From NCBI GenBank assembly GCA_965205855.1, contig OZ242184.1:1088001-1152000 (forward strand): 64,000 nucleotides of DNA, read 5' to 3'. Under the pieces are notes generated by a model that saw only the letters and a program-made list of their open reading frames with translations, ran no database searches and was not told where the DNA came from. Shown piece after piece: positions 1-64,000 of the stretch (position 1 is its first letter; every line of letters begins with the position of its first letter). The stretch is from Thermodesulfobacteriota bacterium. GTDB taxonomy: Bacteria > Desulfobacterota_D > UBA1144 > Nemesobacterales > Mycalebacteriaceae. The translations under genes and the position numbers were made by a program.

Positions 1-68
1 AAATCTTATAAATATCTCCGAATTATTTTCCAATAATACGATCGATGCTTTTGATTTGCGCAACCGGA

Positions 69-413
<345 letters not shown>

Positions 414-475
414 TTACCTCTGGATGCGCATCTTACATAAAAATTTAAAATTTGCAATATAGTTTGAATGAAAAA

Positions 476-486
476 ATTATAACACA
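476..486 (-). promoter_or_regulatory. Extended -10 promoter element (TGTGTTATAAT) upstream of P-II gene
   Basis: Reverse complement reads TGTG-T-TATAAT. The identical 11-mer occurs at 57294-57304 upstream of tolC. Confidence 0.5.
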
Positions 487-566
487 GGCGTTTTGCTCTT
501 TATTTATTGCATCGCGCGATTTCTTAGTTTATTTTATCAAATTCAAATCGTAGCAAAAAATCGTAT

Positions 567-1559
567 TTAAGAAGGCTCAGCAGAATCCGAACCGTCAACG
601 GAGCGTTTTGATCCAGTCCCGTGTAAAAGGTCTTTCGGCACGCTGAAATGCACCCCCTCTCTGACTCCGTCCAGCTCTTTGACAACGGCGGCATCTGTCC
701 ATTCGTGCAGGCGTAAGGCAATTTCCTCCACTATCCTTTCGGGAGCCGATGCACCGGCGGTAAGGCCTATTTTGTTCGCTCCTTCAAGCCATTGCCTGTC
801 TATGTCTTCGACGCCATCCACAAGATACGCTCGCACGCCGAGAAGTTGAGCAACTTCCCGCAGACGGTTTGAATTGGAGCTTGTTTCGGAGCCGACAACA
901 AAAACAACATCGCAGTCTGCCGCCATTTTTTTTACTGCATCCTGACGGTTCTGAGTCGCGTAGCAGATATCATCTTTTTTCGGCAACCGGATTTGCGGAA
1001 ATTTCTCTCGCAACCGTTCAATAAGCGACCGCGTATCATCCACCGAAAGCGTGGTCTGGGTAACATAGGCAAGTTTTGACGGGTCTTCCACGACAAGCGC
1101 GTCAATATCCCCGGCGTTTTCAACAAGGTGTACTCCGTCCTCTGACTGTCCGAGGGTTCCCTCAACTTCGGGATGCCCTTCGTGCCCTATCATTACAATC
1201 TCATATCCGCTCGCGCGAAGACGGGAAACCTCGGCGTGAATTCGTGAAACCAGAGGACAGGTGGCATCATATATGTTCAATCCCCTGTTTTCGGCAATGA
1301 GGCGAATGCGGCGCGAAACTCCATGAGCGGAAAAAACAAAAGGCAACCCCGAAGGAACGCTTTGGGGGTCTTCTATGAAAATCACTCCGCGTTTTTTAAA
1401 ATCATCAACAACGGTCTTGTTGTGAACAATTTCATGCTTCACATAGACGGGCGCGCCGTGTTTCTCGAGAACCTGCTCAACAATTGCTATTGCCCTTTCC
1501 ACTCCCGCGCAGAAACCCCGCGGGTTGGCAAGCGAAACCGACTTCACCGGACCGCTCAT
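567..1559 (-). CDS. ispH: 4-hydroxy-3-methylbut-2-enyl diphosphate reductase
   Basis: PRGFCAGV, HEIVHN, SAHG, DATCPLV, ICYATQNRQ, SSNSNRL and TAGASAPE motifs. Start moved to ATG 1559, which overlaps the miaB stop (ATGA). Confidence 0.96.
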   Translation of the reverse strand: MSGPVKSVSLANPRGFCAGVERAIAIVEQVLEKHGAPVYVKHEIVHNKTVVDDFKKRGVIFIEDPQSVPSGLPFVFSAHGVSRRIRLIAENRGLNIYDATCPLVSRIHAEVSRLRASGYEIVMIGHEGHPEVEGTLGQSEDGVHLVENAGDIDALVVEDPSKLAYVTQTTLSVDDTRSLIERLREKFPQIRLPKKDDICYATQNRQDAVKKMAADCDVVFVVGSETSSNSNRLREVAQLLGVRAYLVDGVEDIDRQWLEGANKIGLTAGASAPERIVEEIALRLHEWTDAAVVKELDGVREGVHFSVPKDLLHGTGSKRSVDGSDSAEPS

Positions 1560-2893
1560 ACCACAATCTCTCCCCGAAGAGAATTGGCAAGACCGTCCGT
1601 TACGCACACGGTGGCGAGTTTCCCGGTCAAATTACTCTCTCCGATAAAGTTCACTATCCTGTTGTGAGTGGTGCGTCCTGCCATCCAACCGTTCTGGCGC
1701 CTACCGGCGCCAGATACGAGAACTTCCTCACATTTTCCCTTTCTCGCGCGGTTGAGCTCAAGGGTTATTTCCCTCTGTCTTTCCTGAAAAAAATTGAGAC
1801 GTCTTTCCGCGATATTGGGTTTTATACCGTGGGGAGACACCGCTGCGGGAGTTCCGGGACGCGGGGAAAATTTGAATGAAAAGGAGCTGTCAAAACGCAC
1901 CTTTTCAAGCAAATCCATTGTCTGCATGAAATCTTCTTCGGTTTCTCCGGGAAAACCGATTATAACATCGGTTGAAACCGCTATGTCGGGAATCGAGTCT
2001 CTGAGACGGTCAACTGCCTCAAGATACCATTTGACCGTGTAGGTGCGGTTCATAAGTTTCAGAATTCTGTCCGAACCGGACTGAACCGGCAAGTGTATGT
2101 GTCTGCAGACCTTGGGAACTTCCCTCATGGCATCAACCATTTTTTTTGTTATGTCGCGCGGATACGGGGTTGTAAAGCGAATTCTCTCAAGCCCTTCAAT
2201 CTCGCCCGCGACACGCAGAAGGTCTCCAAACCTCATTTCCTTTTCCTTCCATGAATTGACCGTCTGCCCGACAAAGGTTATTTCCCTCGCCCCGCCTGAA
2301 ACAAGAGATTGTGCCTCGGAGATTATCCCGCTTAGAGGCCTGTTGACTTCGTTCCCTCTCACGGTCGGCACTATGCAATAAGCACATCTTTTGTTGCATC
2401 CCTGCTGAACTGAGACAAAGGCGCTGACCTTTGATTTGTCAATCTCGGGGGAGATTTCGAAAGTTTCCTCAACATCAAAAGAGGTTTCCGACCTTACGAC
2501 CCGTTCCCGCTCTCTCGACTGCTCTATGTCGGCTACTATGGCGGGAAGTTTGGAAATGGCTCCGGGCCCTATGACAAAATCCAGATGCGGGTTTTTTTTC
2601 AGTATGGCGTCTCCATATAACTGGGCGACGCATCCCGCCATTCCTATTACAATTTCGGGATTTTCACTTTTCAATTTCTTGAATTTCCCTACGCTGCTAA
2701 ACGCCTTGTGGTCCGCCTTTTCCCGTATCGCGCATGTGTTTACGACTATGTAATCCGCCGCGGACGGGTCGGAAGTTCTCTCCGCTCTGAGGGCGGCACG
2801 AATTCTGTCCGAGTCATACTCATTCATCTGACACCCGTAGGTCTCAATATAGAGCAAAGGGTTACTTTGCCGGATAATGTCACTCTTTATCAT
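1556..2893 (-). CDS. miaB: tRNA-2-methylthio-N6-dimethylallyladenosine synthase
   Basis: TYGCQMNEYDS, VNTCAIRE, radical SAM CNKRCAYC, HLPVQSGS and a C-terminal TRAM domain. Confidence 0.95.
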   Translation of the reverse strand: MIKSDIIRQSNPLLYIETYGCQMNEYDSDRIRAALRAERTSDPSAADYIVVNTCAIREKADHKAFSSVGKFKKLKSENPEIVIGMAGCVAQLYGDAILKKNPHLDFVIGPGAISKLPAIVADIEQSRERERVVRSETSFDVEETFEISPEIDKSKVSAFVSVQQGCNKRCAYCIVPTVRGNEVNRPLSGIISEAQSLVSGGAREITFVGQTVNSWKEKEMRFGDLLRVAGEIEGLERIRFTTPYPRDITKKMVDAMREVPKVCRHIHLPVQSGSDRILKLMNRTYTVKWYLEAVDRLRDSIPDIAVSTDVIIGFPGETEEDFMQTMDLLEKVRFDSSFSFKFSPRPGTPAAVSPHGIKPNIAERRLNFFQERQREITLELNRARKGKCEEVLVSGAGRRQNGWMAGRTTHNRIVNFIGESNLTGKLATVCVTDGLANSLRGEIVV

Positions 2894-2976
2894 TGTAAAA
2901 CCCGGCGGTATTATTACATACTATGGAGTTGATTAGAAAGTAGCACGCGCAAAACCGCACGAGACCGGTCGTAAAA

Positions 2977-3180
2977 ATGAAAAGTCAAAATCACTGGAAA
3001 GTTGTTCTTCCCCTCACGTTATTCCTCGCGAGTCTGGCGTTCATCCCGCAAGTAATTCCCGGCGGAATCCCCGAGCCGTATATTTTAAAGATACCGAGAA
3101 CGCTCTGGGCCGGTATGGCAATATCAGTGTCAATATACGCCGTGCTTATAGTCGCGATGATTCTGTCAAAGGAGGATTGA
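2977..3180 (+). CDS. Small two-TM membrane protein, probable symporter accessory subunit
   Basis: 67 aa with two hydrophobic segments, ending 3 nt before the SSS gene. This is a common arrangement for SSS transporters. Confidence 0.6.
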   Translation: MKSQNHWKVVLPLTLFLASLAFIPQVIPGGIPEPYILKIPRTLWAGMAISVSIYAVLIVAMILSKED

Positions 3181-3183
3181 CTT

Positions 3184-4608
3184 ATGAGCAATGGAATGAC
3201 ATTTATAACGGTCGCTCTTATATATTTTGCGGTTCTCATCACCCTTGCAGTGTTGGGAAACAGGAAAAACAAGGGCGACGAGCATCAGTTTTTTCTCGCA
3301 GGCGGAAGCCTCGGCACGGCAATCGGGTTCCTGACTTTTTTCGCCACGCTTTACAGCACTTTCATCCTGATAGGGATGCCAAATTTTTTCCGCGTCCACG
3401 GGGTTGGAACATGGATATTCCTCGGCGTAACAGACATGACGCTTGCAGTTTTCACCCTGTGGCTTTGTTTTAAACTGAAAGACAGAGTGGCGTCAAAAGA
3501 TTTCCGCAGCATGTCGGATTTGATAAGAAACTCATTTGGCGGACACGGGGTTGCTGTCTATGTAATCGGCCTCGTGATTTTTCTCATTCCATACATCGCC
3601 ATTCAAATCAAAGGCGCATCCGGGCTTCTTGCCGAAATCGTTCCGTATCCCGTCCCTCAGTGGAGCTGGGCTCTTATCATTCTCGCCCTTATGTTCTTTT
3701 ACTCTTCCATCGGCGGACTCAGGGGAATTATGTATTGCGATGCGCTTCAGGGAATTATGCTTTTCACTGTGATTTGGATAATGGCGGCGATTGTTCTGTC
3801 CAAATTCGGCGGAATGGGAGCGCTTTTTGAGGCGGTGAGGGAAACGGATGAAAAACTGCTTTCAGTTCCCGGGCCAAAAGGATTGCTGTCCGTTCAGTGG
3901 CTGCTTGCGGGGTTCATATCCATAGTTCTGCTTCCGGTCTCACAGCCGCAATTAACCTCCCGGCTTTCCATTCTCAAGGGAATAAACGAGAGACGTAAAG
4001 TTCCGGTTCTGCACGCCTCTTTCACCTTTTTGCTTCTGATTGCCGGGCTTATAATCGGACTTTACGGAGCCGTGGAAATTACGGCGAAAAGCGGTCCAGA
4101 ATTCATCGGCAAACTCATCCTTGAGCAAAACGCCGCCATCGGAGCGGTGGCGCTGATTGGAATTCTTGCCGCGGCTATGTCAACCTCGGATTCGCAGTTT
4201 TTTGCTTTGGGCTCCGAAATAAATCAGGCATTTTCAAAAGGCGGGGAGAAACTCGGCGTTTCACCCGTGGTTTTCGTCAAAATGATCATACTCGTGTTTT
4301 GCGCCGCGGCTTTCATAGTTGCGATTAAAAGTTCAAAGGGAATCATCTCGCTTGCCTTGTCCGGTTTCATGGGAACCGCCCTTATGGCTCCCATGGTTCT
4401 CACATCCATACTTGTCAAAACAAAAAAATTCAGCCCTCTTATTCCGGCAATAACAGTCGTAAGTCTGGTTGTCTTTTTGTTCTCGCTGTTCGGTTTAACC
4501 CCGAAAACGGTTGCGGGATTGCGCCTTGACCTTGCGCTTCTTTCCTTCAACTCTGTGGCAACGCTGATTGCGGTTTATGCGGGAGCGGAAAAGGCGCGGA
4601 GAGCCTGA
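3184..4608 (+). CDS. Sodium:solute symporter family transporter (substrate unknown)
   Basis: About 13 TM segments, with FFLAGGSLG, ATLYSTF, GGLRG..Y.DALQG and GILAAAMSTSDS motifs. Confidence 0.9.
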   Translation: MSNGMTFITVALIYFAVLITLAVLGNRKNKGDEHQFFLAGGSLGTAIGFLTFFATLYSTFILIGMPNFFRVHGVGTWIFLGVTDMTLAVFTLWLCFKLKDRVASKDFRSMSDLIRNSFGGHGVAVYVIGLVIFLIPYIAIQIKGASGLLAEIVPYPVPQWSWALIILALMFFYSSIGGLRGIMYCDALQGIMLFTVIWIMAAIVLSKFGGMGALFEAVRETDEKLLSVPGPKGLLSVQWLLAGFISIVLLPVSQPQLTSRLSILKGINERRKVPVLHASFTFLLLIAGLIIGLYGAVEITAKSGPEFIGKLILEQNAAIGAVALIGILAAAMSTSDSQFFALGSEINQAFSKGGEKLGVSPVVFVKMIILVFCAAAFIVAIKSSKGIISLALSGFMGTALMAPMVLTSILVKTKKFSPLIPAITVVSLVVFLFSLFGLTPKTVAGLRLDLALLSFNSVATLIAVYAGAEKARRA

Positions 4609-4613
4609 GCCCC

Positions 4614-6434
4614 GTGCCTGAAACCCCGGACTTCAAAACTCAGACTTCCTCCCTGCCCTCATCCTGTGGCATATATATAATGAAAAACCCGGACGGGCGG
4701 GCAGTCTATGTCGGCAAGGCGTCAAATATCAAAAGCCGCGTACGGTCTTATTTAAGACGCGGAAAAGACTCAAGACCCCAAATTGAATACCTTATGCGCG
4801 AGGCGGCAAGTGTTGACTGCATAGTAACGAAAGACGAACACGAAGCACTTATCCTTGAAAACTCGCTTATCAAAAAACACAAGCCGAAGTTCAACATACA
4901 GTTGAAAGATGACAAAACCTACGCCTCTCTACGGCTTTCAATGAATGAGGATTTTCCCCGCGTTTCACTGACCCGCCGCATCCGGAGCGACGGCGCGTCT
5001 TATTTCGGTCCCTTCGCGCACGGAGGGGCGTTGAAGAGAACTGCGAAAATTGTCCAGAAACTCTTCACCTTAAGAGACTGCTCAAACACAAAATTCAAAC
5101 GCCACAGAAACCGCCCCTGCCTTAGTTACGATATGCGTCTCTGCTCGGGGCCTTGCGCGAGCATGATAGACAAAGACCAATACCGTGCCCTGTGCGCCCG
5201 CGCGGAAGTTTTTTTGAGAGGAAACAGAGGCGCGGCAGTGTCCGTCCTGAAAAACAAGATGAAAGAAGCGTCCGATGAAATGAGATATGAAGATGCGTCC
5301 CACTACAGAGACCATCTTAAGGCACTGCTTGCAAACGGCAGCCTCGGGAAAGTGGTTTCCTCAAATTTTACAGACAAGGATGTGATAGAAATGGAGGCGG
5401 ACGAAAGATCTTTTGAGTTTGTGGTTCTTTTTTACAGAAGCGGCGGAATAACCGACAAGACCGGGTTTTCGGTAAAAAATACGGGAGCCAAGTTTCCCCA
5501 GGCGCTTGGCGAGTTTATGGGAAGGTTCTACGACGCGGGAAGGCAGATTCCGCCCGAAATAGTTGTAAAAACTGCGCCGGAGCACAGGCAGTCATATGAA
5601 AAATGGCTCGCGCTCAAACGGGGCGGCGTGGTAAGAGTCATTACGCCATCAAGGGGATTGAGAGCGAAACTGCTCCGGCTCGCATCTGACAATGCCGCCG
5701 ATGCGCTCAGAAAGAAACGGTTCTGCGAAAAGAAGAAGGGGAACGTTCTCACCGAACTGAAAAAGTCGCTCAAACTTTCAAAAACGCCGCTTTCAATAGA
5801 GTGTCTGGACATATCAAACATTCGGGGAAAACAAACAACCGGTTCGGTGGTGCGTTTCACCGGAGGCGAGCCGGACAAACAACACTACAGGCGCTACAGA
5901 ATAAAAACCGTTTCCGGAGCGGATGATTTTGCAAGCATAAAAGAGATGCTTTCAAGGCGTCTTCTGAGAGCAAACGAAGAAGGCTGGGAGTTGCCGAATT
6001 TGATACTCATAGACGGCGGAAAAGGACAACTGTCCGCCGCGGTTGAAACAATGAAAAAATTTGGTTTTGACCGTTCCACAGACATAGCCGCAATCTCTAA
6101 AGGGCGCGCGAAAAAACAAGGTGACTCAATCTACACTCCGCGAAGAAAAACCCCGTGGACCCCAGTAAAGAACAGAGAGGGGCTTTTTCTTTTAATGAGA
6201 ATTCGCGATGAGGCACACCGTTTTGCCATCGGCTACCATAAAAAATTAAGGAAAAAAGATTTCCTTAAATCGCGTCTGAATACGATACCGGGAGTCGGCG
6301 AAAAACGTGAAAAAATTCTGCTTAATCATTTCGGCTCGGTTGAAAGAATAAAGGCCGCGACAGCGAAGGAGATATCCTCGCTTCCCGGAATGAACGAAAA
6401 AATCGCCGGAAAAATAGAAAAATCTCTGCGGTAG
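4614..6434 (+). CDS. uvrC: Excinuclease ABC subunit C
   Basis: GIY...YVGKA GIY-YIG domain, IECLDISN, LILIDGGKGQL, RDEAHRFA and C-terminal HhH. GTG start. Confidence 0.96.
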   Translation: MPETPDFKTQTSSLPSSCGIYIMKNPDGRAVYVGKASNIKSRVRSYLRRGKDSRPQIEYLMREAASVDCIVTKDEHEALILENSLIKKHKPKFNIQLKDDKTYASLRLSMNEDFPRVSLTRRIRSDGASYFGPFAHGGALKRTAKIVQKLFTLRDCSNTKFKRHRNRPCLSYDMRLCSGPCASMIDKDQYRALCARAEVFLRGNRGAAVSVLKNKMKEASDEMRYEDASHYRDHLKALLANGSLGKVVSSNFTDKDVIEMEADERSFEFVVLFYRSGGITDKTGFSVKNTGAKFPQALGEFMGRFYDAGRQIPPEIVVKTAPEHRQSYEKWLALKRGGVVRVITPSRGLRAKLLRLASDNAADALRKKRFCEKKKGNVLTELKKSLKLSKTPLSIECLDISNIRGKQTTGSVVRFTGGEPDKQHYRRYRIKTVSGADDFASIKEMLSRRLLRANEEGWELPNLILIDGGKGQLSAAVETMKKFGFDRSTDIAAISKGRAKKQGDSIYTPRRKTPWTPVKNREGLFLLMRIRDEAHRFAIGYHKKLRKKDFLKSRLNTIPGVGEKREKILLNHFGSVERIKAATAKEISSLPGMNEKIAGKIEKSLR

Positions 6435-6438
6435 AATT

Positions 6439-6822
6439 TCAGCCCTTCCGCTCTATCAGTTCAATCTTGTAACCGTCGGGGTCTTCCACAAAAGCGAGCA
6501 CCGTCTTGCCGTGCTTCATCGGCCCCGGCGGACGTACAACATTCCCACCAAGGTCAGCGATTTTCGCGCACGCGGCTTCTATGTCCTCAACGGCAAAAGC
6601 CATATGACCGTATGCGCCTCCGTGTTCATACTCTTTCACACCGTAGTTGTATGTGAGTTCAAGAAACGGCTCGGTGTTTCCGCCGTATCCGAGAAACGAA
6701 AGGGAAAATTCACCACCGGGATAGTCCGTTGTGCGGTGATGCGTAAGCCCCAGAACCTGTGTATAAAAAAGGATTGACCTTTCCGGGTCTCCCACTCTTA
6801 TCATTGTGTGCAGATATTTCAT
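6439..6822 (-). CDS. gloA: Lactoylglutathione lyase (glyoxalase I)
   Basis: [21 protein letters not shown] and [13 protein letters not shown] motifs. Confidence 0.93.
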
Positions 6823-6827
6823 AACTT

Positions 6828-7160
6828 TCAGGAAAACTGCCCGGCTATTGTGTTGCTGTAGTAATAGTTAATCAGTGTTTCAAGACGGACGCAAAAAAAT
6901 TCAACGGACTTTGCGCACGCATCGGTGTCCCATTCTTTGTTTTCCCGTTTTTCAAACCAGTTTCCAAACCCCTCGGCAAAAGACTCCTTGAGGGAATCGC
7001 CTTCCTCTCTCAAAACTGCCTCAATGATTGTTTTGTCCTGAACATCGTATTTTTTGTTTTTTATCGCGGCTTCGAAATCGGTGAAAAGCGATTCGGGCTT
7101 GTCTCCGGGAAAACCGGCAACGCAGGATTTGAAAATTTTGGAAAGGTTTGAAACGCACAT
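6828..7160 (-). CDS. Hypothetical protein (110 aa, helical)
   Basis: Fills the gap between the M42 peptidase and gloA on the same strand. No recognised motif, and the start is uncertain. Confidence 0.6.
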
Positions 7161-7242
7161 ACGAGTTGACCGCTAAAAATCACAGCCATTTTTTTGCCAA
7201 TTTTCGGACGGAGAAACTTTATCAAACTCCGCGAGTTTATTT

Positions 7243-8274
7243 TTATTTCTCTCCACCAAAACCTCCAATCCCTTCAATAATTCCCTTTACCAATTTTATA
7301 GAAGCTTCAATATCGCTTTTGTAAGCAATTGAGCTTGGACTGTGCAAATACCTTGTCGGCACGGACACAACCGCCGCTCTGCTTCCCTTGCCGGTTACTT
7401 GCATCGCGGTCGCGTTTGTTCCACCCGCTTTTTTTACAGTGATTTGAGACGGAATTTTCTTTTTATCCGCAACGGACTTAATGAAAAAACTGAACTCCCT
7501 GTCCGCCACAAGAAAGCGGTCTGAAAGCCGGATTTCCGGCCCCTTCCCTATATTCGCGAGAGATTTATGCGCCGGAATTCCGGGCAGGTCCATCGCCACG
7601 GTTCCCTCAAGAGCCACGACAAAATCCGGCTCCAGAACCGGCGTGATAATCCGCGCCCCCCTCAATCCCGATTCTTCCTGAACGGTTATTGTGACAAAAA
7701 GTTCGCAACTCAGTTTCGGCTTCGCGGCAAGCGCCTCAAGTATTAGGAAAATTCCCACCCTGTCGTCAATAGCGCGGGAAATAACCGCATCTTCAGTCTC
7801 TTCCAGCTCGGTATCAAAAGTTACTGGGTCGCCTATGCGGACATATTTTCTTACCTTGCCCACAGAAATCCCAAGGTCAATAACGCAGTCCTCCACTTCC
7901 GGAACGCCGCGGTCGCCGCTTGTTTTACTTATATGCGGGGGAATCGCCGCAACCATGGCGCGAAGCGGTTTTTTCCCGAAAACAACAAGACGCTGTCCGT
8001 AGAAAACCCTTGAGTCCATTCCTCCGAGAGCATGCACGCGTACAAACCCCCTGTCATCTATATGGCTTACCATAAAGCCCACCTCATCCATATGGGCGTC
8101 AATAACCAGCCGGGAGCCTTTGCCTCCCAGACGCGCCGTAACATTTCCCAAAACATCAACGGATATGTCTTTTGTATGTTTGCGAAGCTCCGAGACAGTA
8201 AAATCCCTGACAGCTCCTTCGTCTCCCGAAATTGATGAGAAGTCGCAAAGTTTCTTCAGAAGTTTTGTGTTCAT
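7243..8274 (-). CDS. M42 family (TET-like) aminopeptidase
   Basis: AHMDEVG, IDDRVG, QEESGLRGA, GGTNA and PTRYLHS metal-binding motifs. Confidence 0.9.
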   Translation of the reverse strand: MNTKLLKKLCDFSSISGDEGAVRDFTVSELRKHTKDISVDVLGNVTARLGGKGSRLVIDAHMDEVGFMVSHIDDRGFVRVHALGGMDSRVFYGQRLVVFGKKPLRAMVAAIPPHISKTSGDRGVPEVEDCVIDLGISVGKVRKYVRIGDPVTFDTELEETEDAVISRAIDDRVGIFLILEALAAKPKLSCELFVTITVQEESGLRGARIITPVLEPDFVVALEGTVAMDLPGIPAHKSLANIGKGPEIRLSDRFLVADREFSFFIKSVADKKKIPSQITVKKAGGTNATAMQVTGKGSRAAVVSVPTRYLHSPSSIAYKSDIEASIKLVKGIIEGIGGFGGEK

Positions 8275-8377
8275 AAGGTTTTTATTATAGCCGAAAAGAG
8301 TATTGAAACCTTAAAAACGCCAACTGCTTCGGGTTTTGTGCTGTCCGCTTTAAGTATAATACCGCCAGAGATTGAAC

Positions 8378-9640
8378 ATGGAAAACATTCCACTTGCCGA
8401 GCGTATGAGGCCGCGCTCTCTTGATGAAGTTGCCGGACAGAGCCATCTTGTGGGACAAAACGGCATTTTGCGCCGCACGATTGAAAGCGATAGTGGCTCC
8501 CGCTCAATAATACTCTGGGGACCTCCGGGAACGGGAAAAACCACTCTTGCACGTGTTATCACGGGAACGGACGGAGCGGAGTTTATCCACATGGACGCCG
8601 TTTCCTCCGGCGTGAAAGAGATAAGGGCGGCTCTGGAACGTGCCTCCGAAGTAAAGGCAAATGGCGGCGGCGCTGTTCTTTTCATAGATGAAATACACAG
8701 GTTCAACAAAGCCCAGCAGGCGGCCCTGCTGAGAAGCGTTGAGGAAGGCGAAATCGCCCTTATCGGAGCGACAACGGAAAACCCTTCTTTTGAGGTTATC
8801 TCTCCCCTGCTTTCAAGGTGCACCGTTTACAAGCTTGAGCCGCTCGGAGAAAACGATTTGTCCCGGATAATAGACAGGGCGCTTGAAAAAGATGACGCGG
8901 TAAAAGGGGCGGAGATAACCCCCGAAGCAAAAAAAGAGATGATCTCACTGTGCGCAGGAGATGCAAGAGCGCTTCTGAACGGACTTGAAACGGCGGTTTC
9001 AATATGCGCGGGGAAAGTGGACACGGAAACCGTAAGGGAAGTTTACCAGAAGGGAGTCCGCTATGACAAGGGCGGAGACGAACATTACAATACAATTTCG
9101 GCTTTTATAAAAAGCGTTAGAGGCGCAGACCCCGATGCCGCCCTCCACTACTTGGCGCGTATGCTTGACGCCGGAGAGGAGCCGCTTTTTATAGCGAGGC
9201 GGCTCATAGTTCTCGCGTCCGAAGACATTGGCAATGCCGAGCCGTATGCGCTTACACTTGCGACTGACTGCTTCACAGCCGTGAATTACATAGGAATGCC
9301 CGAAGCACGTATTGTGCTTGCGCAAACGGCGACATATCTGGCAAGCTGTCCGAGGAGCAACGCCTCATACGCGGGGCTGAAAAAAGCTGAGGAAGATGTG
9401 AAAAAATATCCGGGGCTTGAAATTCCGATGCACATAAGAAATGCGCCGACCCGTCTGATGAAAAACATGGGTTACGGAAAAGGATACCAATATCCGCATA
9501 ATGAAAAAGATGCTTTTTCGGGTCAGGAAAATTTGCCAGAGAAAATTAAAGACAGGATTTATTACAAGCCGTCAGAAAGAGGAAGGGAAGCGGCATTGAA
9601 AAAAAATCTTAATGAGAAATGGGGGAAGCGGAGGAAGTAA
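8378..9640 (+). CDS. rarA: Replication-associated recombination protein A (MgsA/RarA AAA+ ATPase)
   Basis: PLAERMRP, WGPPGTGKTT, FIDEIHRFNKAQQ, GATTENPSF, SAFIKSVRG and ASEDIGNA. TATAAT at 8355-8360. Confidence 0.95.
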   Translation: MENIPLAERMRPRSLDEVAGQSHLVGQNGILRRTIESDSGSRSIILWGPPGTGKTTLARVITGTDGAEFIHMDAVSSGVKEIRAALERASEVKANGGGAVLFIDEIHRFNKAQQAALLRSVEEGEIALIGATTENPSFEVISPLLSRCTVYKLEPLGENDLSRIIDRALEKDDAVKGAEITPEAKKEMISLCAGDARALLNGLETAVSICAGKVDTETVREVYQKGVRYDKGGDEHYNTISAFIKSVRGADPDAALHYLARMLDAGEEPLFIARRLIVLASEDIGNAEPYALTLATDCFTAVNYIGMPEARIVLAQTATYLASCPRSNASYAGLKKAEEDVKKYPGLEIPMHIRNAPTRLMKNMGYGKGYQYPHNEKDAFSGQENLPEKIKDRIYYKPSERGREAALKKNLNEKWGKRRK

Positions 9641-9658
9641 AACCGCTTCCCCCATTTC
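9616..9658. terminator. Perfect 16-bp inverted repeat spanning the rarA stop; probable terminator between convergent genes
   Basis: GAAATGGGGGAAGCGG-(11 nt)-CCGCTTCCCCCATTTC. No strong U-tract. Confidence 0.55.
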
Positions 9659-9696
9659 CACTCCACATAGGAGCGCAGGGACTATAAATTATCAAA

Positions 9697-9861
9697 TTAG
9701 AATTTGTAGTAGATACGCCCCGTCAAACCACTAAAAAAATCAGGATCATCAATATCATAGCCAATGAAGCTGTACTCCACACCTATTGAAAACTTGCCAT
9801 GCACAGGCACACGAAAACCAGTTATTCCACCATAGGCAAGAGCTCTATCTGAATTGATCAT
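9697..9861 (-). pseudogene. 3' remnant of an outer-membrane beta-barrel protein gene
   Basis: Hand translation gives MINSDRALAYGGITGFRVPVHGKFSIGVEYSFIGYDIDDPDFFSGLTGRIYYKF*. It has alternating amphipathic strands and a terminal Y-x-F beta-signal, but no signal peptide or N-terminus. Confidence 0.6.
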
Positions 9862-9901
9862 CCGTTTCCCTTTCCCCGAGAAGAGCGGCGTTCATACGTG
9901 A

Positions 9902-9937
9902 GTCCTTCTCCCTTTGGGAGAAGGACAGGATGAGGGG
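9902..9937. repeat. REP-like palindrome downstream of icmF
   Basis: GTCCTTCTCCC-TTT-GGGAGAAGGAC (11-bp stem) followed by AGGATGAGGGG. It resembles the CCCCTCA..CCTTCTCCC..GGGAGAAGG extragenic palindromes of proteobacteria. Confidence 0.55.
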
Positions 9938-9938
9938 A

Positions 9939-12900
9939 TTACATATTCCGGCGATACTTGCCGCCCGATTCGAACAGCGCGTCGGTGATCTGGCCTAGCG
10001 AACACACACGCACGGCATCCATTAGTACAGCAAAGACGTTCTCGTCATTGGTAGCCGCATGTTGCAGGCGTTTGACCATATCGTCTGCGAATGGTGCGTT
10101 GCGTTTCTGGAAGTCACGCAGGCGCTTGATCTGGCTCTGCTTTTCCTCGTCCGTGGAACGTCGTAATTCTGGCGTCACGTCCTTTGACGGATTTGGGTTT
10201 CTGTAAGTATTCACGCCGATGATCGGCAACTCTCCGGTATGCTTAAGGGTCTCGTAGTAAATGCTCTCTTCTTGAATCTTGCCGCGCTGATAGCCGGTTT
10301 CCATCGCACCTAGAACGCCGCCGCGCTCGGTGATGCGGTCAAACTCCTGAAGCACGGCTTCCTCAACCAAGTCGGTCATTTCATCAATGATAAATGCGCC
10401 CTGGGTCGGGTTCTCGTTCTTGGCCAGGCCCCATTCTTTGTTGATGATCATCTGAATGGCGATGGCGCGGCGAAGGCTTTCTTCGGTCGGTGTCGTGATC
10501 GCCTCGTCATAGGCGTTGGTGTGGAGCGAGTTGCAGTTATCATAAACGGCTATCAGTGCCTGCAAGGTCGTGCGGATATCGTTGAAGTCCATTTCCTGCG
10601 CATGCAGTGAGCGGCCCGATGTCTGGATATGATATTTGAGTTTCTGCGAGCGTTCGTTGGCACCGTATTTAAAGCGCATGGCAGACGCCCAGATGCGACG
10701 TGCGACACGCCCCATCACTGAATACTCAGGGTCCATGCCGTTCGAGAAAAAGAAGCTGAGGTTCGGCGCGAAATCATCGATCTTCATACCGCGGGACAGA
10801 TAAGCTTCAACAAACGTAAAACCGTTGGCGAGTGTGAACGCAAGCTGGCTGATCGGATTGGCACCCGCTTCGGCGATGTGATAGCCGGAGATTGAGACAG
10901 AATAGAAATTCCGTACCCGATGTTCGACAAAATATTCCTGAATATCGGCCATCATCTTGAGTGCAAATTCGGTCGAAAAAATACACGTGTTCTGGCCCTG
11001 GTCTTCTTTCAGGATGTCGGCCTGCACAGTGCCTCGCACGGTCTCAAACGTCCACGTTTTGATCTTTTCAATCTCTTCATCGGTGGGTGCACGGCCGTTG
11101 TCAGCATCGAACTTGGCGATTTGCTGATCGACGGCAGTATTCATAAACATCGCAAGGATGGTCGGTGCTGGACCGTTGATCGTCATCGAGACAGATGTTG
11201 TCGGGCTGCACAAATCGAACCCGTCATACAAAACCTTCATATCATCAAGCGATGCAATGGACACGCCGGAGTTGCCAACCTTACCATAGATGTCCGGGCG
11301 CTCATCCGGATCAAAACCATACAGTGTCACGCTATCGAATGCAGTCGACAGACGCTTGGCATCTGAGTCACGAGATAAAAATTTGAAGCGTTCGTTGGTA
11401 CGGAACGGATCGCCCTCACCTGCGAACATGCGGGTCGGATCTTCGCCTTCGCGCTTGAATGCAAATACACCTGCGGTATACGGAAAGCTACCGGGCAGGT
11501 TTTCTTTAAGCAGGAACTTGAGCAGTTCACCCTCGTCCTCAAACTTTGGCAGTGCGACACGCGACACACGGTTACCGCTGAGGGTTTCGCGTTGCAGATT
11601 GTAGCGAACTTCCTTGTTGCGGATTTTGACCACGTAGTCATCACCGGAATAACTCTCGACAACGCGTGGCCAGATATCTATCAGTTTCTTGGCGCGTGAA
11701 TCCATTGCGCTGTCGCGGGCAATCACCAGTGCACCAAGGCCGGACGCATCATCGCCGGCTTCGGACAGCATGCGTTTGGACTCTCGCAACTGTTGGCGTT
11801 CGCGGGCGAGTTTTGATTGTTCATCGATGGTGGCGTGATAGCCGCGAACGGTTTCGGAAATCTCGGACAGATATCTGGTCCGCTCTGGTGGCACGATTGT
11901 CTGACCGGGCTCTGAAACTTTTGATGCGACGGGCGCAATTGTGCAGCCCAGGTCTTTGAAGCCTTTTTCAGTGAACACGCTGAGGAGTTCCTGATATAGA
12001 GAAGTGACACCAGGGTCAGCGAACTTAGACGCCATGCACCCAAACACTGGCATTTCATCCGGGGATTGAGAGAACGTTTCGCGGTTACGCTGCACTTGTT
12101 TGCGGACATCACGGACCGCATCCAACGCACCCTTACGGTCCATTTTGTTGATCGCGACAGCGTCGGCGTAATCCAGCATATCGATTTTCTCAAGCTGGCT
12201 TTGTGCACCGAACTCAGGCGTCATCACATACAGAGAAACGTCTACCAGATCGACAATCGCGCCGTCGCCCTGACCGATACCCGGCGTTTCAACAATCACC
12301 ATGTCGAACCCCGCTGCCTTGGTAGCGACGATAATGTCACCAAGATACTCAGGCACTTCAGTCTTTGAGCCACGCGTGGCGACGGAGCGGAAATACAGGT
12401 TCGGCGCATCGATAGCGTTCATACGAATACGGTCGCCCAACAACGCACCATTGGTTTTACGACGCGTCGGATCGATGGCGATCACGGCAATGTTTGGCTC
12501 TTCTGAATAAAGGCGGAAGCGACGGATCAACTCGTCGGTCAGCGATGATTTTCCTGCACCACCTGTGCCGGTAATACCCAACACTGGTGCCTTGTCATTC
12601 TTGGCAGCGACGTCTCGCAATTTTTTTAGATCGGCGTCTGGCAACTTGCCCCGCTCAATTGCTGAGATCACCCGCGCCAAATCTTTATGATCACTCTTCT
12701 CAAGCTTGCCAAGCGATTTTGGCAAGTCATCGGTCGGGTCAACATCCGAGACTTCAATTATATGCTGGATCATGCCCTGCAGACCCATCTGCTGCCCGTC
12801 TTCGGGCGAGAAGATACGCGTCACCCCATAGTCGTGAAGTTCTTTAATCTCTGCTTCGACAATGACGCCACCCCCGCCGCCATAGATTTTAATATCGGTG

Positions 12901-13205
12901 CGGCCGGCTTCTTTGAGCAGGTCGACCATGTACTTGAAATACTCAACATGACCACCTTGATAAGATGAAAGTGCGATGCCTTGCACATCTTCCTGGATTG
13001 CTGCACTGACGACTTCGACGACCGAGCGGTTATGACCCAGGTGGATGACTTCAACGCCGCCACGTTGGAGGACACGTCGCATGATATTGATCGAGGCATC
13101 GTGGCCGTCAAAAAGGCTCGCCGCCGTCACAAAACGGACCGGGTTTTTCGGCGTGTAGGTTTTCGAAGACTGGCTATCAACCCACTGTTTTCCATCGTCT
13201 GGCAT
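9939..13205 (-). CDS. icmF: Fused isobutyryl-CoA mutase / G-protein chaperone (AdoCbl-dependent)
   Basis: N-terminal B12-binding [11 protein letters not shown], MeaB-like GTPase [20 protein letters not shown], and mutase TRMFAGEG (Phe rather than the Tyr of MCM), [32 protein letters not shown] 13205 has a GGAGG RBS. Confidence 0.96.
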
Positions 13206-13290
13206 GGCGTCCTCCCGAGAACGTGATGATGGAGTGTTAGCGGAACCCTGCGCGGATTCGAGAGTCACTCATCATACCGTGAAGCTTACC

Positions 13291-13306
13291 TTTACGTTAA
13301 CGTAAA
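13291..13306. promoter_or_regulatory. Perfect 16-bp palindrome TTTACGTTAACGTAAA, LiuR (MerR-family)-type operator
   Basis: Lies 86-101 nt upstream of the icmF ATG. It matches, from memory, the LiuR consensus TTTACGTwwACGTAAA of branched-chain amino-acid catabolism regulons. Confidence 0.7.
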
Positions 13307-13321
13307 CTTATAACAAAAATA

Positions 13322-13627
13322 TACAATAGCCTACAGCTTTGGCCACGATTATTGTTTCGGCTTTCCGGTATTCGTGTGGCAGATTTTGACACTTGAGTTT
13401 CAACGCTTCACCCAATTTGGCTTGAGAGTGAAGAGAAGCACTTGTCGCGCAAAGACAGACACCGTGCCATCGGGGGCGGGATGACCTATCGACTGGAGTT
13501 CGCAGAACAGCTTCTGCCCTGCCTGATCTATTACCGGACTTATACCAGTCATGCTTTTATGGGCCTTCTTTTCGCTGTGTCCTCTCCCACAGTTTGTCGC
13601 CGTGTGTACGCGATGACAGAAAGGTAG
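13322..13627 (+). pseudogene. IS5/ISL2-type transposase N-terminal fragment (HTH_Tnp_4-like)
   Basis: YNSLQLWPRLLFRLSGIRVADFDT*VSTLHPIW...RHRAIGGG...EQLL..LIYYRTY...GLLFAVSSPTVCRR. In-frame TGA at 13394, and no DDE domain follows. Confidence 0.75.
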
Positions 13628-13757
13628 TTTTTCCTTGTCAAGCACGAAACAGAAAAAGATACAATAACGGCGTATTGCCTGAGAATTTACCGCATAAACA
13701 AAAAGCGTAGCGGTTGGTTGGGATAAAACAATTATCGTCTAAAGACGCTAATTGCCG

Positions 13758-13970
13758 CTATCTGTAAGTATGCTCTTTCAAAAGCGCTTTATCGGTAATT
13801 GTTTCAAGTACCTCGCCGCACTGGTCGCAACTGAAAACAACCTTGACAGGCGAATGGCTTATCCCAAATGAGACAAGAACCCAACCCAACGCCGAGTATT
13901 CAGACTTCGGCGATACAAGAGGCAAACCAAGTTTATTGCCGCACTTGCAAACGGTATTTTCAGATTCCAT
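13758..13970 (-). CDS. Small hypothetical Cys-motif protein (CxC...CxxC)
   Basis: 70 aa with VCKCG and SCDQCG flanking a short hydrophobic segment. Starts immediately after the AKR stop. Confidence 0.65.
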   Translation of the reverse strand: MESENTVCKCGNKLGLPLVSPKSEYSALGWVLVSFGISHSPVKVVFSCDQCGEVLETITDKALLKEHTYR

Positions 13971-13972
13971 AT

Positions 13973-14770
13973 TCAAAACGCCTCGCAGAGTGAATCAAAC
14001 TGTTCTTTCTCAAGCCGCCAACCGGATGCGCCGCAATTTTCTATTGTCCTTTCCACACTGTCCGATTTCGGAATAACAACCACACAGTCCCGATACAAAC
14101 ACCAGTTCATGGCAACTTGCGCCTCGCTTTTTCCAGATTTCTTCGCAATCCGGCTCAAAACTCCGTACTTGCCTTTCTCAGATTTTTTACACAAACGCCC
14201 GCTGTCAAGAGGCGTGTAGGCGATAACAGTAATTCCGCCATTGTCACAAAACGGCAGCAAATCCTTTTCAATCTCTCTGTCGTTCAAACTATACCGAACC
14301 TGATTTGAAACAATCTGTGTGTTTTCCATATAACTCTGTGCCTCTTCAAATTCCCGAACGGAGAAATTGCTTACGCCAACAAAGCGGACAATCCCACTGT
14401 CCACAAGTTTCTGCATCGCCCTCATTGTTTCCTTCAGGGGAAAAACCGGATTCGGCCAGTGGATTTGGTAAAGGTCTATTGTGTCTTTTCCCAGTTTTGA
14501 AAGACTCTCGTCCGCGGCTCTGAGCACATCGTCATAGCCGAGATTGTTTCCCGAAACCTTTGTTGCCAAAAACACATCTTCGCCCGAACGCTTTACGGCT
14601 TCACCCGAAACCCTTTCGGTACCGTATCCTTCGGCGGTGTCAATAAAACGCGCTCCGAGTTTTATTCCGGCTTCAAGCGGTTCGGTTCCCGCGCCGTAGT
14701 TCCATGTACCCAGACCGACTTCGGGGATTTTAACGCCGGTGTTTCCAAAAGTTTTCAGACCAACGGACAT
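13973..14770 (-). CDS. Aldo/keto reductase
   Basis: GLGTW, IDTAEGYG, ATKV, IDLYQIHWP, VGVSNF, AYTPL and IPKS motifs. Confidence 0.93.
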   Translation of the reverse strand: MSVGLKTFGNTGVKIPEVGLGTWNYGAGTEPLEAGIKLGARFIDTAEGYGTERVSGEAVKRSGEDVFLATKVSGNNLGYDDVLRAADESLSKLGKDTIDLYQIHWPNPVFPLKETMRAMQKLVDSGIVRFVGVSNFSVREFEEAQSYMENTQIVSNQVRYSLNDREIEKDLLPFCDNGGITVIAYTPLDSGRLCKKSEKGKYGVLSRIAKKSGKSEAQVAMNWCLYRDCVVVIPKSDSVERTIENCGASGWRLEKEQFDSLCEAF

Positions 14771-14785
14771 TTGTTGGAAAGCCCC

Positions 14786-15400
14786 CTATTCGTCCCTGCT
14801 CACAAACAGAAAAACAAACGCCGCGAGAACTCCGCCCGTGAGACTAGCCAAAGCGTAGAGAAAAAACCCGGACAAATCCGTGAACCCTCTGACAAGAAGG
14901 CCGACCGCAACCGCGGGGTTGAAAACCGCTCCGGAAACCGAACCGACCGTTATCGCTCCGCAAAGCACTACAAGACCTATGGCGACCCCGTAGAAAGAGT
15001 TTCCGGCAGTTCCGCTCGCGGTCGCAACATTGAGTATTACAAAGCAGAGGGCAAAGGTGAAAACAACTTCCGCAATCAAAAGAGAAGCGGTGTCAAAAAC
15101 CGGCGCAGGCGCTCCCGGAACGAAAAAAGTGGAAAGTAAACCGGCGCAAACGGCAGCGGCAATCTGGGAAACCGCGTAAGCAACAACCTCACGCGCGGGA
15201 GAGTTCTCCCGCAAAAATATTGAAACCGTTACGGCGGGATTATAGTGGGCGCCTGATATGTGCCCGCCGGCAAATATCATCGCCGTCAAAATTCCCGCAA
15301 TAGCAAAAGGCGCAAATGTGCCCGAAGAGATTCCTATGGTGAAAACCAGAAAGAAAGTGCCGATAAATTCAACGGCGAGTTTTTTCTTGAGGCTGTTCAT
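14786..15400 (-). CDS. Aquaporin / MIP family channel
   Basis: EFIGTF, two NPA motifs (SGAHYNPAVT, VFNPAVA) and 6 TM segments. Confidence 0.92.
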   Translation of the reverse strand: MNSLKKKLAVEFIGTFFLVFTIGISSGTFAPFAIAGILTAMIFAGGHISGAHYNPAVTVSIFLRENSPAREVVAYAVSQIAAAVCAGLLSTFFVPGAPAPVFDTASLLIAEVVFTFALCFVILNVATASGTAGNSFYGVAIGLVVLCGAITVGSVSGAVFNPAVAVGLLVRGFTDLSGFFLYALASLTGGVLAAFVFLFVSRDE

Positions 15401-15479
15401 CGGAAAAAGCTCCTTTCCGGTAAAACCGGAGGGTTATATTGTAAGTATCGGCGGGAGATTATTCAAGTCCGCGCCCGTT

Positions 15480-15508
15480 TTGACAACACCCCGGGCAATG
15501 GCTACACT
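15480..15508 (+). promoter_or_regulatory. Sigma70 promoter TTGACA-N17-TACACT
   Basis: Consensus -35 with a 17-nt spacer. The -10 ends 9 nt before ATG 15518. Confidence 0.65.
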
Positions 15509-15517
15509 CACATTCAA

Positions 15518-15928
15518 ATGGCAATGAAGAAAATCATAACAATTCAACCGGACGCACCCGCCGGTGAAAACTCCGGGGACTCCGGGGTTCAATTCAAAAA
15601 ATTTGAAAAAAAAGACAAGCACCCCCACACAGAACTGACACAAAAAACAGTTTTTGAAGCGCTTGGGAGTGTCAATGACCCCGAACTTCCCGTAAGCATT
15701 GTGGATCTTGGGCTTATCTACGATGTTCAAATCTCCGGCAACGATGTCGGGCTTCAAATGACTTTAACAACGCCGGGATGTTCAATGGGCGGCATGATTG
15801 CGGAACAGGCGGAAGAAGCGTTGAAAAGCATCGGCGCAAGAAATGTGATGGTGCAAGTGGTCTGGGACCCGCCCTGGAATCCGGATATGATGTCCCCCGA
15901 AGCGAAGAACAAACTCGGCGTGGAGTAA
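15518..15928 (+). CDS. DUF59/MIP18 (SufT/PaaD-like) Fe-S cluster maturation protein
   Basis: V.DPEL..SIVDLGLIYDV, MTLTTPGC and VVWDPPW..DMMS motifs. The track ORF from 15260 is over-extended. Confidence 0.88.
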   Translation: MAMKKIITIQPDAPAGENSGDSGVQFKKFEKKDKHPHTELTQKTVFEALGSVNDPELPVSIVDLGLIYDVQISGNDVGLQMTLTTPGCSMGGMIAEQAEEALKSIGARNVMVQVVWDPPWNPDMMSPEAKNKLGVE

Positions 15929-15940
15929 ATTTTTCAAGAT

Positions 15941-16993
15941 ATGGAGATTACATCCGAAACCGTTTCAAGACGGTTAAAACAAGTTAAATATCCCGGCTTT
16001 ACAAGAGACATTGTTTCCTTTGGAATAGTCAAAGACATAAAAGTGAACGAACGTGGCGGAGTGGGAATCTCCCTTGTTTTTCCAAAATCCGACCCTGAAG
16101 TACAGAAACTTATAGAGGAACAGGTCAGAACGGCCGTTCTTGAAACTCCGGGCGTTGGCGAAGTTTCCATTGAAACAAAATCAAGAGAGAAATCGCAGCC
16201 ACACCCCTCGTCGCAGGCGGCGGAGTCCAAGTTGCCGGACATCAAGTATTACATCGCGGTTGCGAGCGGAAAGGGAGGGGTCGGTAAATCCACAATCGCG
16301 GTGAACCTTGCCGTTACAATCGCGAAAAAGAGACAGAATGTCGGACTTATGGACGCCGACATCTGGGGGCCAAGCGCCCCCGTAATGACCGGAACCCGCG
16401 GTGAAAGACCGGTCGCGACGGCAAACAGGAAAATTCTTCCCATAGAAAAATACGGACTGAAAATGGTGTCAATCGGCTATCTGGTCAAAGAGGAGGAGAC
16501 CGTAATATGGCGTGGCCCGATGGTGCACGGAGCGGTCAAGCAGTTTGTTGAGGATGTTGAGTGGCAGAACACTGAATACCTTGTCATAGACCTGCCGCCC
16601 GGAACCGGAGACGCCCAGCTTTCAATTGCGCAAACAGTGCCGCTCAGCGGAGGGGTGATAGTTACGACTCCTCAGGAGGTTTCCCTGATAGATGTTCGCC
16701 GCGGAATCCTTATGTTTGAAAAACTGAACATTCCGGTAATCGGAATAGTTGAGAACATGAGTCATCTGGAAGTGCCTGGAGCGGAGGCGATTGACATATT
16801 CGGCAGAGGCGGCGGAAAGGCAATGGCGGATAAATTCAAAGTTCCGTTCCTCGGAGAAATTCCCATTGACCCGGAGATTAGAAAGGGGGGAGACGAAGGA
16901 GTGCCAATAGTTGAATCCAATCCCGATTGTTCATCTTCTCTCGCGTTTGCCGGCATAGCGGATAAAGTTCTTGAGCATGTGGAGAAACCCTGA
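15941..16993 (+). CDS. apbC: Mrp/ApbC/NBP35 Fe-S cluster carrier ATPase with N-terminal DUF59
   Basis: ASGKGGVGKST, DADIWGPS, WRGPM, IDLPPGTGD, VTTPQ and GIVENMS motifs. Confidence 0.92.
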   Translation: MEITSETVSRRLKQVKYPGFTRDIVSFGIVKDIKVNERGGVGISLVFPKSDPEVQKLIEEQVRTAVLETPGVGEVSIETKSREKSQPHPSSQAAESKLPDIKYYIAVASGKGGVGKSTIAVNLAVTIAKKRQNVGLMDADIWGPSAPVMTGTRGERPVATANRKILPIEKYGLKMVSIGYLVKEEETVIWRGPMVHGAVKQFVEDVEWQNTEYLVIDLPPGTGDAQLSIAQTVPLSGGVIVTTPQEVSLIDVRRGILMFEKLNIPVIGIVENMSHLEVPGAEAIDIFGRGGGKAMADKFKVPFLGEIPIDPEIRKGGDEGVPIVESNPDCSSSLAFAGIADKVLEHVEKP

Positions 16994-17016
16994 GCCCTCA
17001 GGAAGAAGGAGGTTTT

Positions 17017-17325
17017 ATGAGTGAAGGCAACGAAAAACGGCAGCCCGCGGGACCCGAAGCGGAAGGCGTTAAATGGGATTTGTCCACTTTCGTCCTTTCA
17101 CTAAACGCATCCGCAATGATTCACCTGGGCGATATTCCCGACCCCGGCACAAAAGAAAGGCAGGTAAACCTGCCAGCCGCGAAACACACGGTGGACATAC
17201 TTGAGCTTATTCAGGAAAAGACCAAGGGAAACCTCACGGATGAGGAAACAAAACTGATAGACGATGTTATTTACGGTTTAAGAATGAAGTATGTTCAGGC
17301 AACTACGACCCAGAAGAGCACTTGA
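17017..17325 (+). CDS. DUF1844 family protein
   Basis: F..FVLSL...A..HLG..PDP......NL..AKHTVDIL.L..EKTKGNLT.EE......LRM.YV pattern, with an AGGAGG RBS. Confidence 0.8.
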   Translation: MSEGNEKRQPAGPEAEGVKWDLSTFVLSLNASAMIHLGDIPDPGTKERQVNLPAAKHTVDILELIQEKTKGNLTDEETKLIDDVIYGLRMKYVQATTTQKST

Positions 17326-17340
17326 AAGTGTGCGCTCTTG

Positions 17341-17823
17341 AAATCTATATCTAACTGACTGCTGAAGTTCCTACGAGCCTCCATTACCCCTGTCTGTACT
17401 ATTCGGATAATAAGACTCTAAAGCATAACTTGCGAAATTGATTATTTTTCCAGCCATCTGAAGAAGGCCCAAGGTTGTTGAAACTCTCAGATAGCATCAG
17501 ACTCATTCCTATATTAACCAGATCGAATATGCTTACATCTTGATTTCTTATGAGTTATTAGCCACATTCTCTTTGCTTTTTTACTCTACTCCTTTGGATT
17601 TTTCCCATAACTATTTGTTCTCTTCTGACTATCTAGGAAAATAAATACAAAAGCTCCACATAGCCTCAAAACCCTTGACAAACAATCCCAAAACCAACGG
17701 CAAGTTTAAAGATTTTCTTCTTTCCTCTGTTTTCATCAATTTCTGTTGGGTTAACTTTTGTTTTCCTTCCTCGCTTTGTTCTCAAATATGGACTTGCTTT
17801 ACATCCTTTTCCTGTTCTGTCAT
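17341..17823 (-). pseudogene. AT-rich decayed gene remnant
   Basis: ATG 17823 after GAGG reads MTEQEKDVKQVHI*EQSEEGKQKL...LPLVLGLFV with multiple stops. The distal part reads ...QQSVRYRF. Confidence 0.3.
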
Positions 17824-17961
17824 AAGTTCCGCCTCGTTCCTACTCTCAAAAATAAAAAAAGATACCGAAAACCATATCAAAACCATCAGTCAACTCAATA
17901 AAAGCATTTTGCCCTATCTTTTGTGTATAATCCGCAGTAATAAGCAAAGGGAGACGCAAAA

Positions 17962-19066
17962 ATGGCAGACGAAGAAAGACCCGATATTGAAGACCTCAGA
18001 GAGCGCGTTAAGTCCATAAGAGGTTTTCTTTGACCTCCACGACAAACAAAAAAGGGTTCTCGAAATAGACGAAATTTCCAACAGTTCGGATTTCTGGGAT
18101 GACCGCAACAATGCCCAAGCCGTTCTGTCCGAACGCTCGTCTCTGAAACAGGATATTGACAACTGGGAAGATCTACGCTCCGCTCTTGAAGAGGCCCAAA
18201 CCATAAGCGATTTATGCTCGGAACAACCGGATGAGGAACTTGACTCCGAACTCCACTCCGTTCTTGAGTCTCTTGAGAAAAAGGTGGAAAGCGTTGAGTT
18301 CAAAAGGATGCTCGGTGGCGGGGACGACTCAAAGGGGGCGATTTTGGAAATAAATGCCGGAGCGGGCGGAACCGAAGCTCAGGACTGGGCGGAGATGCTC
18401 TACAGGATGTATCTGCGATATTGCGACAAAAACGGTTTTTCGGTGGAAATTCTCAACTGTCAGGAAGGCGATGAAGCGGGAATAAAAAGCGCCACAGTAA
18501 TAGTTTCGGGAGACCACCCCTATGGCTATCTCAAGTGCGAAAGCGGAGTGCATCGGCTCGTAAGAATATCGCCGTTTGACTCAAACAAGAGAAGACACAC
18601 CTCTTTCGCGTCGGTTTTTATCGCGCCGGAAATAGACGATTCGGTGGAAATCGACGTGGATGAGAAAGACTTGAGGGTTGACACATTCAGAGCCGGAGGC
18701 AAAGGCGGACAGCACGTCAACAAAACCGATTCCGCCGTCCGCATAACGCACATACCCACGGGAACGGTGGTGTGTTGCCAAAACGAAAGGTCACAACACC
18801 AGAACAGAGCGAGCGCCATGAAGGTTCTCAAGGCGCGACTTTATAAAATTGAAACGGAGAAAAAAAAGGAAAAAATAAGCGAACTTAGCTCTTCAAAAAA
18901 AGACATCGGATGGGGAAGTCAGATAAGGTCATATGTGATGCATCCCTATAGAATGGCAAAAGACCACAGAACGGGTTTTGAGCGGAGCGATGTTGAAGCC
19001 GTGCTTGACGGCGGCATAGAAGAATTTATAAAACACTATCTTACTTCCGCAGAGGCAGCACAGTGA
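17962..19066 (+). CDS. prfB: Peptide chain release factor 2 (+1 programmed frameshift)
   Basis: Frame 0: MADEERPDIEDLRERVKSIRGFL-TGA. The +1 frame continues DLHDKQ...DFWDD...GAGGTEAQDW...SPF...GGQHVN. SPF is the RF2 anticodon motif. Confidence 0.96.
18019..18034 (+). promoter_or_regulatory. RF2 autoregulatory frameshift cassette AGAGGT-TTT-CTT-TGA-C
   Basis: Internal SD-like sequence 3 nt before CTT TGA C. The +1 frame (GAC at 18032) is in phase with the ORF ending at 19066. Confidence 0.93.
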
Positions 19067-19965
19067 CAGACAATGGGAAAATTAAAAAAATAGGAATAGT
19101 GGGACTGCACGACAGTAAAGAAGTCAGAAAAATGACCGTCATGCTGTGCGATATGTTTGGGAAATTCGGCATTGAACCGGTTGTGGAAAGCGACCTAGGC
19201 AAAGCATCCGGTGTTTCCGGTCTTGCCGAAGCAAAGGAAATTCCCTCTATTGCGAACATGGTTTTTTCTCTCGGCGGAGACGGCACCTTCCTCGGCGCCG
19301 TGCATCTTTTGAGCGGAAGCCCCGTTCCGGTGCTCGGAATCAATCTCGGCGGACTGGGCTTTCTTGCCGAATGCAAGGTTGACGAAACGGAAAGCATGCT
19401 CGAAAAAATCGCTTCGGGCGGTTACAAAGTGGAGCGCAGAGATATGTTATCCGTACGTTTTGAGGGAGAGGGCGCGACCGCGGAGACAAGCGAAGCGCTG
19501 AACGAAGTTGTAGTAAACGGCGGCAGAGCGACCAAAGTCATAGACCTTGAGCTCCATATAGACGGCTCGCATATAACAACTTTCAAAGCGGACGGCATTA
19601 TCTGTTCCACTCCGACAGGCTCAACGGGATATTCTCTTTCGGCGGGAGGCCCCGTAGTTTATCCTACCCTTCCGCTCGCGCTGATAACGCCGATATGCCC
19701 ACACACGCTCGCGAATCGTCCTCTTGTCGTATCAAATGAGAGAGAAATCAGATTCCGTTGCCCTCCGCCATACGCCTGTGAAGAACTTAGCGCGACTATT
19801 GACGGACAAGTGGATTTTCTTCTGAGTCCGGGGCAGGAGGTTGTGGTAACAAAATCCCCGTTATCGGTCAATCTCGTAAAATCTCCGTTTATGGACTATT
19901 TCTCCATTCTGAAAACAAAACTTATGTGGGCAACGCGGCACAATGGAAAACAGGATAATTTGTAA
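19063..19965 (+). CDS. nadK: NAD kinase
   Basis: LGGDGTFL, GINLGGLGFL, ALNEVVV, DG.I.STPTGSTGYSLSAGGP and PICPH motifs. Confidence 0.95.
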   Translation: MTDNGKIKKIGIVGLHDSKEVRKMTVMLCDMFGKFGIEPVVESDLGKASGVSGLAEAKEIPSIANMVFSLGGDGTFLGAVHLLSGSPVPVLGINLGGLGFLAECKVDETESMLEKIASGGYKVERRDMLSVRFEGEGATAETSEALNEVVVNGGRATKVIDLELHIDGSHITTFKADGIICSTPTGSTGYSLSAGGPVVYPTLPLALITPICPHTLANRPLVVSNEREIRFRCPPPYACEELSATIDGQVDFLLSPGQEVVVTKSPLSVNLVKSPFMDYFSILKTKLMWATRHNGKQDNL

Positions 19966-20019
19966 TCCTCTTTATCCCGGAACCGAAAACCCGGCAATTT
20001 AGATTCGACAGCTGTGCGT

Positions 20020-20931
20020 TCATGCGACATTGTCGCCCGGATTCAACTTTGCTCCCATTAGAAAATCGGCGGCAGGCATTCTTTTTTTCCCTTCAAGTTG
20101 AACCTCTTTTATTTCAACCGCTCCTATGCCTGTTGCGATAACAAAGGTTTTTGCGCAATTGAGAATCTCTCCCGGTTTTCCGTCTCCGGCTGAGATTTCC
20201 GATTTTATTATCTTGAGAATTTTTCCGCCGATGGTTGTAAACGCTCCCGGCCAGGGCAGAGCTCCGCGCGTCAGGTTTTTGATTTCCCGCGAAGACAGCG
20301 TCCAGTCTATTCTTCCGTCCTCCTTTGTCAGCGCGGGAGCGTATGTCGCCGCGGAGTGATATTGAGGTACGGGACGCGCTGTGCCGTTTTCAATCTCCGC
20401 GAGTGTTTTAACAAGAAGCCGCGCTCCCGTCTTTGCAAGGCGACGTTCCAATTCTTCGGATGTTTCATCGTCCCCTATGCGGACTTCCTTCTGAAGCAGG
20501 ATGTCTCCCGAATCAAGTTTCTCATCAACGAGCATTGTCGTAACGCCGGTTTTCTTCTCCCCCGCCATTACGGCGCGTTTTATCGGAGCCGCACCCCTGT
20601 ATAGCGGAAGCAAAGACGCGTGAACATTGATAAAACCGCGCGGGACGAGTTTAAGGATATCGGAAGGAATTATCTTTCCGTAAGCAACTACGCAAACGGC
20701 TTCGGGCTTGAGATTTTCAAACTCCGCCGCGAGTTCGCTTACATCCCCGGGCTGAAAAACGGGAATTGACAGCTCCATGGCAAGTCTCTTTACCGCCGGC
20801 GGAGTCACGCGCCCTCCTCGCCCCGAAGGTTTGTCCGGCCTGCAAACAACACCCGCGACAATATGCTTTTGCGCAAGAGCCTCAAGTGAAACCGATGCGA
20901 ATTCGGGAGTTCCCATAAAAATTATCTTCAT
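20020..20931 (-). CDS. fmt: Methionyl-tRNA formyltransferase
   Basis: FMGTPEFA, PDKPSGRG, VVAYG, INVHASLLP.YRGAAPI and LDSGDIL motifs. Confidence 0.96.
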   Translation of the reverse strand: MKIIFMGTPEFASVSLEALAQKHIVAGVVCRPDKPSGRGGRVTPPAVKRLAMELSIPVFQPGDVSELAAEFENLKPEAVCVVAYGKIIPSDILKLVPRGFINVHASLLPLYRGAAPIKRAVMAGEKKTGVTTMLVDEKLDSGDILLQKEVRIGDDETSEELERRLAKTGARLLVKTLAEIENGTARPVPQYHSAATYAPALTKEDGRIDWTLSSREIKNLTRGALPWPGAFTTIGGKILKIIKSEISAGDGKPGEILNCAKTFVIATGIGAVEIKEVQLEGKKRMPAADFLMGAKLNPGDNVA

Positions 20932-20982
20932 ACGATTTTGCTGTCTTGTGGAAGTGGAAAGGCAGCAATGCCGGATTGTCTC

Positions 20983-22752
20983 TTAGTTTTCAATTTTCTT
21001 CAATCCAAGCTCCGCCATTTGCTCGGCGTCTATGGACGACGGCGCGCCGGTAAGAGGACAGACGCCTCTCTGTGTTTTGGGAAACGCCGTAACTTCTCTT
21101 ATTGAATTCATCGCGGAAATCATCATCACAAGTCTGTCAAGCCCCAAAGCCAGACCGCCGTGCGGAGGGGCCCCATATTCAAGTGCCCTGAGAAAAAAAC
21201 CGAACTGCTCTTCGGCTTGGTTTCCACTTACGCCCACGACTTTCAAAACCGCTTCCTGCGTATCCCTTTTGTGTATTCTTATGCTACCCCCTCCAAGTTC
21301 CACACCGTTGAGAACAATATCATAAGCCCTTGAAAGCGCGTCTTCGGGCGAGTTTTCAAAACTTCCGGCACTTTCCTCCGCCGGAGCGGTAAAGGGGTGG
21401 TGAACCGCCTTGAGACGACCGCCCGGCTCGCGCTCGAAAAGCGGAAATTTTTCCACCCACACAAATTTGTAATCATCATCCTTGAAAAGTCCTAGACGCC
21501 TCGCGACCGAAAGCCTGACCGTTGAAAGAACCGTATTGACGGTCGCGGGCTCCCCCGCCCCGAAGAACATCAACCCGTGTTTTGAGTCCGCGAGTCCGGT
21601 TTTGCGTAAAAGCGCGGCTTTTTCATCTTGGGAGAGAAACTTCGCTATGGGAGACTGCCATTCTCCGTCCGAAATTCTTATCCACGCAAGACCTCCCGCC
21701 CCCATTGAAATTGCCTCGTCCGTCATTTCATCTATGTCTTTTCTCGACAGTGCGGAAGACTCTCTCTCAAGCGCGAGCGCTTTGATAATTCCACCTTTGC
21801 CCAGCGCGGAAGAAAAAATCTTGAATTTCGAGTTTTCAAAAACACCGGACACATCACAAAGCTCAAGGCCGAATCTCATATCGGGATGATCGTTCCCGTA
21901 ACGGCTGAGGGCGTCCGAGTAATCGATTGTCTCAAATGGCAAGTCCACCCGTATTCCCGCGACGGCAAAGCATTCCTTTAAAAGCCCTTCCACAACATCC
22001 ATAATCTCCCGTTCTCTTGCAAAAGCCATCTCAATGTCTATCTGGGAAAACTCTGGCTGCCTGTCAGCCCTGAGATCTTCATCACGAAAACAACGCGCTA
22101 TTTGGTAGTAACGATCAAAACCGGAAGACATGAGAACCTGCTTGAGAATCTGCGGAGACTGGGGAAGAGCGTAAAACTGCCCGTCGGTCTGCCTACACGG
22201 AATTACAAAATCTCTCGCCCCTTCGGGTGTGGATTTTGTGAGAAGCGGGGTTTCTATCTCGACAAAACGCAACGACTCCAGATAAGAGCGCGCCGCAGAA
22301 ACAACCCGGTGACGAAGTAAAATAACATCCCGCACCGACGGTCTACGAAGGTCAAGAAATCTATATTTCATCCTCACCGGCTCATCGGCGTTGATTATGT
22401 TTTCAACCGGAAACGGAAGTTCGGGACATGTGTTGAGAACCTCCGCTTCCGAAGCTATTACCTCTACTTCACCGGTCGGCATGGAATGGTTGACCATGGC
22501 TACTTCTCTTTTTACAACCTTTCCGCGAACGGCGACAACCCATTCGCTTCTGAAGTTTTCCGCGGTTGAGTGAGCGGCGCCTCTTCGCGGGTCGAAAACC
22601 ACTTGAACAACGCCTTCGTGGTCGCGTATGTCAATGAAAATCACCCCTCCATGGTCGCGGCTTGACTGAACCCAACCCATGAGCGTAACTTCGCTCCCCT
22701 CATCCGATGCACGCAAAGCGCCGCAACTGTCTGTTCTTGTCCATTCTTCCAT
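20983..22752 (-). CDS. aspS: Aspartate--tRNA ligase (RDHGG suggests a non-discriminating type)
   Basis: STPEGARDF, ALPQSPQ, CFRDEDLRADRQPEF, HHPFT, GGGSIRIH and GAPPHGG.ALGLDR motifs. Confidence 0.97.
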   Translation of the reverse strand: MEEWTRTDSCGALRASDEGSEVTLMGWVQSSRDHGGVIFIDIRDHEGVVQVVFDPRRGAAHSTAENFRSEWVVAVRGKVVKREVAMVNHSMPTGEVEVIASEAEVLNTCPELPFPVENIINADEPVRMKYRFLDLRRPSVRDVILLRHRVVSAARSYLESLRFVEIETPLLTKSTPEGARDFVIPCRQTDGQFYALPQSPQILKQVLMSSGFDRYYQIARCFRDEDLRADRQPEFSQIDIEMAFAREREIMDVVEGLLKECFAVAGIRVDLPFETIDYSDALSRYGNDHPDMRFGLELCDVSGVFENSKFKIFSSALGKGGIIKALALERESSALSRKDIDEMTDEAISMGAGGLAWIRISDGEWQSPIAKFLSQDEKAALLRKTGLADSKHGLMFFGAGEPATVNTVLSTVRLSVARRLGLFKDDDYKFVWVEKFPLFEREPGGRLKAVHHPFTAPAEESAGSFENSPEDALSRAYDIVLNGVELGGGSIRIHKRDTQEAVLKVVGVSGNQAEEQFGFFLRALEYGAPPHGGLALGLDRLVMMISAMNSIREVTAFPKTQRGVCPLTGAPSSIDAEQMAELGLKKIEN

Positions 22753-22767
22753 TGTATGGTTTCCTTT

Positions 22768-23433
22768 TCAGGGCTTGCTGCTTTTCCTCTCCAAACCGGA
22801 GATTCCCAGTCTTTTTTCAAGTTCCCTGTCTATGTCCGCCAGAGAGACCCCCTGCTCGGCAAGCATTACAATGCAGTGAAACCAAAGATCTGCAGTTTCG
22901 GATACCAACTCTTGCGTATTCAGGTTTTTTGCCGCGATAACGGTCTCTCCGGCTTCTTCAGTTATTTTCCTCGCTATCCTGTCTATTCCGCCCTTGAAAA
23001 GAGCGCTCGTATAGGAACCCTCTTTCGGATTCTTCTTCCTATCCGTCAAGGTTTGAAAAACCTTTTCAAGCGTTGCCATTGCACCTTTTTCAAAAGATGG
23101 AGCAGAGGTTTGCGCACCGTCTGCGCCCTTGTGAAAGCAGGTTTCTTTTCCCGTGTGACATGGTGGCCCCTGAGGCTCCACAAGCACCAAAACACAGTCG
23201 CGGTCGCAGTCCACAAGTATTTCCCTTACTTTCTGAAAATTGCCCGATTCCTCCCCCTTTTTCCATAATTTTCCACGAGAACGGCTCCAGAAATGGGTTC
23301 TTTCGGTCTGCCGGGTTTTTTCCAACGCTTCCTTGTTTGCCCATGCCATCATCAGCACTTTACCGTTTTTATGGTCCTGCACTATGACAGGAACAAGTCC
23401 GTCAGCTCCAAATTTGATGGGTTTAGTATCCAT
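22768..23433 (-). CDS. hisIE: Bifunctional phosphoribosyl-AMP cyclohydrolase / phosphoribosyl-ATP pyrophosphatase
   Basis: WSRSR..LW.KGEESG, DCDRD, CHTG..TCF, then GSYT..L, K..EEAGE and ETADLWFH motifs. Confidence 0.95.
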   Translation of the reverse strand: MDTKPIKFGADGLVPVIVQDHKNGKVLMMAWANKEALEKTRQTERTHFWSRSRGKLWKKGEESGNFQKVREILVDCDRDCVLVLVEPQGPPCHTGKETCFHKGADGAQTSAPSFEKGAMATLEKVFQTLTDRKKNPKEGSYTSALFKGGIDRIARKITEEAGETVIAAKNLNTQELVSETADLWFHCIVMLAEQGVSLADIDRELEKRLGISGLERKSSKP

Positions 23434-23515
23434 AGTTATTTCCAATCGCCGTAATTGTGTTATATTACACGCATATGCGGTTTATTAACAGCGGCAAGTA
23501 ACGGGAGTGAAACAG

Positions 23516-23830
23516 ATGGCAAGAGTTACAATAGAAGACTGTATGGAAGTTGTGGGAAACAGATTTGCCCTTTCCGTAGTGGCAATGAAAAGAGCAAAAA
23601 GCATAGTAGCAAAAAAGATCGACCTTCTTGAGAGAGAAAAAAAACTTGCCGAAGCGATGGTAAGCCTGGACGCAGCGGCGGAAAAAGGTGAAATTCCGGT
23701 CGCCGAAGTTGTTGAAAGCAATATGGACAAAAGTTCACGGGTTCAAGAAGAGAACAAACCCGTTATCAGAGCGCTGAAGGAAATAGCCGATAAAAAACTG
23801 AGGTTTTCCTATTCACCCAACCGGCGGTAA
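23516..23830 (+). CDS. rpoZ: RNA polymerase omega subunit with internal insertion
   Basis: MARVTIEDC...NRF.L...A.KRA at the N-terminus and NKP...AL.EIA at the C-terminus. Confidence 0.85.
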   Translation: MARVTIEDCMEVVGNRFALSVVAMKRAKSIVAKKIDLLEREKKLAEAMVSLDAAAEKGEIPVAEVVESNMDKSSRVQEENKPVIRALKEIADKKLRFSYSPNRR

Positions 23831-23877
23831 ATAAAACATTCCGTCTTCCTGATTCGGGCGACTTTAACTCTGCAAGT

Positions 23878-25836
23878 ATGGACGCCACCGTCACAATAGG
23901 GGTTGATATTGGCGGCACCTTTACCGACTTGGTTCTGTTTGACCGCGGAACGGTGCGGATTCACAAAGTCTCCTCTACTCCTCAAAACCCGGCGCTCGCC
24001 GTAGTTGAGGGTGTATCGCACTTTACAAAAAATCTTTCCGCGAACCTTGAAATTATTCACGGAACGACAGTCGCAACAAACACGCTTATCGAAAGAAAAG
24101 GCGCAAAAATCGCCCTTATAACAACAAAGGGATTTGAAGACATTATTGAGATTGGAAGGCAGAACCGCGGGAAACTCTACAACCTTTTCTGGAAAAAAAA
24201 CGAAGGGCTTGTTCCGCGCCCGATGAGAATAGGCGTTGAGGAAAGAACTAATTGCGCCGGCTTCCCTTTTCTCTCTCCGTCCGACACGGAAATGGAGAAA
24301 GTGGCAAACGCCGTTAAAGCTCTCGGCGCGGAAGCGGTAGCGGTCTGTTTTCTGCACTCATATGCAAACCCCGCTCATGAAGCGGCGGTCGGCCGAAGTA
24401 TAGACAAACTCGGTATCCCGGTGTCTCTTTCATCGGTTGTATCTCCCGAATTCAGGGAATATGAAAGGTCATCCACAACGGTGGCAAACGCCTATCTTAT
24501 TCCCGTAATATCAGACTATATGAAGTCCCTTTCGTCCTCTCTCGGCGGCGTGAAGGTTTCCGTAATTCAGTCAAGCGGAGGCGTGACAGAACCGGACAAA
24601 GTCGCGCGTGAGCCGGTAAGGATTACGACCTCCGGCCCCGCGGCCGGCGTGTCCGGCGCTTTCAAAATAGCGGAATGCATGGGCGAGACAAAGATAATAA
24701 CTTGCGACATGGGAGGAACTTCAACGGATGTTTCGCTTTGTAACGGTGTCCCCATGTTCTCATCCCAAAGCAATGTCGGAGGGGTTCCGCTCAGAGTGCC
24801 ATGCATAGATATATCCACAATCGGAGCGGGCGGAGGGTCAATAGCGCGGACAGATGCAGGAGGCATTCTGAAAACCGGACCGGAAAGCGCCGGAGCAGAC
24901 CCCGGCCCCGCATGTTACGGAAAAGGAAAACTTCCCACCGTTACGGATGCAAACCTTGTTCTCGGCAGGATGGAACCGGAACATTTTCTCGGTGGAAGAA
25001 AAAAAATTTTTCCTCAAAGGGCTTTTGAGGCGATACAAACTCTTGAGATGGACAACGCAACACCTTTGCAAAAGGCGGAATCGGTTGTCAGGGTTGTCAA
25101 TTCATCAATGGAGAGGCTGATAAGGGTTATGGCCGCAGACAGAGGAGTTGACCCCAGAGAGTTTTCCCTTTTCGGTTTCGGCGGAGCGGCGGGCCTTCAT
25201 TGCTGTGAAATCGCTTTGGGAACCGGAATGAAAAGGGTAATTTTTCCATGCCATCCCGCCGCTCTCTCGGCGCTCGGAATGCTTCTTTCCGACCTGTTCA
25301 AGGATTACGTAAAAAGCTGCTTCTCGGTTGTGCCTGAGCAAACACATCTCGTATCGGCCTCTTTGAGCGAACTTGAAAAAGCTGCGCGCGCAGAACACAA
25401 AGGCGCGGGCGATTTTGAGACCGAAAGGTTTGTTGACTTAAGATATGCCGGTCAATCGCATGAAATAACGGTTCCCTTTTCCTCCGATATCACTTCGGAT
25501 TTTCATCTCCTGCATTGTAAAAGATTCGGATACGCAATGAATAACAAAACGGTCGAAACCACAGCGGCGCGAATACGCTTCATGGTCGGCAAAAGCGGCT
25601 TTAAACTGCCGGAAATAGAATCTCACACTGGCGAAAACAAGGAGACGGGTGAAAAAGATATTTGGATTAATGGCTCATTCAGGCGTTTCGGGATTTACAG
25701 ACGCCCCGACCTCGGTGCGGGTTTCCGGTTTGAAGGTCCCGCTCTGGTTCTGGAAGACAGCTCGGTTTTAATGATAACTCCGGAGTTCCAATGCGAGGTC
25801 GACCGATGGGGAAACATAGTCGGGAGTTTAAGGTGA
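23878..25836 (+). CDS. Hydantoinase A / 5-oxoprolinase alpha-type subunit
   Basis: GVDIGGTFTD, HGTTVATN, LHSYANP.HE, EFREYER, SGPAAG, DMGGTSTD, GAGGGS and SAGADPGPACYG motifs. Confidence 0.92.
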   Translation: MDATVTIGVDIGGTFTDLVLFDRGTVRIHKVSSTPQNPALAVVEGVSHFTKNLSANLEIIHGTTVATNTLIERKGAKIALITTKGFEDIIEIGRQNRGKLYNLFWKKNEGLVPRPMRIGVEERTNCAGFPFLSPSDTEMEKVANAVKALGAEAVAVCFLHSYANPAHEAAVGRSIDKLGIPVSLSSVVSPEFREYERSSTTVANAYLIPVISDYMKSLSSSLGGVKVSVIQSSGGVTEPDKVAREPVRITTSGPAAGVSGAFKIAECMGETKIITCDMGGTSTDVSLCNGVPMFSSQSNVGGVPLRVPCIDISTIGAGGGSIARTDAGGILKTGPESAGADPGPACYGKGKLPTVTDANLVLGRMEPEHFLGGRKKIFPQRAFEAIQTLEMDNATPLQKAESVVRVVNSSMERLIRVMAADRGVDPREFSLFGFGGAAGLHCCEIALGTGMKRVIFPCHPAALSALGMLLSDLFKDYVKSCFSVVPEQTHLVSASLSELEKAARAEHKGAGDFETERFVDLRYAGQSHEITVPFSSDITSDFHLLHCKRFGYAMNNKTVETTAARIRFMVGKSGFKLPEIESHTGENKETGEKDIWINGSFRRFGIYRRPDLGAGFRFEGPALVLEDSSVLMITPEFQCEVDRWGNIVGSLR

Positions 25837-26417
25837 AAAAATTCGACGAAGTTTTTATAAAATCTCTTGAGGAAAGCATCGCACAACACCGACTCCGCAC
25901 GCTAGAAATACCTAAAAACGGTGTGCGGGCGGCAGTCGCGGCAATTCTCAAGCCCGGCGCAAGAGGAGCGGAGATATGCCTTATCAAAAGATCTTGCCAT
26001 CCGCTTGACAGATTTTCCGGGCATATGGCTTTGCCCGGAGGAATTGAAGAAGAAAAAGACACTGATATGTTTGCGACCGCCGTCAGGGAAACCCTTGAGG
26101 AAATAGGGTTGAACCTTAAAACGCGCGGAAGGGTTGCCGGAAGAATTGACGATGAAATACCCGCCGCTTCCGCAAAAAAATCCGAAAGGTCCTATCTCGT
26201 AACACCTTTTGTCTGTACCGTCGCCTCGCCCGCACCCGTGCGCATTCACAATGAGGTTGAACGGGTTTTTTGGATGCCAGTTTGTGATTTAAAACGCGGC
26301 GCGGCAGAAAAATCCCCGGAATTTTTCTGCCATGATCAGAGAATATGGGGAATGACGGCAAGGATTATTGACAATCTTCTGAAGGTTATTACTCCGCAAC
26401 ATGCCGAAAAGGTTTGA
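25833..26417 (+). CDS. Nudix hydrolase, CoA pyrophosphatase-like
   Basis: SGHMALPGG.EE......TAVRETLEEIG Nudix box, VTPFV and IWGMTA. GTG start overlaps the upstream stop and has a GGGAG RBS. Confidence 0.85.
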   Translation: MKKFDEVFIKSLEESIAQHRLRTLEIPKNGVRAAVAAILKPGARGAEICLIKRSCHPLDRFSGHMALPGGIEEEKDTDMFATAVRETLEEIGLNLKTRGRVAGRIDDEIPAASAKKSERSYLVTPFVCTVASPAPVRIHNEVERVFWMPVCDLKRGAAEKSPEFFCHDQRIWGMTARIIDNLLKVITPQHAEKV

Positions 26418-26487
26418 ACAGACACCGTTATGTATATAAAATAAAAAAACAGATGCGGCCTTTTGGAGTCGCCATTGCGGAGGCAAT

Positions 26488-26913
26488 ATGAGAGGAGTCA
26501 ATAAGGCAACAATAATAGGAAATCTCGGCAGCGATCCGGAAATGAAGTTCACAGCTTCGGGTCAGGCGGTCGCAAACTTTTCAGTCGCCACAAATGAATC
26601 GTGGACGGGAAAAGACGGGCAGAAAAACGAACGAACCGAATGGCACAGAATTGTCGCATGGGGAAAGCTCGCGGAAATCTGCGGACAGTACCTTTCAAAA
26701 GGCAGTCCGGTATATATTGAGGGCTCCATACGAACACGGTCATGGGAAGACAAGGAAGGAAACACAAAATACACAACAGAGATACACGCAAGAGAGATTG
26801 AGTTTCTCAGCGGTTCCCGTGAAACCTCCGGCGGAGAAGACCAGTCCCGTAATGAAGGCGGACAGCCCATCGAAGTACCGGAAAACAACATGGACGATGA
26901 CATTCCGTTTTAG
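26488..26913 (+). CDS. ssb: Single-stranded DNA-binding protein
   Basis: GVNK...IGNLG.DPE, TEWHRIV, and C-terminal DDDIPF. Confidence 0.97.
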
Positions 26914-28316
26914 TGGATTGGATTTTGCCTTTGTATGCCGTAATTCTTTGCGCGGGAAAAAGCTCCAGAATGGGAGGAAAGCGTCAGAAAGCGATGCTTC
27001 CGATTTTGGGAACGCCTATTGTCAGATATGCGACAACTGCGGCCGCGGCGGCAAATCCCTCCAAAACCGTTGTCGTAGTCGGCTTTGACTCCGACTCCGT
27101 AATCCATTGCCTTTCCTCTGAAGACATACCCGGACAATTTGAATTTGTGCGCCAGAATCGCCAGTCCGGCACGGGACACGCTCTTTCGGAAGCTTTTCGC
27201 TCAATCGCCGCGACCCGTGGCGATGTGCTTGTTGTGAACGGAGATATGCCCGCCGTTACAGCGTCTTTAATTAAAAGACTCGTTTCAAACCACAAAAAAA
27301 ACGGAGCAACCGTCTCATTTGCGACCGCCTTGGCTGATAACGCGCACGGATACGGACGCGTGGTTCGCAAGCCGAACGGGGAGGTTGAGAGAATAGTGGA
27401 GCATGCGGATGCGGATTCCCATCAAAAGCGCATACGCGAGGTTAACGCCGGAATATACTGCTTCAAAAACTCTTTTTTGGGCAAAGCACTCACCGGTTTA
27501 AGGAAAAAAAACGCCAAGGGGGAATACTACATAACAAACCTTATTGAAATCGCGGTGCGCAAAGGGGAGAAAATTCTCGCCGTCAAGTCCGCGGACTTTG
27601 GCGAGATTGCCGGAGTAAACACTCCGGCGGAGCTTTCACAGGCGCAGGCGTATATGAAGGAGAAAGCAATCGCACGCCTGATGCGTCTCGGGGTTGTGAT
27701 TTCGGACCCCGCTACAACTTACATTTGCCCGGAAACTAAAATAGGTGCGGGAACAGTCATTCACCCGTGTTGCTTCATCAACCGCAGCCGCATAGGGGCA
27801 AACTGCTCCATAGGTCCCGGAGTTCATATAAAGGACACTTCAATAGCTGCCGGATGCAAGGTGGAATTTTCCTCGATGCTTGAAGGGTGCGTTATGCGCG
27901 TCGGTTCAACGGCGGGACCGTTTGCAAGAGTGCGGCCGCAAACCGTGCTCATGGACGGCTCGCGAGCCGGGACTTTTGTTGAAATAAAAAAATCCACGGT
28001 TGGCAAAAATTCAAAAGTTCCCCACCTCTCCTACCTCGGAGACTCAAAAATCGGCACAGATGTCAACATAGGAGCGGGAACTATCACATGCAACTACGAC
28101 GGAGAGAAAAAACACCCGACAACCATAGAGGACGGGGTTTTTATTGGCAGTGACACAATGCTTGTGGCTCCGGTAAAAGTTGGGAAAAACGCCACGACGG
28201 CCGCCGGGTCCGTCATAACAAAAGATGTTTCTCCGGGCACGCTGGCAATTGGCAGAAACAAACAGAAGGAAATTGCCGGGTGGCGCCGCATAAAAAAAAC
28301 TGCGGGGAAAAACTGA
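26913..28316 (+). CDS. glmU: Bifunctional UDP-GlcNAc pyrophosphorylase / GlcN-1-P acetyltransferase
   Basis: AGK.SRM, GTGHA, GYGRVVR, EVNAGIY, GEYYIT, hexapeptide repeats, HLSYLGD and GAGTITCNYDG. Confidence 0.95.
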   Translation: MDWILPLYAVILCAGKSSRMGGKRQKAMLPILGTPIVRYATTAAAAANPSKTVVVVGFDSDSVIHCLSSEDIPGQFEFVRQNRQSGTGHALSEAFRSIAATRGDVLVVNGDMPAVTASLIKRLVSNHKKNGATVSFATALADNAHGYGRVVRKPNGEVERIVEHADADSHQKRIREVNAGIYCFKNSFLGKALTGLRKKNAKGEYYITNLIEIAVRKGEKILAVKSADFGEIAGVNTPAELSQAQAYMKEKAIARLMRLGVVISDPATTYICPETKIGAGTVIHPCCFINRSRIGANCSIGPGVHIKDTSIAAGCKVEFSSMLEGCVMRVGSTAGPFARVRPQTVLMDGSRAGTFVEIKKSTVGKNSKVPHLSYLGDSKIGTDVNIGAGTITCNYDGEKKHPTTIEDGVFIGSDTMLVAPVKVGKNATTAAGSVITKDVSPGTLAIGRNKQKEIAGWRRIKKTAGKN

Positions 28317-30145
28317 TGTGCGGAATAGTCGGTTATGTGGGATCTCCCGAACGAACCTGCGGTATTGTGTGCGACGGACTTGAAAAACTTGACAGCCGAG
28401 GTTACGACTCCGCGGGAATCTGCATTGTTGGAGAAAACGGCGCTTCTGTTTTTAAAAGTCCCGGAAAGATAAGCCGGCTTATGGAAAAAATCGGTTTGCC
28501 GGTCCCGGTCGGCAGAGTGGGAATAGGGCACACCCGCTGGGCAACCCAAGGCTCCCCGGAAAGTTGCGCAAACGCGCATCCCCACACCGCCGGAAATATC
28601 AGTGTCGTTCACAACGGTGTTGTCGAAAACTGGAAAAGTTTGCGAAAACGTCTTGAAGCGAAAGGAAAACTGTTCCACTCCGAGACCGACACGGAAGTTA
28701 TAGCCCACCTCATTGACGAATTTCACGGCTTCGGAGATACATTGCTTGACGCGGTGAGAAAAACTTTCGCGGAAATTAACGGTTGTTCGGCAATCGCAGC
28801 AACCTCGGAAAAAGAACCGGACACAATTGTTGTGGCGAAAAGGTTTTCACCCATTGTTCTCGCGGACAACGGAGACGAAAAATTTGTCTCTTCCGATGTG
28901 TTGGCGCTCGCAAGCCGGTGCCGTGAGTTTATAACTCTCAGAGACGGAGATTTTGCCGTCCTGAAACCGTCCGGCATCACAATAACGGATGCCGAAGGCA
29001 AAACCGTAAAACGCCCCTCGCGAACCGCCGAAAATGACGCCTACACACTTACGGACAAAAGCGGTTTTTCACACTATATGATAAAAGAGATATATGACCA
29101 GCCTCACGCCGTTGCGGACACGCTGAGAGGCAGAACAAGCGGCGGAGAAGTCTTTGACGGATTGAATACCGACTTTGCAAAATCGGTTGAAAGAATAGTT
29201 TTTGTGGGGTGCGGCACTTCGCATTACGCTTCCATTGCGGGGCGCTATTTGATTGAATCACTGTCTCAAGTCCCGACCGAGACGGAAGTCGCCTCGGAGT
29301 TTTGTTATAGAAAGTTGGGACTCGGACCCAGGACCCTTGTTGTCGCGGTATCGCAATCTGGAGAGACCGCAGACACATCGCGCGCTATTGCCAAGGCGAA
29401 AAAGCAAGGGGCAAAAACCGTTCTCGTAACCAACAATCCGTTCGGGAAAATGGTTGACGAGGCGGACAATGTTATTTTGACAAAAGCTGGAAGGGAAATG
29501 TCGGTCGCTTCAACAAAAACCTTCACCACACAGATTGCGGCTTTCTGCTCGCTCGCCCTGTTTCTGGGCACGGCGCGCGGCGCCCTTGGAGATGATGACA
29601 CCCTGAAAACGGCAAGAGAGCTTCGCTCCATTCCCGAACTTCAGGCGAAATGTCTCACGCTTGACAATGAGATTTCCGAAATTGCCGCGGAATTCAACGG
29701 ATATGCAAACTTTCTCTTTCTGGGACGCGGTCTTGGCTATCCGGTGGCTCTCGAAGGAGCGTTGAAGTTGAAGGAAATCTCCTATATGCACGCCGAAGCC
29801 GTGGCGGCGGGGGAGATCAAACACGGACCCATAGCGCTGATTGATGAAAATATGCCATCGGTTTTTGTGTTTCCGTCCCGCGAAGAGGTGTCTTTTGAAA
29901 AACAGATTTCCAACATGGCGGAAGTAAAAGCGCGACGTGGTAGGGTTATTGCGGTAATATCTCCGGGAGATGTTCCCCATCTGGACGAAAAAGACAGAAT
30001 AATACGGGTTCCGGAGTGCGGAGTTATGGCAAACCCGTTTGTTTCAGTGATAGCGCTCCAGTTGTTTGCCTACCATGTCGCACGCTCTCTGGGCAAGGAT
30101 GTTGACCAGCCGAGAAATCTTGCAAAGGTGGTAACAGTAGAATAA
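28316..30145 (+). CDS. glmS: Glutamine--fructose-6-phosphate aminotransferase
   Basis: MCGIVG start, RGYDSAG, GHTRWAT, SQSGETADT, VASTK, EGALKLKEISY and DQPRNLAK.VTVE. Confidence 0.96.
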   Translation: MCGIVGYVGSPERTCGIVCDGLEKLDSRGYDSAGICIVGENGASVFKSPGKISRLMEKIGLPVPVGRVGIGHTRWATQGSPESCANAHPHTAGNISVVHNGVVENWKSLRKRLEAKGKLFHSETDTEVIAHLIDEFHGFGDTLLDAVRKTFAEINGCSAIAATSEKEPDTIVVAKRFSPIVLADNGDEKFVSSDVLALASRCREFITLRDGDFAVLKPSGITITDAEGKTVKRPSRTAENDAYTLTDKSGFSHYMIKEIYDQPHAVADTLRGRTSGGEVFDGLNTDFAKSVERIVFVGCGTSHYASIAGRYLIESLSQVPTETEVASEFCYRKLGLGPRTLVVAVSQSGETADTSRAIAKAKKQGAKTVLVTNNPFGKMVDEADNVILTKAGREMSVASTKTFTTQIAAFCSLALFLGTARGALGDDDTLKTARELRSIPELQAKCLTLDNEISEIAAEFNGYANFLFLGRGLGYPVALEGALKLKEISYMHAEAVAAGEIKHGPIALIDENMPSVFVFPSREEVSFEKQISNMAEVKARRGRVIAVISPGDVPHLDEKDRIIRVPECGVMANPFVSVIALQLFAYHVARSLGKDVDQPRNLAKVVTVE

Positions 30146-30153
30146 AAAAGTTT

Positions 30154-31431
30154 ATGAAAGTTCTCGTAATCGGCGGTGGCGGAAGAGAAGATGCGCTTTG
30201 CTGGAAAATCGCAAACAGTCCTCTTGTTTCAGAGGTTATATGCGCTCCGGGCAATGCGGGAATCTCAAAGCGTGCGCGTTGTTTTCCCGTCCCGGCGGAC
30301 GATATTGAAGGGCTTACCTCTCTTGCTCTTTCAGAGAAGGCGGACCTCGTGGTTGTGGGGCCGGAAGTTTCTCTTTGTCTGGGCATTGCCGACCGTCTGG
30401 AATCGGACAATATAAAGGTCTTCGGCCCTTCAAAAGCGGCAGCGGAGCTTGAAGGAAGCAAGGTCTTTTCAAAACAATTTATGGTTAGACACTCAATACC
30501 GACCGCGGATTTCGGGGTGTTTGAAAACGTCGGCGGAGCCATGGATGCCCTCGGACAAATGAGGTTTCCCGTTGTAGTAAAGGCGGACGGTTTGGCCGCA
30601 GGTAAAGGGGTTTTAATCTGCCCGACCCGGTGCGATGCGGAAAATGCGTTGTTGTCCGCCATGCGGGACAAGGTATTTGGAAAGTCTGGGGAAAAAATTG
30701 TAATGGAGCAGTTTTTATACGGAACGGAGATGTCATTTTTCGCCATATCAGACGGGAAAACTGCAATGCCTCTTGATCCATCAAGAGACTACAAACGGCT
30801 TCTTGACAACGACAAGGGCCCCAATACCGGCGGCATGGGAAGTTATACTCCCGCACCGGTTGCCTCAGAAGAAGTTTGTGAAATAATTACCACACAAATT
30901 GTAAATCCCGTCATAAAAGGAATGAGGGAAGAGGGAAGGCCTTATAAAGGAGTCTTGTACGCGGGGCTTATGACAAACGGTAAAGACATAAAAGCACTTG
31001 AGTTCAACTGCCGTTTCGGAGACCCCGAAACGCAACCGATGATGATGAGAATGAAATCGGATATTGTTCCTCTCATGGTTGCGGTGGCGGACGGAGCGCT
31101 GGAGAACGAGAGTCCGCCGGAGTGGAGCAGGAAGTCGGCGGTGTGTGTTATAATGGCTTCAAACGGGTATCCGAACGCTTACGCCAAAGGCGTGGAATTG
31201 AGAGGAATCCCCGATGACAGCGGTGATGTTGTAGTTTTCCATTCGGGAACCGCCGTGAAAAACGGAAAAACTGTTACCGCCGGAGGGCGGGTTCTGGGTA
31301 TTACGGCGCTCGGCGACACAACGAAAAAAGCTGCGGAAGAGGCATACAAAATCGCAAGAGAAATTGAGAAAAAAACGGATAGAGAAGCATTGGTTTACAG
31401 AAATGATATAGGGCACCGGGTTGACGGCTGA
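30154..31431 (+). CDS. purD: Phosphoribosylamine--glycine ligase
   Basis: GGGGRE, APGNAG, VVGPE, KADGLAAGKGV, GPNTGGMG, EFNCRFGDPE and GGRVL motifs. Confidence 0.97.
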   Translation: MKVLVIGGGGREDALCWKIANSPLVSEVICAPGNAGISKRARCFPVPADDIEGLTSLALSEKADLVVVGPEVSLCLGIADRLESDNIKVFGPSKAAAELEGSKVFSKQFMVRHSIPTADFGVFENVGGAMDALGQMRFPVVVKADGLAAGKGVLICPTRCDAENALLSAMRDKVFGKSGEKIVMEQFLYGTEMSFFAISDGKTAMPLDPSRDYKRLLDNDKGPNTGGMGSYTPAPVASEEVCEIITTQIVNPVIKGMREEGRPYKGVLYAGLMTNGKDIKALEFNCRFGDPETQPMMMRMKSDIVPLMVAVADGALENESPPEWSRKSAVCVIMASNGYPNAYAKGVELRGIPDDSGDVVVFHSGTAVKNGKTVTAGGRVLGITALGDTTKKAAEEAYKIAREIEKKTDREALVYRNDIGHRVDG

Positions 31432-31454
31432 TTTCAGACTTATGGAGGTTTACT

Positions 31455-31814
31455 ATGGCTGATATTTTTTACTTTTCCGTTGAGGACAAAGAGGCTTCCG
31501 ATGAAAAGTGGATGTTTAAAATTCCCCTTAAAGACTGCTTGTATTTTTTTGACATCAGACCTTGGCAGAGAGAGTGCGGAATTGATGAATTCCCGAACCT
31601 GATCACCGGAGACCCGCTTGTTGATTCTGGCGGTTATGTACACGTTCTGATGAAAATTTCCGAAGATGAAATACAGGAAAGTGGCGAAGGAAGCTATGAA
31701 CCGGGCTGGTATAAAATGAACATGACCATCATAGAGGTTCAATCAATAATTGCCGAAGTCCGTAAAAACAAAGAGAAAAAACAGCCCACGAGTCGGCAAC
31801 GTAAGAAAAAATAG
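31455..31814 (+). CDS. Hypothetical protein (acidic core, basic tail)
   Basis: 119 aa with a strong GGAGGT RBS. No recognised family. Confidence 0.7.
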   Translation: MADIFYFSVEDKEASDEKWMFKIPLKDCLYFFDIRPWQRECGIDEFPNLITGDPLVDSGGYVHVLMKISEDEIQESGEGSYEPGWYKMNMTIIEVQSIIAEVRKNKEKKQPTSRQRKKK

Positions 31815-31821
31815 AATATAT

Positions 31822-31842
31822 AAGGGTCAGGTCTTGACCTTT
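31822..31842. repeat. Hairpin AAGGGTCAG-GTC-TTGACCTTT, probable left end/REP of the RAYT element; also supplies -35 (TTGACC) for TATAAT at 31858
   Basis: Imperfect palindrome 32 nt upstream of the transposase ATG. It resembles, from memory, the GGGTCAGGTCTTG ends seen around this transposase class. Confidence 0.55.
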
Positions 31843-31874
31843 TGGAATTAAAAATTTTATAATCGCCATCAGAA

Positions 31875-32714
31875 ATGGCTCGTCCACTTAGAATAGAGTT
31901 TCCAAACGCCTGTTATTTCGTTACTTCAAAAGGGAACGCAGGCCAACCCATATTCCTCGATTCCGACGACGGAAAACTATGGATACGAACCTTTGAATCC
32001 GTCTGTTTGCGATTCGGTTGGTTGTGCTATGCCTATTGTCTTATGGGAAACCATTACCACATTGTGTTTGAGACTCCAAAACCCAACCTTTCCGAGGGCA
32101 TGAGGCAATTGAACGGTGTTTACACGCAGTCTTTCAACAGAAAAAACAACAGGTCGGGACATCTTTTCATGGGGAGATTCCATTCCGTGGTTTTCCAGAA
32201 AGAAAAGTATTTAAAGCCCCTTGTCAGATATGCGCTTTCAAACCCTGTCAGAAAAGGGTTGATCAAGACCCCAATTCAGTGGAAGTGGAGTAGTTACCGA
32301 GCCTCTTCCGGCAGGGAAGATTGCTCTTTTATGGATTCAAGCGCGCTTGCAGGTATTTTCGGTGGCGTTTCGGGTTTTGAAGATTTCATTTCTAGCGAGC
32401 TGCAAGACGACGTATGGAAAGACCTAAAGCATCAAATCTATCTGGGCGATAACTCTTTCAGAGAAAATGCCGGCAGGTTTGCCACCGGTGGCCATTCAAA
32501 GGAAATCCCCATTATTCAAAGAGCGGGACTGAGGAGCATCGCACGGCTTGTTGACGGAATCGCGAACAGAAACGAGGCTATTTTCAAGGCTTACAAATCT
32601 GGCGCTTTCTCAATGAAGGAAATATCGGACCATTTCAAGATTCATTACTCAACCGTAAGCAGAATAGTAAGAGAACATGAAAACTCCTTTGTTAAATTCC
32701 GCCAAACCGGATAG
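31875..32714 (+). mobile_element. REP-associated tyrosine transposase (Y1/HUH, IS200-like) with C-terminal HTH
   Basis: MARPLRIEFP, AYCLMGNHYH (HUH), FNR...RSGHLF.GRF, RY...NPVR (catalytic Tyr), W.WSSY and C-terminal MKEISDHFKIHYSTVSR HTH. The ORF is intact. Confidence 0.9.
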
Positions 32715-32742
32715 TTACCGGAGTTACGGCTTTCAGTCTTAG

Positions 32743-33405
32743 CTATTGCTGGCGTTTGCGCTTGCGCCTCAAAACTTCAATCCTTTCGCATTCATTCAAA
32801 ATCAGGACAAAAAGCAGTATGAAAGCAACCATGTTCACTATCAATGTATTCATCATTTCAGGCCCTATGCCGCCCCCGTCCGAACCGAAAACAACCGGGG
32901 AGATGTCTCTCTTTACCACTCGCGCCGAGATATAAACCCAGGGTAAGTCCAGAAAAGCAAGGCACGAGAACACCGCCGCGAGCACGGAGCTTTTTTCGGT
33001 TTCGGGCAAGGTTCTTCTGAGAAGAATATAAGCGGAATAAAGCATAAGCAGCACAAAAGTGGCTTGCAGTTGAGCGTCCCACCAGACCCACCAAGTTCCC
33101 CACGACTGTTTTGCCCAAATTGCTCCCGTAAGGATTGTTATAAGCGTAAAAACAACCCCCACCTCGGCGGATGAGGCCGCGCGAATATCCCACTTTGGAT
33201 TTCTTCCGCGCAAAAATACGATACTGGATACAAACACCGTGACAAAAGCCACGGTCAGGGCGGCAACGGACCCCATATGAAAATAGAAAATCCTCTGAGC
33301 GTGCCCCATTCTTATCTCGGTCGGGGCGTAGAAGATTGACATCCAGAATGCCGCCACGACAAAGACCGCAGTCAGCACAAAAACGGTTTTTCTTAAAGCG
33401 CTCAA
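32743..33405 (-). CDS. ccmC: Heme exporter / cytochrome c maturation protein C
   Basis: RIFYFH and the TGAIWAKQSWGTWWVWWD tryptophan-rich motif. Confidence 0.9.
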   Translation of the reverse strand: MSALRKTVFVLTAVFVVAAFWMSIFYAPTEIRMGHAQRIFYFHMGSVAALTVAFVTVFVSSIVFLRGRNPKWDIRAASSAEVGVVFTLITILTGAIWAKQSWGTWWVWWDAQLQATFVLLMLYSAYILLRRTLPETEKSSVLAAVFSCLAFLDLPWVYISARVVKRDISPVVFGSDGGGIGPEMMNTLIVNMVAFILLFVLILNECERIEVLRRKRKRQQ

Positions 33406-33414
33406 TCTTTCCTC

Positions 33415-34089
33415 CTAAATCTCGTCAATGATATATCCGTAAATAAGCGTTCCGGCCGATATAAAAGCCAAATCAAAACTGATGAGAAGTTTCAAGTGCC
33501 GGGCAAAGTCCTGTTCAACACCCTCCACTCCCAGAGCAACCGAAGATGCCTGAGACGCGCTTATGAGAACCGGAATCAGAAGCGGAAACAACAGAACGGG
33601 GAAAATGACTCCCTTCATATCCGTCTGCGCCGACAGAGCGGAAAGGATCGTTCCCACCGCAGCGACTCCGACAGTTCCCGCAAACACAACCGCGAAAAAA
33701 GGAACGGCCGCAGAGAATATGTCAATTCGGAAAAAAAGCGAAAAAACCGGAATAAAAACTGCCTCAACCGCGAAAAGCAACAGCAGGTTGGCAAGCATCT
33801 TTCCTATAAAAACCTCACCTCTGCCAACTGGCGACATAAGAATTGAGCGCAGGGCCCGGGATTTTCTCTCAACTTCAAATGAGCGCTCAAATGCCACAGT
33901 GGACGCAAACAGGACGGAAATCCAAAACACTGAGGGCGCCGCAGAAACAGCGGCGGCGGAAGGAAAGACACCGGCAAAATGGAAAACGGACGCGCAGACA
34001 ACCGCAAAAGCCGAAACAGCCGGGAAAATTCCTCCGCCCGCCGTCTCAATGGAAATATCCTTGCGCAGAATTGTCAGAATGTGCCTCAT
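33415..34089 (-). CDS. ccmB: Heme exporter permease B
   Basis: KD..IE, RSF..E, GK.LAN and P.LLFPL.IPVLI motifs. Lies between ccmA and ccmC. Confidence 0.88.
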   Translation of the reverse strand: MRHILTILRKDISIETAGGGIFPAVSAFAVVCASVFHFAGVFPSAAAVSAAPSVFWISVLFASTVAFERSFEVERKSRALRSILMSPVGRGEVFIGKMLANLLLLFAVEAVFIPVFSLFFRIDIFSAAVPFFAVVFAGTVGVAAVGTILSALSAQTDMKGVIFPVLLFPLLIPVLISASQASSVALGVEGVEQDFARHLKLLISFDLAFISAGTLIYGYIIDEI

Positions 34090-34139
34090 AAAAAACCCTG
34101 ATTACAACTCCAGTATACGGGGCGAAAAGTCCGCTTCCG

Positions 34140-34841
34140 TCATAGTTTCCTCGGAAGCCTGGATTCAATGGGGTCTGGGCTTGCTCCATTTGCGCTTTTA
34201 TAAGAATGTATGCGCCCGTCCGCAAGGAAAACGGTAAAGTCCGATAACGCAACGCCCTCCGCAACAAGGTGCGTGCTAAGTAAAGTCGTTGTTCCCAGTC
34301 GGCTTAAACGCTCAAGGAGTTCCGAAAGAATTGTCGTTCCTTTACGGTCAAGGCCCGAGAAAGGCTCGTCCAGAAGAAGAACTTCGGGATTGTGCAGTAC
34401 GGCGCGCGCTATGGAAACCCGTTTTTTCATTCCGGCGGAAAGAAATCCCGAAGGAGAAAAAGCGGAGGGAATTTCAAAGTTTTCAATCAACTCTCTGGCT
34501 CTGCCACGAGGGTCGGCAACGCTCTGGAGTTCACAGAAAAAACGCAGGTTGTCAAAAGCGCTCAACCCTTCATAAAGACAGTCTTCGTGAGAAACAAAGC
34601 CAATCTTGCCTCTCACTTTTTCGGGTAGCAATACCGGGTCAAACCCCGCGACGGCCACTCTGCCAGAGCTAGGCTTTGCAAGAGCGGAAGCGATTTTCAA
34701 CAATGAGGTTTTCCCCGAACCATTTTCACCGAAAAGAGAAACGGTTTTACCCTTCTCCACTTGAAGGTTCAGATCGCGGAGAACCCTGCGCCCGCCATGG
34801 CTCTTGGCAACCTTTTCCATCTCTATCGCGTATCTTGACAT
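34140..34841 (-). CDS. ccmA: Heme exporter ABC ATPase A
   Basis: GENGSGKTS, LSAGMKKR and LLLDEPFSGLD. Start taken at MSRYAIEM (34841), because the track ORF to 35210 overlaps a divergent gene. Confidence 0.88.
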   Translation of the reverse strand: MSRYAIEMEKVAKSHGGRRVLRDLNLQVEKGKTVSLFGENGSGKTSLLKIASALAKPSSGRVAVAGFDPVLLPEKVRGKIGFVSHEDCLYEGLSAFDNLRFFCELQSVADPRGRARELIENFEIPSAFSPSGFLSAGMKKRVSIARAVLHNPEVLLLDEPFSGLDRKGTTILSELLERLSRLGTTTLLSTHLVAEGVALSDFTVFLADGRIHSYKSANGASPDPIESRLPRKL

Positions 34842-34961
34842 ATGATATCCCGGACTGTTCCAGAATATATGAGACGGCAGATACGGGCAAGAAAGGCGCA
34901 AAGAATCAGGCAATTTGTTCATGGTGAAACAGCCTCTTTGCAAATAGGAGGCGGGAAACCG

Positions 34962-34990
34962 TTGACAATTTCCCTTCAAACTTCTACCTT
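34962..34990 (+). promoter_or_regulatory. Sigma70 promoter TTGACA-N17-TACCTT
   Basis: Consensus -35 and spacing, followed by a GGAGG RBS and ATG 35011. Confidence 0.6.
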
Positions 34991-35010
34991 CTAATCGGAG
35001 GTCTGTACTC

Positions 35011-36006
35011 ATGGCGGTTTTAATAACAGGGGCAACAGGATTTATCGGATCCAATATAGCGCGTAAACTCAGGGAAAAGGAAAGAGAAGTTCGCGTCCTT
35101 GTGCGTCCGACAAGCAAAACGGAAAACATTGACAGGCTTGGCGTTATAAAAATTAACGGTGACATAACCAACTTTGATTCGGTGCTCGGCGCGCTTGACG
35201 AATGCGACACTCTTTATCACTGTGCGGGGTTTGTTTCGTTCAGAAAAAAAGATTACGAAAAAATGTACGAAATAAATGTCGAGGGGGCGAAGAATGTTCT
35301 CTCTGCCGCCCTTGAGGCGGGAGTCGGCAAGGTTGTCTTCACAAGCAGTGTGGCGGCTCTCGGCCCCGCGCCCGAAGGAGAGTTGATAAACGAAGAAACG
35401 GTTCCGGATCCCGATTTCCGCACAGCAGACATAGGGTATATGAACGTAAAGCGCGCCGCGGAAGCCGCCGCGTTTGATTTCTGCGACAAGGGGCTCAATG
35501 TTGTGATAACCAACCCGTCCGTTGTTGTCGGCGCGGGGGATGTTCATCTTTCCAGTGTCGGGTCGGTTCTGTGGTACTGCAAGAGGAGATTTCCAGGATA
35601 CATGGACGGAACCCTTAATCTCACCGATGTTGAGGATGTTGCGTTGGGACACATCCTCGCCGAGGAAAAAGGCAAAACGGGAGAACGTTACATCCTGAGT
35701 AATAAAAACCTGACGGTGATGGAATATTTCTCGTTGCTTGAAAAAATAACGGGAATTGTCGCGCCGAAGCTTAAAATCCCTTATCAAGTGGCATATCTGT
35801 CCGCATTTTTAGCGGAGCGGGTTCTTGGCTTCGCGTTTCCAAACTATTCAACAATGGACTTGGATTCGGTAAAACTTTCACGTTACAACTGGCATGTTGA
35901 CTGCTCCAAAGCGGAGCGCGAACTCGGATACAAAAGAAGTCCCATAGAGGAAAGTTTAAAAAAAACCGTTGAGTGGTTCAAATCCGAAGGGTTGCTCGAA
36001 CGATAG
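35011..36006 (+). CDS. Extended SDR NAD-dependent epimerase/dehydratase (HpnA/DFR-like)
   Basis: [21 protein letters not shown], YxxxK (YMNVK), DVEDVA.GHILA.EKG..GERYIL and KAERELGY. Confidence 0.85.
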
Positions 36007-36076
36007 GGTTCGGAAAGGGGAAAGTCTCGAACCGCAGAACGGACTTGCAAGTTTCAAATTAAGGTATCATATCCAA

Positions 36077-37147
36077 ATGCCCGGAAACACATTCGGAAGA
36101 TTTTTCAGAATAACAACATGGGGAGAATCCCATGGCGAGGCGGTCGGTGTCGTACTGGACGGGTGTCCGGCGGGGCTTAAACTTACCGAAACAGATATCC
36201 AAACCGAACTTGACCGCCGCCGTCCGGGGCAGAGCAAGGTTACAACACAGCGAAAAGAGGCAGACAAGGTTGAAATACTGTCGGGAGTTTTCAAAAACAA
36301 AACCCTCGGCTCTCCTATATCAATGCTTGTTCGCAATACCGATGTTATTTCCTCATCTTACGAAAAAATAAAAGACATATACCGTCCCGGACATGCGGAT
36401 CTTACCTACGATAAAAAATACGGGTTCAGGGATTATAGGGGCGGAGGCAGGGCTTCCGCGCGCGAAACGGTTGGTCGTGTCGCGGCCGGAGCGGTCGCGA
36501 AGAAAATACTTAAAAAATACGGAGCGCAAACGCGCGGATTTGTCAGAAGTGTCGGACACATAGTCGCGGAGAAAGTGAACTTCAGCCAGATAGAGAAAAA
36601 CCCCGTGCGGTGCCCCGATTCCAAAAAAGCTCAAGAGATGTTTGACCTTATAGATTCGGTCAGAAGGCAGGGAGATTCCATCGGCGGAACGGTTGAAGTC
36701 GTAACAAAAGGATTGCCTGCCGGCCTCGGAGACCCGGTATTCCACAAACTTGATGCCGACCTCGCATCCGCTCTTATGAGCATCGGGGGAATAAGGGGTT
36801 TTGAGGTTGGCATGGGCTTCGAGGTAACAAGAAAAAAAGGCTCACAAGCCAACGATTTAATGGTAAACCGCGGCGACAACTCTACAGGCTTCAAAACAAA
36901 CAACGCGGGCGGTATACTCGGCGGCATCACAAACGGAGAAGACCTTGTTGTGAGAATAGCCGTAAAACCGACATCCTCAATATCCAAAACTCAGAAAACC
37001 GTTGACAAAAAAGGCTCCATGCGAGATTTGATTGTCAGAGGCAGGCACGACCCCTGTCTCTGCCCGAGAGCGGTTCCAATCGCCGAAGCGATGGTCAATC
37101 TGGTGCTGGCCGACCATATTCTCATACATAAGGGGTCAAGAATCTGA
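36077..37147 (+). CDS. aroC: Chorismate synthase
   Basis: [47 protein letters not shown] and GRHDPC motifs. Confidence 0.97.
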
Positions 37148-37494
37148 TGGCGCGGAATTTCGGAGTTTACGCCGCGGGAAAGCGCGTCTACAGCGGCGAT
37201 TTTAGCGAAGTCCCCGAACCGTACAGAAAAGAGCTGATTGAAGCAATCGACCAATGGGGAAGCATAATGGTGGGCTGGGGTCTTAACGAACTGATTTACT
37301 CTTTCATGTGTTGGCATAATGAGACGGTTTTTAACTGCGCGGAGTGCGGTTTTTCCTCCGGCGTCTCAAAACGGTGCGAAGATTGCTGCAAACTGCTTGA
37401 ACCAAAACCGAAATACGAAAGAAGTGAAAAAATTTCGCGGCTTCTTATGTGTGTGGGGTCCATAAACAGAGTGGTAGTTGAGGAGAGGGCATGA
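37147..37494 (+). CDS. Hypothetical zinc-ribbon protein (CxxC...CxxC)
   Basis: CAECG...CEDCC. TGATG overlap with the aroC stop. Confidence 0.65.
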   Translation: MARNFGVYAAGKRVYSGDFSEVPEPYRKELIEAIDQWGSIMVGWGLNELIYSFMCWHNETVFNCAECGFSSGVSKRCEDCCKLLEPKPKYERSEKISRLLMCVGSINRVVVEERA

Positions 37495-37793
37495 AAATAG
37501 AAGTCAGAGGCCAGGTTTTTCCATGCGCGCGAGATTCCACTGTCAGGGTAAAAAAAATTTGCGAGAAGCGCAGAAAATTCAACTTGGGTTCCCAAACCCT
37601 GTCCTTTTCAGTTTATGAAGTCGAGATGCCCGAAGGTTGTGAAATATCTGGCAACTACATAACAACCCCTTCGGGAGTTCGCCTTTATCACAACAGAGGC
37701 GGGGAGTACGAACAGGGCTATCTTATATCCGAAGCCGACGAGGGCGTCCTTGCTGTCGGACATTTCGGAAAAAACACTACAACTCGCTCATAA
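37491..37793 (+). CDS. Hypothetical beta-rich protein
   Basis: ATGA overlap with the upstream gene and a GAGGAG RBS. No recognised family. Confidence 0.6.
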   Translation: MKIEVRGQVFPCARDSTVRVKKICEKRRKFNLGSQTLSFSVYEVEMPEGCEISGNYITTPSGVRLYHNRGGEYEQGYLISEADEGVLAVGHFGKNTTTRS

Positions 37794-38916
37794 TCTCTCC
37801 AGCTTTTGCCGTTCCGGCGCCGAAGTCAAATTTGTGTCCGAGTTTTTTCAATGTCTGCTCAACCGCTGAAATTACGGCGATTGTGTCAGACCGGTCTATG
37901 TATCCAATATGGGAAATACGGAAGATTTTTCCTTTTGCTTGATCCTGACCGCCTGCAACTGTTATGCCGAAATCGTCTTTCAGATTTTTAATCACAGGTC
38001 CCGCGCCTATCTCCGGCGGTGCAATGGCAACCGAAAGCGCCGTGCTGGGCTCATCCTTTGTGAACAATTCCATGTTCATCGCTTCAAACGCTTTTCTTGT
38101 GGCGAGAGAAAGAGTTGCGTGTCTTTTGTGCATATTTTCCAAACCTTCCGCGGTGAACATTTTCAGCACTTGTGACAAACCCCTTACGAGGCTTACGGCC
38201 GGAGTCCAGGGGGTTGTGTTTTGAAGAGTGCTTTTCAGAGCCAGTTGAAAATCAAAATAAAATTTTGGAAGATCCGAAGATTCGCGGAATTTCCACGCTT
38301 TTTCACTCATTGCCACAAATGACAGCCCCGGCGGTAACATAAAAGCTTTCTGCGAACCGGCCACAAGCACATCCACGCCAAGTTCGTCAAAAGGAAGTGG
38401 GAACGCTCCAACCGCCGTTATACCGTCCACAATCAGAATCACATCGTCTCTCTCACGCGTAATTGCCGCGATTTCCCGGGTGGGATGTTTGATGCCCGTT
38501 GAGGTTTCGCTCGCCTGCATTAAAACAGCGCGTATGCCTGGGTCTTTTTCCAGCTTCTCGCGTATCAAGCCCGGGTCGACCGCCTGTCCCCATTCCACTC
38601 CTATCTCCTCTGTTTCAACGGAGAAAGCGCGACAGATTTTCCCCCATCTTTCGCCAAACTTTCCCCCGTTAACCACAATCGCCTTGCTGCCACGGCAAAG
38701 AGTGTTTGATACCGCACCCTCCATTGCTCCGGTTCCGGAAGACGCAAGAGTCAGAACCTCCTGAGAGGTTTGAAATATGTATTTCAAATCGTCCCGATTC
38801 TTTTCCATTATCGCCTCAAACTCGGCGGTTCTGTGGTGTATTATGGGCCTTGCCATCTCAATCAGTGCATTATTCGGCACGGGCACCGGACCGGGGGTGA
38901 AAACGTAGTTTTTCAA
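37777..38916 (-). CDS. Class V PLP aminotransferase (alanine/serine-glyoxylate type)
   Basis: TPGPVP, HHRT, SGTGAME, GKFGERW, ETSTG, GSQKAFMLPPGL and FRISHIG. AGGAG RBS with TTG start. Confidence 0.92.
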   Translation of the reverse strand: MKNYVFTPGPVPVPNNALIEMARPIIHHRTAEFEAIMEKNRDDLKYIFQTSQEVLTLASSGTGAMEGAVSNTLCRGSKAIVVNGGKFGERWGKICRAFSVETEEIGVEWGQAVDPGLIREKLEKDPGIRAVLMQASETSTGIKHPTREIAAITRERDDVILIVDGITAVGAFPLPFDELGVDVLVAGSQKAFMLPPGLSFVAMSEKAWKFRESSDLPKFYFDFQLALKSTLQNTTPWTPAVSLVRGLSQVLKMFTAEGLENMHKRHATLSLATRKAFEAMNMELFTKDEPSTALSVAIAPPEIGAGPVIKNLKDDFGITVAGGQDQAKGKIFRISHIGYIDRSDTIAVISAVEQTLKKLGHKFDFGAGTAKAGEIMSEL

Positions 38917-39105
38917 TATTTTCTCCTTATTATTGGGATGTTTTCGGGCAACACACGCACCTTACACAAACAGGCGGGATTTTCAAATCCGCCCCGGACG
39001 CGGCAAAAATACCCCTTTGTTTGCTCTTTGCGGTTGAATCCGCCATTCTCTTACCAACGAATGGCGCGCGGCAGCCTTTCGCATAGATAAGAAAACAGGC
39101 AATGA

Positions 39106-39993
39106 ATGGCTGAAGGAGAAAAATACAGATTTGGCTTCGTACCCGTGGTCGGCGGGACAAATGTGGGCAAGTCCACGCTTGTTAACACCCTTGTCGGTGA
39201 AAAAATCTGCGCTACATCGCCAAAACCCAACACAACACGCAATCGCATAAACGGAATTTTTACCGATTCTGAAGCGCAGATAGTTTTTACCGACACTCCG
39301 GGGATAGTCCGCCCCGTGGGGGAACTGCGAAAAAGAATGGCCGCCGCCTCTCTCGGATGTCTGGAAGGGAGAACAATACTTGCGGTTACAGACGCTTCCA
39401 AACCTTTTGGCAGGGGCGAAGTCAAGGCGATTGAGCAGTCTTCACAACCGGTGATAGTCGCGCTTAACAAAATTGACATTTCAAGTGAAAAGGCGGTGCT
39501 TGAAGCAATTCAGGCTTCAACAAAATTCGGCGGCAAAATATCGGACATTGTCCCCGTTTCCGCGCTTAGGAAAAAAGGCACGGGCCGTTTGCTTCAAGTG
39601 CTCAAAAACGCCCTGCCCGAAGGCGAAAAAATGTTTCCCGAAGGAAACTCCACCGATCAGCCGGAAAAATTTCTCGCCGCCGAATTTGTCAGGGAAAAAA
39701 TATTCCGGCTGACTCACGGGGAAATCCCTTATATGGCTGCGGTTGTTGTCCGTGAGATGCGACCGGGCAAAGGTAAAACCATTTATATCATGGCGGACGT
39801 GCTGCTTGAAAAAGAGACGCACAGAAAGATAGTTATAGGAAGCCGCGGCGGGATGATAAAAAAAATAGGCTCATACGCGCGCAAAGATTTGGAAATTTTT
39901 CTGACAACAAAAGTTTTTCTGGACTTGAATGTGCTTGTCAAACCGGGATGGAGCAAAGACAACCCCTTCCCGGACGGCATATACGGGGTATAG
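39106..39993 (+). CDS. era: GTPase Era
   Basis: G.NVGKSTL, TTR..I.G, DTPG, NKID, EIPY and KH-domain VIG..G.MIKKIG. Confidence 0.93.
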   Translation: MAEGEKYRFGFVPVVGGTNVGKSTLVNTLVGEKICATSPKPNTTRNRINGIFTDSEAQIVFTDTPGIVRPVGELRKRMAAASLGCLEGRTILAVTDASKPFGRGEVKAIEQSSQPVIVALNKIDISSEKAVLEAIQASTKFGGKISDIVPVSALRKKGTGRLLQVLKNALPEGEKMFPEGNSTDQPEKFLAAEFVREKIFRLTHGEIPYMAAVVVREMRPGKGKTIYIMADVLLEKETHRKIVIGSRGGMIKKIGSYARKDLEIFLTTKVFLDLNVLVKPGWSKDNPFPDGIYGV

Positions 39994-40443
39994 GCTTATC
40001 ATGGTCTTATTATATTTTGGTTGGCAGGAGATTAACTGACCCGTGAATCTAGTAAGAATGGGTAATCAAACAAATAACATAACTGCATTAATCAAGAGTT
40101 TTTTTCAAGTTGTAGAAGTAAATATTAGATACAGCTGCAACTAAATTAGCATTTGCTCTTTTGCTTCCCTTTGGATTGTGACTTATCAGCAAATTGGAAA
40201 GTTTAGTGGATGGTTGGAAAGCAAGGCCAAAAGCAAGGAAAGTAGCAAGTACAAATCAGTTCGTTTGTTAGAACCAAAATTAGAACCTCCCAAAAAGTCA
40301 AAACAAAGGCTAAAACCAGAAAAAAAATAGATGAAGTAATTTGCCTGTTAAAAATTCTCAATAAGTTAGAGGATAAAACAAGAAATATAGATACGGATAG
40401 AAAATTTGAGAATTCAGCTCAGATACGTAATTCTCTCATAAAT
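39994..40443 (+). other. AT-rich spacer with stop-riddled coding-like fragments (probable decayed gene)
   Basis: Fragments such as LDTAATKLAFALLLPFGL*LISKLESLV and RKKIDEVICLLKILNKLEDK. Composition differs from the flanks. Confidence 0.3.
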
Positions 40444-41244
40444 TCAACGCCCTTTAAAAACGGGCTTTCTTTTTTGAGAAACGGATTTCATCCCCTCTTT
40501 GAAATCGGAGCTTGACTGCGCCCGTTGAATAATATCCCTTACGCTGTCTTCGTCTTCAGGCGCTATTTTGCGGGACTTCTTCAATATGTTTACGCTCCTT
40601 TTGGCGGCCTCAACTGAAAGTGGAGCGTTTCGGGCTATACTATCGGCTATTTTGTAAGTCGTATCCCTCAAAGACTGTCGCGGCACCACTTCGCTTACAA
40701 GACCCATCTCCAGGGATTTTTGCGCCGTAAAAATCTCCGAGGTGAAAAACATACGTTTTGCATTTGAGAAACCCACAGCCCCGACAATCCTTTGAAGCCC
40801 GGAGAACGGGTACGCGATTCCAAGTTTCCCCGGAGGCACGGACATCTTTGAATCATCCGAGCATATGATAAAGTCGCAAGCTACGGCAAGCTCAAGGCCT
40901 CCGCCCATCGCGTAGCCGCAAACCATCGCAATAACAGGACGGGGAAATCTCTCTATCGCATCGCACGCTGTGGCAAGAGGATGGGTTCGCCCGCCGTAGT
41001 CACGCAACATATCGTCGGATTCCAGAAAAGAAAAATCGTATCCCGATGAAAACGCTTTGCCTCCGCGACCCGAAAGCACCACACACCTGACAGACCCGTC
41101 TTTTCCGAATTCTTCAAGCGATGCGACAATCGAGCCAAGCACACCGGGAGAAAGAGAGTTCATTTTCTCCAGCCTGTTGATTTCAAGAGATGCGACCGCT
41201 CCTGACACTTCAACAATTAGCTCAGGGGTAGAAAAAAAATTCAA
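40444..41244 (-). CDS. Enoyl-CoA hydratase/isomerase (crotonase) family
   Basis: NR.EKMNSL, AFSSGYD, P.IA.V.GYAMGGGLELAVACD, A.MGLV and KRKPVFKG motifs. Confidence 0.9.
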   Translation of the reverse strand: MNFFSTPELIVEVSGAVASLEINRLEKMNSLSPGVLGSIVASLEEFGKDGSVRCVVLSGRGGKAFSSGYDFSFLESDDMLRDYGGRTHPLATACDAIERFPRPVIAMVCGYAMGGGLELAVACDFIICSDDSKMSVPPGKLGIAYPFSGLQRIVGAVGFSNAKRMFFTSEIFTAQKSLEMGLVSEVVPRQSLRDTTYKIADSIARNAPLSVEAAKRSVNILKKSRKIAPEDEDSVRDIIQRAQSSSDFKEGMKSVSQKRKPVFKGR

Positions 41245-41296
41245 AACAAGTACCTTTTAAAAGCCTCAAATATGTGTAGCATTTGATGGTTACATT

Positions 41297-41785
41297 ATGC
41301 CCCTTTATGAGTATGAATGCGAAGAGTGCGTGGACAGGTTCAACAGAGATATATCAAAACTTGTCAAGCAACTCAACAAGAAAACCGCCTCCGGAATTTC
41401 ACGGGAAAACCCCGGGTTTCTCTACATAGAGGTTACAAGAGAAAAAACGGGCGAGAAGGTGTTCTTACTTGGCAAAAAAAGCACTTCGCGATATGTCCGA
41501 AGGTTCAAATACCCTCTTGATCAAGGTAAAATTCTCTATCTTGAACTCAAAGACTTCAAGTTCAGCGAGCTGATGAGTCCGGGCGAAGCCTCTCCGGACT
41601 GTCCGTCATGCGGTGGCAAGGTAAGAAGAATTTTTTCAACATTCAAGGCTATATTTGACAAAAGAGACAGGGAGCCGCGCCCCGGAGATGACATTGGCTG
41701 GCATAAAGACTATAAAATTCAAAAGGATGAAGAACAGCAAAACTGGGTTGGACAGGAGAGCCTAAACCAGCGTTTCAAGGGGTAA
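41297..41785 (+). CDS. FmdB-type zinc-ribbon protein with ~75-aa internal insertion (paralog 1)
   Basis: MPLYEYECEEC [75 aa] FKFSEL...CPSCGGKVRRIFS. Confidence 0.8.
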   Translation: MPLYEYECEECVDRFNRDISKLVKQLNKKTASGISRENPGFLYIEVTREKTGEKVFLLGKKSTSRYVRRFKYPLDQGKILYLELKDFKFSELMSPGEASPDCPSCGGKVRRIFSTFKAIFDKRDREPRPGDDIGWHKDYKIQKDEEQQNWVGQESLNQRFKG

Positions 41786-41789
41786 AAAA

Positions 41790-42272
41790 ATGCCTTTGTT
41801 TGAATACGAATGCGTGCCTTGCAGAAGCACCGTTGAAAAAGCGATCGGGAAGATAATGGACGACCCGGCAAAGAAGTCGGTATCTTCGGTCGTAAAGAGC
41901 AACGACACTGTTAACAGCGTTCAAGTAATAGACCTGAAAAAAGGGAAAGTGGAAACCGAAGCCGGAAAGCCGGGAAAAAACGGACAGGACATTGTTCGTT
42001 ACTCCGATGACGGCTCAAAAATGTTTTGGATAAACACTGTGGTCTTCCGCTTCGCGGAACTGATATATGAAAGCGGTGATGAAAAAAAGGTTAAATGTCC
42101 TTCCTGTAATTCAAAGAAAGCGGAGAAAATTGTGTCATCATTCTCTTTTACAAGCGACCTTTCAACTGATATGCCAAAACCCGATCTCAGCAACTTGCCG
42201 CCGGAAGTCCAAAGCAAATTTCAACTGAAAGGCTACATAGAGGAAAAAGACAGACCAAAGAAAAACAGATAG
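41790..42272 (+). CDS. FmdB-type zinc-ribbon protein with ~74-aa internal insertion (paralog 2)
   Basis: MPLFEYECVPC [74 aa] FRFAEL...CPSCNSKKAEKIVSSF. Confidence 0.8.
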   Translation: MPLFEYECVPCRSTVEKAIGKIMDDPAKKSVSSVVKSNDTVNSVQVIDLKKGKVETEAGKPGKNGQDIVRYSDDGSKMFWINTVVFRFAELIYESGDEKKVKCPSCNSKKAEKIVSSFSFTSDLSTDMPKPDLSNLPPEVQSKFQLKGYIEEKDRPKKNR

Positions 42273-42374
42273 GAGACAGAAAAAAATCCTGAAATTGTCA
42301 GGCTCAATTGTTGTCTACAACCAAAATCTGTATTAAGATTGCTTGGCTTTCAAAAAGTGAGAATCGCCACTTCA

Positions 42375-45260
42375 ATGGTTCAGGAAAGTAAAATTTCAAT
42401 GATGCTGGAAGACCTTTTCCACGGCCCCAACTCGGCTGTCGTAGTGGAGTTGCACAACCGCTATATGGAAGACCGTGGGTCCGTTGACCCAGAAGTGCGC
42501 GCGCTCTTTGATGTGTGGAGCCCGTCGGAAAACGGATTGTCCGGAAAAGAAAGTGAAACCTTCAACGATTCCTCAACCGTTGTGGTTGACGCATACGGGA
42601 ACCCCGTGAGCACGGTGGGGGCGGCAAACCTTGCTCTGGCAATACGACTGAACGGTCATCTTGAAAGCATGATAGATCCCCTTGGAAGTCCTCCTCCCGG
42701 AGATGACCTTTTGAAAACTGAATCTCACGGACTGACTGAAAAAGACCTTGAAACGCTTCCACCGTCGCTAATCAGAAGCCCTATTACAAAGAATTGCAAG
42801 AACATTGCGGAAGTTCTGGACAAACTCAGGAAAGTGTATTCATCCTTTTCTGGCTACGATTTTCAACATATCTACTACTCAAACGAAAGGTTATGGATGA
42901 TAAACGCCGCAGAGTCGGGAAAGTTCAGATCACCGAACCAACCTATTGACCTCAAACTGATTCTGGAGCAATTGAGCAAGGTGGAAGCGCTTGAAAGGTT
43001 TCTGCACAAGATTTTTCCGGGCAAATTCCGTTTTTCCATTGAGGGAGTGGACATGCTTGTGCCAATGCTCAACGAGCTTACGTTCCTCTGCTCATACTCG
43101 GGCATCTATCATATAATGCTCGGAATGGCTCACAGAGGGCGTCTTAATGTGATGCACAATGTGATGGACAAGCCCTTTGAACATTTATTGACAACCTTCA
43201 AAGACCCTGTTTATGAAAGGGATTTCAGCGATGACATGGGCTGGACGGGCGATGTCAAATATCATGAAGGAGCAAAAAAACCAATAAAGTTGAATGGAGC
43301 AGGAACCGACTCGGAAGGAATACTGGAAATATTTCTGGCTCCCAACCCAAGCCACCTTGAATCGGTTAATCCCGTAATACAGGGGATGGCGCGCGGAGCA
43401 GGAACCAAGTCTTTGTCACCCGGAACTCCGACATTTGACCGGATGTATTCGCTACCCGTAATTGTCCACGGAGACGCAGCGTTTCCGGGACAGGGAATAA
43501 ACGCCGAAACAATTAACCTGTCTTTAATACCCGGATACGACACGGGAGGAACCCTTCACATAATAACCAACAACCAAATCGGCTACACAACCAATCCCAT
43601 GGAAAGCAGAAGCACTCTCTATTCAAGCGACCTTGTAAAAGGCTTTGAGGTGCCGATAATCCATGTCAACGCCGATGAGCCCGAAGCCTGCATAGAGGCG
43701 ATAAGAATAGCCTTCGCTTATATAAGTAAGTTTAACAAAGACTTTCTGATAGACCTTGTAGGTTACCGCCGCCACGGACATAATGAGGGAGACGAGCCCG
43801 CATTCACTCAGCCGCTTCTCTATGAGAAAATTAAAAACCACCCGACCGCAAGAGAAAAACTCGCCGAAGACTGTGTGAACAGGGGCATTATGGAAAAAAC
43901 GGCGGCGGACGAGCTGTTCGCAAAGCATAACGAAGTATTGGCAAAGGTTTTTGAAACTTTTTCAAAAAAAACCGAAGGTTTTGAAGACAATTCCGCTGTC
44001 CCGAAACCGAGGACGGCGACAAAGGCAAAAACTGCGGTCGTAGCGGCAAGACTGAAAGAGATACACAGATCCCTTCTTGAACTTCCGGACGGTTTTTCCG
44101 TTAACTACAAAATAGAGAAAATTCGCGAGAAAAAACGCGCCTCCCTGAAAGACATGAAAACTCATTCCATAGACTGGGCTGTTGGAGAAGAGCTCTGTTA
44201 CGCTTCAATCCTTGCGGACGGAACTCCCATAAGACTTACGGGCCAAGACTGCCAAAGGGGCACTTTCAGCCACAGGCACGCCGTGTTGCATGACATGAAT
44301 TCCGAAGAAAAATACGTGCCCCTTCAAAGCATTCCACAGGCGAAAGCGGGTTTTGAGATTATCAACAGCCCTCTGACTGAAAATGCGTGCATAGGTTTTG
44401 AATACGGATACAGCATACAGAGACCCGACACACTCGTAATCTGGGAGGCACAATACGGAGACTTCATAAACGGAGCGCAGCCACTGATAGACGAATACCT
44501 GGTCTCGGCGAGGTCCAAATGGGGACAGTACTGTTCCCTTGTATTGCTGTTGCCTCACGCCTACGAAGGTCAGGGTCCCGACCATTCCAGCGGACGGCTT
44601 GAAAGATTTCTCAATATGGCGGCGAAGAAGAACATCAGGGTGGTAAACTGCACGCGCTCGGCACAGTTTTTCCATGTTATAAGAAGACAGGCTGCGGTTC
44701 TGGAAACCGACCCGCTTCCACTTATCGTGATGACCCCGAAAAGTCTGCTCAGAAATCCGCTTGTTTCATCGTCTCTGAGAGAATTTTCCACGGGAGGTTT
44801 TATGCCGGTGATAGACGACCCCGTAAATGACAGGGATGCGGGCAAAGTCCACAGGGTAATTCTCTGCAGCGGCAAAGTGGCGATAGACCTTGAGATGTCA
44901 GAGTCCAGAAAAAAACATCCCGAAGTGGCGGTAATCAGAGTTGAGCAACTTTACTATCCGCCGGTCGATGAGATGGAATCCGCGATAGACAGATACGGCG
45001 GTGCGAAGGAGATAGTCTGGCTTCAGGAGGAGCCCCTGAACATGGGAGCATGGGGATTTATGAATTCTATTCTGCGCCGAATCGCGCGGGCGAAAAACCT
45101 TCCTCTTTCCCTCATAGCAAGAAAACGCAACTCAAGCCCCGCGGAAGGCTTTATGTCAATGCATAAAGTTAACCAATCTATTCTCATCAAGCAGGCTTTC
45201 AGCGCACTTGCTGTGGATAAAATTGAAAAAAGCGGCGTGATAATGGAAACGGATGTTTAA
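42375..45260 (+). CDS. sucA: 2-oxoglutarate dehydrogenase E1
   Basis: RFSIEG, GMAHRGRLN, GDVKYH, NPSHLE, HGDAAFPGQG, GHNEGDEP, WEAQYGDF and EGQGPDHSS. Start uncertain (42339/42375/42399). Confidence 0.95.
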   Translation: MVQESKISMMLEDLFHGPNSAVVVELHNRYMEDRGSVDPEVRALFDVWSPSENGLSGKESETFNDSSTVVVDAYGNPVSTVGAANLALAIRLNGHLESMIDPLGSPPPGDDLLKTESHGLTEKDLETLPPSLIRSPITKNCKNIAEVLDKLRKVYSSFSGYDFQHIYYSNERLWMINAAESGKFRSPNQPIDLKLILEQLSKVEALERFLHKIFPGKFRFSIEGVDMLVPMLNELTFLCSYSGIYHIMLGMAHRGRLNVMHNVMDKPFEHLLTTFKDPVYERDFSDDMGWTGDVKYHEGAKKPIKLNGAGTDSEGILEIFLAPNPSHLESVNPVIQGMARGAGTKSLSPGTPTFDRMYSLPVIVHGDAAFPGQGINAETINLSLIPGYDTGGTLHIITNNQIGYTTNPMESRSTLYSSDLVKGFEVPIIHVNADEPEACIEAIRIAFAYISKFNKDFLIDLVGYRRHGHNEGDEPAFTQPLLYEKIKNHPTAREKLAEDCVNRGIMEKTAADELFAKHNEVLAKVFETFSKKTEGFEDNSAVPKPRTATKAKTAVVAARLKEIHRSLLELPDGFSVNYKIEKIREKKRASLKDMKTHSIDWAVGEELCYASILADGTPIRLTGQDCQRGTFSHRHAVLHDMNSEEKYVPLQSIPQAKAGFEIINSPLTENACIGFEYGYSIQRPDTLVIWEAQYGDFINGAQPLIDEYLVSARSKWGQYCSLVLLLPHAYEGQGPDHSSGRLERFLNMAAKKNIRVVNCTRSAQFFHVIRRQAAVLETDPLPLIVMTPKSLLRNPLVSSSLREFSTGGFMPVIDDPVNDRDAGKVHRVILCSGKVAIDLEMSESRKKHPEVAVIRVEQLYYPPVDEMESAIDRYGGAKEIVWLQEEPLNMGAWGFMNSILRRIARAKNLPLSLIARKRNSSPAEGFMSMHKVNQSILIKQAFSALAVDKIEKSGVIMETDV

Positions 45261-45284
45261 AAAGAAAAAAAGACGGAGGACAAA

Positions 45285-46517
45285 ATGGCAACATCAATAT
45301 TAGTGCCCGAACTCGGCGACTCGGTTATTGAGGCGACGGTTGTAAAATGGCTCAAACAGGAAGGAGACCCTGTCAACACGGGAGAAACCATAGTTGAACT
45401 TGAGACAGAAAAGGCGAATTTTGAAGTTCCCGCCATAACAAGCGGAGTGATCGCCGAGATTAGCAAACAAGAGGGAGACGAAGTGAAAGTGGGAGACCCC
45501 CTTGGCGCGATAGATGAATCCGCGAAAACTGAACCGGTCGCCGTATCGGAAAAAGAAGACACTCCCTCGGAGAGAGAAACGGCAAAGCCTGAGAAAACAG
45601 CGCCTCCAAAAGCGAAGACCGGGGAGCGCTCAACCCCGGTTGCGAGAAATATTGCTCGCAATAAAAACATAGACCTGTCATCGGTCAATCCAAGCGGTGA
45701 AGGTGGACGCATAATGAAAACTGATGTTGAAGAAGTCGCGCACAAGGCGGCACCGACGACTCCCGCAAAAGAACCCGATATTGAAAGCGGTATTTTCCCA
45801 TCGCTTTCCGCATTGCACCGCAGAGATAAAAGGGTAAAGATGACCCCGCGCCGCAAAACCATAGCGCGGCGCTTGCTTCAAGCTCAGCGCGACGCCGCGA
45901 TTCTCTCCACTTTCAACGAAGTAGACATGGGAGCCGTTATGGACCTTCGCAAAAGACGCAAAGACAACTTCAAGGAGAAATACGGAGTGTCGCTCGGAAT
46001 GTCGTCATTCTTCATCAAAGCCTCGGTTGGAGCTCTTAAAGCTTTTCCGCAGGTCAATTCCGAAATTCAGAAAGACGAGATTATCTACAAGCACTTTTAC
46101 GACATAGGAGTGGCGATAGGAGCCTCAAGCGGATTGGTTGTGCCGGTAATACGCGAGGCGGATAAAAAGAGTTTTGCCGAGATTGAAAAAGAAGTCAGAG
46201 ATTTCGCCGTAAAAGCCGAAGAAGGAAAATTGAAAATCGATGAGATTATCGGAGGAACTTTTTCCATAACCAACGGCGGTGTTTTCGGCTCCCTGCTGAG
46301 CACTCCGATACTGAACCCCCCACAGGTCGGAATACTCGGACTTCACGCTATTAAACAGAGACCGGTTGTCGTGGACGGAGAAATTGCCATACGTCCCATA
46401 ATGCTTGTCGCTCTCAGTTACGACCACAGAGTTGTGGACGGAAGGGAAGCGGTTCAGTTTCTTGTCAAGCTCAAGGAGCTTGTGGAAGACCCGGAATCCC
46501 TTCTCGTGGAAGGATAA
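45285..46517 (+). CDS. sucB: Dihydrolipoamide succinyltransferase E2
   Basis: Lipoyl domain ELETEKA, E3-binding domain, TFNEVDM, GGTFSITNGG and SYDHRVVDG. Confidence 0.95.
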   Translation: MATSILVPELGDSVIEATVVKWLKQEGDPVNTGETIVELETEKANFEVPAITSGVIAEISKQEGDEVKVGDPLGAIDESAKTEPVAVSEKEDTPSERETAKPEKTAPPKAKTGERSTPVARNIARNKNIDLSSVNPSGEGGRIMKTDVEEVAHKAAPTTPAKEPDIESGIFPSLSALHRRDKRVKMTPRRKTIARRLLQAQRDAAILSTFNEVDMGAVMDLRKRRKDNFKEKYGVSLGMSSFFIKASVGALKAFPQVNSEIQKDEIIYKHFYDIGVAIGASSGLVVPVIREADKKSFAEIEKEVRDFAVKAEEGKLKIDEIIGGTFSITNGGVFGSLLSTPILNPPQVGILGLHAIKQRPVVVDGEIAIRPIMLVALSYDHRVVDGREAVQFLVKLKELVEDPESLLVEG

Positions 46518-46530
46518 AAAACGCGGATTA

Positions 46531-48999
46531 TCAATTGCCGCCGGAAAAACGGCTTAGAATCCCAAGAGCCAGCTTTTTGAGTTCGGGATAATTTTTCAAC
46601 TCCGGATCGTTGCTGACAATTTTGTCCGCACTTTTACGCGCCTCCGAAAGAGCACCGGTATCCATCACAAGGTCGGCAAAGTGAAAGTCCGGAATTCCGG
46701 ACTGCTTAGTGCCAATAAACTCACCGGGCCCCCTCATTGCCAAATCCTTTTCAGCAATGGAAAAACCGTCCGAGCTTTTACTCAAGATTTCCAGTCTTTG
46801 CTCTCCTTCGGAAGAAATTCCCACTGATTTCAAAAGAATACACACAGACTTGCCGGTTCCGCGCCCCACCCTGCCTCTCAACTGATGAAGCTGCGAGAGT
46901 CCGAATCTATCAGCGTTTTCAACCGCTACCAAAGTCGCGTTCGGAACATCAATTCCAACCTCAACAACCGTTGTGGAAACAAGAACATCCGTCTCTCCGC
47001 GGGAAAAAGCGTCCATAATTGAATTTTTTTCTTCCGCCACCATCCTTCCGTGCAGAACCGATACCCGCGCGCCGGGAATATCTTTTCTCAAGACTTGTGC
47101 CGTTTCGGAAACTCGCGCGATGTCACCGGTTTTCGTGTCACCCGTGTCTTCCATGTTGTCGGACTCCCGGTCTATAAGCGGACAGACAATATAACACTGC
47201 CTGCCCGCTTCTATTTCCGCGTTCATTCTTTTAATCATTTTCTCTCTGTCGCGGGAGGAACTTCCAAGAAGCAGGGTTTCAATTTTTTTTCTTCCGCGCG
47301 GGAGGCTGCCAATCAACGCGACTTCCAAATCTCCGTAAACAGTCATGGCAAGAGAGCGGGGAATCGGAGTCGCGGTCATAACAAGTATGTCGGGAAAAAA
47401 ACCTTTGGCTCTCAGTTTCTCCCTCTGGGCAACTCCGAATTTATGTTGTTCGTCAACTACTGCGAGGCCGAGACGCTTGAATTTGACCCTGTCATACAGG
47501 AGCGCGTGCGTTCCGACCACAATTCCTGCTTCTCCGTTCGCAACACCTTCAAGACTTGCACCGGAGTCTCCTCCTTTCAGCATGACCATCTTTACCCCCA
47601 GCGCGGCGGCGTACGGTGATATAAACTTCGCATGTTGTTCGGCAAGAATCTGTGTCGGTGCCATTAAAACCGTCTGATATCCGGAATCAAGAGCCTTCAT
47701 CATCGCCTGAAGAGCCACCACCGTTTTTCCGCTTCCCACATCACCCTGAAGAAGCATATTCATCGAGGTTGGGCTTTCCATACGCTCGCGTATAAGGGAG
47801 AAAGCTTCGTTTTGAGCGCCTGTAAGCCTGAAGGGGAGTTCGCTTAAAAAACGGCGCGACAGCTCCCCTTCGGGTTTGAACGCCAACCCTCCGGATTTTT
47901 CACGATTGCGTTTACTGATTTCTATCGCAATTCTCAGAAGAAAAAACTCAAAAAAAGCCACAGTTCTCGGAGCGGGAAGCTCCCTGTCGCGTCCGCCCGC
48001 CTCCCACGCCCTTTGTGAAAAATCCGAGCATCTGTCCATAGTCACGGGAAAGTGCATCTCTTTTACCGCACCCGGGAGGGAAATAAGCCCGGGCGCGCAT
48101 CCTTCGGGCAAAATCCCGTCAAGCAAGGACGAATGTTCGGCGACATTTTTCATAATCCCCCTCAGGCGTCTTTGGCTAAGCCCGTCGGTCAATGCATAGA
48201 CAGGCACAATACGGTTGATATGTGGGCTGTTTTTTGCTTCATCCGCTTTGTCAAGAACTTCAACCCCGTCAGCCGCCGGATGTACGATCTGCAAATTCCG
48301 GCGGCGCGAATCCTCTCCTATGTCGCCGCTAACCAGTACCAGTTTTCCCTTCTTGTATTTGTTCCTCATATATCTTTCATCAAAATGAAACCACACAAGG
48401 TCAAGAGTCGTGTCTTTTTCCTTCAAAACAACTCTAAACTGCGCGCTGGCGCCGCGCCGTGTCCTCCCGGCATACTCCACCCTGCCGGACACGGTCTGCC
48501 ACCTGTTCGGCACGGCGGAGGAGACACCCATGATGTTTCTCCTGTCTTCATAACGGAAAGGAAAATAAAACAGCGCGTCCCAGACTGTGTAAACATTCTT
48601 TTTTGCCAGAAAGGAGGAAAGCGAAGAGCCCACTCCGGCAACTGTGTCAACCGAATCGGAAAGAGCCTTCGGCCGCGACCCCGGCTTTGTTGAAACGGTA
48701 TTGTGAAAATGAGATGCGACCGCGCTTATCCTGTCCGCACAGGTTCGCAAAACTTCCATTTTCTCCGAACCGGAAAGTGTGTCAAAACCCTGAAACAAAA
48801 CCCTGACGGATTTCAATTCCTCCGAAATATCTCCGGGAGGAGCTGTGGAAAGAATCTTGCGGAAAACAGAGTCCACGTTGCCTTCAAAACCGCTTGAAAA
48901 CCTCGCAAGGTAAGGCATTCCGGCTTTCAGGGCGCTTGCAAGGCTTGACTCAAGGTTATTGAGAGCGCTGACAAAAACGCGCGAATCAGCCGGATTCAG
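46531..48999 (-). CDS. recG: ATP-dependent DNA helicase RecG (N-terminally extended; start uncertain)
   Basis: PFRYEDR, LPF.LT.AQ, QGDVGSGKT, DEQH, MTATPIPR, QLRGRVGRG and DL..RGPG. The track start 49107 overlaps topA by 120 nt. CTG 48999 or ATG 48918 are plausible. Confidence 0.93.
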   Translation of the reverse strand: MNPADSRVFVSALNNLESSLASALKAGMPYLARFSSGFEGNVDSVFRKILSTAPPGDISEELKSVRVLFQGFDTLSGSEKMEVLRTCADRISAVASHFHNTVSTKPGSRPKALSDSVDTVAGVGSSLSSFLAKKNVYTVWDALFYFPFRYEDRRNIMGVSSAVPNRWQTVSGRVEYAGRTRRGASAQFRVVLKEKDTTLDLVWFHFDERYMRNKYKKGKLVLVSGDIGEDSRRRNLQIVHPAADGVEVLDKADEAKNSPHINRIVPVYALTDGLSQRRLRGIMKNVAEHSSLLDGILPEGCAPGLISLPGAVKEMHFPVTMDRCSDFSQRAWEAGGRDRELPAPRTVAFFEFFLLRIAIEISKRNREKSGGLAFKPEGELSRRFLSELPFRLTGAQNEAFSLIRERMESPTSMNMLLQGDVGSGKTVVALQAMMKALDSGYQTVLMAPTQILAEQHAKFISPYAAALGVKMVMLKGGDSGASLEGVANGEAGIVVGTHALLYDRVKFKRLGLAVVDEQHKFGVAQREKLRAKGFFPDILVMTATPIPRSLAMTVYGDLEVALIGSLPRGRKKIETLLLGSSSRDREKMIKRMNAEIEAGRQCYIVCPLIDRESDNMEDTGDTKTGDIARVSETAQVLRKDIPGARVSVLHGRMVAEEKNSIMDAFSRGETDVLVSTTVVEVGIDVPNATLVAVENADRFGLSQLHQLRGRVGRGTGKSVCILLKSVGISSEGEQRLEILSKSSDGFSIAEKDLAMRGPGEFIGTKQSGIPDFHFADLVMDTGALSEARKSADKIVSNDPELKNYPELKKLALGILSRFSGGN

Positions 49000-51241
49000 C
49001 TTTCCTTTTTGTACCTGTTTTTTTTCTGACAACGGGTTTAATCTCACCGTTTTCCAAACGCTCAAAATCAGAAGCGTTTCTACACTTGGGATAGCCCGAA
49101 CACGCAAGAAATTCCACGCCGTCCCGCCTTCTCTTCCTTATAAGCATTGGGTCGCCGCATTTGGCACAGTCGATACCGGCATCTTCGGGTTTCTCGGCTT
49201 GTTTGACCGTTATTTTATCTCCGTCCCTTTCAAAATCGGACGCGTTTTTACATTCGGGATAGCCCGAACACGCAAGAAATTCCGCGCCGTCCCGTCTTCT
49301 TTTTTTGATTACCATGGGCTTGTTGCAGGTTTCGCAAGCAATTCCCGTTTCTCCGGGCTCCTCGGACTTTATAACCAAAATCTTATCCCCGTCCCTTTCA
49401 AAATCGGACGCGTTTTTGCATTCGGGATAACTCGAGCAGGAAAGAAATTCCCCGCCTCCGCGCCGTCTGTTTTTGACCACCATGGGCCTGCCGCATTCGG
49501 CGCAGGCAATATCCGTTTCCTGAATCTGATTTGACGCTGTCTCCGCCGTCTCAATACGTTTTTTCAAACCCGATTCTTCGTCAAGATAAAAGTCCCGTAA
49601 CAACGCATCCCACGCTTCGCCTCCCTGTTCAACCCTGTCCAGTCTTTTCTCAACCTGTGCGGTAAATTTTTCATCCATTATGTCGGGAAAAGCCCTCACG
49701 AGGTAGTCGTTCACGGCACAACCCAACGGTGTGGGGAAAAGAGCTTTTTTATCTTTCCCGACATACTCTCTGTCCTGAATTGTGGAAAGAATGGAAGCGT
49801 AGGTTGACGGGCGTCCAATCCCCTTTTTCTCAAGTTCTTTGACAAGAGACGCCTCATTGTAGCGCGGAGGGGGTTTTGTAAAATGCTGAGAAGGAACGAC
49901 CTCCTCGCATTTGAGTTTTTCCCCCTCGCTGAGGCGCGGAAGCGTCGCCTCCTCATCCTCCGCTTTGCGTACCGGAGGTGAAACCGCTCTCCACCCCGCA
50001 AATACGTCAACCGTTCCAACGGCGCGAAAAACCGCCTTTCCGGCTTTTATCTCTGCCGTTGTTTTCTCATCAATCGCAGCGCTCATCTGGCAGACAGCAA
50101 ACCTTTTCCATATCAACTCATATAGGCGCGCCTGGTCTTTCTCAAGAAACTTTGCCATTTCTTGCGGGATTCTGGAAATTGAGGTAACCCTTATTGCCTC
50201 ATGCGCGTCCTGAGCGTCTTTTTTGACTTTCTGAACCGGAGGCTTTTCCGGAACAAATTCTCCGCCGTATTTCTGTGTCAGAAAACTCCTCGCTTCTTCA
50301 ACCGCCCTCGGGGAAAGGCGCACCGAATCGGTTCTCATATAGGTTATAAGTCCGACAGGCCCCTCGGAGCCAATTTCAACTCCCTCGTAAAGCCTCTGGG
50401 CAAGGTTCATTGTCTTCTTTACGGAAAAACCGAGTTTTGTTGACGCCTCGCGCTGGAGCGTGCTTGTTATAAAAGGCGCAGGCGGGTTTGATTTTACTTT
50501 TTTCTTTTCAATGGATGAAATATAAAACGGCTCGTTTTCCAACGCTTTGACAATCTCAAGTGCTTTCTCATTATTTGGAATTTCATTTTCCGAGCCGTCA
50601 AAACTGCGAAATTGAGCACTGAATGATTCACCTCCGGTCGTAAGCAGGTGCGCCTCTATCTTCCAGTATTCTGTCGGATTGAAGGCCTCAATTTCACGCT
50701 CCCGTTTTACGACAAAGCTTAGCGCGACGCTTTGAACCCTTCCCGCGCTGAGAGAACCCCCTATTTTTTTCCAGAGCAGAGGGCTTACCTTGTAGCCAAC
50801 AATTCTGTCCAGTATACGCCTTGCCTGTTGCGCTTCAAACTTTGCCTGATCAATCTCCGAGGCATTGTTGAAAGTTTCGAGAACACCTTCTTTTGTTATT
50901 TCCCTTATGAGAACCCGCTGCGCTTTTTCTCCGAGATTCAACTGCTGTGAGATATGCCATGCGATTGCCTCCCCCTCTCTGTCCGGGTCTGTTGCAAGAT
51001 AGACTCTATCCTTGCCTCTGGCGGACTTGCGCAGAGAGTCAAGAACTTTTCCCTTGCCCCTTATGACATCATAGTCGGGCTTAAATCCGTTTTCCAGATC
51101 AACACCGAGCCTGCCGTGGGTTTTATCGGAAAGGTCAACGACATGCCCCACAGACGCCTCCACATCATATTCCGCGCCGAGGTATCTTTTTATTGTCTTA
51201 GCCTTTGCAGGCGATTCCACTATTACAAGAGATTTAGCCAT
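48986..51241 (-). CDS. topA: DNA topoisomerase I with three C-terminal zinc ribbons
   Basis: LVIVESPAKAKTI, ATDPDREGE, SAGRVQS, ITYMRTDS, QDAHEAIR and GIGRPSTYA motifs. Confidence 0.97.
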   Translation of the reverse strand: MAKSLVIVESPAKAKTIKRYLGAEYDVEASVGHVVDLSDKTHGRLGVDLENGFKPDYDVIRGKGKVLDSLRKSARGKDRVYLATDPDREGEAIAWHISQQLNLGEKAQRVLIREITKEGVLETFNNASEIDQAKFEAQQARRILDRIVGYKVSPLLWKKIGGSLSAGRVQSVALSFVVKREREIEAFNPTEYWKIEAHLLTTGGESFSAQFRSFDGSENEIPNNEKALEIVKALENEPFYISSIEKKKVKSNPPAPFITSTLQREASTKLGFSVKKTMNLAQRLYEGVEIGSEGPVGLITYMRTDSVRLSPRAVEEARSFLTQKYGGEFVPEKPPVQKVKKDAQDAHEAIRVTSISRIPQEMAKFLEKDQARLYELIWKRFAVCQMSAAIDEKTTAEIKAGKAVFRAVGTVDVFAGWRAVSPPVRKAEDEEATLPRLSEGEKLKCEEVVPSQHFTKPPPRYNEASLVKELEKKGIGRPSTYASILSTIQDREYVGKDKKALFPTPLGCAVNDYLVRAFPDIMDEKFTAQVEKRLDRVEQGGEAWDALLRDFYLDEESGLKKRIETAETASNQIQETDIACAECGRPMVVKNRRRGGGEFLSCSSYPECKNASDFERDGDKILVIKSEEPGETGIACETCNKPMVIKKRRRDGAEFLACSGYPECKNASDFERDGDKITVKQAEKPEDAGIDCAKCGDPMLIRKRRRDGVEFLACSGYPKCRNASDFERLENGEIKPVVRKKTGTKRKAESG
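49030..49530 (-). repeat. Three tandem 168-nt repeats encoding TopA C4 zinc ribbons
   Basis: Identical 28-mer at 49088/49256 and identical 29-mer at 49221/49389. Protein repeat C..C..PM....RRR.G.EFL.CS.YP.C.NASDFER. Confidence 0.9.
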
Positions 51242-51259
51242 TGTCAGTCTCACATTATA

Positions 51260-52249
51260 TCAAATTTCAGGCATTCTCAGGCGTCTTACCCATTGCCTGT
51301 TCTCAAGATACCACTCAACGCAGGATTTTACGCCTTTTTCAATGTTAACTTCCGGCTTCCAGCCGAGGAGTTTTTCCGCTTTTGATATGTCCGCTCCTGT
51401 CGCTTCCGAATCGGCCGGATGCATGGGCTTGTTTTTCAAGACCGCTTTTTTCCCAACGCAACCTTCTATCATGGCGATAACACTGTTGAGTGCAACGGAA
51501 TTTCCGCCCGCTATGTTAAGCGGCTCAAACCCCGCATGCTTGACTGAGAGCAAAGTTGCTCTCGCTACGTCCTCAACAAATGTAAAGTCTCTGCTCTGTG
51601 TTCCGTCTCCGTAAACCGTAATCTCCTCGCCCTCCACAATGGCGCGTACGAAGCGGAAAATGCTCATATCGGGTCTCCCCGCCGGACCGTAAACCGTAAA
51701 ATACCTCAGAGCGGAAATATCAATATTGAAAAGTCTGTGATATGAATGGCAAAGCCCCTCGCCCGCGGCCTTGGATGCTGCATATGGAGATAAAGGTCTG
51801 TCAGTCGCGGAATTTTTCTCGGAAAGAGGAAGTCTCCCGTCTCCGTAAACACTTGACGAGGAGGCAAAAACAAACTTTTTGATGCCGTTCCTCTGGCATG
51901 CTTCAAGAAGGTTGAGAGTGCCGATTACATTTGTTCTGTAATACTCGGAAGGAATTTCCGCGCTTTTCCTGACTCCAGCGCGCGCCGCGAGGTGAATTAC
52001 CGCTTGAGGAGAAAAACGTCCCTTCAACTCCGAGAAAAAACCGCTAACCGTTTTCGCGTCCGAAATGTCCGACTTGTAAAACACAAACCCGTCCGAACCG
52101 GACAGGCTTTCAAGCCGCCTTTGTTTAAGCGTCGGGTCATAAGAGTCGTTCAGATTGTCAACTCCAGCAACCCCATCCCCTCTCTCAAGTAGCATTGCGC
52201 AAACCCGTGCCCCTATAAACCCCGCACAACCCGTTACAACAAAATCCAT
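51260..52249 (-). CDS. NAD-dependent epimerase, UDP-glucuronate 4-epimerase-like
   Basis: TGCAGFIG, DNLNDSYD, HLAARAGVR, ASSSSVYG, YAASK, FTVYGP.GRPDM and RDFTFV motifs. Confidence 0.88.
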   Translation of the reverse strand: MDFVVTGCAGFIGARVCAMLLERGDGVAGVDNLNDSYDPTLKQRRLESLSGSDGFVFYKSDISDAKTVSGFFSELKGRFSPQAVIHLAARAGVRKSAEIPSEYYRTNVIGTLNLLEACQRNGIKKFVFASSSSVYGDGRLPLSEKNSATDRPLSPYAASKAAGEGLCHSYHRLFNIDISALRYFTVYGPAGRPDMSIFRFVRAIVEGEEITVYGDGTQSRDFTFVEDVARATLLSVKHAGFEPLNIAGGNSVALNSVIAMIEGCVGKKAVLKNKPMHPADSEATGADISKAEKLLGWKPEVNIEKGVKSCVEWYLENRQWVRRLRMPEI

Positions 52250-52270
52250 TTTTTTACACTGTTCTCCTTA

Positions 52271-53581
52271 CTAATCAGGCTCGCCCAAGCAAAAATACCG
52301 GAAGCCCATTTTTTTCATTGACTGAGGAGAATACATATTCCTGCCGTCAACAATAACGGGAGATTTCATTACGGAAAGAAGCTTGCCGAAATCGGGCTGT
52401 CTGTATTCGTTCCATTCCGTGCTTATAAATAGCGCATTGGCCCCCTCGCACGCCTCGTAGGAAGTGCGTGCCTTCTTAAGACCGGAGGGAATGGAGTCTT
52501 TGGAAGCGCCGTCAAAAGCCACTGGGTCGTGAGCGCATATTTCCGCCCCTGCGGTCAGGAGTTCATTGATAACATACAGAGCGGGCGCCTCTCTTGTGTC
52601 ATCAGTGTTGGGCTTGAAAGACACACCCCAGAAAGCAATTTTGACCCCCTCAAACCCTCTGGGAAACAAGACGTTCACCTTGTCCAGAAACAACCCGCGC
52701 TGCCCTGTGTTTACTTCATCCACGGCAGAACAGAGTTTCATGTCAAAACCCAAATCGGCGGCGGTTTCTACAATGGCCTTGACGTCTTTGGGCAAGCATG
52801 AGCCTCCGTATCCAATTCCGGGATACAGAAATTTGCCGCCTATCCTGTCATCGGACGCCATAACGGAACGCACTTGAGAAATGCTCGCGCCGGTTATTTC
52901 GCAAAGGCGGGCCATTTCATTCACAAATGATATGCGTGTCGCAAGCATGGCGTTTGAGGCGTATTTGGCAGTTTCGGATGAGCGTATGGAGATTGAAATC
53001 AACCTTTCACTGCGCCTCATATAAGGAGAGTAGAGAGACCGGAGGATGTCTTCGGCTTTCTTGGATTCGGTTCCTATGACAATCCTGTCTGGACTGAGAA
53101 AATCTTTTACCGCGGAGCCTTCTTTGAGAAATTCGGGATTGGAGGCGACATCAAAATTTCGTGCGCCGTTTTGTAATACAATCTCCCTGACCTTCTCAGT
53201 TGTTCCCGGGGGAATGGTGCTTTTTGTTACTATAAGTTTGTAATCGCCTCCGCACAGACCGCCAATTTGTTTCGCGACATCAAAAACAAAACTCAAATCG
53301 GGCGAGCCATTCTCCGTCGGGGGCGTCCCGACCGCTATAAAGACAATTTCCGAATCTGAAACGGCTTTTTCCGTGGAGTCTGAGAAAACAAGCCTTCCCG
53401 CCTCAATGTTTTTAACGACTATCTCTTCAAGGTTCGGCTCATAAAAAGGCACGATGCCTTTTTGAAGAGATTCTATTTTACCGCCGTCTATGTCGGCGCA
53501 TGTAACAAAGTTTCCACTGTCCGCCAGACACGCGCCCGTGACCAAACCAACATATCCGGTTCCTATAATTCCTACTTTCAA
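52271..53581 (-). CDS. ugd: UDP-glucose 6-dehydrogenase
   Basis: GTGYVGL, AVGTP, KSTIPPGT, NPEFLKEG, GYGGSCLPKD and FKPNTDD.RE motifs. Confidence 0.93.
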   Translation of the reverse strand: MKVGIIGTGYVGLVTGACLADSGNFVTCADIDGGKIESLQKGIVPFYEPNLEEIVVKNIEAGRLVFSDSTEKAVSDSEIVFIAVGTPPTENGSPDLSFVFDVAKQIGGLCGGDYKLIVTKSTIPPGTTEKVREIVLQNGARNFDVASNPEFLKEGSAVKDFLSPDRIVIGTESKKAEDILRSLYSPYMRRSERLISISIRSSETAKYASNAMLATRISFVNEMARLCEITGASISQVRSVMASDDRIGGKFLYPGIGYGGSCLPKDVKAIVETAADLGFDMKLCSAVDEVNTGQRGLFLDKVNVLFPRGFEGVKIAFWGVSFKPNTDDTREAPALYVINELLTAGAEICAHDPVAFDGASKDSIPSGLKKARTSYEACEGANALFISTEWNEYRQPDFGKLLSVMKSPVIVDGRNMYSPQSMKKMGFRYFCLGEPD

Positions 53582-53699
53582 GGGAGCTTCACCGATTGTG
53601 AATTTTTAACTCTATACGCAAAGAAAAAACATTCAAAGAGCAAACAAATCTTGCAATTAAGAAAGTATGGATGAGGCTTTGCGAAAATCGCAGCCAACA

Positions 53700-54158
53700 T
53701 CAACCTTCCCGTAAGAACCTGTATTCTCTCCCAGCAGATTCAACAACAAAACCACCTTCGGGAAGTGGGCGGGCAGCGTTTGCGATTGAGTAATACGCTC
53801 GGCTCAGAAAGCGTGCCGGAAACTCGCCGCCTTTGATGAGCGCGTAGGGAATGTTTTCCAAATTGACGGTCAGAGCGTTCTTTTCTGTGAGAACCTCCGA
53901 AGTTTCATCGTTTATACCGACTGATATTCCATTTTCCGTCACTGCCGCGGAAACAATAACAAAAGGCGTGTCCTCAACCTCAACGGGAATACTGACACTG
54001 CCTTCAACAACCTTGTAGCTTCCATCCTCCATACGGCGGAGATTGCGGTTGTTCTCAAGATAGGTCCACCTGTGTGTTATCGGAACGTCGTTCTGAAACC
54101 ACCTACCCTTTTTGTCTATAAATATCCGCTGTATCGGCGGCTTTTCGGGGCAATTCAT
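53700..54158 (-). CDS. DUF1285-like protein
   Basis: I.IDK.G.W.....PI, V.VEDTPFV and PY......ARF...AYY pattern. ATGA overlap with the upstream ATPase. Confidence 0.65.
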
Positions 54159-54835
54159 ACTATTTTCCCGTCTTTCATCGTAACAACCTTGCGCGCGCAG
54201 TCCGCGACCTCTTTCTCGTGGGTAATCATAACAACCGTTGTTCCGGAACAGTTCACCTCTTTGAGAAGATTCATAATCTCGGTCGTATTGCCGCTGTCAA
54301 GGTTTCCTGTCGGCTCGTCGGCAAGAACAACCGCCGGGCTAGTGCACAGAGAGCGCGCTATGGCAACCCTCTGCTGCTGTCCACCCGAAAGCTGGTAAGG
54401 CATATGGTTGCTCCTGTCAGACAAACCCACGGAATCAAGCATCTCATCCGCCCTCTTCCGCCTTTTCCGTGAAGACAAACCACCGTATAGAAGCGGAAGC
54501 TCCACATTCTCCCGTGCGGTGGAGCGCGGAAGCAGGTTAAAGCTCTGGAAAATGAACCCTATTCTCTTCCGCCGCAACTCGGAAATATCGTCTTCGGACA
54601 GATGGGAAGTTTCCGTTCCCTCAAAAATGTAGGAACCGGAATCCTGAATATCCAGAAGACCCAGAACATTCATCAAAGTGCTTTTGCCAGAACCGGAAGA
54701 ACCCATAATCGCCACAAAATCCCCGGAGAAAATCTCAAGTGAAACTCCCCGCAAAGCGTGAACCGAATTGTCACCGGAAAGATAGGTTTTTTCGATACAG
54801 GAAAGTGATATTATCGGATCATGAGAAGACGGCAT
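54155..54835 (-). CDS. MacB/LolD-type ABC ATPase (no fused permease)
   Basis: [32 protein letters not shown] and [10 protein letters not shown]. 226 aa. Confidence 0.92.
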
Positions 54836-54850
54836 ATCGGCAGGGTTGAA

Positions 54851-55963
54851 TCAGAAACGCTTGGGTTGAGGAAGAGACATGCCCCGTCTGGAACCTTCTC
54901 CGCCTGTGCCCGGCACAATTCCCACTATAACATTGTCACCTTCCGATATTTCACCTTTTACAACCTCGGTGAAGATTTCATTGCTCTCACCAACGGTAAC
55001 GGGAAGGCGTTTTATCGCTCCTGACCGGGTTTTTATCCAGACTTCCGATGATGTTGAAGCATGAGCGGAGCCATCCGGGGGAATAAATCGCAGGGCGTCA
55101 GTTGGGATGCGCACAACCCCGTCAACCTGACCGATTTTTACCGTAACATCGGCCGTCATACCGGACTTGAGCATATAATTGGGATTTTCAACAAACGCGG
55201 AAACCTCGTATATGACAGCTCCGGTTCCCTCGATTGGAGACTCCGGCACCGAGAGCACCTTGCCGGAAAACGACTTGTCTTTGAAAGCGGAAACCGTAAA
55301 AAGCACCTCCTGTTTTTGTGAAACACGACCTATGTCCGCTTCGCTAATGCGGATAAACAACCTCATTTTGTCCGAACTTCCGGCGACCTTCATCAACACT
55401 CCGCCTTTGCTGTCAACCGAACGGCCGACTTCAACCGCGCGGAAAATAACCGTTCCGTCAATCGGGGATTTTATCTCCGAGGATTGGAACCTCTTTTTCG
55501 CCTCGGAGAACTCCGCATTTGCCTGCTCCATTGCTATCTTGGCTTTGTTGTAGTCGTTTGTTGAAGTCAGCTGCTTGGCGTAAAGCTCGGACTCGTATTT
55601 AAAATCCGCTTTTTTTGTCTCAAGCTCCGTGCGCGTATTCTCATAACGGGATTTCAGCACCGTCGCATCAAGACGAATAATAACCTCACCGGCGGCAACC
55701 GGTTCGCTCTGCTCCTTCAAAACCTCAACAACGGAGCCTTGTATGGCGCTGTGTATCTCGGCTTCCTCAAAGTGTCTCAATGTTCCAACGGAGGTGATTG
55801 TGGAAATAACGCTGCCAATTGATGCGGGCTCGGTCTTATACTCCACAGAACTGTCATCGGATACGGAAATCCATACGCATCCGACAAAAACGGCGACAAA
55901 AATGACGCGCCATTTCATGCCCATGCCACCCACCGCAGAAATTAGATTTTGAAGCCTTTTCAC
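54851..55963 (-). CDS. MacA-type periplasmic adaptor (membrane fusion protein)
   Basis: N-terminal TM, lipoyl-hairpin-lipoyl, I.SPIDGTV, SEADIG.V and LK.GMTA.V. Start may be 55924 or 55918. Confidence 0.88.
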   Translation of the reverse strand: MKRLQNLISAVGGMGMKWRVIFVAVFVGCVWISVSDDSSVEYKTEPASIGSVISTITSVGTLRHFEEAEIHSAIQGSVVEVLKEQSEPVAAGEVIIRLDATVLKSRYENTRTELETKKADFKYESELYAKQLTSTNDYNKAKIAMEQANAEFSEAKKRFQSSEIKSPIDGTVIFRAVEVGRSVDSKGGVLMKVAGSSDKMRLFIRISEADIGRVSQKQEVLFTVSAFKDKSFSGKVLSVPESPIEGTGAVIYEVSAFVENPNYMLKSGMTADVTVKIGQVDGVVRIPTDALRFIPPDGSAHASTSSEVWIKTRSGAIKRLPVTVGESNEIFTEVVKGEISEGDNVIVGIVPGTGGEGSRRGMSLPQPKRF

Positions 55964-57261
55964 TTACCCACACCCTTGCCGGTTGTTGAGTCTTCGGCGG
56001 ATATTTCACCCGCAACAAAGCTCAACTGCCCAACCAATACCCTTTTAGTATACAACGATTCTTCGTATTTGAGGTAAAATTTTGCATATTCCTTTTCGGA
56101 AAAAACGAGGTCCAGATTTGAGATCACTCCAAGAGACTCTTTCTCACGCGCAAGTATAAGCCTCTTCTCCGCCGTGCCGAGTATCTGTCTGCTCAGCTTT
56201 ATTTCCGCTTCCGCATGGGAAATATCAAGCAACAGACGTTTGATTTCTCTCTCAAGACGCTGTTTTTCAAGCGCGATTTGTATCTCGGTTCTTTCGCTCT
56301 CCGCGCGCACTCTGTCCAGAGCGGCGAAACGCGAAAAACCTTGAAAAATCGGTATTGTCGCTCCGGCGCCCGCGATGAACGCGGGTGTTTCCGCACCTTC
56401 GCCCTCAAATCTGTAAGCTACCCTCCCATAAACCACGGGAAGGAATTCCGCTTTTGCGGCAGCAATATTAGCCTTGTCGCTTTTTAACCGCTCCTCAAGA
56501 CTCAGAAGATATGAATTACTCTTGAACAAGTCCGGCAGAATGTCTTTTTCATCAAGTTTTAAGTCCCTCCGGTCAGCGGGAGACTCAAAAATTATTCCGC
56601 TTCCGTCCCGGACTCCCACCAACTGAAAAAGCGCAAACCGCGCACTTTCAACCTGATTACGCACTCCGCCGGCCTCAAAAACAGCGCTCTGTTCATCAGA
56701 TTCCTGCTGGGCTAATTCAAGCGGGGAAATACGTCCGTTTTTCTCAAGGATGCGGCTTCTTTCAAGTCTAAGCCGTGCGAGTTTTCTGTTTTTCTCCGCA
56801 TAAATAAGACGCGCTTGCTCAAGAAGAACCTTGTGGAAAGCGTTTCTTACCCGCAAGACCACTTCATTGATCGCGTGCTGTTTTGAAAATTCCGCCGCAG
56901 TAATGAGATTTTTGCTTGATTTGACGCGGTTTTTCGTGCGTCCAAAATCCCAGATTATCTGGTCGGCAAAGAACCCCGATTCACGACCGACAAAAGGGGC
57001 GATAATCCTTGAATAAATATTCGGATAGTAGGATGCGGTTGCCTCTTTGCGCAAACCGTCCCGTATTTTCACATCCGCGTGCGCAAGCCTCACTTCAAGG
57101 CTGCTCTCAACGGCCATACGCTCCGCGTCTTCAATCGTGAGCGTTTTGGCAAAAACAGAAGGCGTAACCGAAACGGCAAACACAAAAGCCATGACAAACC
57201 AGCCTCTGAGCGGCAGTTTTTGAAACGGATTGAATTTGAAAATCAGAAACGGAGGACGCAT
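55960..57261 (-). CDS. TolC-family outer membrane efflux protein
   Basis: Signal peptide, two OEP repeats (A.YYP.I, Q.IWDFG; A.AEFLP, IPIFQG) and coiled coils. Confidence 0.85.
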   Translation of the reverse strand: MRPPFLIFKFNPFQKLPLRGWFVMAFVFAVSVTPSVFAKTLTIEDAERMAVESSLEVRLAHADVKIRDGLRKEATASYYPNIYSRIIAPFVGRESGFFADQIIWDFGRTKNRVKSSKNLITAAEFSKQHAINEVVLRVRNAFHKVLLEQARLIYAEKNRKLARLRLERSRILEKNGRISPLELAQQESDEQSAVFEAGGVRNQVESARFALFQLVGVRDGSGIIFESPADRRDLKLDEKDILPDLFKSNSYLLSLEERLKSDKANIAAAKAEFLPVVYGRVAYRFEGEGAETPAFIAGAGATIPIFQGFSRFAALDRVRAESERTEIQIALEKQRLEREIKRLLLDISHAEAEIKLSRQILGTAEKRLILAREKESLGVISNLDLVFSEKEYAKFYLKYEESLYTKRVLVGQLSFVAGEISAEDSTTGKGVGK

Positions 57262-57293
57262 TTTTCTCCGGAGGATGTTGAAAAGTGAAATTA

Positions 57294-57304
57294 ATTATAA
57301 CACA
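57294..57304 (-). promoter_or_regulatory. Extended -10 promoter (TGTGTTATAAT) for the tolC operon
   Basis: Lies 33 nt upstream of the ATG, with a GGAG RBS in between. Confidence 0.55.
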
Positions 57305-57408
57305 AGATTGTCCTTACATTGACCCTAAAAGCGCGTGGCGAATATGGAGAAAAAATCCTCACGCTGTGTAGATTAAAGCCGCAATCCGGTAACAAGGCGA
57401 GTAGTTAA

Positions 57409-58581
57409 GTGAAAAAAAACCTGTCAATTTACATCCATCTGCCCTACTGCGACATCAAATGCCCGTTCTGCAATTTGAACGCATGGGCGGAGAAGGGATT
57501 TGACGAAAATCTCTACATAAAGTCTCTGGAAAAAGAATATGAATCCGTAACCGCCACGATGCCGAATATGGGTTCGGGATATGTCATTGAAACCGTGTTT
57601 ATCGGAGGAGGAACTCCGTCCCTATTCTCTCCGGAGTCAATCGGTCGCATACTGAAAGCGACCGCGGAAAAATGCGAAACCGCCGAAGATGCGGAAATAT
57701 CAATCGAGGCACATCCTCTTTCCTGCGGGTTCGAAAAAACAAGCGGCTACCGCGAGGCGGGAGTCAACCGTATAAGCATCGGGGCGCAATCGTTCTCTTC
57801 GGCAAAACTCGAAACACTCGGAAGGGAACACGGAGCGGAAAGTTGCTTCGAAGCCGTTGAAAACGCGAAAGCCGCGGGTTTTCAAAACATAAGCATAGAC
57901 ATTATCGCCGGAGCGCCCGGAGAAACTCCGGAGATGTTTGAAAATGACATAAAGAACTGCGGCTCCACAGCGGTGACTCATATCTCGGTCTACGGCCTTG
58001 AAATTGAACGGGGAACGCGGTTTTACTCCCTTTTCAAAAGTGGGGGAATATCCTTTCCCTCGCAGGATGAGTCCGCTAGGATGATTGAGACGGCCGAGAA
58101 CAGATTGCGGGAATACGGAATGGAGCGCTATGAGATTTCAAGTTTTGCCGCCAAAAAAAACCGTTGTCGGCACAACATAAACTACTGGCGCCTCGGTGAT
58201 TACATCGGGCTTGGCGCTGGCGCGCATTCCCATATGACAACCGCCGAAGCGCCCTTCGGAATAAGGTGGAAAAACCCGAGAAATCCGTCAGAATATATGA
58301 AAAAAACCATGCGCGGAGTCATCGCAAAACATGAGCCAGTTGATCCGGAAACGGGATTTTCCGACTCCGTGATGATGGGACTCAGGCTTTCCGAAGGCAT
58401 GGATGTAAGGTCTGCCGAGAGGAAATTCGGCGTTTGTGTTAACTCAGGCTCGCTTTCAAAACTTGAAACCGGCGGGTTTATAAGCAGGGAGAACGGGGTT
58501 ACAAAAATGACGGAAAAAGGTTTTCTGGTGGCAAACCGGATTGTTCTGGAAATCACAAGCGGAGCAAAGACGGATTTATAG
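57409..58581 (+). CDS. hemW: Radical SAM heme chaperone HemW (HemN-like)
   Basis: [39 protein letters not shown] and G.GAGAHS motifs. Confidence 0.88.
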
Positions 58582-58622
58582 GATATAATTGCCGGAAATT
58601 TTTCGTTTTCCGGAGAATAAAA

Positions 58623-59906
58623 ATGGCAAAAATCAAAACCGTAAAAGCGCGTGAGATACTGGACTCGCGCGGAAACCCGACCGTTGAAGTTGATGTTGTT
58701 TGCTCAGACGGCTCGTCTGGAAGAGCCGCGGCACCATCCGGAGCGTCAACGGGGAAATACGAAGCGTATGAACTCAGAGACTCGCGCAAAAAAAGATACG
58801 GCGGAAAAGGCGTTCAAAAAGCCGTTGAAAATGTGAACCACAAATTGTCGCGCGCGGTCAAAGGGGTTCACGCGCAAAACCAGCGGGAACTTGACCGCAG
58901 GATAAACGGGCAGGACCCGACAAAGTCGAAGTCCCGTATCGGCGCAAATGCTGCTCTGGGCGTTTCTCTTGCGGCGGCACGGGCGGGCGCGGAAGCGGAT
59001 AAAAAGCCTCTTTACCGTCATCTCTCATCCTTGAACGGCAAAACCCCTCTGTGTCTTCCGGTTCCCTTTATGAACATAATCAACGGTGGGGCGCACGCCG
59101 ACAACAACATAGACATTCAGGAGTTTATGATAGCACCGCACGGGTTTGACGGGTTTTCCGACTCCCTGCGCGCCGGAGTTGAAATATTCCACAGCCTTAA
59201 ATCCCTTCTGAAATCAAAGGGGCTTTCCACCTCGGTCGGAGACGAAGGCGGGTTTGCTCCGAATCTGCGCTCCAATGAGCAGGCGATGGAGTTCATAGTC
59301 CGCGCGATAGAAAAGGCCGGATATAAAACCGGAAAACAAGTGTCTCTTGCGCTGGATGCGGCGGCAAGCGAGTTGTTCGCGGATGGAAAATACAGAATCG
59401 GACGCGCGAAACTCTCATCGGACGCGCTTGGAAAAATATACGAGAAATGGTTAAAAGACTGGCCGCTTGTCTCCATTGAAGACCCGATGGATGAAAATGA
59501 CTGGGAAGGATGGCGGGGAATTACGCAAAGCATCGGAGACCATGTTCAGATTGTCGGAGACGACCTGTTTGTTACAAACCGAAAGCGACTTGAAAGAGGG
59601 ATAGAACTTTCCGCCGCAAATTCAATCCTCATAAAAGTCAATCAGATAGGAACGCTTTGCGAAACCTTTGATGCCATGAACCTCGCGGCTGAAAACGGAT
59701 ATTCCCAAATGGTGTCGCATCGTTCCGGGGAGACCGAAGATACGGCAATCGCCGACATAGCGGTCGCCACGGGGTGCGGAATGATAAAAACCGGCGCGCC
59801 GTGCAGAGGCGAAAGAACGGCAAAATACAACCGGTTGCTGAGAATTGAAGAAGAACTCGGCGGCAAAGCGGTGTTTGCGGGAAAAGACATCTTTGATAAA
59901 ACCTGA
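58623..59906 (+). CDS. eno: Enolase
   Basis: [46 protein letters not shown] and [10 protein letters not shown] motifs. Confidence 0.98.
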
Positions 59907-59934
59907 TAGGATTATTTTACGGAGAAAAAAAGAG

Positions 59935-60021
59935 ATGTATCGAGGGAAAAAACACAGAGTTTACCGGTTATTGGCAACAGACAGACGGGTTTGGCAACCT
60001 TTCCCTCGCACCTCTTTTTGA
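59935..60021 (+). promoter_or_regulatory. Candidate leuCD leader ORF (28 aa, tandem Leu codons TTA-TTG) with alternative pairings
   Basis: GGAG at 59921 precedes ATG 59935, giving [37 protein letters not shown] (59941-49) is complementary to TTTCCCTCG (60000-08). Confidence 0.35.
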
Positions 60022-60046
60022 AGGAGGGTTTGCAAAAATCCCAAAA

Positions 60047-61471
60047 ATGAGCGGAAAAACACTTTTTGAAAAAATCTGGCAGTCTCACCTCGTCAGCCCG
60101 GGCGAGGGCGGGCAACCCGACATTCTCTACATAGACCTGCATCTGGTTCACGAAGTAACCTCCCCTCAGGCGTTTGAAGGACTCGCCATGGAAGAAAGAA
60201 AAATCCGCCGTCCGGATTTGACCTTTGCAACTATGGACCACAACGTTCCGACCACGGGAAGGAACAAACCTATAGAAGATGAAATATCCGCGCGGCAGAT
60301 TGAGACTCTGAGAAAAAACTGCCGCGATTTTGGCGTTTCACTTTTTGACATCACCCCCGGAGCGGGGATAGAAGACCTTCAGGGGATAGTCCATGTAATA
60401 GGCCCCGAACTCGGCCTCACAAAACCCGGAATGACCATAGTGTGCGGCGACAGCCACACCTCAACCCATGGCGCGTTCGGCTCTCTCGCCTTCGGAATCG
60501 GAACAAGCGAGGTTGAGCATGTTTTCGCAACGCAATGCCTCAGGCAGAAGCGGCCAGAAACTTTTGAGATAAAGGTGAACGGCAAAAGAGGGTTGGGAGT
60601 TACGGCGAAAGATATAATCCTCGCGATTATAGGGAGGACGGGAACTGCGGGAGCAACCGGGCATGCCGTTGAATATACTGGAGAGGCAATCAGAGACCTG
60701 TCAATGGAAGAGAGAATGACCGTATGCAACATGTCCATAGAAGCCGGGGCAAAAGCGGGAATGATAGCGGCGGATGACAAAACCTTTGAGTATGTCAGGG
60801 GAAGACGCTACTCTCCGCCCGAAGAGCAGTTCGAGCAAGCGTTGCGGGAGTGGAAGGATTGCGTATCCGATGAAGATGCAGTTTTTGACAAAACCCTTGT
60901 TATGGACGCCGCCAAGATCGCGCCGCAGGTTACATGGGGAACAAACCCCGGAATGGTGGCGGAAGTAAGCGATTCGGTTCCAAACCCGAATGATGAAGAG
61001 AACAAAGCTCAATACGAGACAATACAAAGAGCGCTTGAATACATGGGGCTGAAAGCCGGAACTCCAATAACCGACATAAAAATTGACAGGGTTTTCATCG
61101 GCTCCTGCACAAACTCTCGCATTGAAGACCTCACGGCGGTGGCAAACCTTGTGAAAGGGAAAAAGGTGGCAAAAGGGGTAAGAGCAATGGTTGTTCCCGG
61201 CTCTCAGACGGTCAAGAAAAAGGCCGAAGAGATGGGAATAGACGCCATACTGAAAGAGGCGGGATTTGAATGGCGCGAATCGGGATGCAGCATGTGCCTC
61301 GGAATGAATCCGGACATACTGTCCCCCGGTGAAAGGTGCGCGAGCACTTCCAACAGAAATTTTGAGGGGCGGCAGGGAAAGGGCGGCAGAACACACCTTG
61401 CAAGTCCTGTAATGGCGGCGGCTGCCGCGATTGAGGGGCATTTTATCGACATCCGCGAGTGGGAAAACTGA
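60047..61471 (+). CDS. leuC: 3-isopropylmalate dehydratase large subunit
   Basis: [43 protein letters not shown] and [12 protein letters not shown] motifs. Confidence 0.97.
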
Positions 61472-62104
61472 ATGGAGAAATTCACAAAAATCAAGGCCAA
61501 GGTCGCGCCGCTTGACCGCGCCAATGTTGACACCGACCAGATAATCCCGAAACAGTTTTTGAAAAGGATTGAAAGAACGGGATTCGGCGAGTTCCTCTTC
61601 TACGACTGGAGGTTTTATGACAACGGCAAGACCCTGAATCCGGACTTTGAGATGAATGAGCAGCGCTACAAAAACGCGGGGATATTGATTGCTAGAGAAA
61701 ATTTCGGAAGCGGAAGTTCGCGCGAACACGCGCCATGGGCCATAAGAGAGTTCGGCTTCAGGGTCATCATAGCCCCGTCTTTTGCCGATATTTTTTATAA
61801 CAACTGTTTCACAAACTCCATACTTCCCGTCAAACTTGACAACGCGAAAATAGAAACGCTTTTTGAAACCGTAAGATCAAATCCGGAATTTGAGTTGGAA
61901 GTAGATTTGGAAAAACAGTCAATAGCCGGCAAGGGAGTCAATATGGAATTTTATTTGGACCCGTTCAGAAAACGGACTCTCCTTGAAGGACTTGACAACA
62001 TATCGCAAACTCTAGACAAGGAGAAACTCATAGACGAATACGAAAACCGGAGAGTAACGCCCAGGCCCTGGGGTTTTCCCGCGAGAAGAGGACAACAACG
62101 ATGA
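61472..62104 (+). CDS. leuD: 3-isopropylmalate dehydratase small subunit
   Basis: NVDTDQIIPKQFL, NFGSGSSREHAPWA and SFADIFYNN motifs. Confidence 0.97.
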   Translation: MEKFTKIKAKVAPLDRANVDTDQIIPKQFLKRIERTGFGEFLFYDWRFYDNGKTLNPDFEMNEQRYKNAGILIARENFGSGSSREHAPWAIREFGFRVIIAPSFADIFYNNCFTNSILPVKLDNAKIETLFETVRSNPEFELEVDLEKQSIAGKGVNMEFYLDPFRKRTLLEGLDNISQTLDKEKLIDEYENRRVTPRPWGFPARRGQQR

Positions 62105-62619
62105 ATATTAAAGTAACAACAAGACGCATAAGCGACAGAAAAACCGCGAAACAGAAGAAAAAGTACGCGCTTACAAAGATTCCGCGCATAAGCAAGTATC
62201 TACGGCATCAGGGGCGGGACGCCGAAGTCAGCATTATCCTCTCATCGGAGAAACTGAGACATACAGCCGAAATTATAGTCATGGGAACACGCCTGAGGGC
62301 GACCGCGAGCGTAACATCCGATGACTTGAGCTCATCCATAGACAACGTTATGGACGCCGTAACAAAACAACTGAGGCGGAAAAGTGACAAACAAATCTCA
62401 ACAAGACGCAGAATTTCCGGCGGGGAGCCACCGAGGGAAAAAACAAAAACTCCCGAAGTGAAGATTCAGAGAGTTGCCGCAAAACCGATGTCCGTTGAAG
62501 AAGCCGTCCTGCGGGTGGGTGTTTCCGAAAAAGAATTTCTCGCCTTTATCAACAGCGAAACCCAAGAGATGAACGTTGCCTACAGGCGGAATAAGAAAAC
62601 AGTTCTGATAGTTCCCTGA
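62101..62619 (+). CDS. hpf: Ribosome hibernation promoting factor (long HPF/RaiA)
   Basis: MNI.VT.R, D..SSID......QLRR, and C-terminal KPMSVEEA...F..F.N.ET..NV.YRR. Confidence 0.85.
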   Translation: MNIKVTTRRISDRKTAKQKKKYALTKIPRISKYLRHQGRDAEVSIILSSEKLRHTAEIIVMGTRLRATASVTSDDLSSSIDNVMDAVTKQLRRKSDKQISTRRRISGGEPPREKTKTPEVKIQRVAAKPMSVEEAVLRVGVSEKEFLAFINSETQEMNVAYRRNKKTVLIVP

Positions 62620-62639
62620 AAACGGTCGCGGAAAACATC

Positions 62640-63110
62640 ATGAAAATCGCCGATATCCTTACCAGAGAATCAATAATAGAATCCCTCGAGGCAACCAACA
62701 AAAAAGATACTCTGCTGGAAATATCTGAAAGAGCGGCAAGCCTTTCCCCGTTGCTGAAAGCCGATAAGCTTTTCAAGATGCTAATGGAAAGGGAAGAGGT
62801 GTGTAGCACGGCTCTTGACCACGGCGTGGCGGTGCCGCATCTGAGAATGCACGGACTTTTGGAACCCATAGCAACATTCGCGAGAAGCACAGAAGGCGTT
62901 GAGTTCGGCTCGCTGGACGGCAAACCGACACATCTTTTTATGACCATCATAGCGTCCGAGGCGCGCGCGGATGAATACATCTACCTGCTCTCCAAAGTAA
63001 CCTCGACTCTGAAAAAACCCCAAACCCGCGAGCGGATCGCCTCGGCGAATTCGGGAAAAGACATTCTTGAAACCCTCATTGAGGAAGACGACAGGAATGA
63101 CAACAGATAA
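62640..63110 (+). CDS. ptsN: PTS EIIA(Ntr)-type protein
   Basis: ERE...STAL..GVAVPH phospho-His motif and G..F.SLDGKP.HL. Confidence 0.85.
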   Translation: MKIADILTRESIIESLEATNKKDTLLEISERAASLSPLLKADKLFKMLMEREEVCSTALDHGVAVPHLRMHGLLEPIATFARSTEGVEFGSLDGKPTHLFMTIIASEARADEYIYLLSKVTSTLKKPQTRERIASANSGKDILETLIEEDDRNDNR

Positions 63111-64000
63111 AAAGGTCAGTGTCGGCGAACTCAAGAAGCAATGGTTCTCATCTCTTAAGCTGAGCAAAACTGCAGACGAAACCGGTTTTTCCGCTGTGAT
63201 AACAGGGGCGTCTGTACGCAAACCGGGGCTCAGAATGACCGAGAGGCCCATGAAGCTGGAAGCGGGATATGTCCATGTACTTGGAGAAACCGAATGCGCT
63301 TATATAGACAAACTGTCTTTGAAAAAGCGTGAAGAGCTTGCCGATGAGTTTGTTCGGCAGAAAATCCCATGCTTTATCGTATCGGATGGCATAAAGATAA
63401 ACGCCAAATTTAAGTCTTTTATGGAAGAAAGAGAAATCGCGGTTTTTAGGAGCAATATCGCCCTGGAAGCCCTTATGCTGAAACTCGGCGAGCTGCTTGA
63501 GTGGCAACTCGCTCCGTTCACGACAATGCACGCCACATTTGTGGTTGTGCACGGAACCGGAATCCTGCTTATGGGAAAAAGCGGAATGGGCAAAAGCGAA
63601 TGCGCACTGGAACTTATTGTGAGAGGCGGGAAATTTGTTTCGGATGATATTGTGGAAGTTAAAAGAGTGGGCAACCGCCTGATCGGCTCGGCTCCCGAAG
63701 CAGTCAAGCATTTTATAGAGATACGGGGAGTGGGCATATTAAATATAGGCGACCTGTTCGGTAGAACTTCGGTTATGGAAAGCCATTTTATTGACATGGT
63801 TATAAACATTGAGCCGTGGGGGAAAAACATGGAATTCGAGCGGCTCGGGTTTGAAAATAGAACAATGAAAATCCTTAAAATAGACCTTCCCGCGGCGGAC
63901 ATCCCCGTGCGTCCCGGAAGAAACATCTCCACGCTCGCGGAAGTCGCGGTCAGAAATCACATTTTGAAAACAAACGGGATAAGTCCTTACGACTCTCTCC
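63097..64000 (+). CDS. hprK: HPr kinase/phosphorylase (runs off window end; missing from ORF track)
   Basis: Hand translation from ATG 63097 gives ...RKPGL...VLGETE...MHATFVVVHGTGILLMGKSGMGKSECALELI.RG..FVSDD...EIRGVGILNI...IPVRPGRN. Confidence 0.93.
   Translation, partial: MTTDKKVSVGELKKQWFSSLKLSKTADETGFSAVITGASVRKPGLRMTERPMKLEAGYVHVLGETECAYIDKLSLKKREELADEFVRQKIPCFIVSDGIKINAKFKSFMEEREIAVFRSNIALEALMLKLGELLEWQLAPFTTMHATFVVVHGTGILLMGKSGMGKSECALELIVRGGKFVSDDIVEVKRVGNRLIGSAPEAVKHFIEIRGVGILNIGDLFGRTSVMESHFIDMVINIEPWGKNMEFERLGFENRTMKILKIDLPAADIPVRPGRNISTLAEVAVRNHILKTNGISPYDSL

Follow-up and report, generated by a model that had tools for sequence, protein, structure and literature searches.

A phylum-specific tandem pair of FmdB-type zinc ribbons split by a folded insert, with conserved C-terminal tails

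RESULTS

Two split zinc ribbons encoded in tandem

The window, by which we mean the whole 64,000-nucleotide stretch of DNA that was analyzed, contains two adjacent genes on the plus strand, gene A (41297..41785, 162 aa) and its paralog gene B (41790..42272, 160 aa), each of which encodes a split FmdB-type zinc ribbon. Only 4 nt (41786-41789) separate the stop codon of A from the ATG of B, and the two genes are probably cotranscribed. Both proteins begin with MPL(Y/F)EYEC..C and carry a second knuckle, CPSC, at C102/C105 in A and C103/C106 in B, so that 90 (A) and 91 (B) residues lie between C11 and the next cysteine. An earlier description made without database searches (here, the sequence-only reading) had listed the FmdB start signature, the CPSC knuckle, a separation of about 90 residues, and the 4-nt spacing, all of which we recovered. 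The genome's own gene call includes B in a truncated form of 138 aa (P0084).

In A, the first ribbon strand and first knuckle (residues 1-11, MPLYEYECEEC; 41297..41329, plus strand) align with positions 1-17 of the PF09723 profile. They are followed by an inserted domain of 75 aa with two helices and then four strands (residues 12-86; 41330..41554, plus strand), as delimited by DSSP of the model and by an insert-only hhalign comparison with B. The ribbon resumes in a second Pfam/TIGR stretch with the FKFSEL strand, the CPSC knuckle (C102 and C105), and the last ribbon strand, RRIFS (residues 87-116; 41555..41644, plus strand), and the protein ends in a hydrophilic tail that is conserved by pairwise identity (residues 117-162; 41645..41782, plus strand; KAIFDK..R.P.PGD..WH.DYK.QKDEE..WVGQ..LNQ.F). 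B is built in the same order, with a first strand and knuckle defined by the Pfam match and alignment (residues 1-11, MPLFEYECVPC; 41790..41822, plus strand), a 74-aa inserted domain delimited by DSSP of the model (residues 12-85; 41823..42044, plus strand), the FRFAEL strand with CPSC (C103 and C106) and the last ribbon strand (residues 86-118; 42045..42143, plus strand; the best TIGR02605 stretch covers residues 97-120), and a proline-rich and basic tail, again conserved by pairwise identity (residues 119-160; 42144..42269, plus strand; SDLSTDMPKPDLSNLPP.....Y(I/V)EEKDRPKKNR). In both proteins, the insertion point lies two residues past the first CxxC knuckle, ahead of the central ribbon strand.

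In a canonical FmdB ribbon, a single contiguous domain of about 50 aa contains both CxxC motifs, with about 17 residues between them, and most members of TIGR02605 end in a degenerate, low-complexity region rich in Ser, Gly, and Cys. The profiles for this family matched each of our proteins in two separate stretches, which confirms that the split-ribbon architecture is real: PF09723 (Zn_ribbon_8) scored 41.4 bits for A and 35.4 bits for B (curated cutoff, 34.4), and TIGR02605 (CxxC_CxxC_SSSS) scored 42.9 and 35.7 bits (cutoff, 31.3). Zn_ribbon_8 was also matched by all 40 aligned members in Pfam at an E value of 1 or better, and no other recurring Pfam family was found for their inserts and tails at the same threshold. 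A and B thus share with the FmdB family (PF09723, TIGR02605, and COG2331) the MPxYEYxC..C N terminus, the central xFxEL strand, and a second Cys knuckle followed by (R/K)(I/V)xS, and their insert-less orthologs, described below, are ordinary members of 85 to 87 aa. They differ from it in the distance between the knuckles (90 to 91 rather than about 17 residues), which is due to the folded insert of 74 to 75 aa; in tails that are strongly conserved and lack degenerate low-complexity sequence; and in forming a fixed tandem pair, whereas the canonical ribbons sampled from other phyla are single genes. Tandem ribbons were present at 3 of the 78 loci scanned, and all three were insert bearing. Other canonical FmdB subfamilies have conserved tail motifs of their own.

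The two proteins are paralogs. BLASTP aligned them over 134 residues with 31% identity (E = 1e-11), the first 60 positions being gap free, and a profile-profile comparison with hhalign gave a probability of 99.7% (E = 2.4e-26) over 132 columns. When only the insert columns were compared, hhalign still aligned them in register (62 columns; probability, 71.5%; E = 3.6e-5), which bears out the earlier proposal that A and B are paralogs whose inserts resemble each other. The gapless start of the insert alignment held as well, with BLASTP reproducing K28 K29, S32, N38, (I/V)(E/Q)V at 44-46, G52, and G59 K60.

We found no functional account in the literature on PF09723, COG2331, or TIGR02605 beyond lists of selenoproteins. 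Two such studies bear on redox chemistry in the FmdB family: in their tables, selenocysteine-containing members are rare (2 Sec versus 807 Cys homologs; PMC2398784, table 4) and have a U/CxxU motif (PMC9312934). Our literature searches, including the passages of the Ruc paper used here (PMC7448276), yielded no description of the insert-bearing architecture, in agreement with the sequence-only reading, and this form of the FmdB pair is undescribed. From the ESM Atlas, whole A retrieved its own cluster and, beyond that, nothing but generic clusters of Zn_ribbon_8, and neither protein matched any family among the PADLOC defense models at an E value of 0.1.

Predicted fold of the insert

The AlphaFold models of A and B have mean pLDDT values of 78.0 and 77.8; taken in blocks of ten, residues 1-110 score 81 to 90 in A and 81 to 93 in B. 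DSSP assigned helices at residues 9-24 and 28-37 in both models and strands at 41-48, 54-59, 67-74, and 78-85 in A and at 41-48, 53-59, 66-71, and 77-83 in B. The insert is confidently modeled as an alpha2-beta sandwich. In a wide structural search, the best match of the B model was 4onx_A (Z = 6.8; rmsd, 3.3; 82 aligned residues) and that of the A model was 5wbf_A (Z = 6.3; rmsd, 4.3; 89 aligned residues); the top rows for both models were Cache, PDC, and PAS sensor domains at Z scores of 6.0 to 6.8, which lie below the typical background best of 7 to 8 in this search. Foldseek against the PDB with model A returned no match at an E value of 0.001, a PDB sequence search with profile A3 returned none at an E value of 1, and the B insert alone (residues 12-86) had no usable match among the named ESM Atlas clusters when PF09723 was skipped.

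In PAS and PDC domains, the ligand pocket is formed by the sheet together with helical elements placed between strands two and three. The inserts share with these sensors (4onx, 5wbf, and 4ywz) a long helix at the N terminus that packs against an antiparallel sheet, but they lack the pocket-forming helices: in DSSP of both models, four to five strands are consecutive, with no helix between them. They also differ in having no sequence-family match (PAS, Cache, and PDC families were absent from the Pfam matches of A, B, and 40 homologs at an E value of 1) and in being embedded in a zinc ribbon without a link to a transmitter. Furthermore, the sensors are extracytoplasmic, whereas A and B look cytoplasmic, as no signal peptide or membrane segment was noticed by eye. 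The top structural rows are weakly consistent with the PAS/PDC-like fold suggested previously, at scores under the background and in models without the pocket helix. Trm112, a zinc-knuckle protein whose eukaryotic form holds a domain between the halves of the zinc module and whose short bacterial forms do not, would be an example of the same kind of split-ribbon evolution, although by analogy only: Trm112p was absent from the Pfam matches of A, B, and 40 homologs at an E value of 1, and the fold of the insert differs.

Natural forms without the insert

The insert is dispensable, as both genes are plain ribbons in one family and B alone is in one subclade. Genome G009 (family f5) encodes an insert-less A' of 85 aa and B' of 87 aa with homologous tails and the same synteny, while G021, G025, and G032 (family f7) combine an insert-bearing A with an 87-aa B without the insert. 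Insert-less B orthologs have 2 residues in its place, and the insert-less orthologs in all four genomes have the contiguous canonical spacing. The ribbon and tail thus form the constant core of these proteins, with the insert as an accessory module missing from some lineages. A tree of the concatenated flanking genes was made with FastTree; family f5 is nested in this four-gene tree, a placement that would imply at least two losses of the insert. An insertion followed by duplication, the order of events proposed earlier, is compatible with parsimony if later losses are allowed, but the gene tree of B complicates it. In a further genome, G038, B is frameshifted.

C8 and C11 are nearly invariant and C102 is invariant in the A alignment; in the B alignment (A2), C8, C11, and C103 are all invariant. 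Every protein taken from the genomes retains at least four cysteines (28/28 for A and 29/29 for B). Among 191 database homologs, the spacing of the second knuckle varies (CxxC, CxC, CxCxxxC, Cx5C, or, in 3 of them, C-x5-H), and loss of this knuckle was not seen, five sequences being unparsed.

In both proteins, conservation is higher in the C-terminal tail than in the insert, with mean pairwise identities of 71.3% (tail) versus 53.0% (insert) in A and 80.4% versus 46.3% in B. Neither tail is of low complexity, and charged residues make up 43% of the A tail and 36% of the B tail. In the models, the pLDDT of the A tail is low to middling, with helices placed at residues 133-148 and 153-159, and that of the B tail is 43 to 63. 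The B tail also occurs on insert-less ribbons of 87 aa (P0215; loci L021 and L022). Such conservation leads us to expect that the tails dock onto defined partners rather than offer a generic holdase surface.

Distribution across the phylum

Matches to the pair were found in 115 of the 120 genomes of the phylum (Dadabacteria-like), 113 of which had at least two. The pairing is thus conserved, to an extent well beyond what chance would give. High-quality genomes gave a similar picture (92/94, covering 31 of the 32 genera), as did the set of relatives (38/41), and family f9 keeps the pair in genomes of 0.8 to 1.1 Mb. When 1.84 billion representatives were searched with the profile, only 166 proteins reached an E value of 1e-3, and no insert-bearing form turned up beyond the phylum; fragments apart, the inspected matches beyond the insert-bearing forms were canonical ribbons of 55 to 130 aa. 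A and B, two co-oriented paralogs with Cys4 zinc ribbons of the FmdB/Ruc type, are specific to this one phylum. The pair is a near-universal marker of the phylum, which is uncultured, and even streamlined marine genomes retain it, so that it probably touches something important in the physiology of these bacteria.

Genomic neighborhood

Upstream of A, and divergent from it, lies a crotonase-family gene, ech (40444..41244, minus strand; ECH_1, E = 1.5e-51), preceded by the gene for the GTPase Era (39106..39993, plus strand; MMR_HSR1 and KH_2 domains and synteny). Downstream of B are sucA (42339..45260, plus strand) and sucB (45285..46517, plus strand), which encode the E1o and E2o components of 2-oxoglutarate dehydrogenase. 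The immediate neighbors named in the sequence-only reading, a divergent ech and sucAB, were thus identified correctly, and what that reading drew from sucAB, a link to control of the tricarboxylic acid (TCA) cycle, was not supported. SucA is the next gene after B only in the genus to which the window belongs (g1; 6/6 loci, L001-L006), and a convergent hisIE takes its place in the other families. In the window's genome, hisIE (minus strand) and a hydantoinase_A-like gene (plus strand), both of which come after B in those families, are still together about 18 kb upstream of the pair, at 22768..25836 (best matches, G000:C1:1110768-1111445 on the minus strand and 1111878-1113836 on the plus strand, converted to window coordinates with an offset of 1088000). 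Ech adjoins A or lies within about 4 kb of it in families f1 to f9; at loci L012, L013, L015, L016, L018, and L020, roughly 3.5 to 4.7 kb of unrelated genes separate the two or, at L012, no ech was found in the stretch covered. The block that has been conserved for longer comprises era, ech, A, B, and hisIE (era > ech < A > B >), and the pair does not support a new system for TCA or acyl-CoA control.

The ech-A intergenic region, 52 nt between the start codons (41245..41296), holds the ribosome-binding region of A, and the promoter of the pair must lie in or near it. Upstream of A, families f2, f4, f5, f6, and f7 share a conserved CT(G/A)GA, about 16 nt, TTGTTA(A/T)TATT, and a Shine-Dalgarno sequence; the window's genus has a different sequence there, conserved within the genus. 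No CIRCE, HAIR, or sigma-32 consensus was found upstream of A in 29 genomes. On the plus strand between B and sucA, we found no terminator-like site, and sucAB are possibly cotranscribed with the pair in the window. We also considered whether the pair might supply an acetone-carboxylase-gamma-like zinc subunit for the hydantoinase-like gene. That family was not among the Pfam matches at an E value of 1, hisIE and rpoZ lie between the pair and the hydantoinase-like gene, and in the window's genome the latter is with hisIE some 18 kb away; the idea was dropped.

DISCUSSION

Ruc (Rv0991c) of Mycobacterium tuberculosis, which the sequence-only reading had overlooked, is the only characterized relative of A and B. 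In the parts of the Ruc paper on which we draw (PMC7448276), it is described as a redox-regulated chaperone with an N-terminal four-Cys zinc ribbon of roughly 50 aa, which binds one zinc via its thiols, and an unstructured C terminus. Its holdase activity is switched on by oxidation and depends on the C-terminal half; Ruc also promotes DnaKJE-mediated refolding and copurifies with DnaK, and ruc co-occurs with proteostasis genes (PMC7448276). We placed Ruc with the FmdB ribbons from the cloning primer (MPTYSYEC) and the Cys mutant (C8S/C11S) reported there. A and B resemble it in being small stand-alone proteins with an N-terminal four-Cys zinc ribbon, with C8 and C11 at the same positions, and a hydrophilic C-terminal half, although disorder was measured in Ruc and corresponds to a low-confidence model in A and B. 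Unlike A and B, Ruc has no insert, and the tails of its family are described as highly variable and without sequence similarity (PMC7448276), whereas those of A and B are conserved. Here, moreover, there are two paralogs, and their neighbors (era, ech, hisIE, rpoZ, the hydantoinase-like gene, and sucAB) include no proteostasis gene.

By analogy with Ruc, the four cysteines of A and B could act as a zinc/thiol switch, with the C-terminal tail as the functional end, where partner or client proteins would bind, and both proteins may contribute jointly to protein quality control or to adaptation to stress. The inserted domain may stabilize or gate the ribbon or add an oligomerization surface. We favor this reading tentatively, although we rate it as less likely than not. 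Against it stand the contrast with the variable tails of the Ruc family, which suggests one specific partner rather than generic binding of clients, the neighborhood without proteostasis genes, the empty search for CIRCE, HAIR, and sigma-32 sites, and the presence of a canonical FmdB gene in the same genome. It is rather improbable that the pair forms a phylum-specific two-protein switch of a new kind, in which the ribbon closes as a clasp around a sensor-like insert and zinc or thiol status, or a ligand bound to the insert, gates the exposure of two different docking tails; the pair would then be a regulator or adaptor essential to some core process in Dadabacteria, and the insert-less forms would be constitutive.

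Alternatively, A and B might be constitutive adaptors or structural subunits without redox switching, in which the ribbon serves only as a stable scaffold and the tails are permanently docked to a conserved cellular machine (the ribosome, RNA polymerase, or an enzyme complex, for example). Ribosomal and polymerase subunits include many small zinc ribbons. The presence of the pair in nearly every genome of the phylum, the streamlined ones included, and tails more conserved than the folded core would suit such a role, as would the existence of conserved tail motifs in other canonical FmdB subfamilies. The tails are also sequence specific, unlike those described for Ruc homologs (PMC7448276). However, the searches of the PDB by profile and with Foldseek connected A to no known subunit by sequence or fold, the uS3 rows of the structural search reached a Z score of only 5.0 to 5.8, again under the background, and the neighborhood, a frozen block of unrelated genes, names no partner. 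We consider a permanent adaptor only slightly less likely than the Ruc-like switch.

The sequence-only reading had favored minimal PAS/PDC-like sensors in an A-B heterodimer that would sense a ligand or redox state and regulate ech and sucAB, and thereby acyl-CoA and TCA metabolism. Cache, PDC, and PAS domains do head the structural matches of both models, the divergent ech neighbor is old, and the noncoding motif upstream of A is conserved and specific to the A-B locus. Set against this are Z scores under the background and the empty Foldseek search, strands without the helix where the PAS/PDC pocket forms, the lack of a sensor-family match in Pfam for 40 members, a sucAB adjacency limited to one genus, and the six loci at which ech is displaced or was not found in the stretch covered. 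An obligate insert-insert heterodimer is weakened further by the family that lacks both inserts and the three genomes with an insert in A only, in all of which ribbon and tails persist, and neither protein has a DNA-binding or output domain. We regard a sensor pair of this kind as very unlikely. That the open reading frames are chance frames or decaying pseudogenes without function is next to inconceivable: the truncated call of B and the frameshifted B in G038 would fit decay, but orthologs of both genes, counted as at least two matches, in 113 of the 120 genomes refute it, the alignments have tens of invariant columns per family, and the cores of both proteins fold confidently in the models.

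Few small bacterial proteins are as widespread as the FmdB/Ruc-type ribbons, of which only one member has been characterized. The pair described here is a natural experiment, in which the same two genes occur with and without a folded insert and carry tails conserved enough to suggest specific partners; the separate roles of ribbon and tail are therefore directly testable by comparison of these forms. The window's genome also carries a third FmdB gene, which is canonical, has the usual low-complexity Ser/Cys tail, and is a more natural equivalent of Ruc than either A or B.

Identification of a split zinc-ribbon pair

Two adjacent plus-strand ORFs, A (window 41297..41785; 162 amino acids [aa]) and B (41790..42272; 160 aa), lie 4 nt apart, exactly where the sequence-only reading had placed them. 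Both open with the FmdB signature MPL(Y/F)EYEC..C, and, as also described there, the second knuckle (CPSC) lies 90 to 91 residues downstream. Pfam Zn_ribbon_8 and NCBIfam TIGR02605 match each protein above their curated cutoffs in two separated stretches, the formal expression of a split FmdB-type ribbon. The homology that had been proposed for A and B, including its gap-free alignment, holds: the two are 31% identical over 134 residues by BLASTP (E = 1e-11), the first 60 positions being ungapped, and profile-profile comparison gives an E value of 2.4e-26 over 132 columns. Insert profiles without any ribbon columns still align in register (E = 3.6e-5; 62 columns), which bears out the homology of the inserts themselves. 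As judged from these alignments, A and B are paralogs. The genome's own database entry for B (P0084) has 138 aa (86% of the query) and begins at an internal methionine, without the first CxxC knuckle; the deposited gene call for this B looks truncated at its 5′ end.

Distribution of the pair

The genome containing the window is a single contig of 1.40 Mb, and the source names on close homologs are Candidatus Mycalebacterium or Candidatus Dadabacteria. Word-indexed homologs numbered 83 for A and 186 for B, mostly of about the same length as the query, and A was present in 38 of 41 related whole genomes. Of the phylum's 120 genomes, 115 had a match to a joint A+B profile (92 of 94 high-quality genomes; 31 of 32 genera), with at least two matches in 113; the five phylum genomes lacking a match to this profile were G015 (88% complete), G023 (96%), G091 (79%), G095 (77%), and G101 (90%). 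Even family f9, which belongs to another order and has genomes of only 0.8 to 1.1 Mb, has the pair, with the insert in both proteins.

We then ran the joint profile against 1.84 billion representatives with filter-only HMMER; this search returned 166 proteins at an E value of 1e-3 and 27 at 1e-10. Full-length insert-bearing forms ranked first, followed by fragments and then by ordinary FmdB ribbons of 55 to 130 aa, which match the profile at the two knuckle regions only. No insert-bearing form was found outside this phylum in this search.

Variation of the insert and tails

Insert states were scored over the 31 genomes whose loci were read. Both A and B carry the insert in 26 genomes (families f1, f2, f3, f4, f6, f8, and f9 and part of f7). 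In three f7 genomes (G021, G025, and G032), A carries it and B is an 87-aa canonical ribbon; in a fourth (G038), both carry it and B is frameshifted. In G009 (family f5, of the window's order), both orthologs are canonical ribbons (A′, 85 aa; B′, 87 aa), synteny is unchanged, and the tails following the ribbons are recognizably homologous to those of A and B. The joint-profile search also recovered two database proteins, P0215 and P0232, that are 87-aa canonical ribbons with a tail almost identical to that of B. In the insert-less forms, the first CxxC is separated from the central strand by two residues only, which marks the insertion point exactly.

Mean pairwise identities for A and B, respectively, were 75.5% and 77.6% in the N-terminal ribbon half, 53.0% and 46.3% in the insert, 54.4% and 70.2% in the C-terminal ribbon half, and 71.3% and 80.4% in the tail. 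Taken with the insert-less forms, these values identify the ribbon plus tail as the constant, most constrained unit; by this comparison of sequences, the pair can do without the insert but not without the tails.

In G038 (L113; G038:C57:11674-12118), the frameshift lies inside the insert of B and leaves pieces corresponding to residues 1 to 68 and 71 to 155, representing either insert decay caught midway or an assembly error. The A tail of G038 is close to that of the genomes without a B insert. In the ∼1-Mb f9 genomes (L107 to L110), both tails are longer and have extra conserved motifs, that of A ending in ...QYFGNSQHDGSYG(S/T)E and that of B in ...NIK.(D/E).RYKHQY.DKS..K(I/L)L; the second knuckle of the f9 A is C-P-(C/N)-x-K-(K/E)-C. 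The G009 locus (L021; CAZXEJ010000032.1) is titled uncultured Spirochaetia bacterium, and P0215 appears as Candidatus Caldarchaeum in one source. Lineage assignment places G009 in the window's order, and synteny agrees; these names are probably binning or labeling errors.

Order of events

A FastTree phylogeny of four concatenated flanking genes (ech, era, hisIE, and a hydantoinase-like gene; 1,430 columns, 26 genomes, no outgroup) placed G009 between two groups of insert-bearing families (local supports, 0.93 to 0.98) and nested the three genomes without a B insert within f7. Given these placements, and with f9 outside the order according to kinship labels, parsimony favors a history in which the ancestral pair carried both inserts and precise losses followed at least twice. 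The earlier proposal of an insertion followed by duplication fits this parsimony. A B tree computed from the ribbon and tail regions alone complicates it by grouping all four insert-less B′ proteins together (support, 0.97). These proteins have canonical-family features in common (e.g., CPKC and ELVM), and their grouping may reflect convergent reversion to the canonical ribbon, interlineage transfer, or the retention of ancestral states. It is also possible that the root lies on the G009 branch, which is compatible with the outgroup-free flanking-gene tree; duplication would then have come first, and the insert would have been acquired afterward and copied from one tandem paralog to the other.

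Structure models and cysteines

AlphaFold2 models of A and B, made from 30-sequence alignments, had mean pLDDT values of 78.0 and 77.8, respectively; ten-residue blocks over residues 1 to 110 scored 81 to 93, and the tails mostly scored 32 to 75. From N to C terminus, both models comprise a ribbon strand, helices at residues 9 to 24 and 28 to 37, four consecutive strands, the FxFxEL strand, the second knuckle, and a final strand. A Foldseek search of the PDB found no match at an E value of 0.001. In an exhaustive VIA structural search, Cache/PDC/PAS sensor domains came top for both models, the best matches being 4onx_A for B (Z = 6.8; rmsd, 3.3; 82 aligned) and 5wbf_A for A (Z = 6.3; rmsd, 4.3; 89 aligned), both under the Z of 7 to 8 that is the typical best for models without true matches; uS3 and Roadblock/LC7 folds ranked next. 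The suggestion of a PAS/PDC-like fold is thus matched by the ranking but not by the scores, and the helix that PAS/PDC domains have between strands at the pocket is absent from both models. The models resemble these domains in how their elements are arranged, which is no evidence of kinship. No recurring Pfam family was found on the insert or tails among 40 homologs at an E value of 1.

All 28 A and all 29 B proteins from genomes have at least four cysteines. A survey of the knuckles covered 191 of 203 database homologs (73 A and 118 B; five could not be parsed). The first knuckle was variant in a single A among the 73. The second knuckle was CxxC in 66, CxCxxxC in 3, and Cx5C in 2 of the A homologs, and CxxC in 89, CxC in 21, and CxCxxxC in 1 of the 118 B homologs; 3 other B homologs have one Cys and then a His (C-x5-H). 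The knuckle thus drifts in geometry but retains a fourth ligand. In the genome proteins, this drift was seen in insert-bearing forms only; the second knuckle is canonical CPKC in all four B′ proteins and CPSC in the A′ of G009. This restriction suggests that the insert contributes to the integrity of the ribbon.

Genomic neighborhood

The neighbors are those named before, a divergent ECH_1 crotonase gene (ech) upstream of A and the E1o and E2o genes of 2-oxoglutarate dehydrogenase (sucAB) downstream of B. sucA directly follows B only in the window's own genus (6 of 6 loci, L001 to L006). At the other 25 loci examined, hisIE is within the fetched stretch near the pair in 24 and a hydantoinase_A-like gene in 21; where loci were read gene by gene (L011, L013, L021, and L022), hisIE is convergent and directly after B, with rpoZ next in L021 and L022 (Pfam confirmation for L022 only). 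The upstream block era > ech < adjoins A in most families and is retained even in f9; some f3, f7, and f8 genomes have ∼4 kb of unrelated genes between this block and A. In the window's genome, hisIE and the hydantoinase-like gene lie ∼18 kb upstream (22768-25836), with sucAB at 42339-46517 instead, indicating that a genus-specific rearrangement put sucAB behind B. No terminator-like site was found on the plus strand between B and sucA, so read-through into sucA is possible in this genus.

A noncoding motif upstream of A (CT(G/A)GA, ∼16 nt, TTGTTA(A/T)TATT, and then a Shine-Dalgarno sequence; e.g., G032:C1:28715-28745) is common to f2, f4, f5, f6, and f7 (L009, L011, L014, L016, L017, L019, and L111 to L119). 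The strict version of the motif is present once per genome, solely before A, in three of five f7 genomes searched, and a reversed control had 0 matches. The motif is possibly a promoter or operator specific to this locus. The window's genus has another, likewise conserved, sequence before A.

Relation to Ruc and possible function

The characterized zinc-ribbon chaperone Ruc (Rv0991c) is reported to have an N-terminal four-Cys ribbon of ∼50 aa that binds one zinc through thiols, and a disordered C-terminal half (PMC7448276). A primer for Ruc encodes MPTYSYEC, and its cysteine mutant is C8S/C11S. Oxidation elicits anti-aggregation activity, for which the C-terminal half is required, and Ruc supports DnaKJE refolding and copurifies with DnaK (PMC7448276). 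Its authors describe the family's tails as variable and its genes as often linked to chaperone genes, whereas the tails of A and B are conserved. Rare selenocysteine members of the FmdB family, listed in tables of PMC2398784 and PMC9312934, fit with redox-active cysteines. The ribbon family is already known and has one characterized member. Its split, paired form with an insert and conserved tails was absent from the literature searched and from the consulted parts of PMC7448276, and this form appears to be new.

Beyond the established architecture, distribution, and modularity of the pair, we tentatively propose that A and B are specialized FmdB/Ruc-type proteins. Their Cys4 site would function as a zinc/thiol switch or as a scaffold, with the conserved tails as binding ends and the insert as an accessory that stabilizes or gates the ribbon. 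The two would act together, as they are always co-encoded, 2 to 24 nt apart in 27 of 28 genomes measured (79 nt in G009). The redox-switch and binding roles are plausible at best. As the tails are conserved rather than variable, a role as constitutive adaptors or structural subunits has almost the same likelihood. A ligand-sensing regulator of ech and sucAB, in line with the link to TCA/acyl-CoA control hinted at in the sequence-only reading, is improbable: the genus-limited sucAB adjacency gives no conserved positional link.

The window's genome has a third FmdB gene outside the window (L120 1501-1767; G000:C1:851893-852159), encoding a canonical ribbon of 88 aa that ends in a low-complexity Ser/Cys tail. 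This gene is flanked by one for a 259-aa multipass membrane protein, possibly CcdA/DsbD-like, and by a 429-aa ORF that may encode a malic enzyme, as judged from their sequences. Among canonical FmdB ribbons of other phyla (L027 to L100), different subfamilies each have their own conserved tail motif (e.g., IFKGSGFY.TD; FRLKG.GWYETDFK; MRKREEYTG.GG.LDP..GPSFSG; CGRSQCA(S/T)GGCMFGN), and a design of ribbon plus specific tail may be general in the FmdB family.
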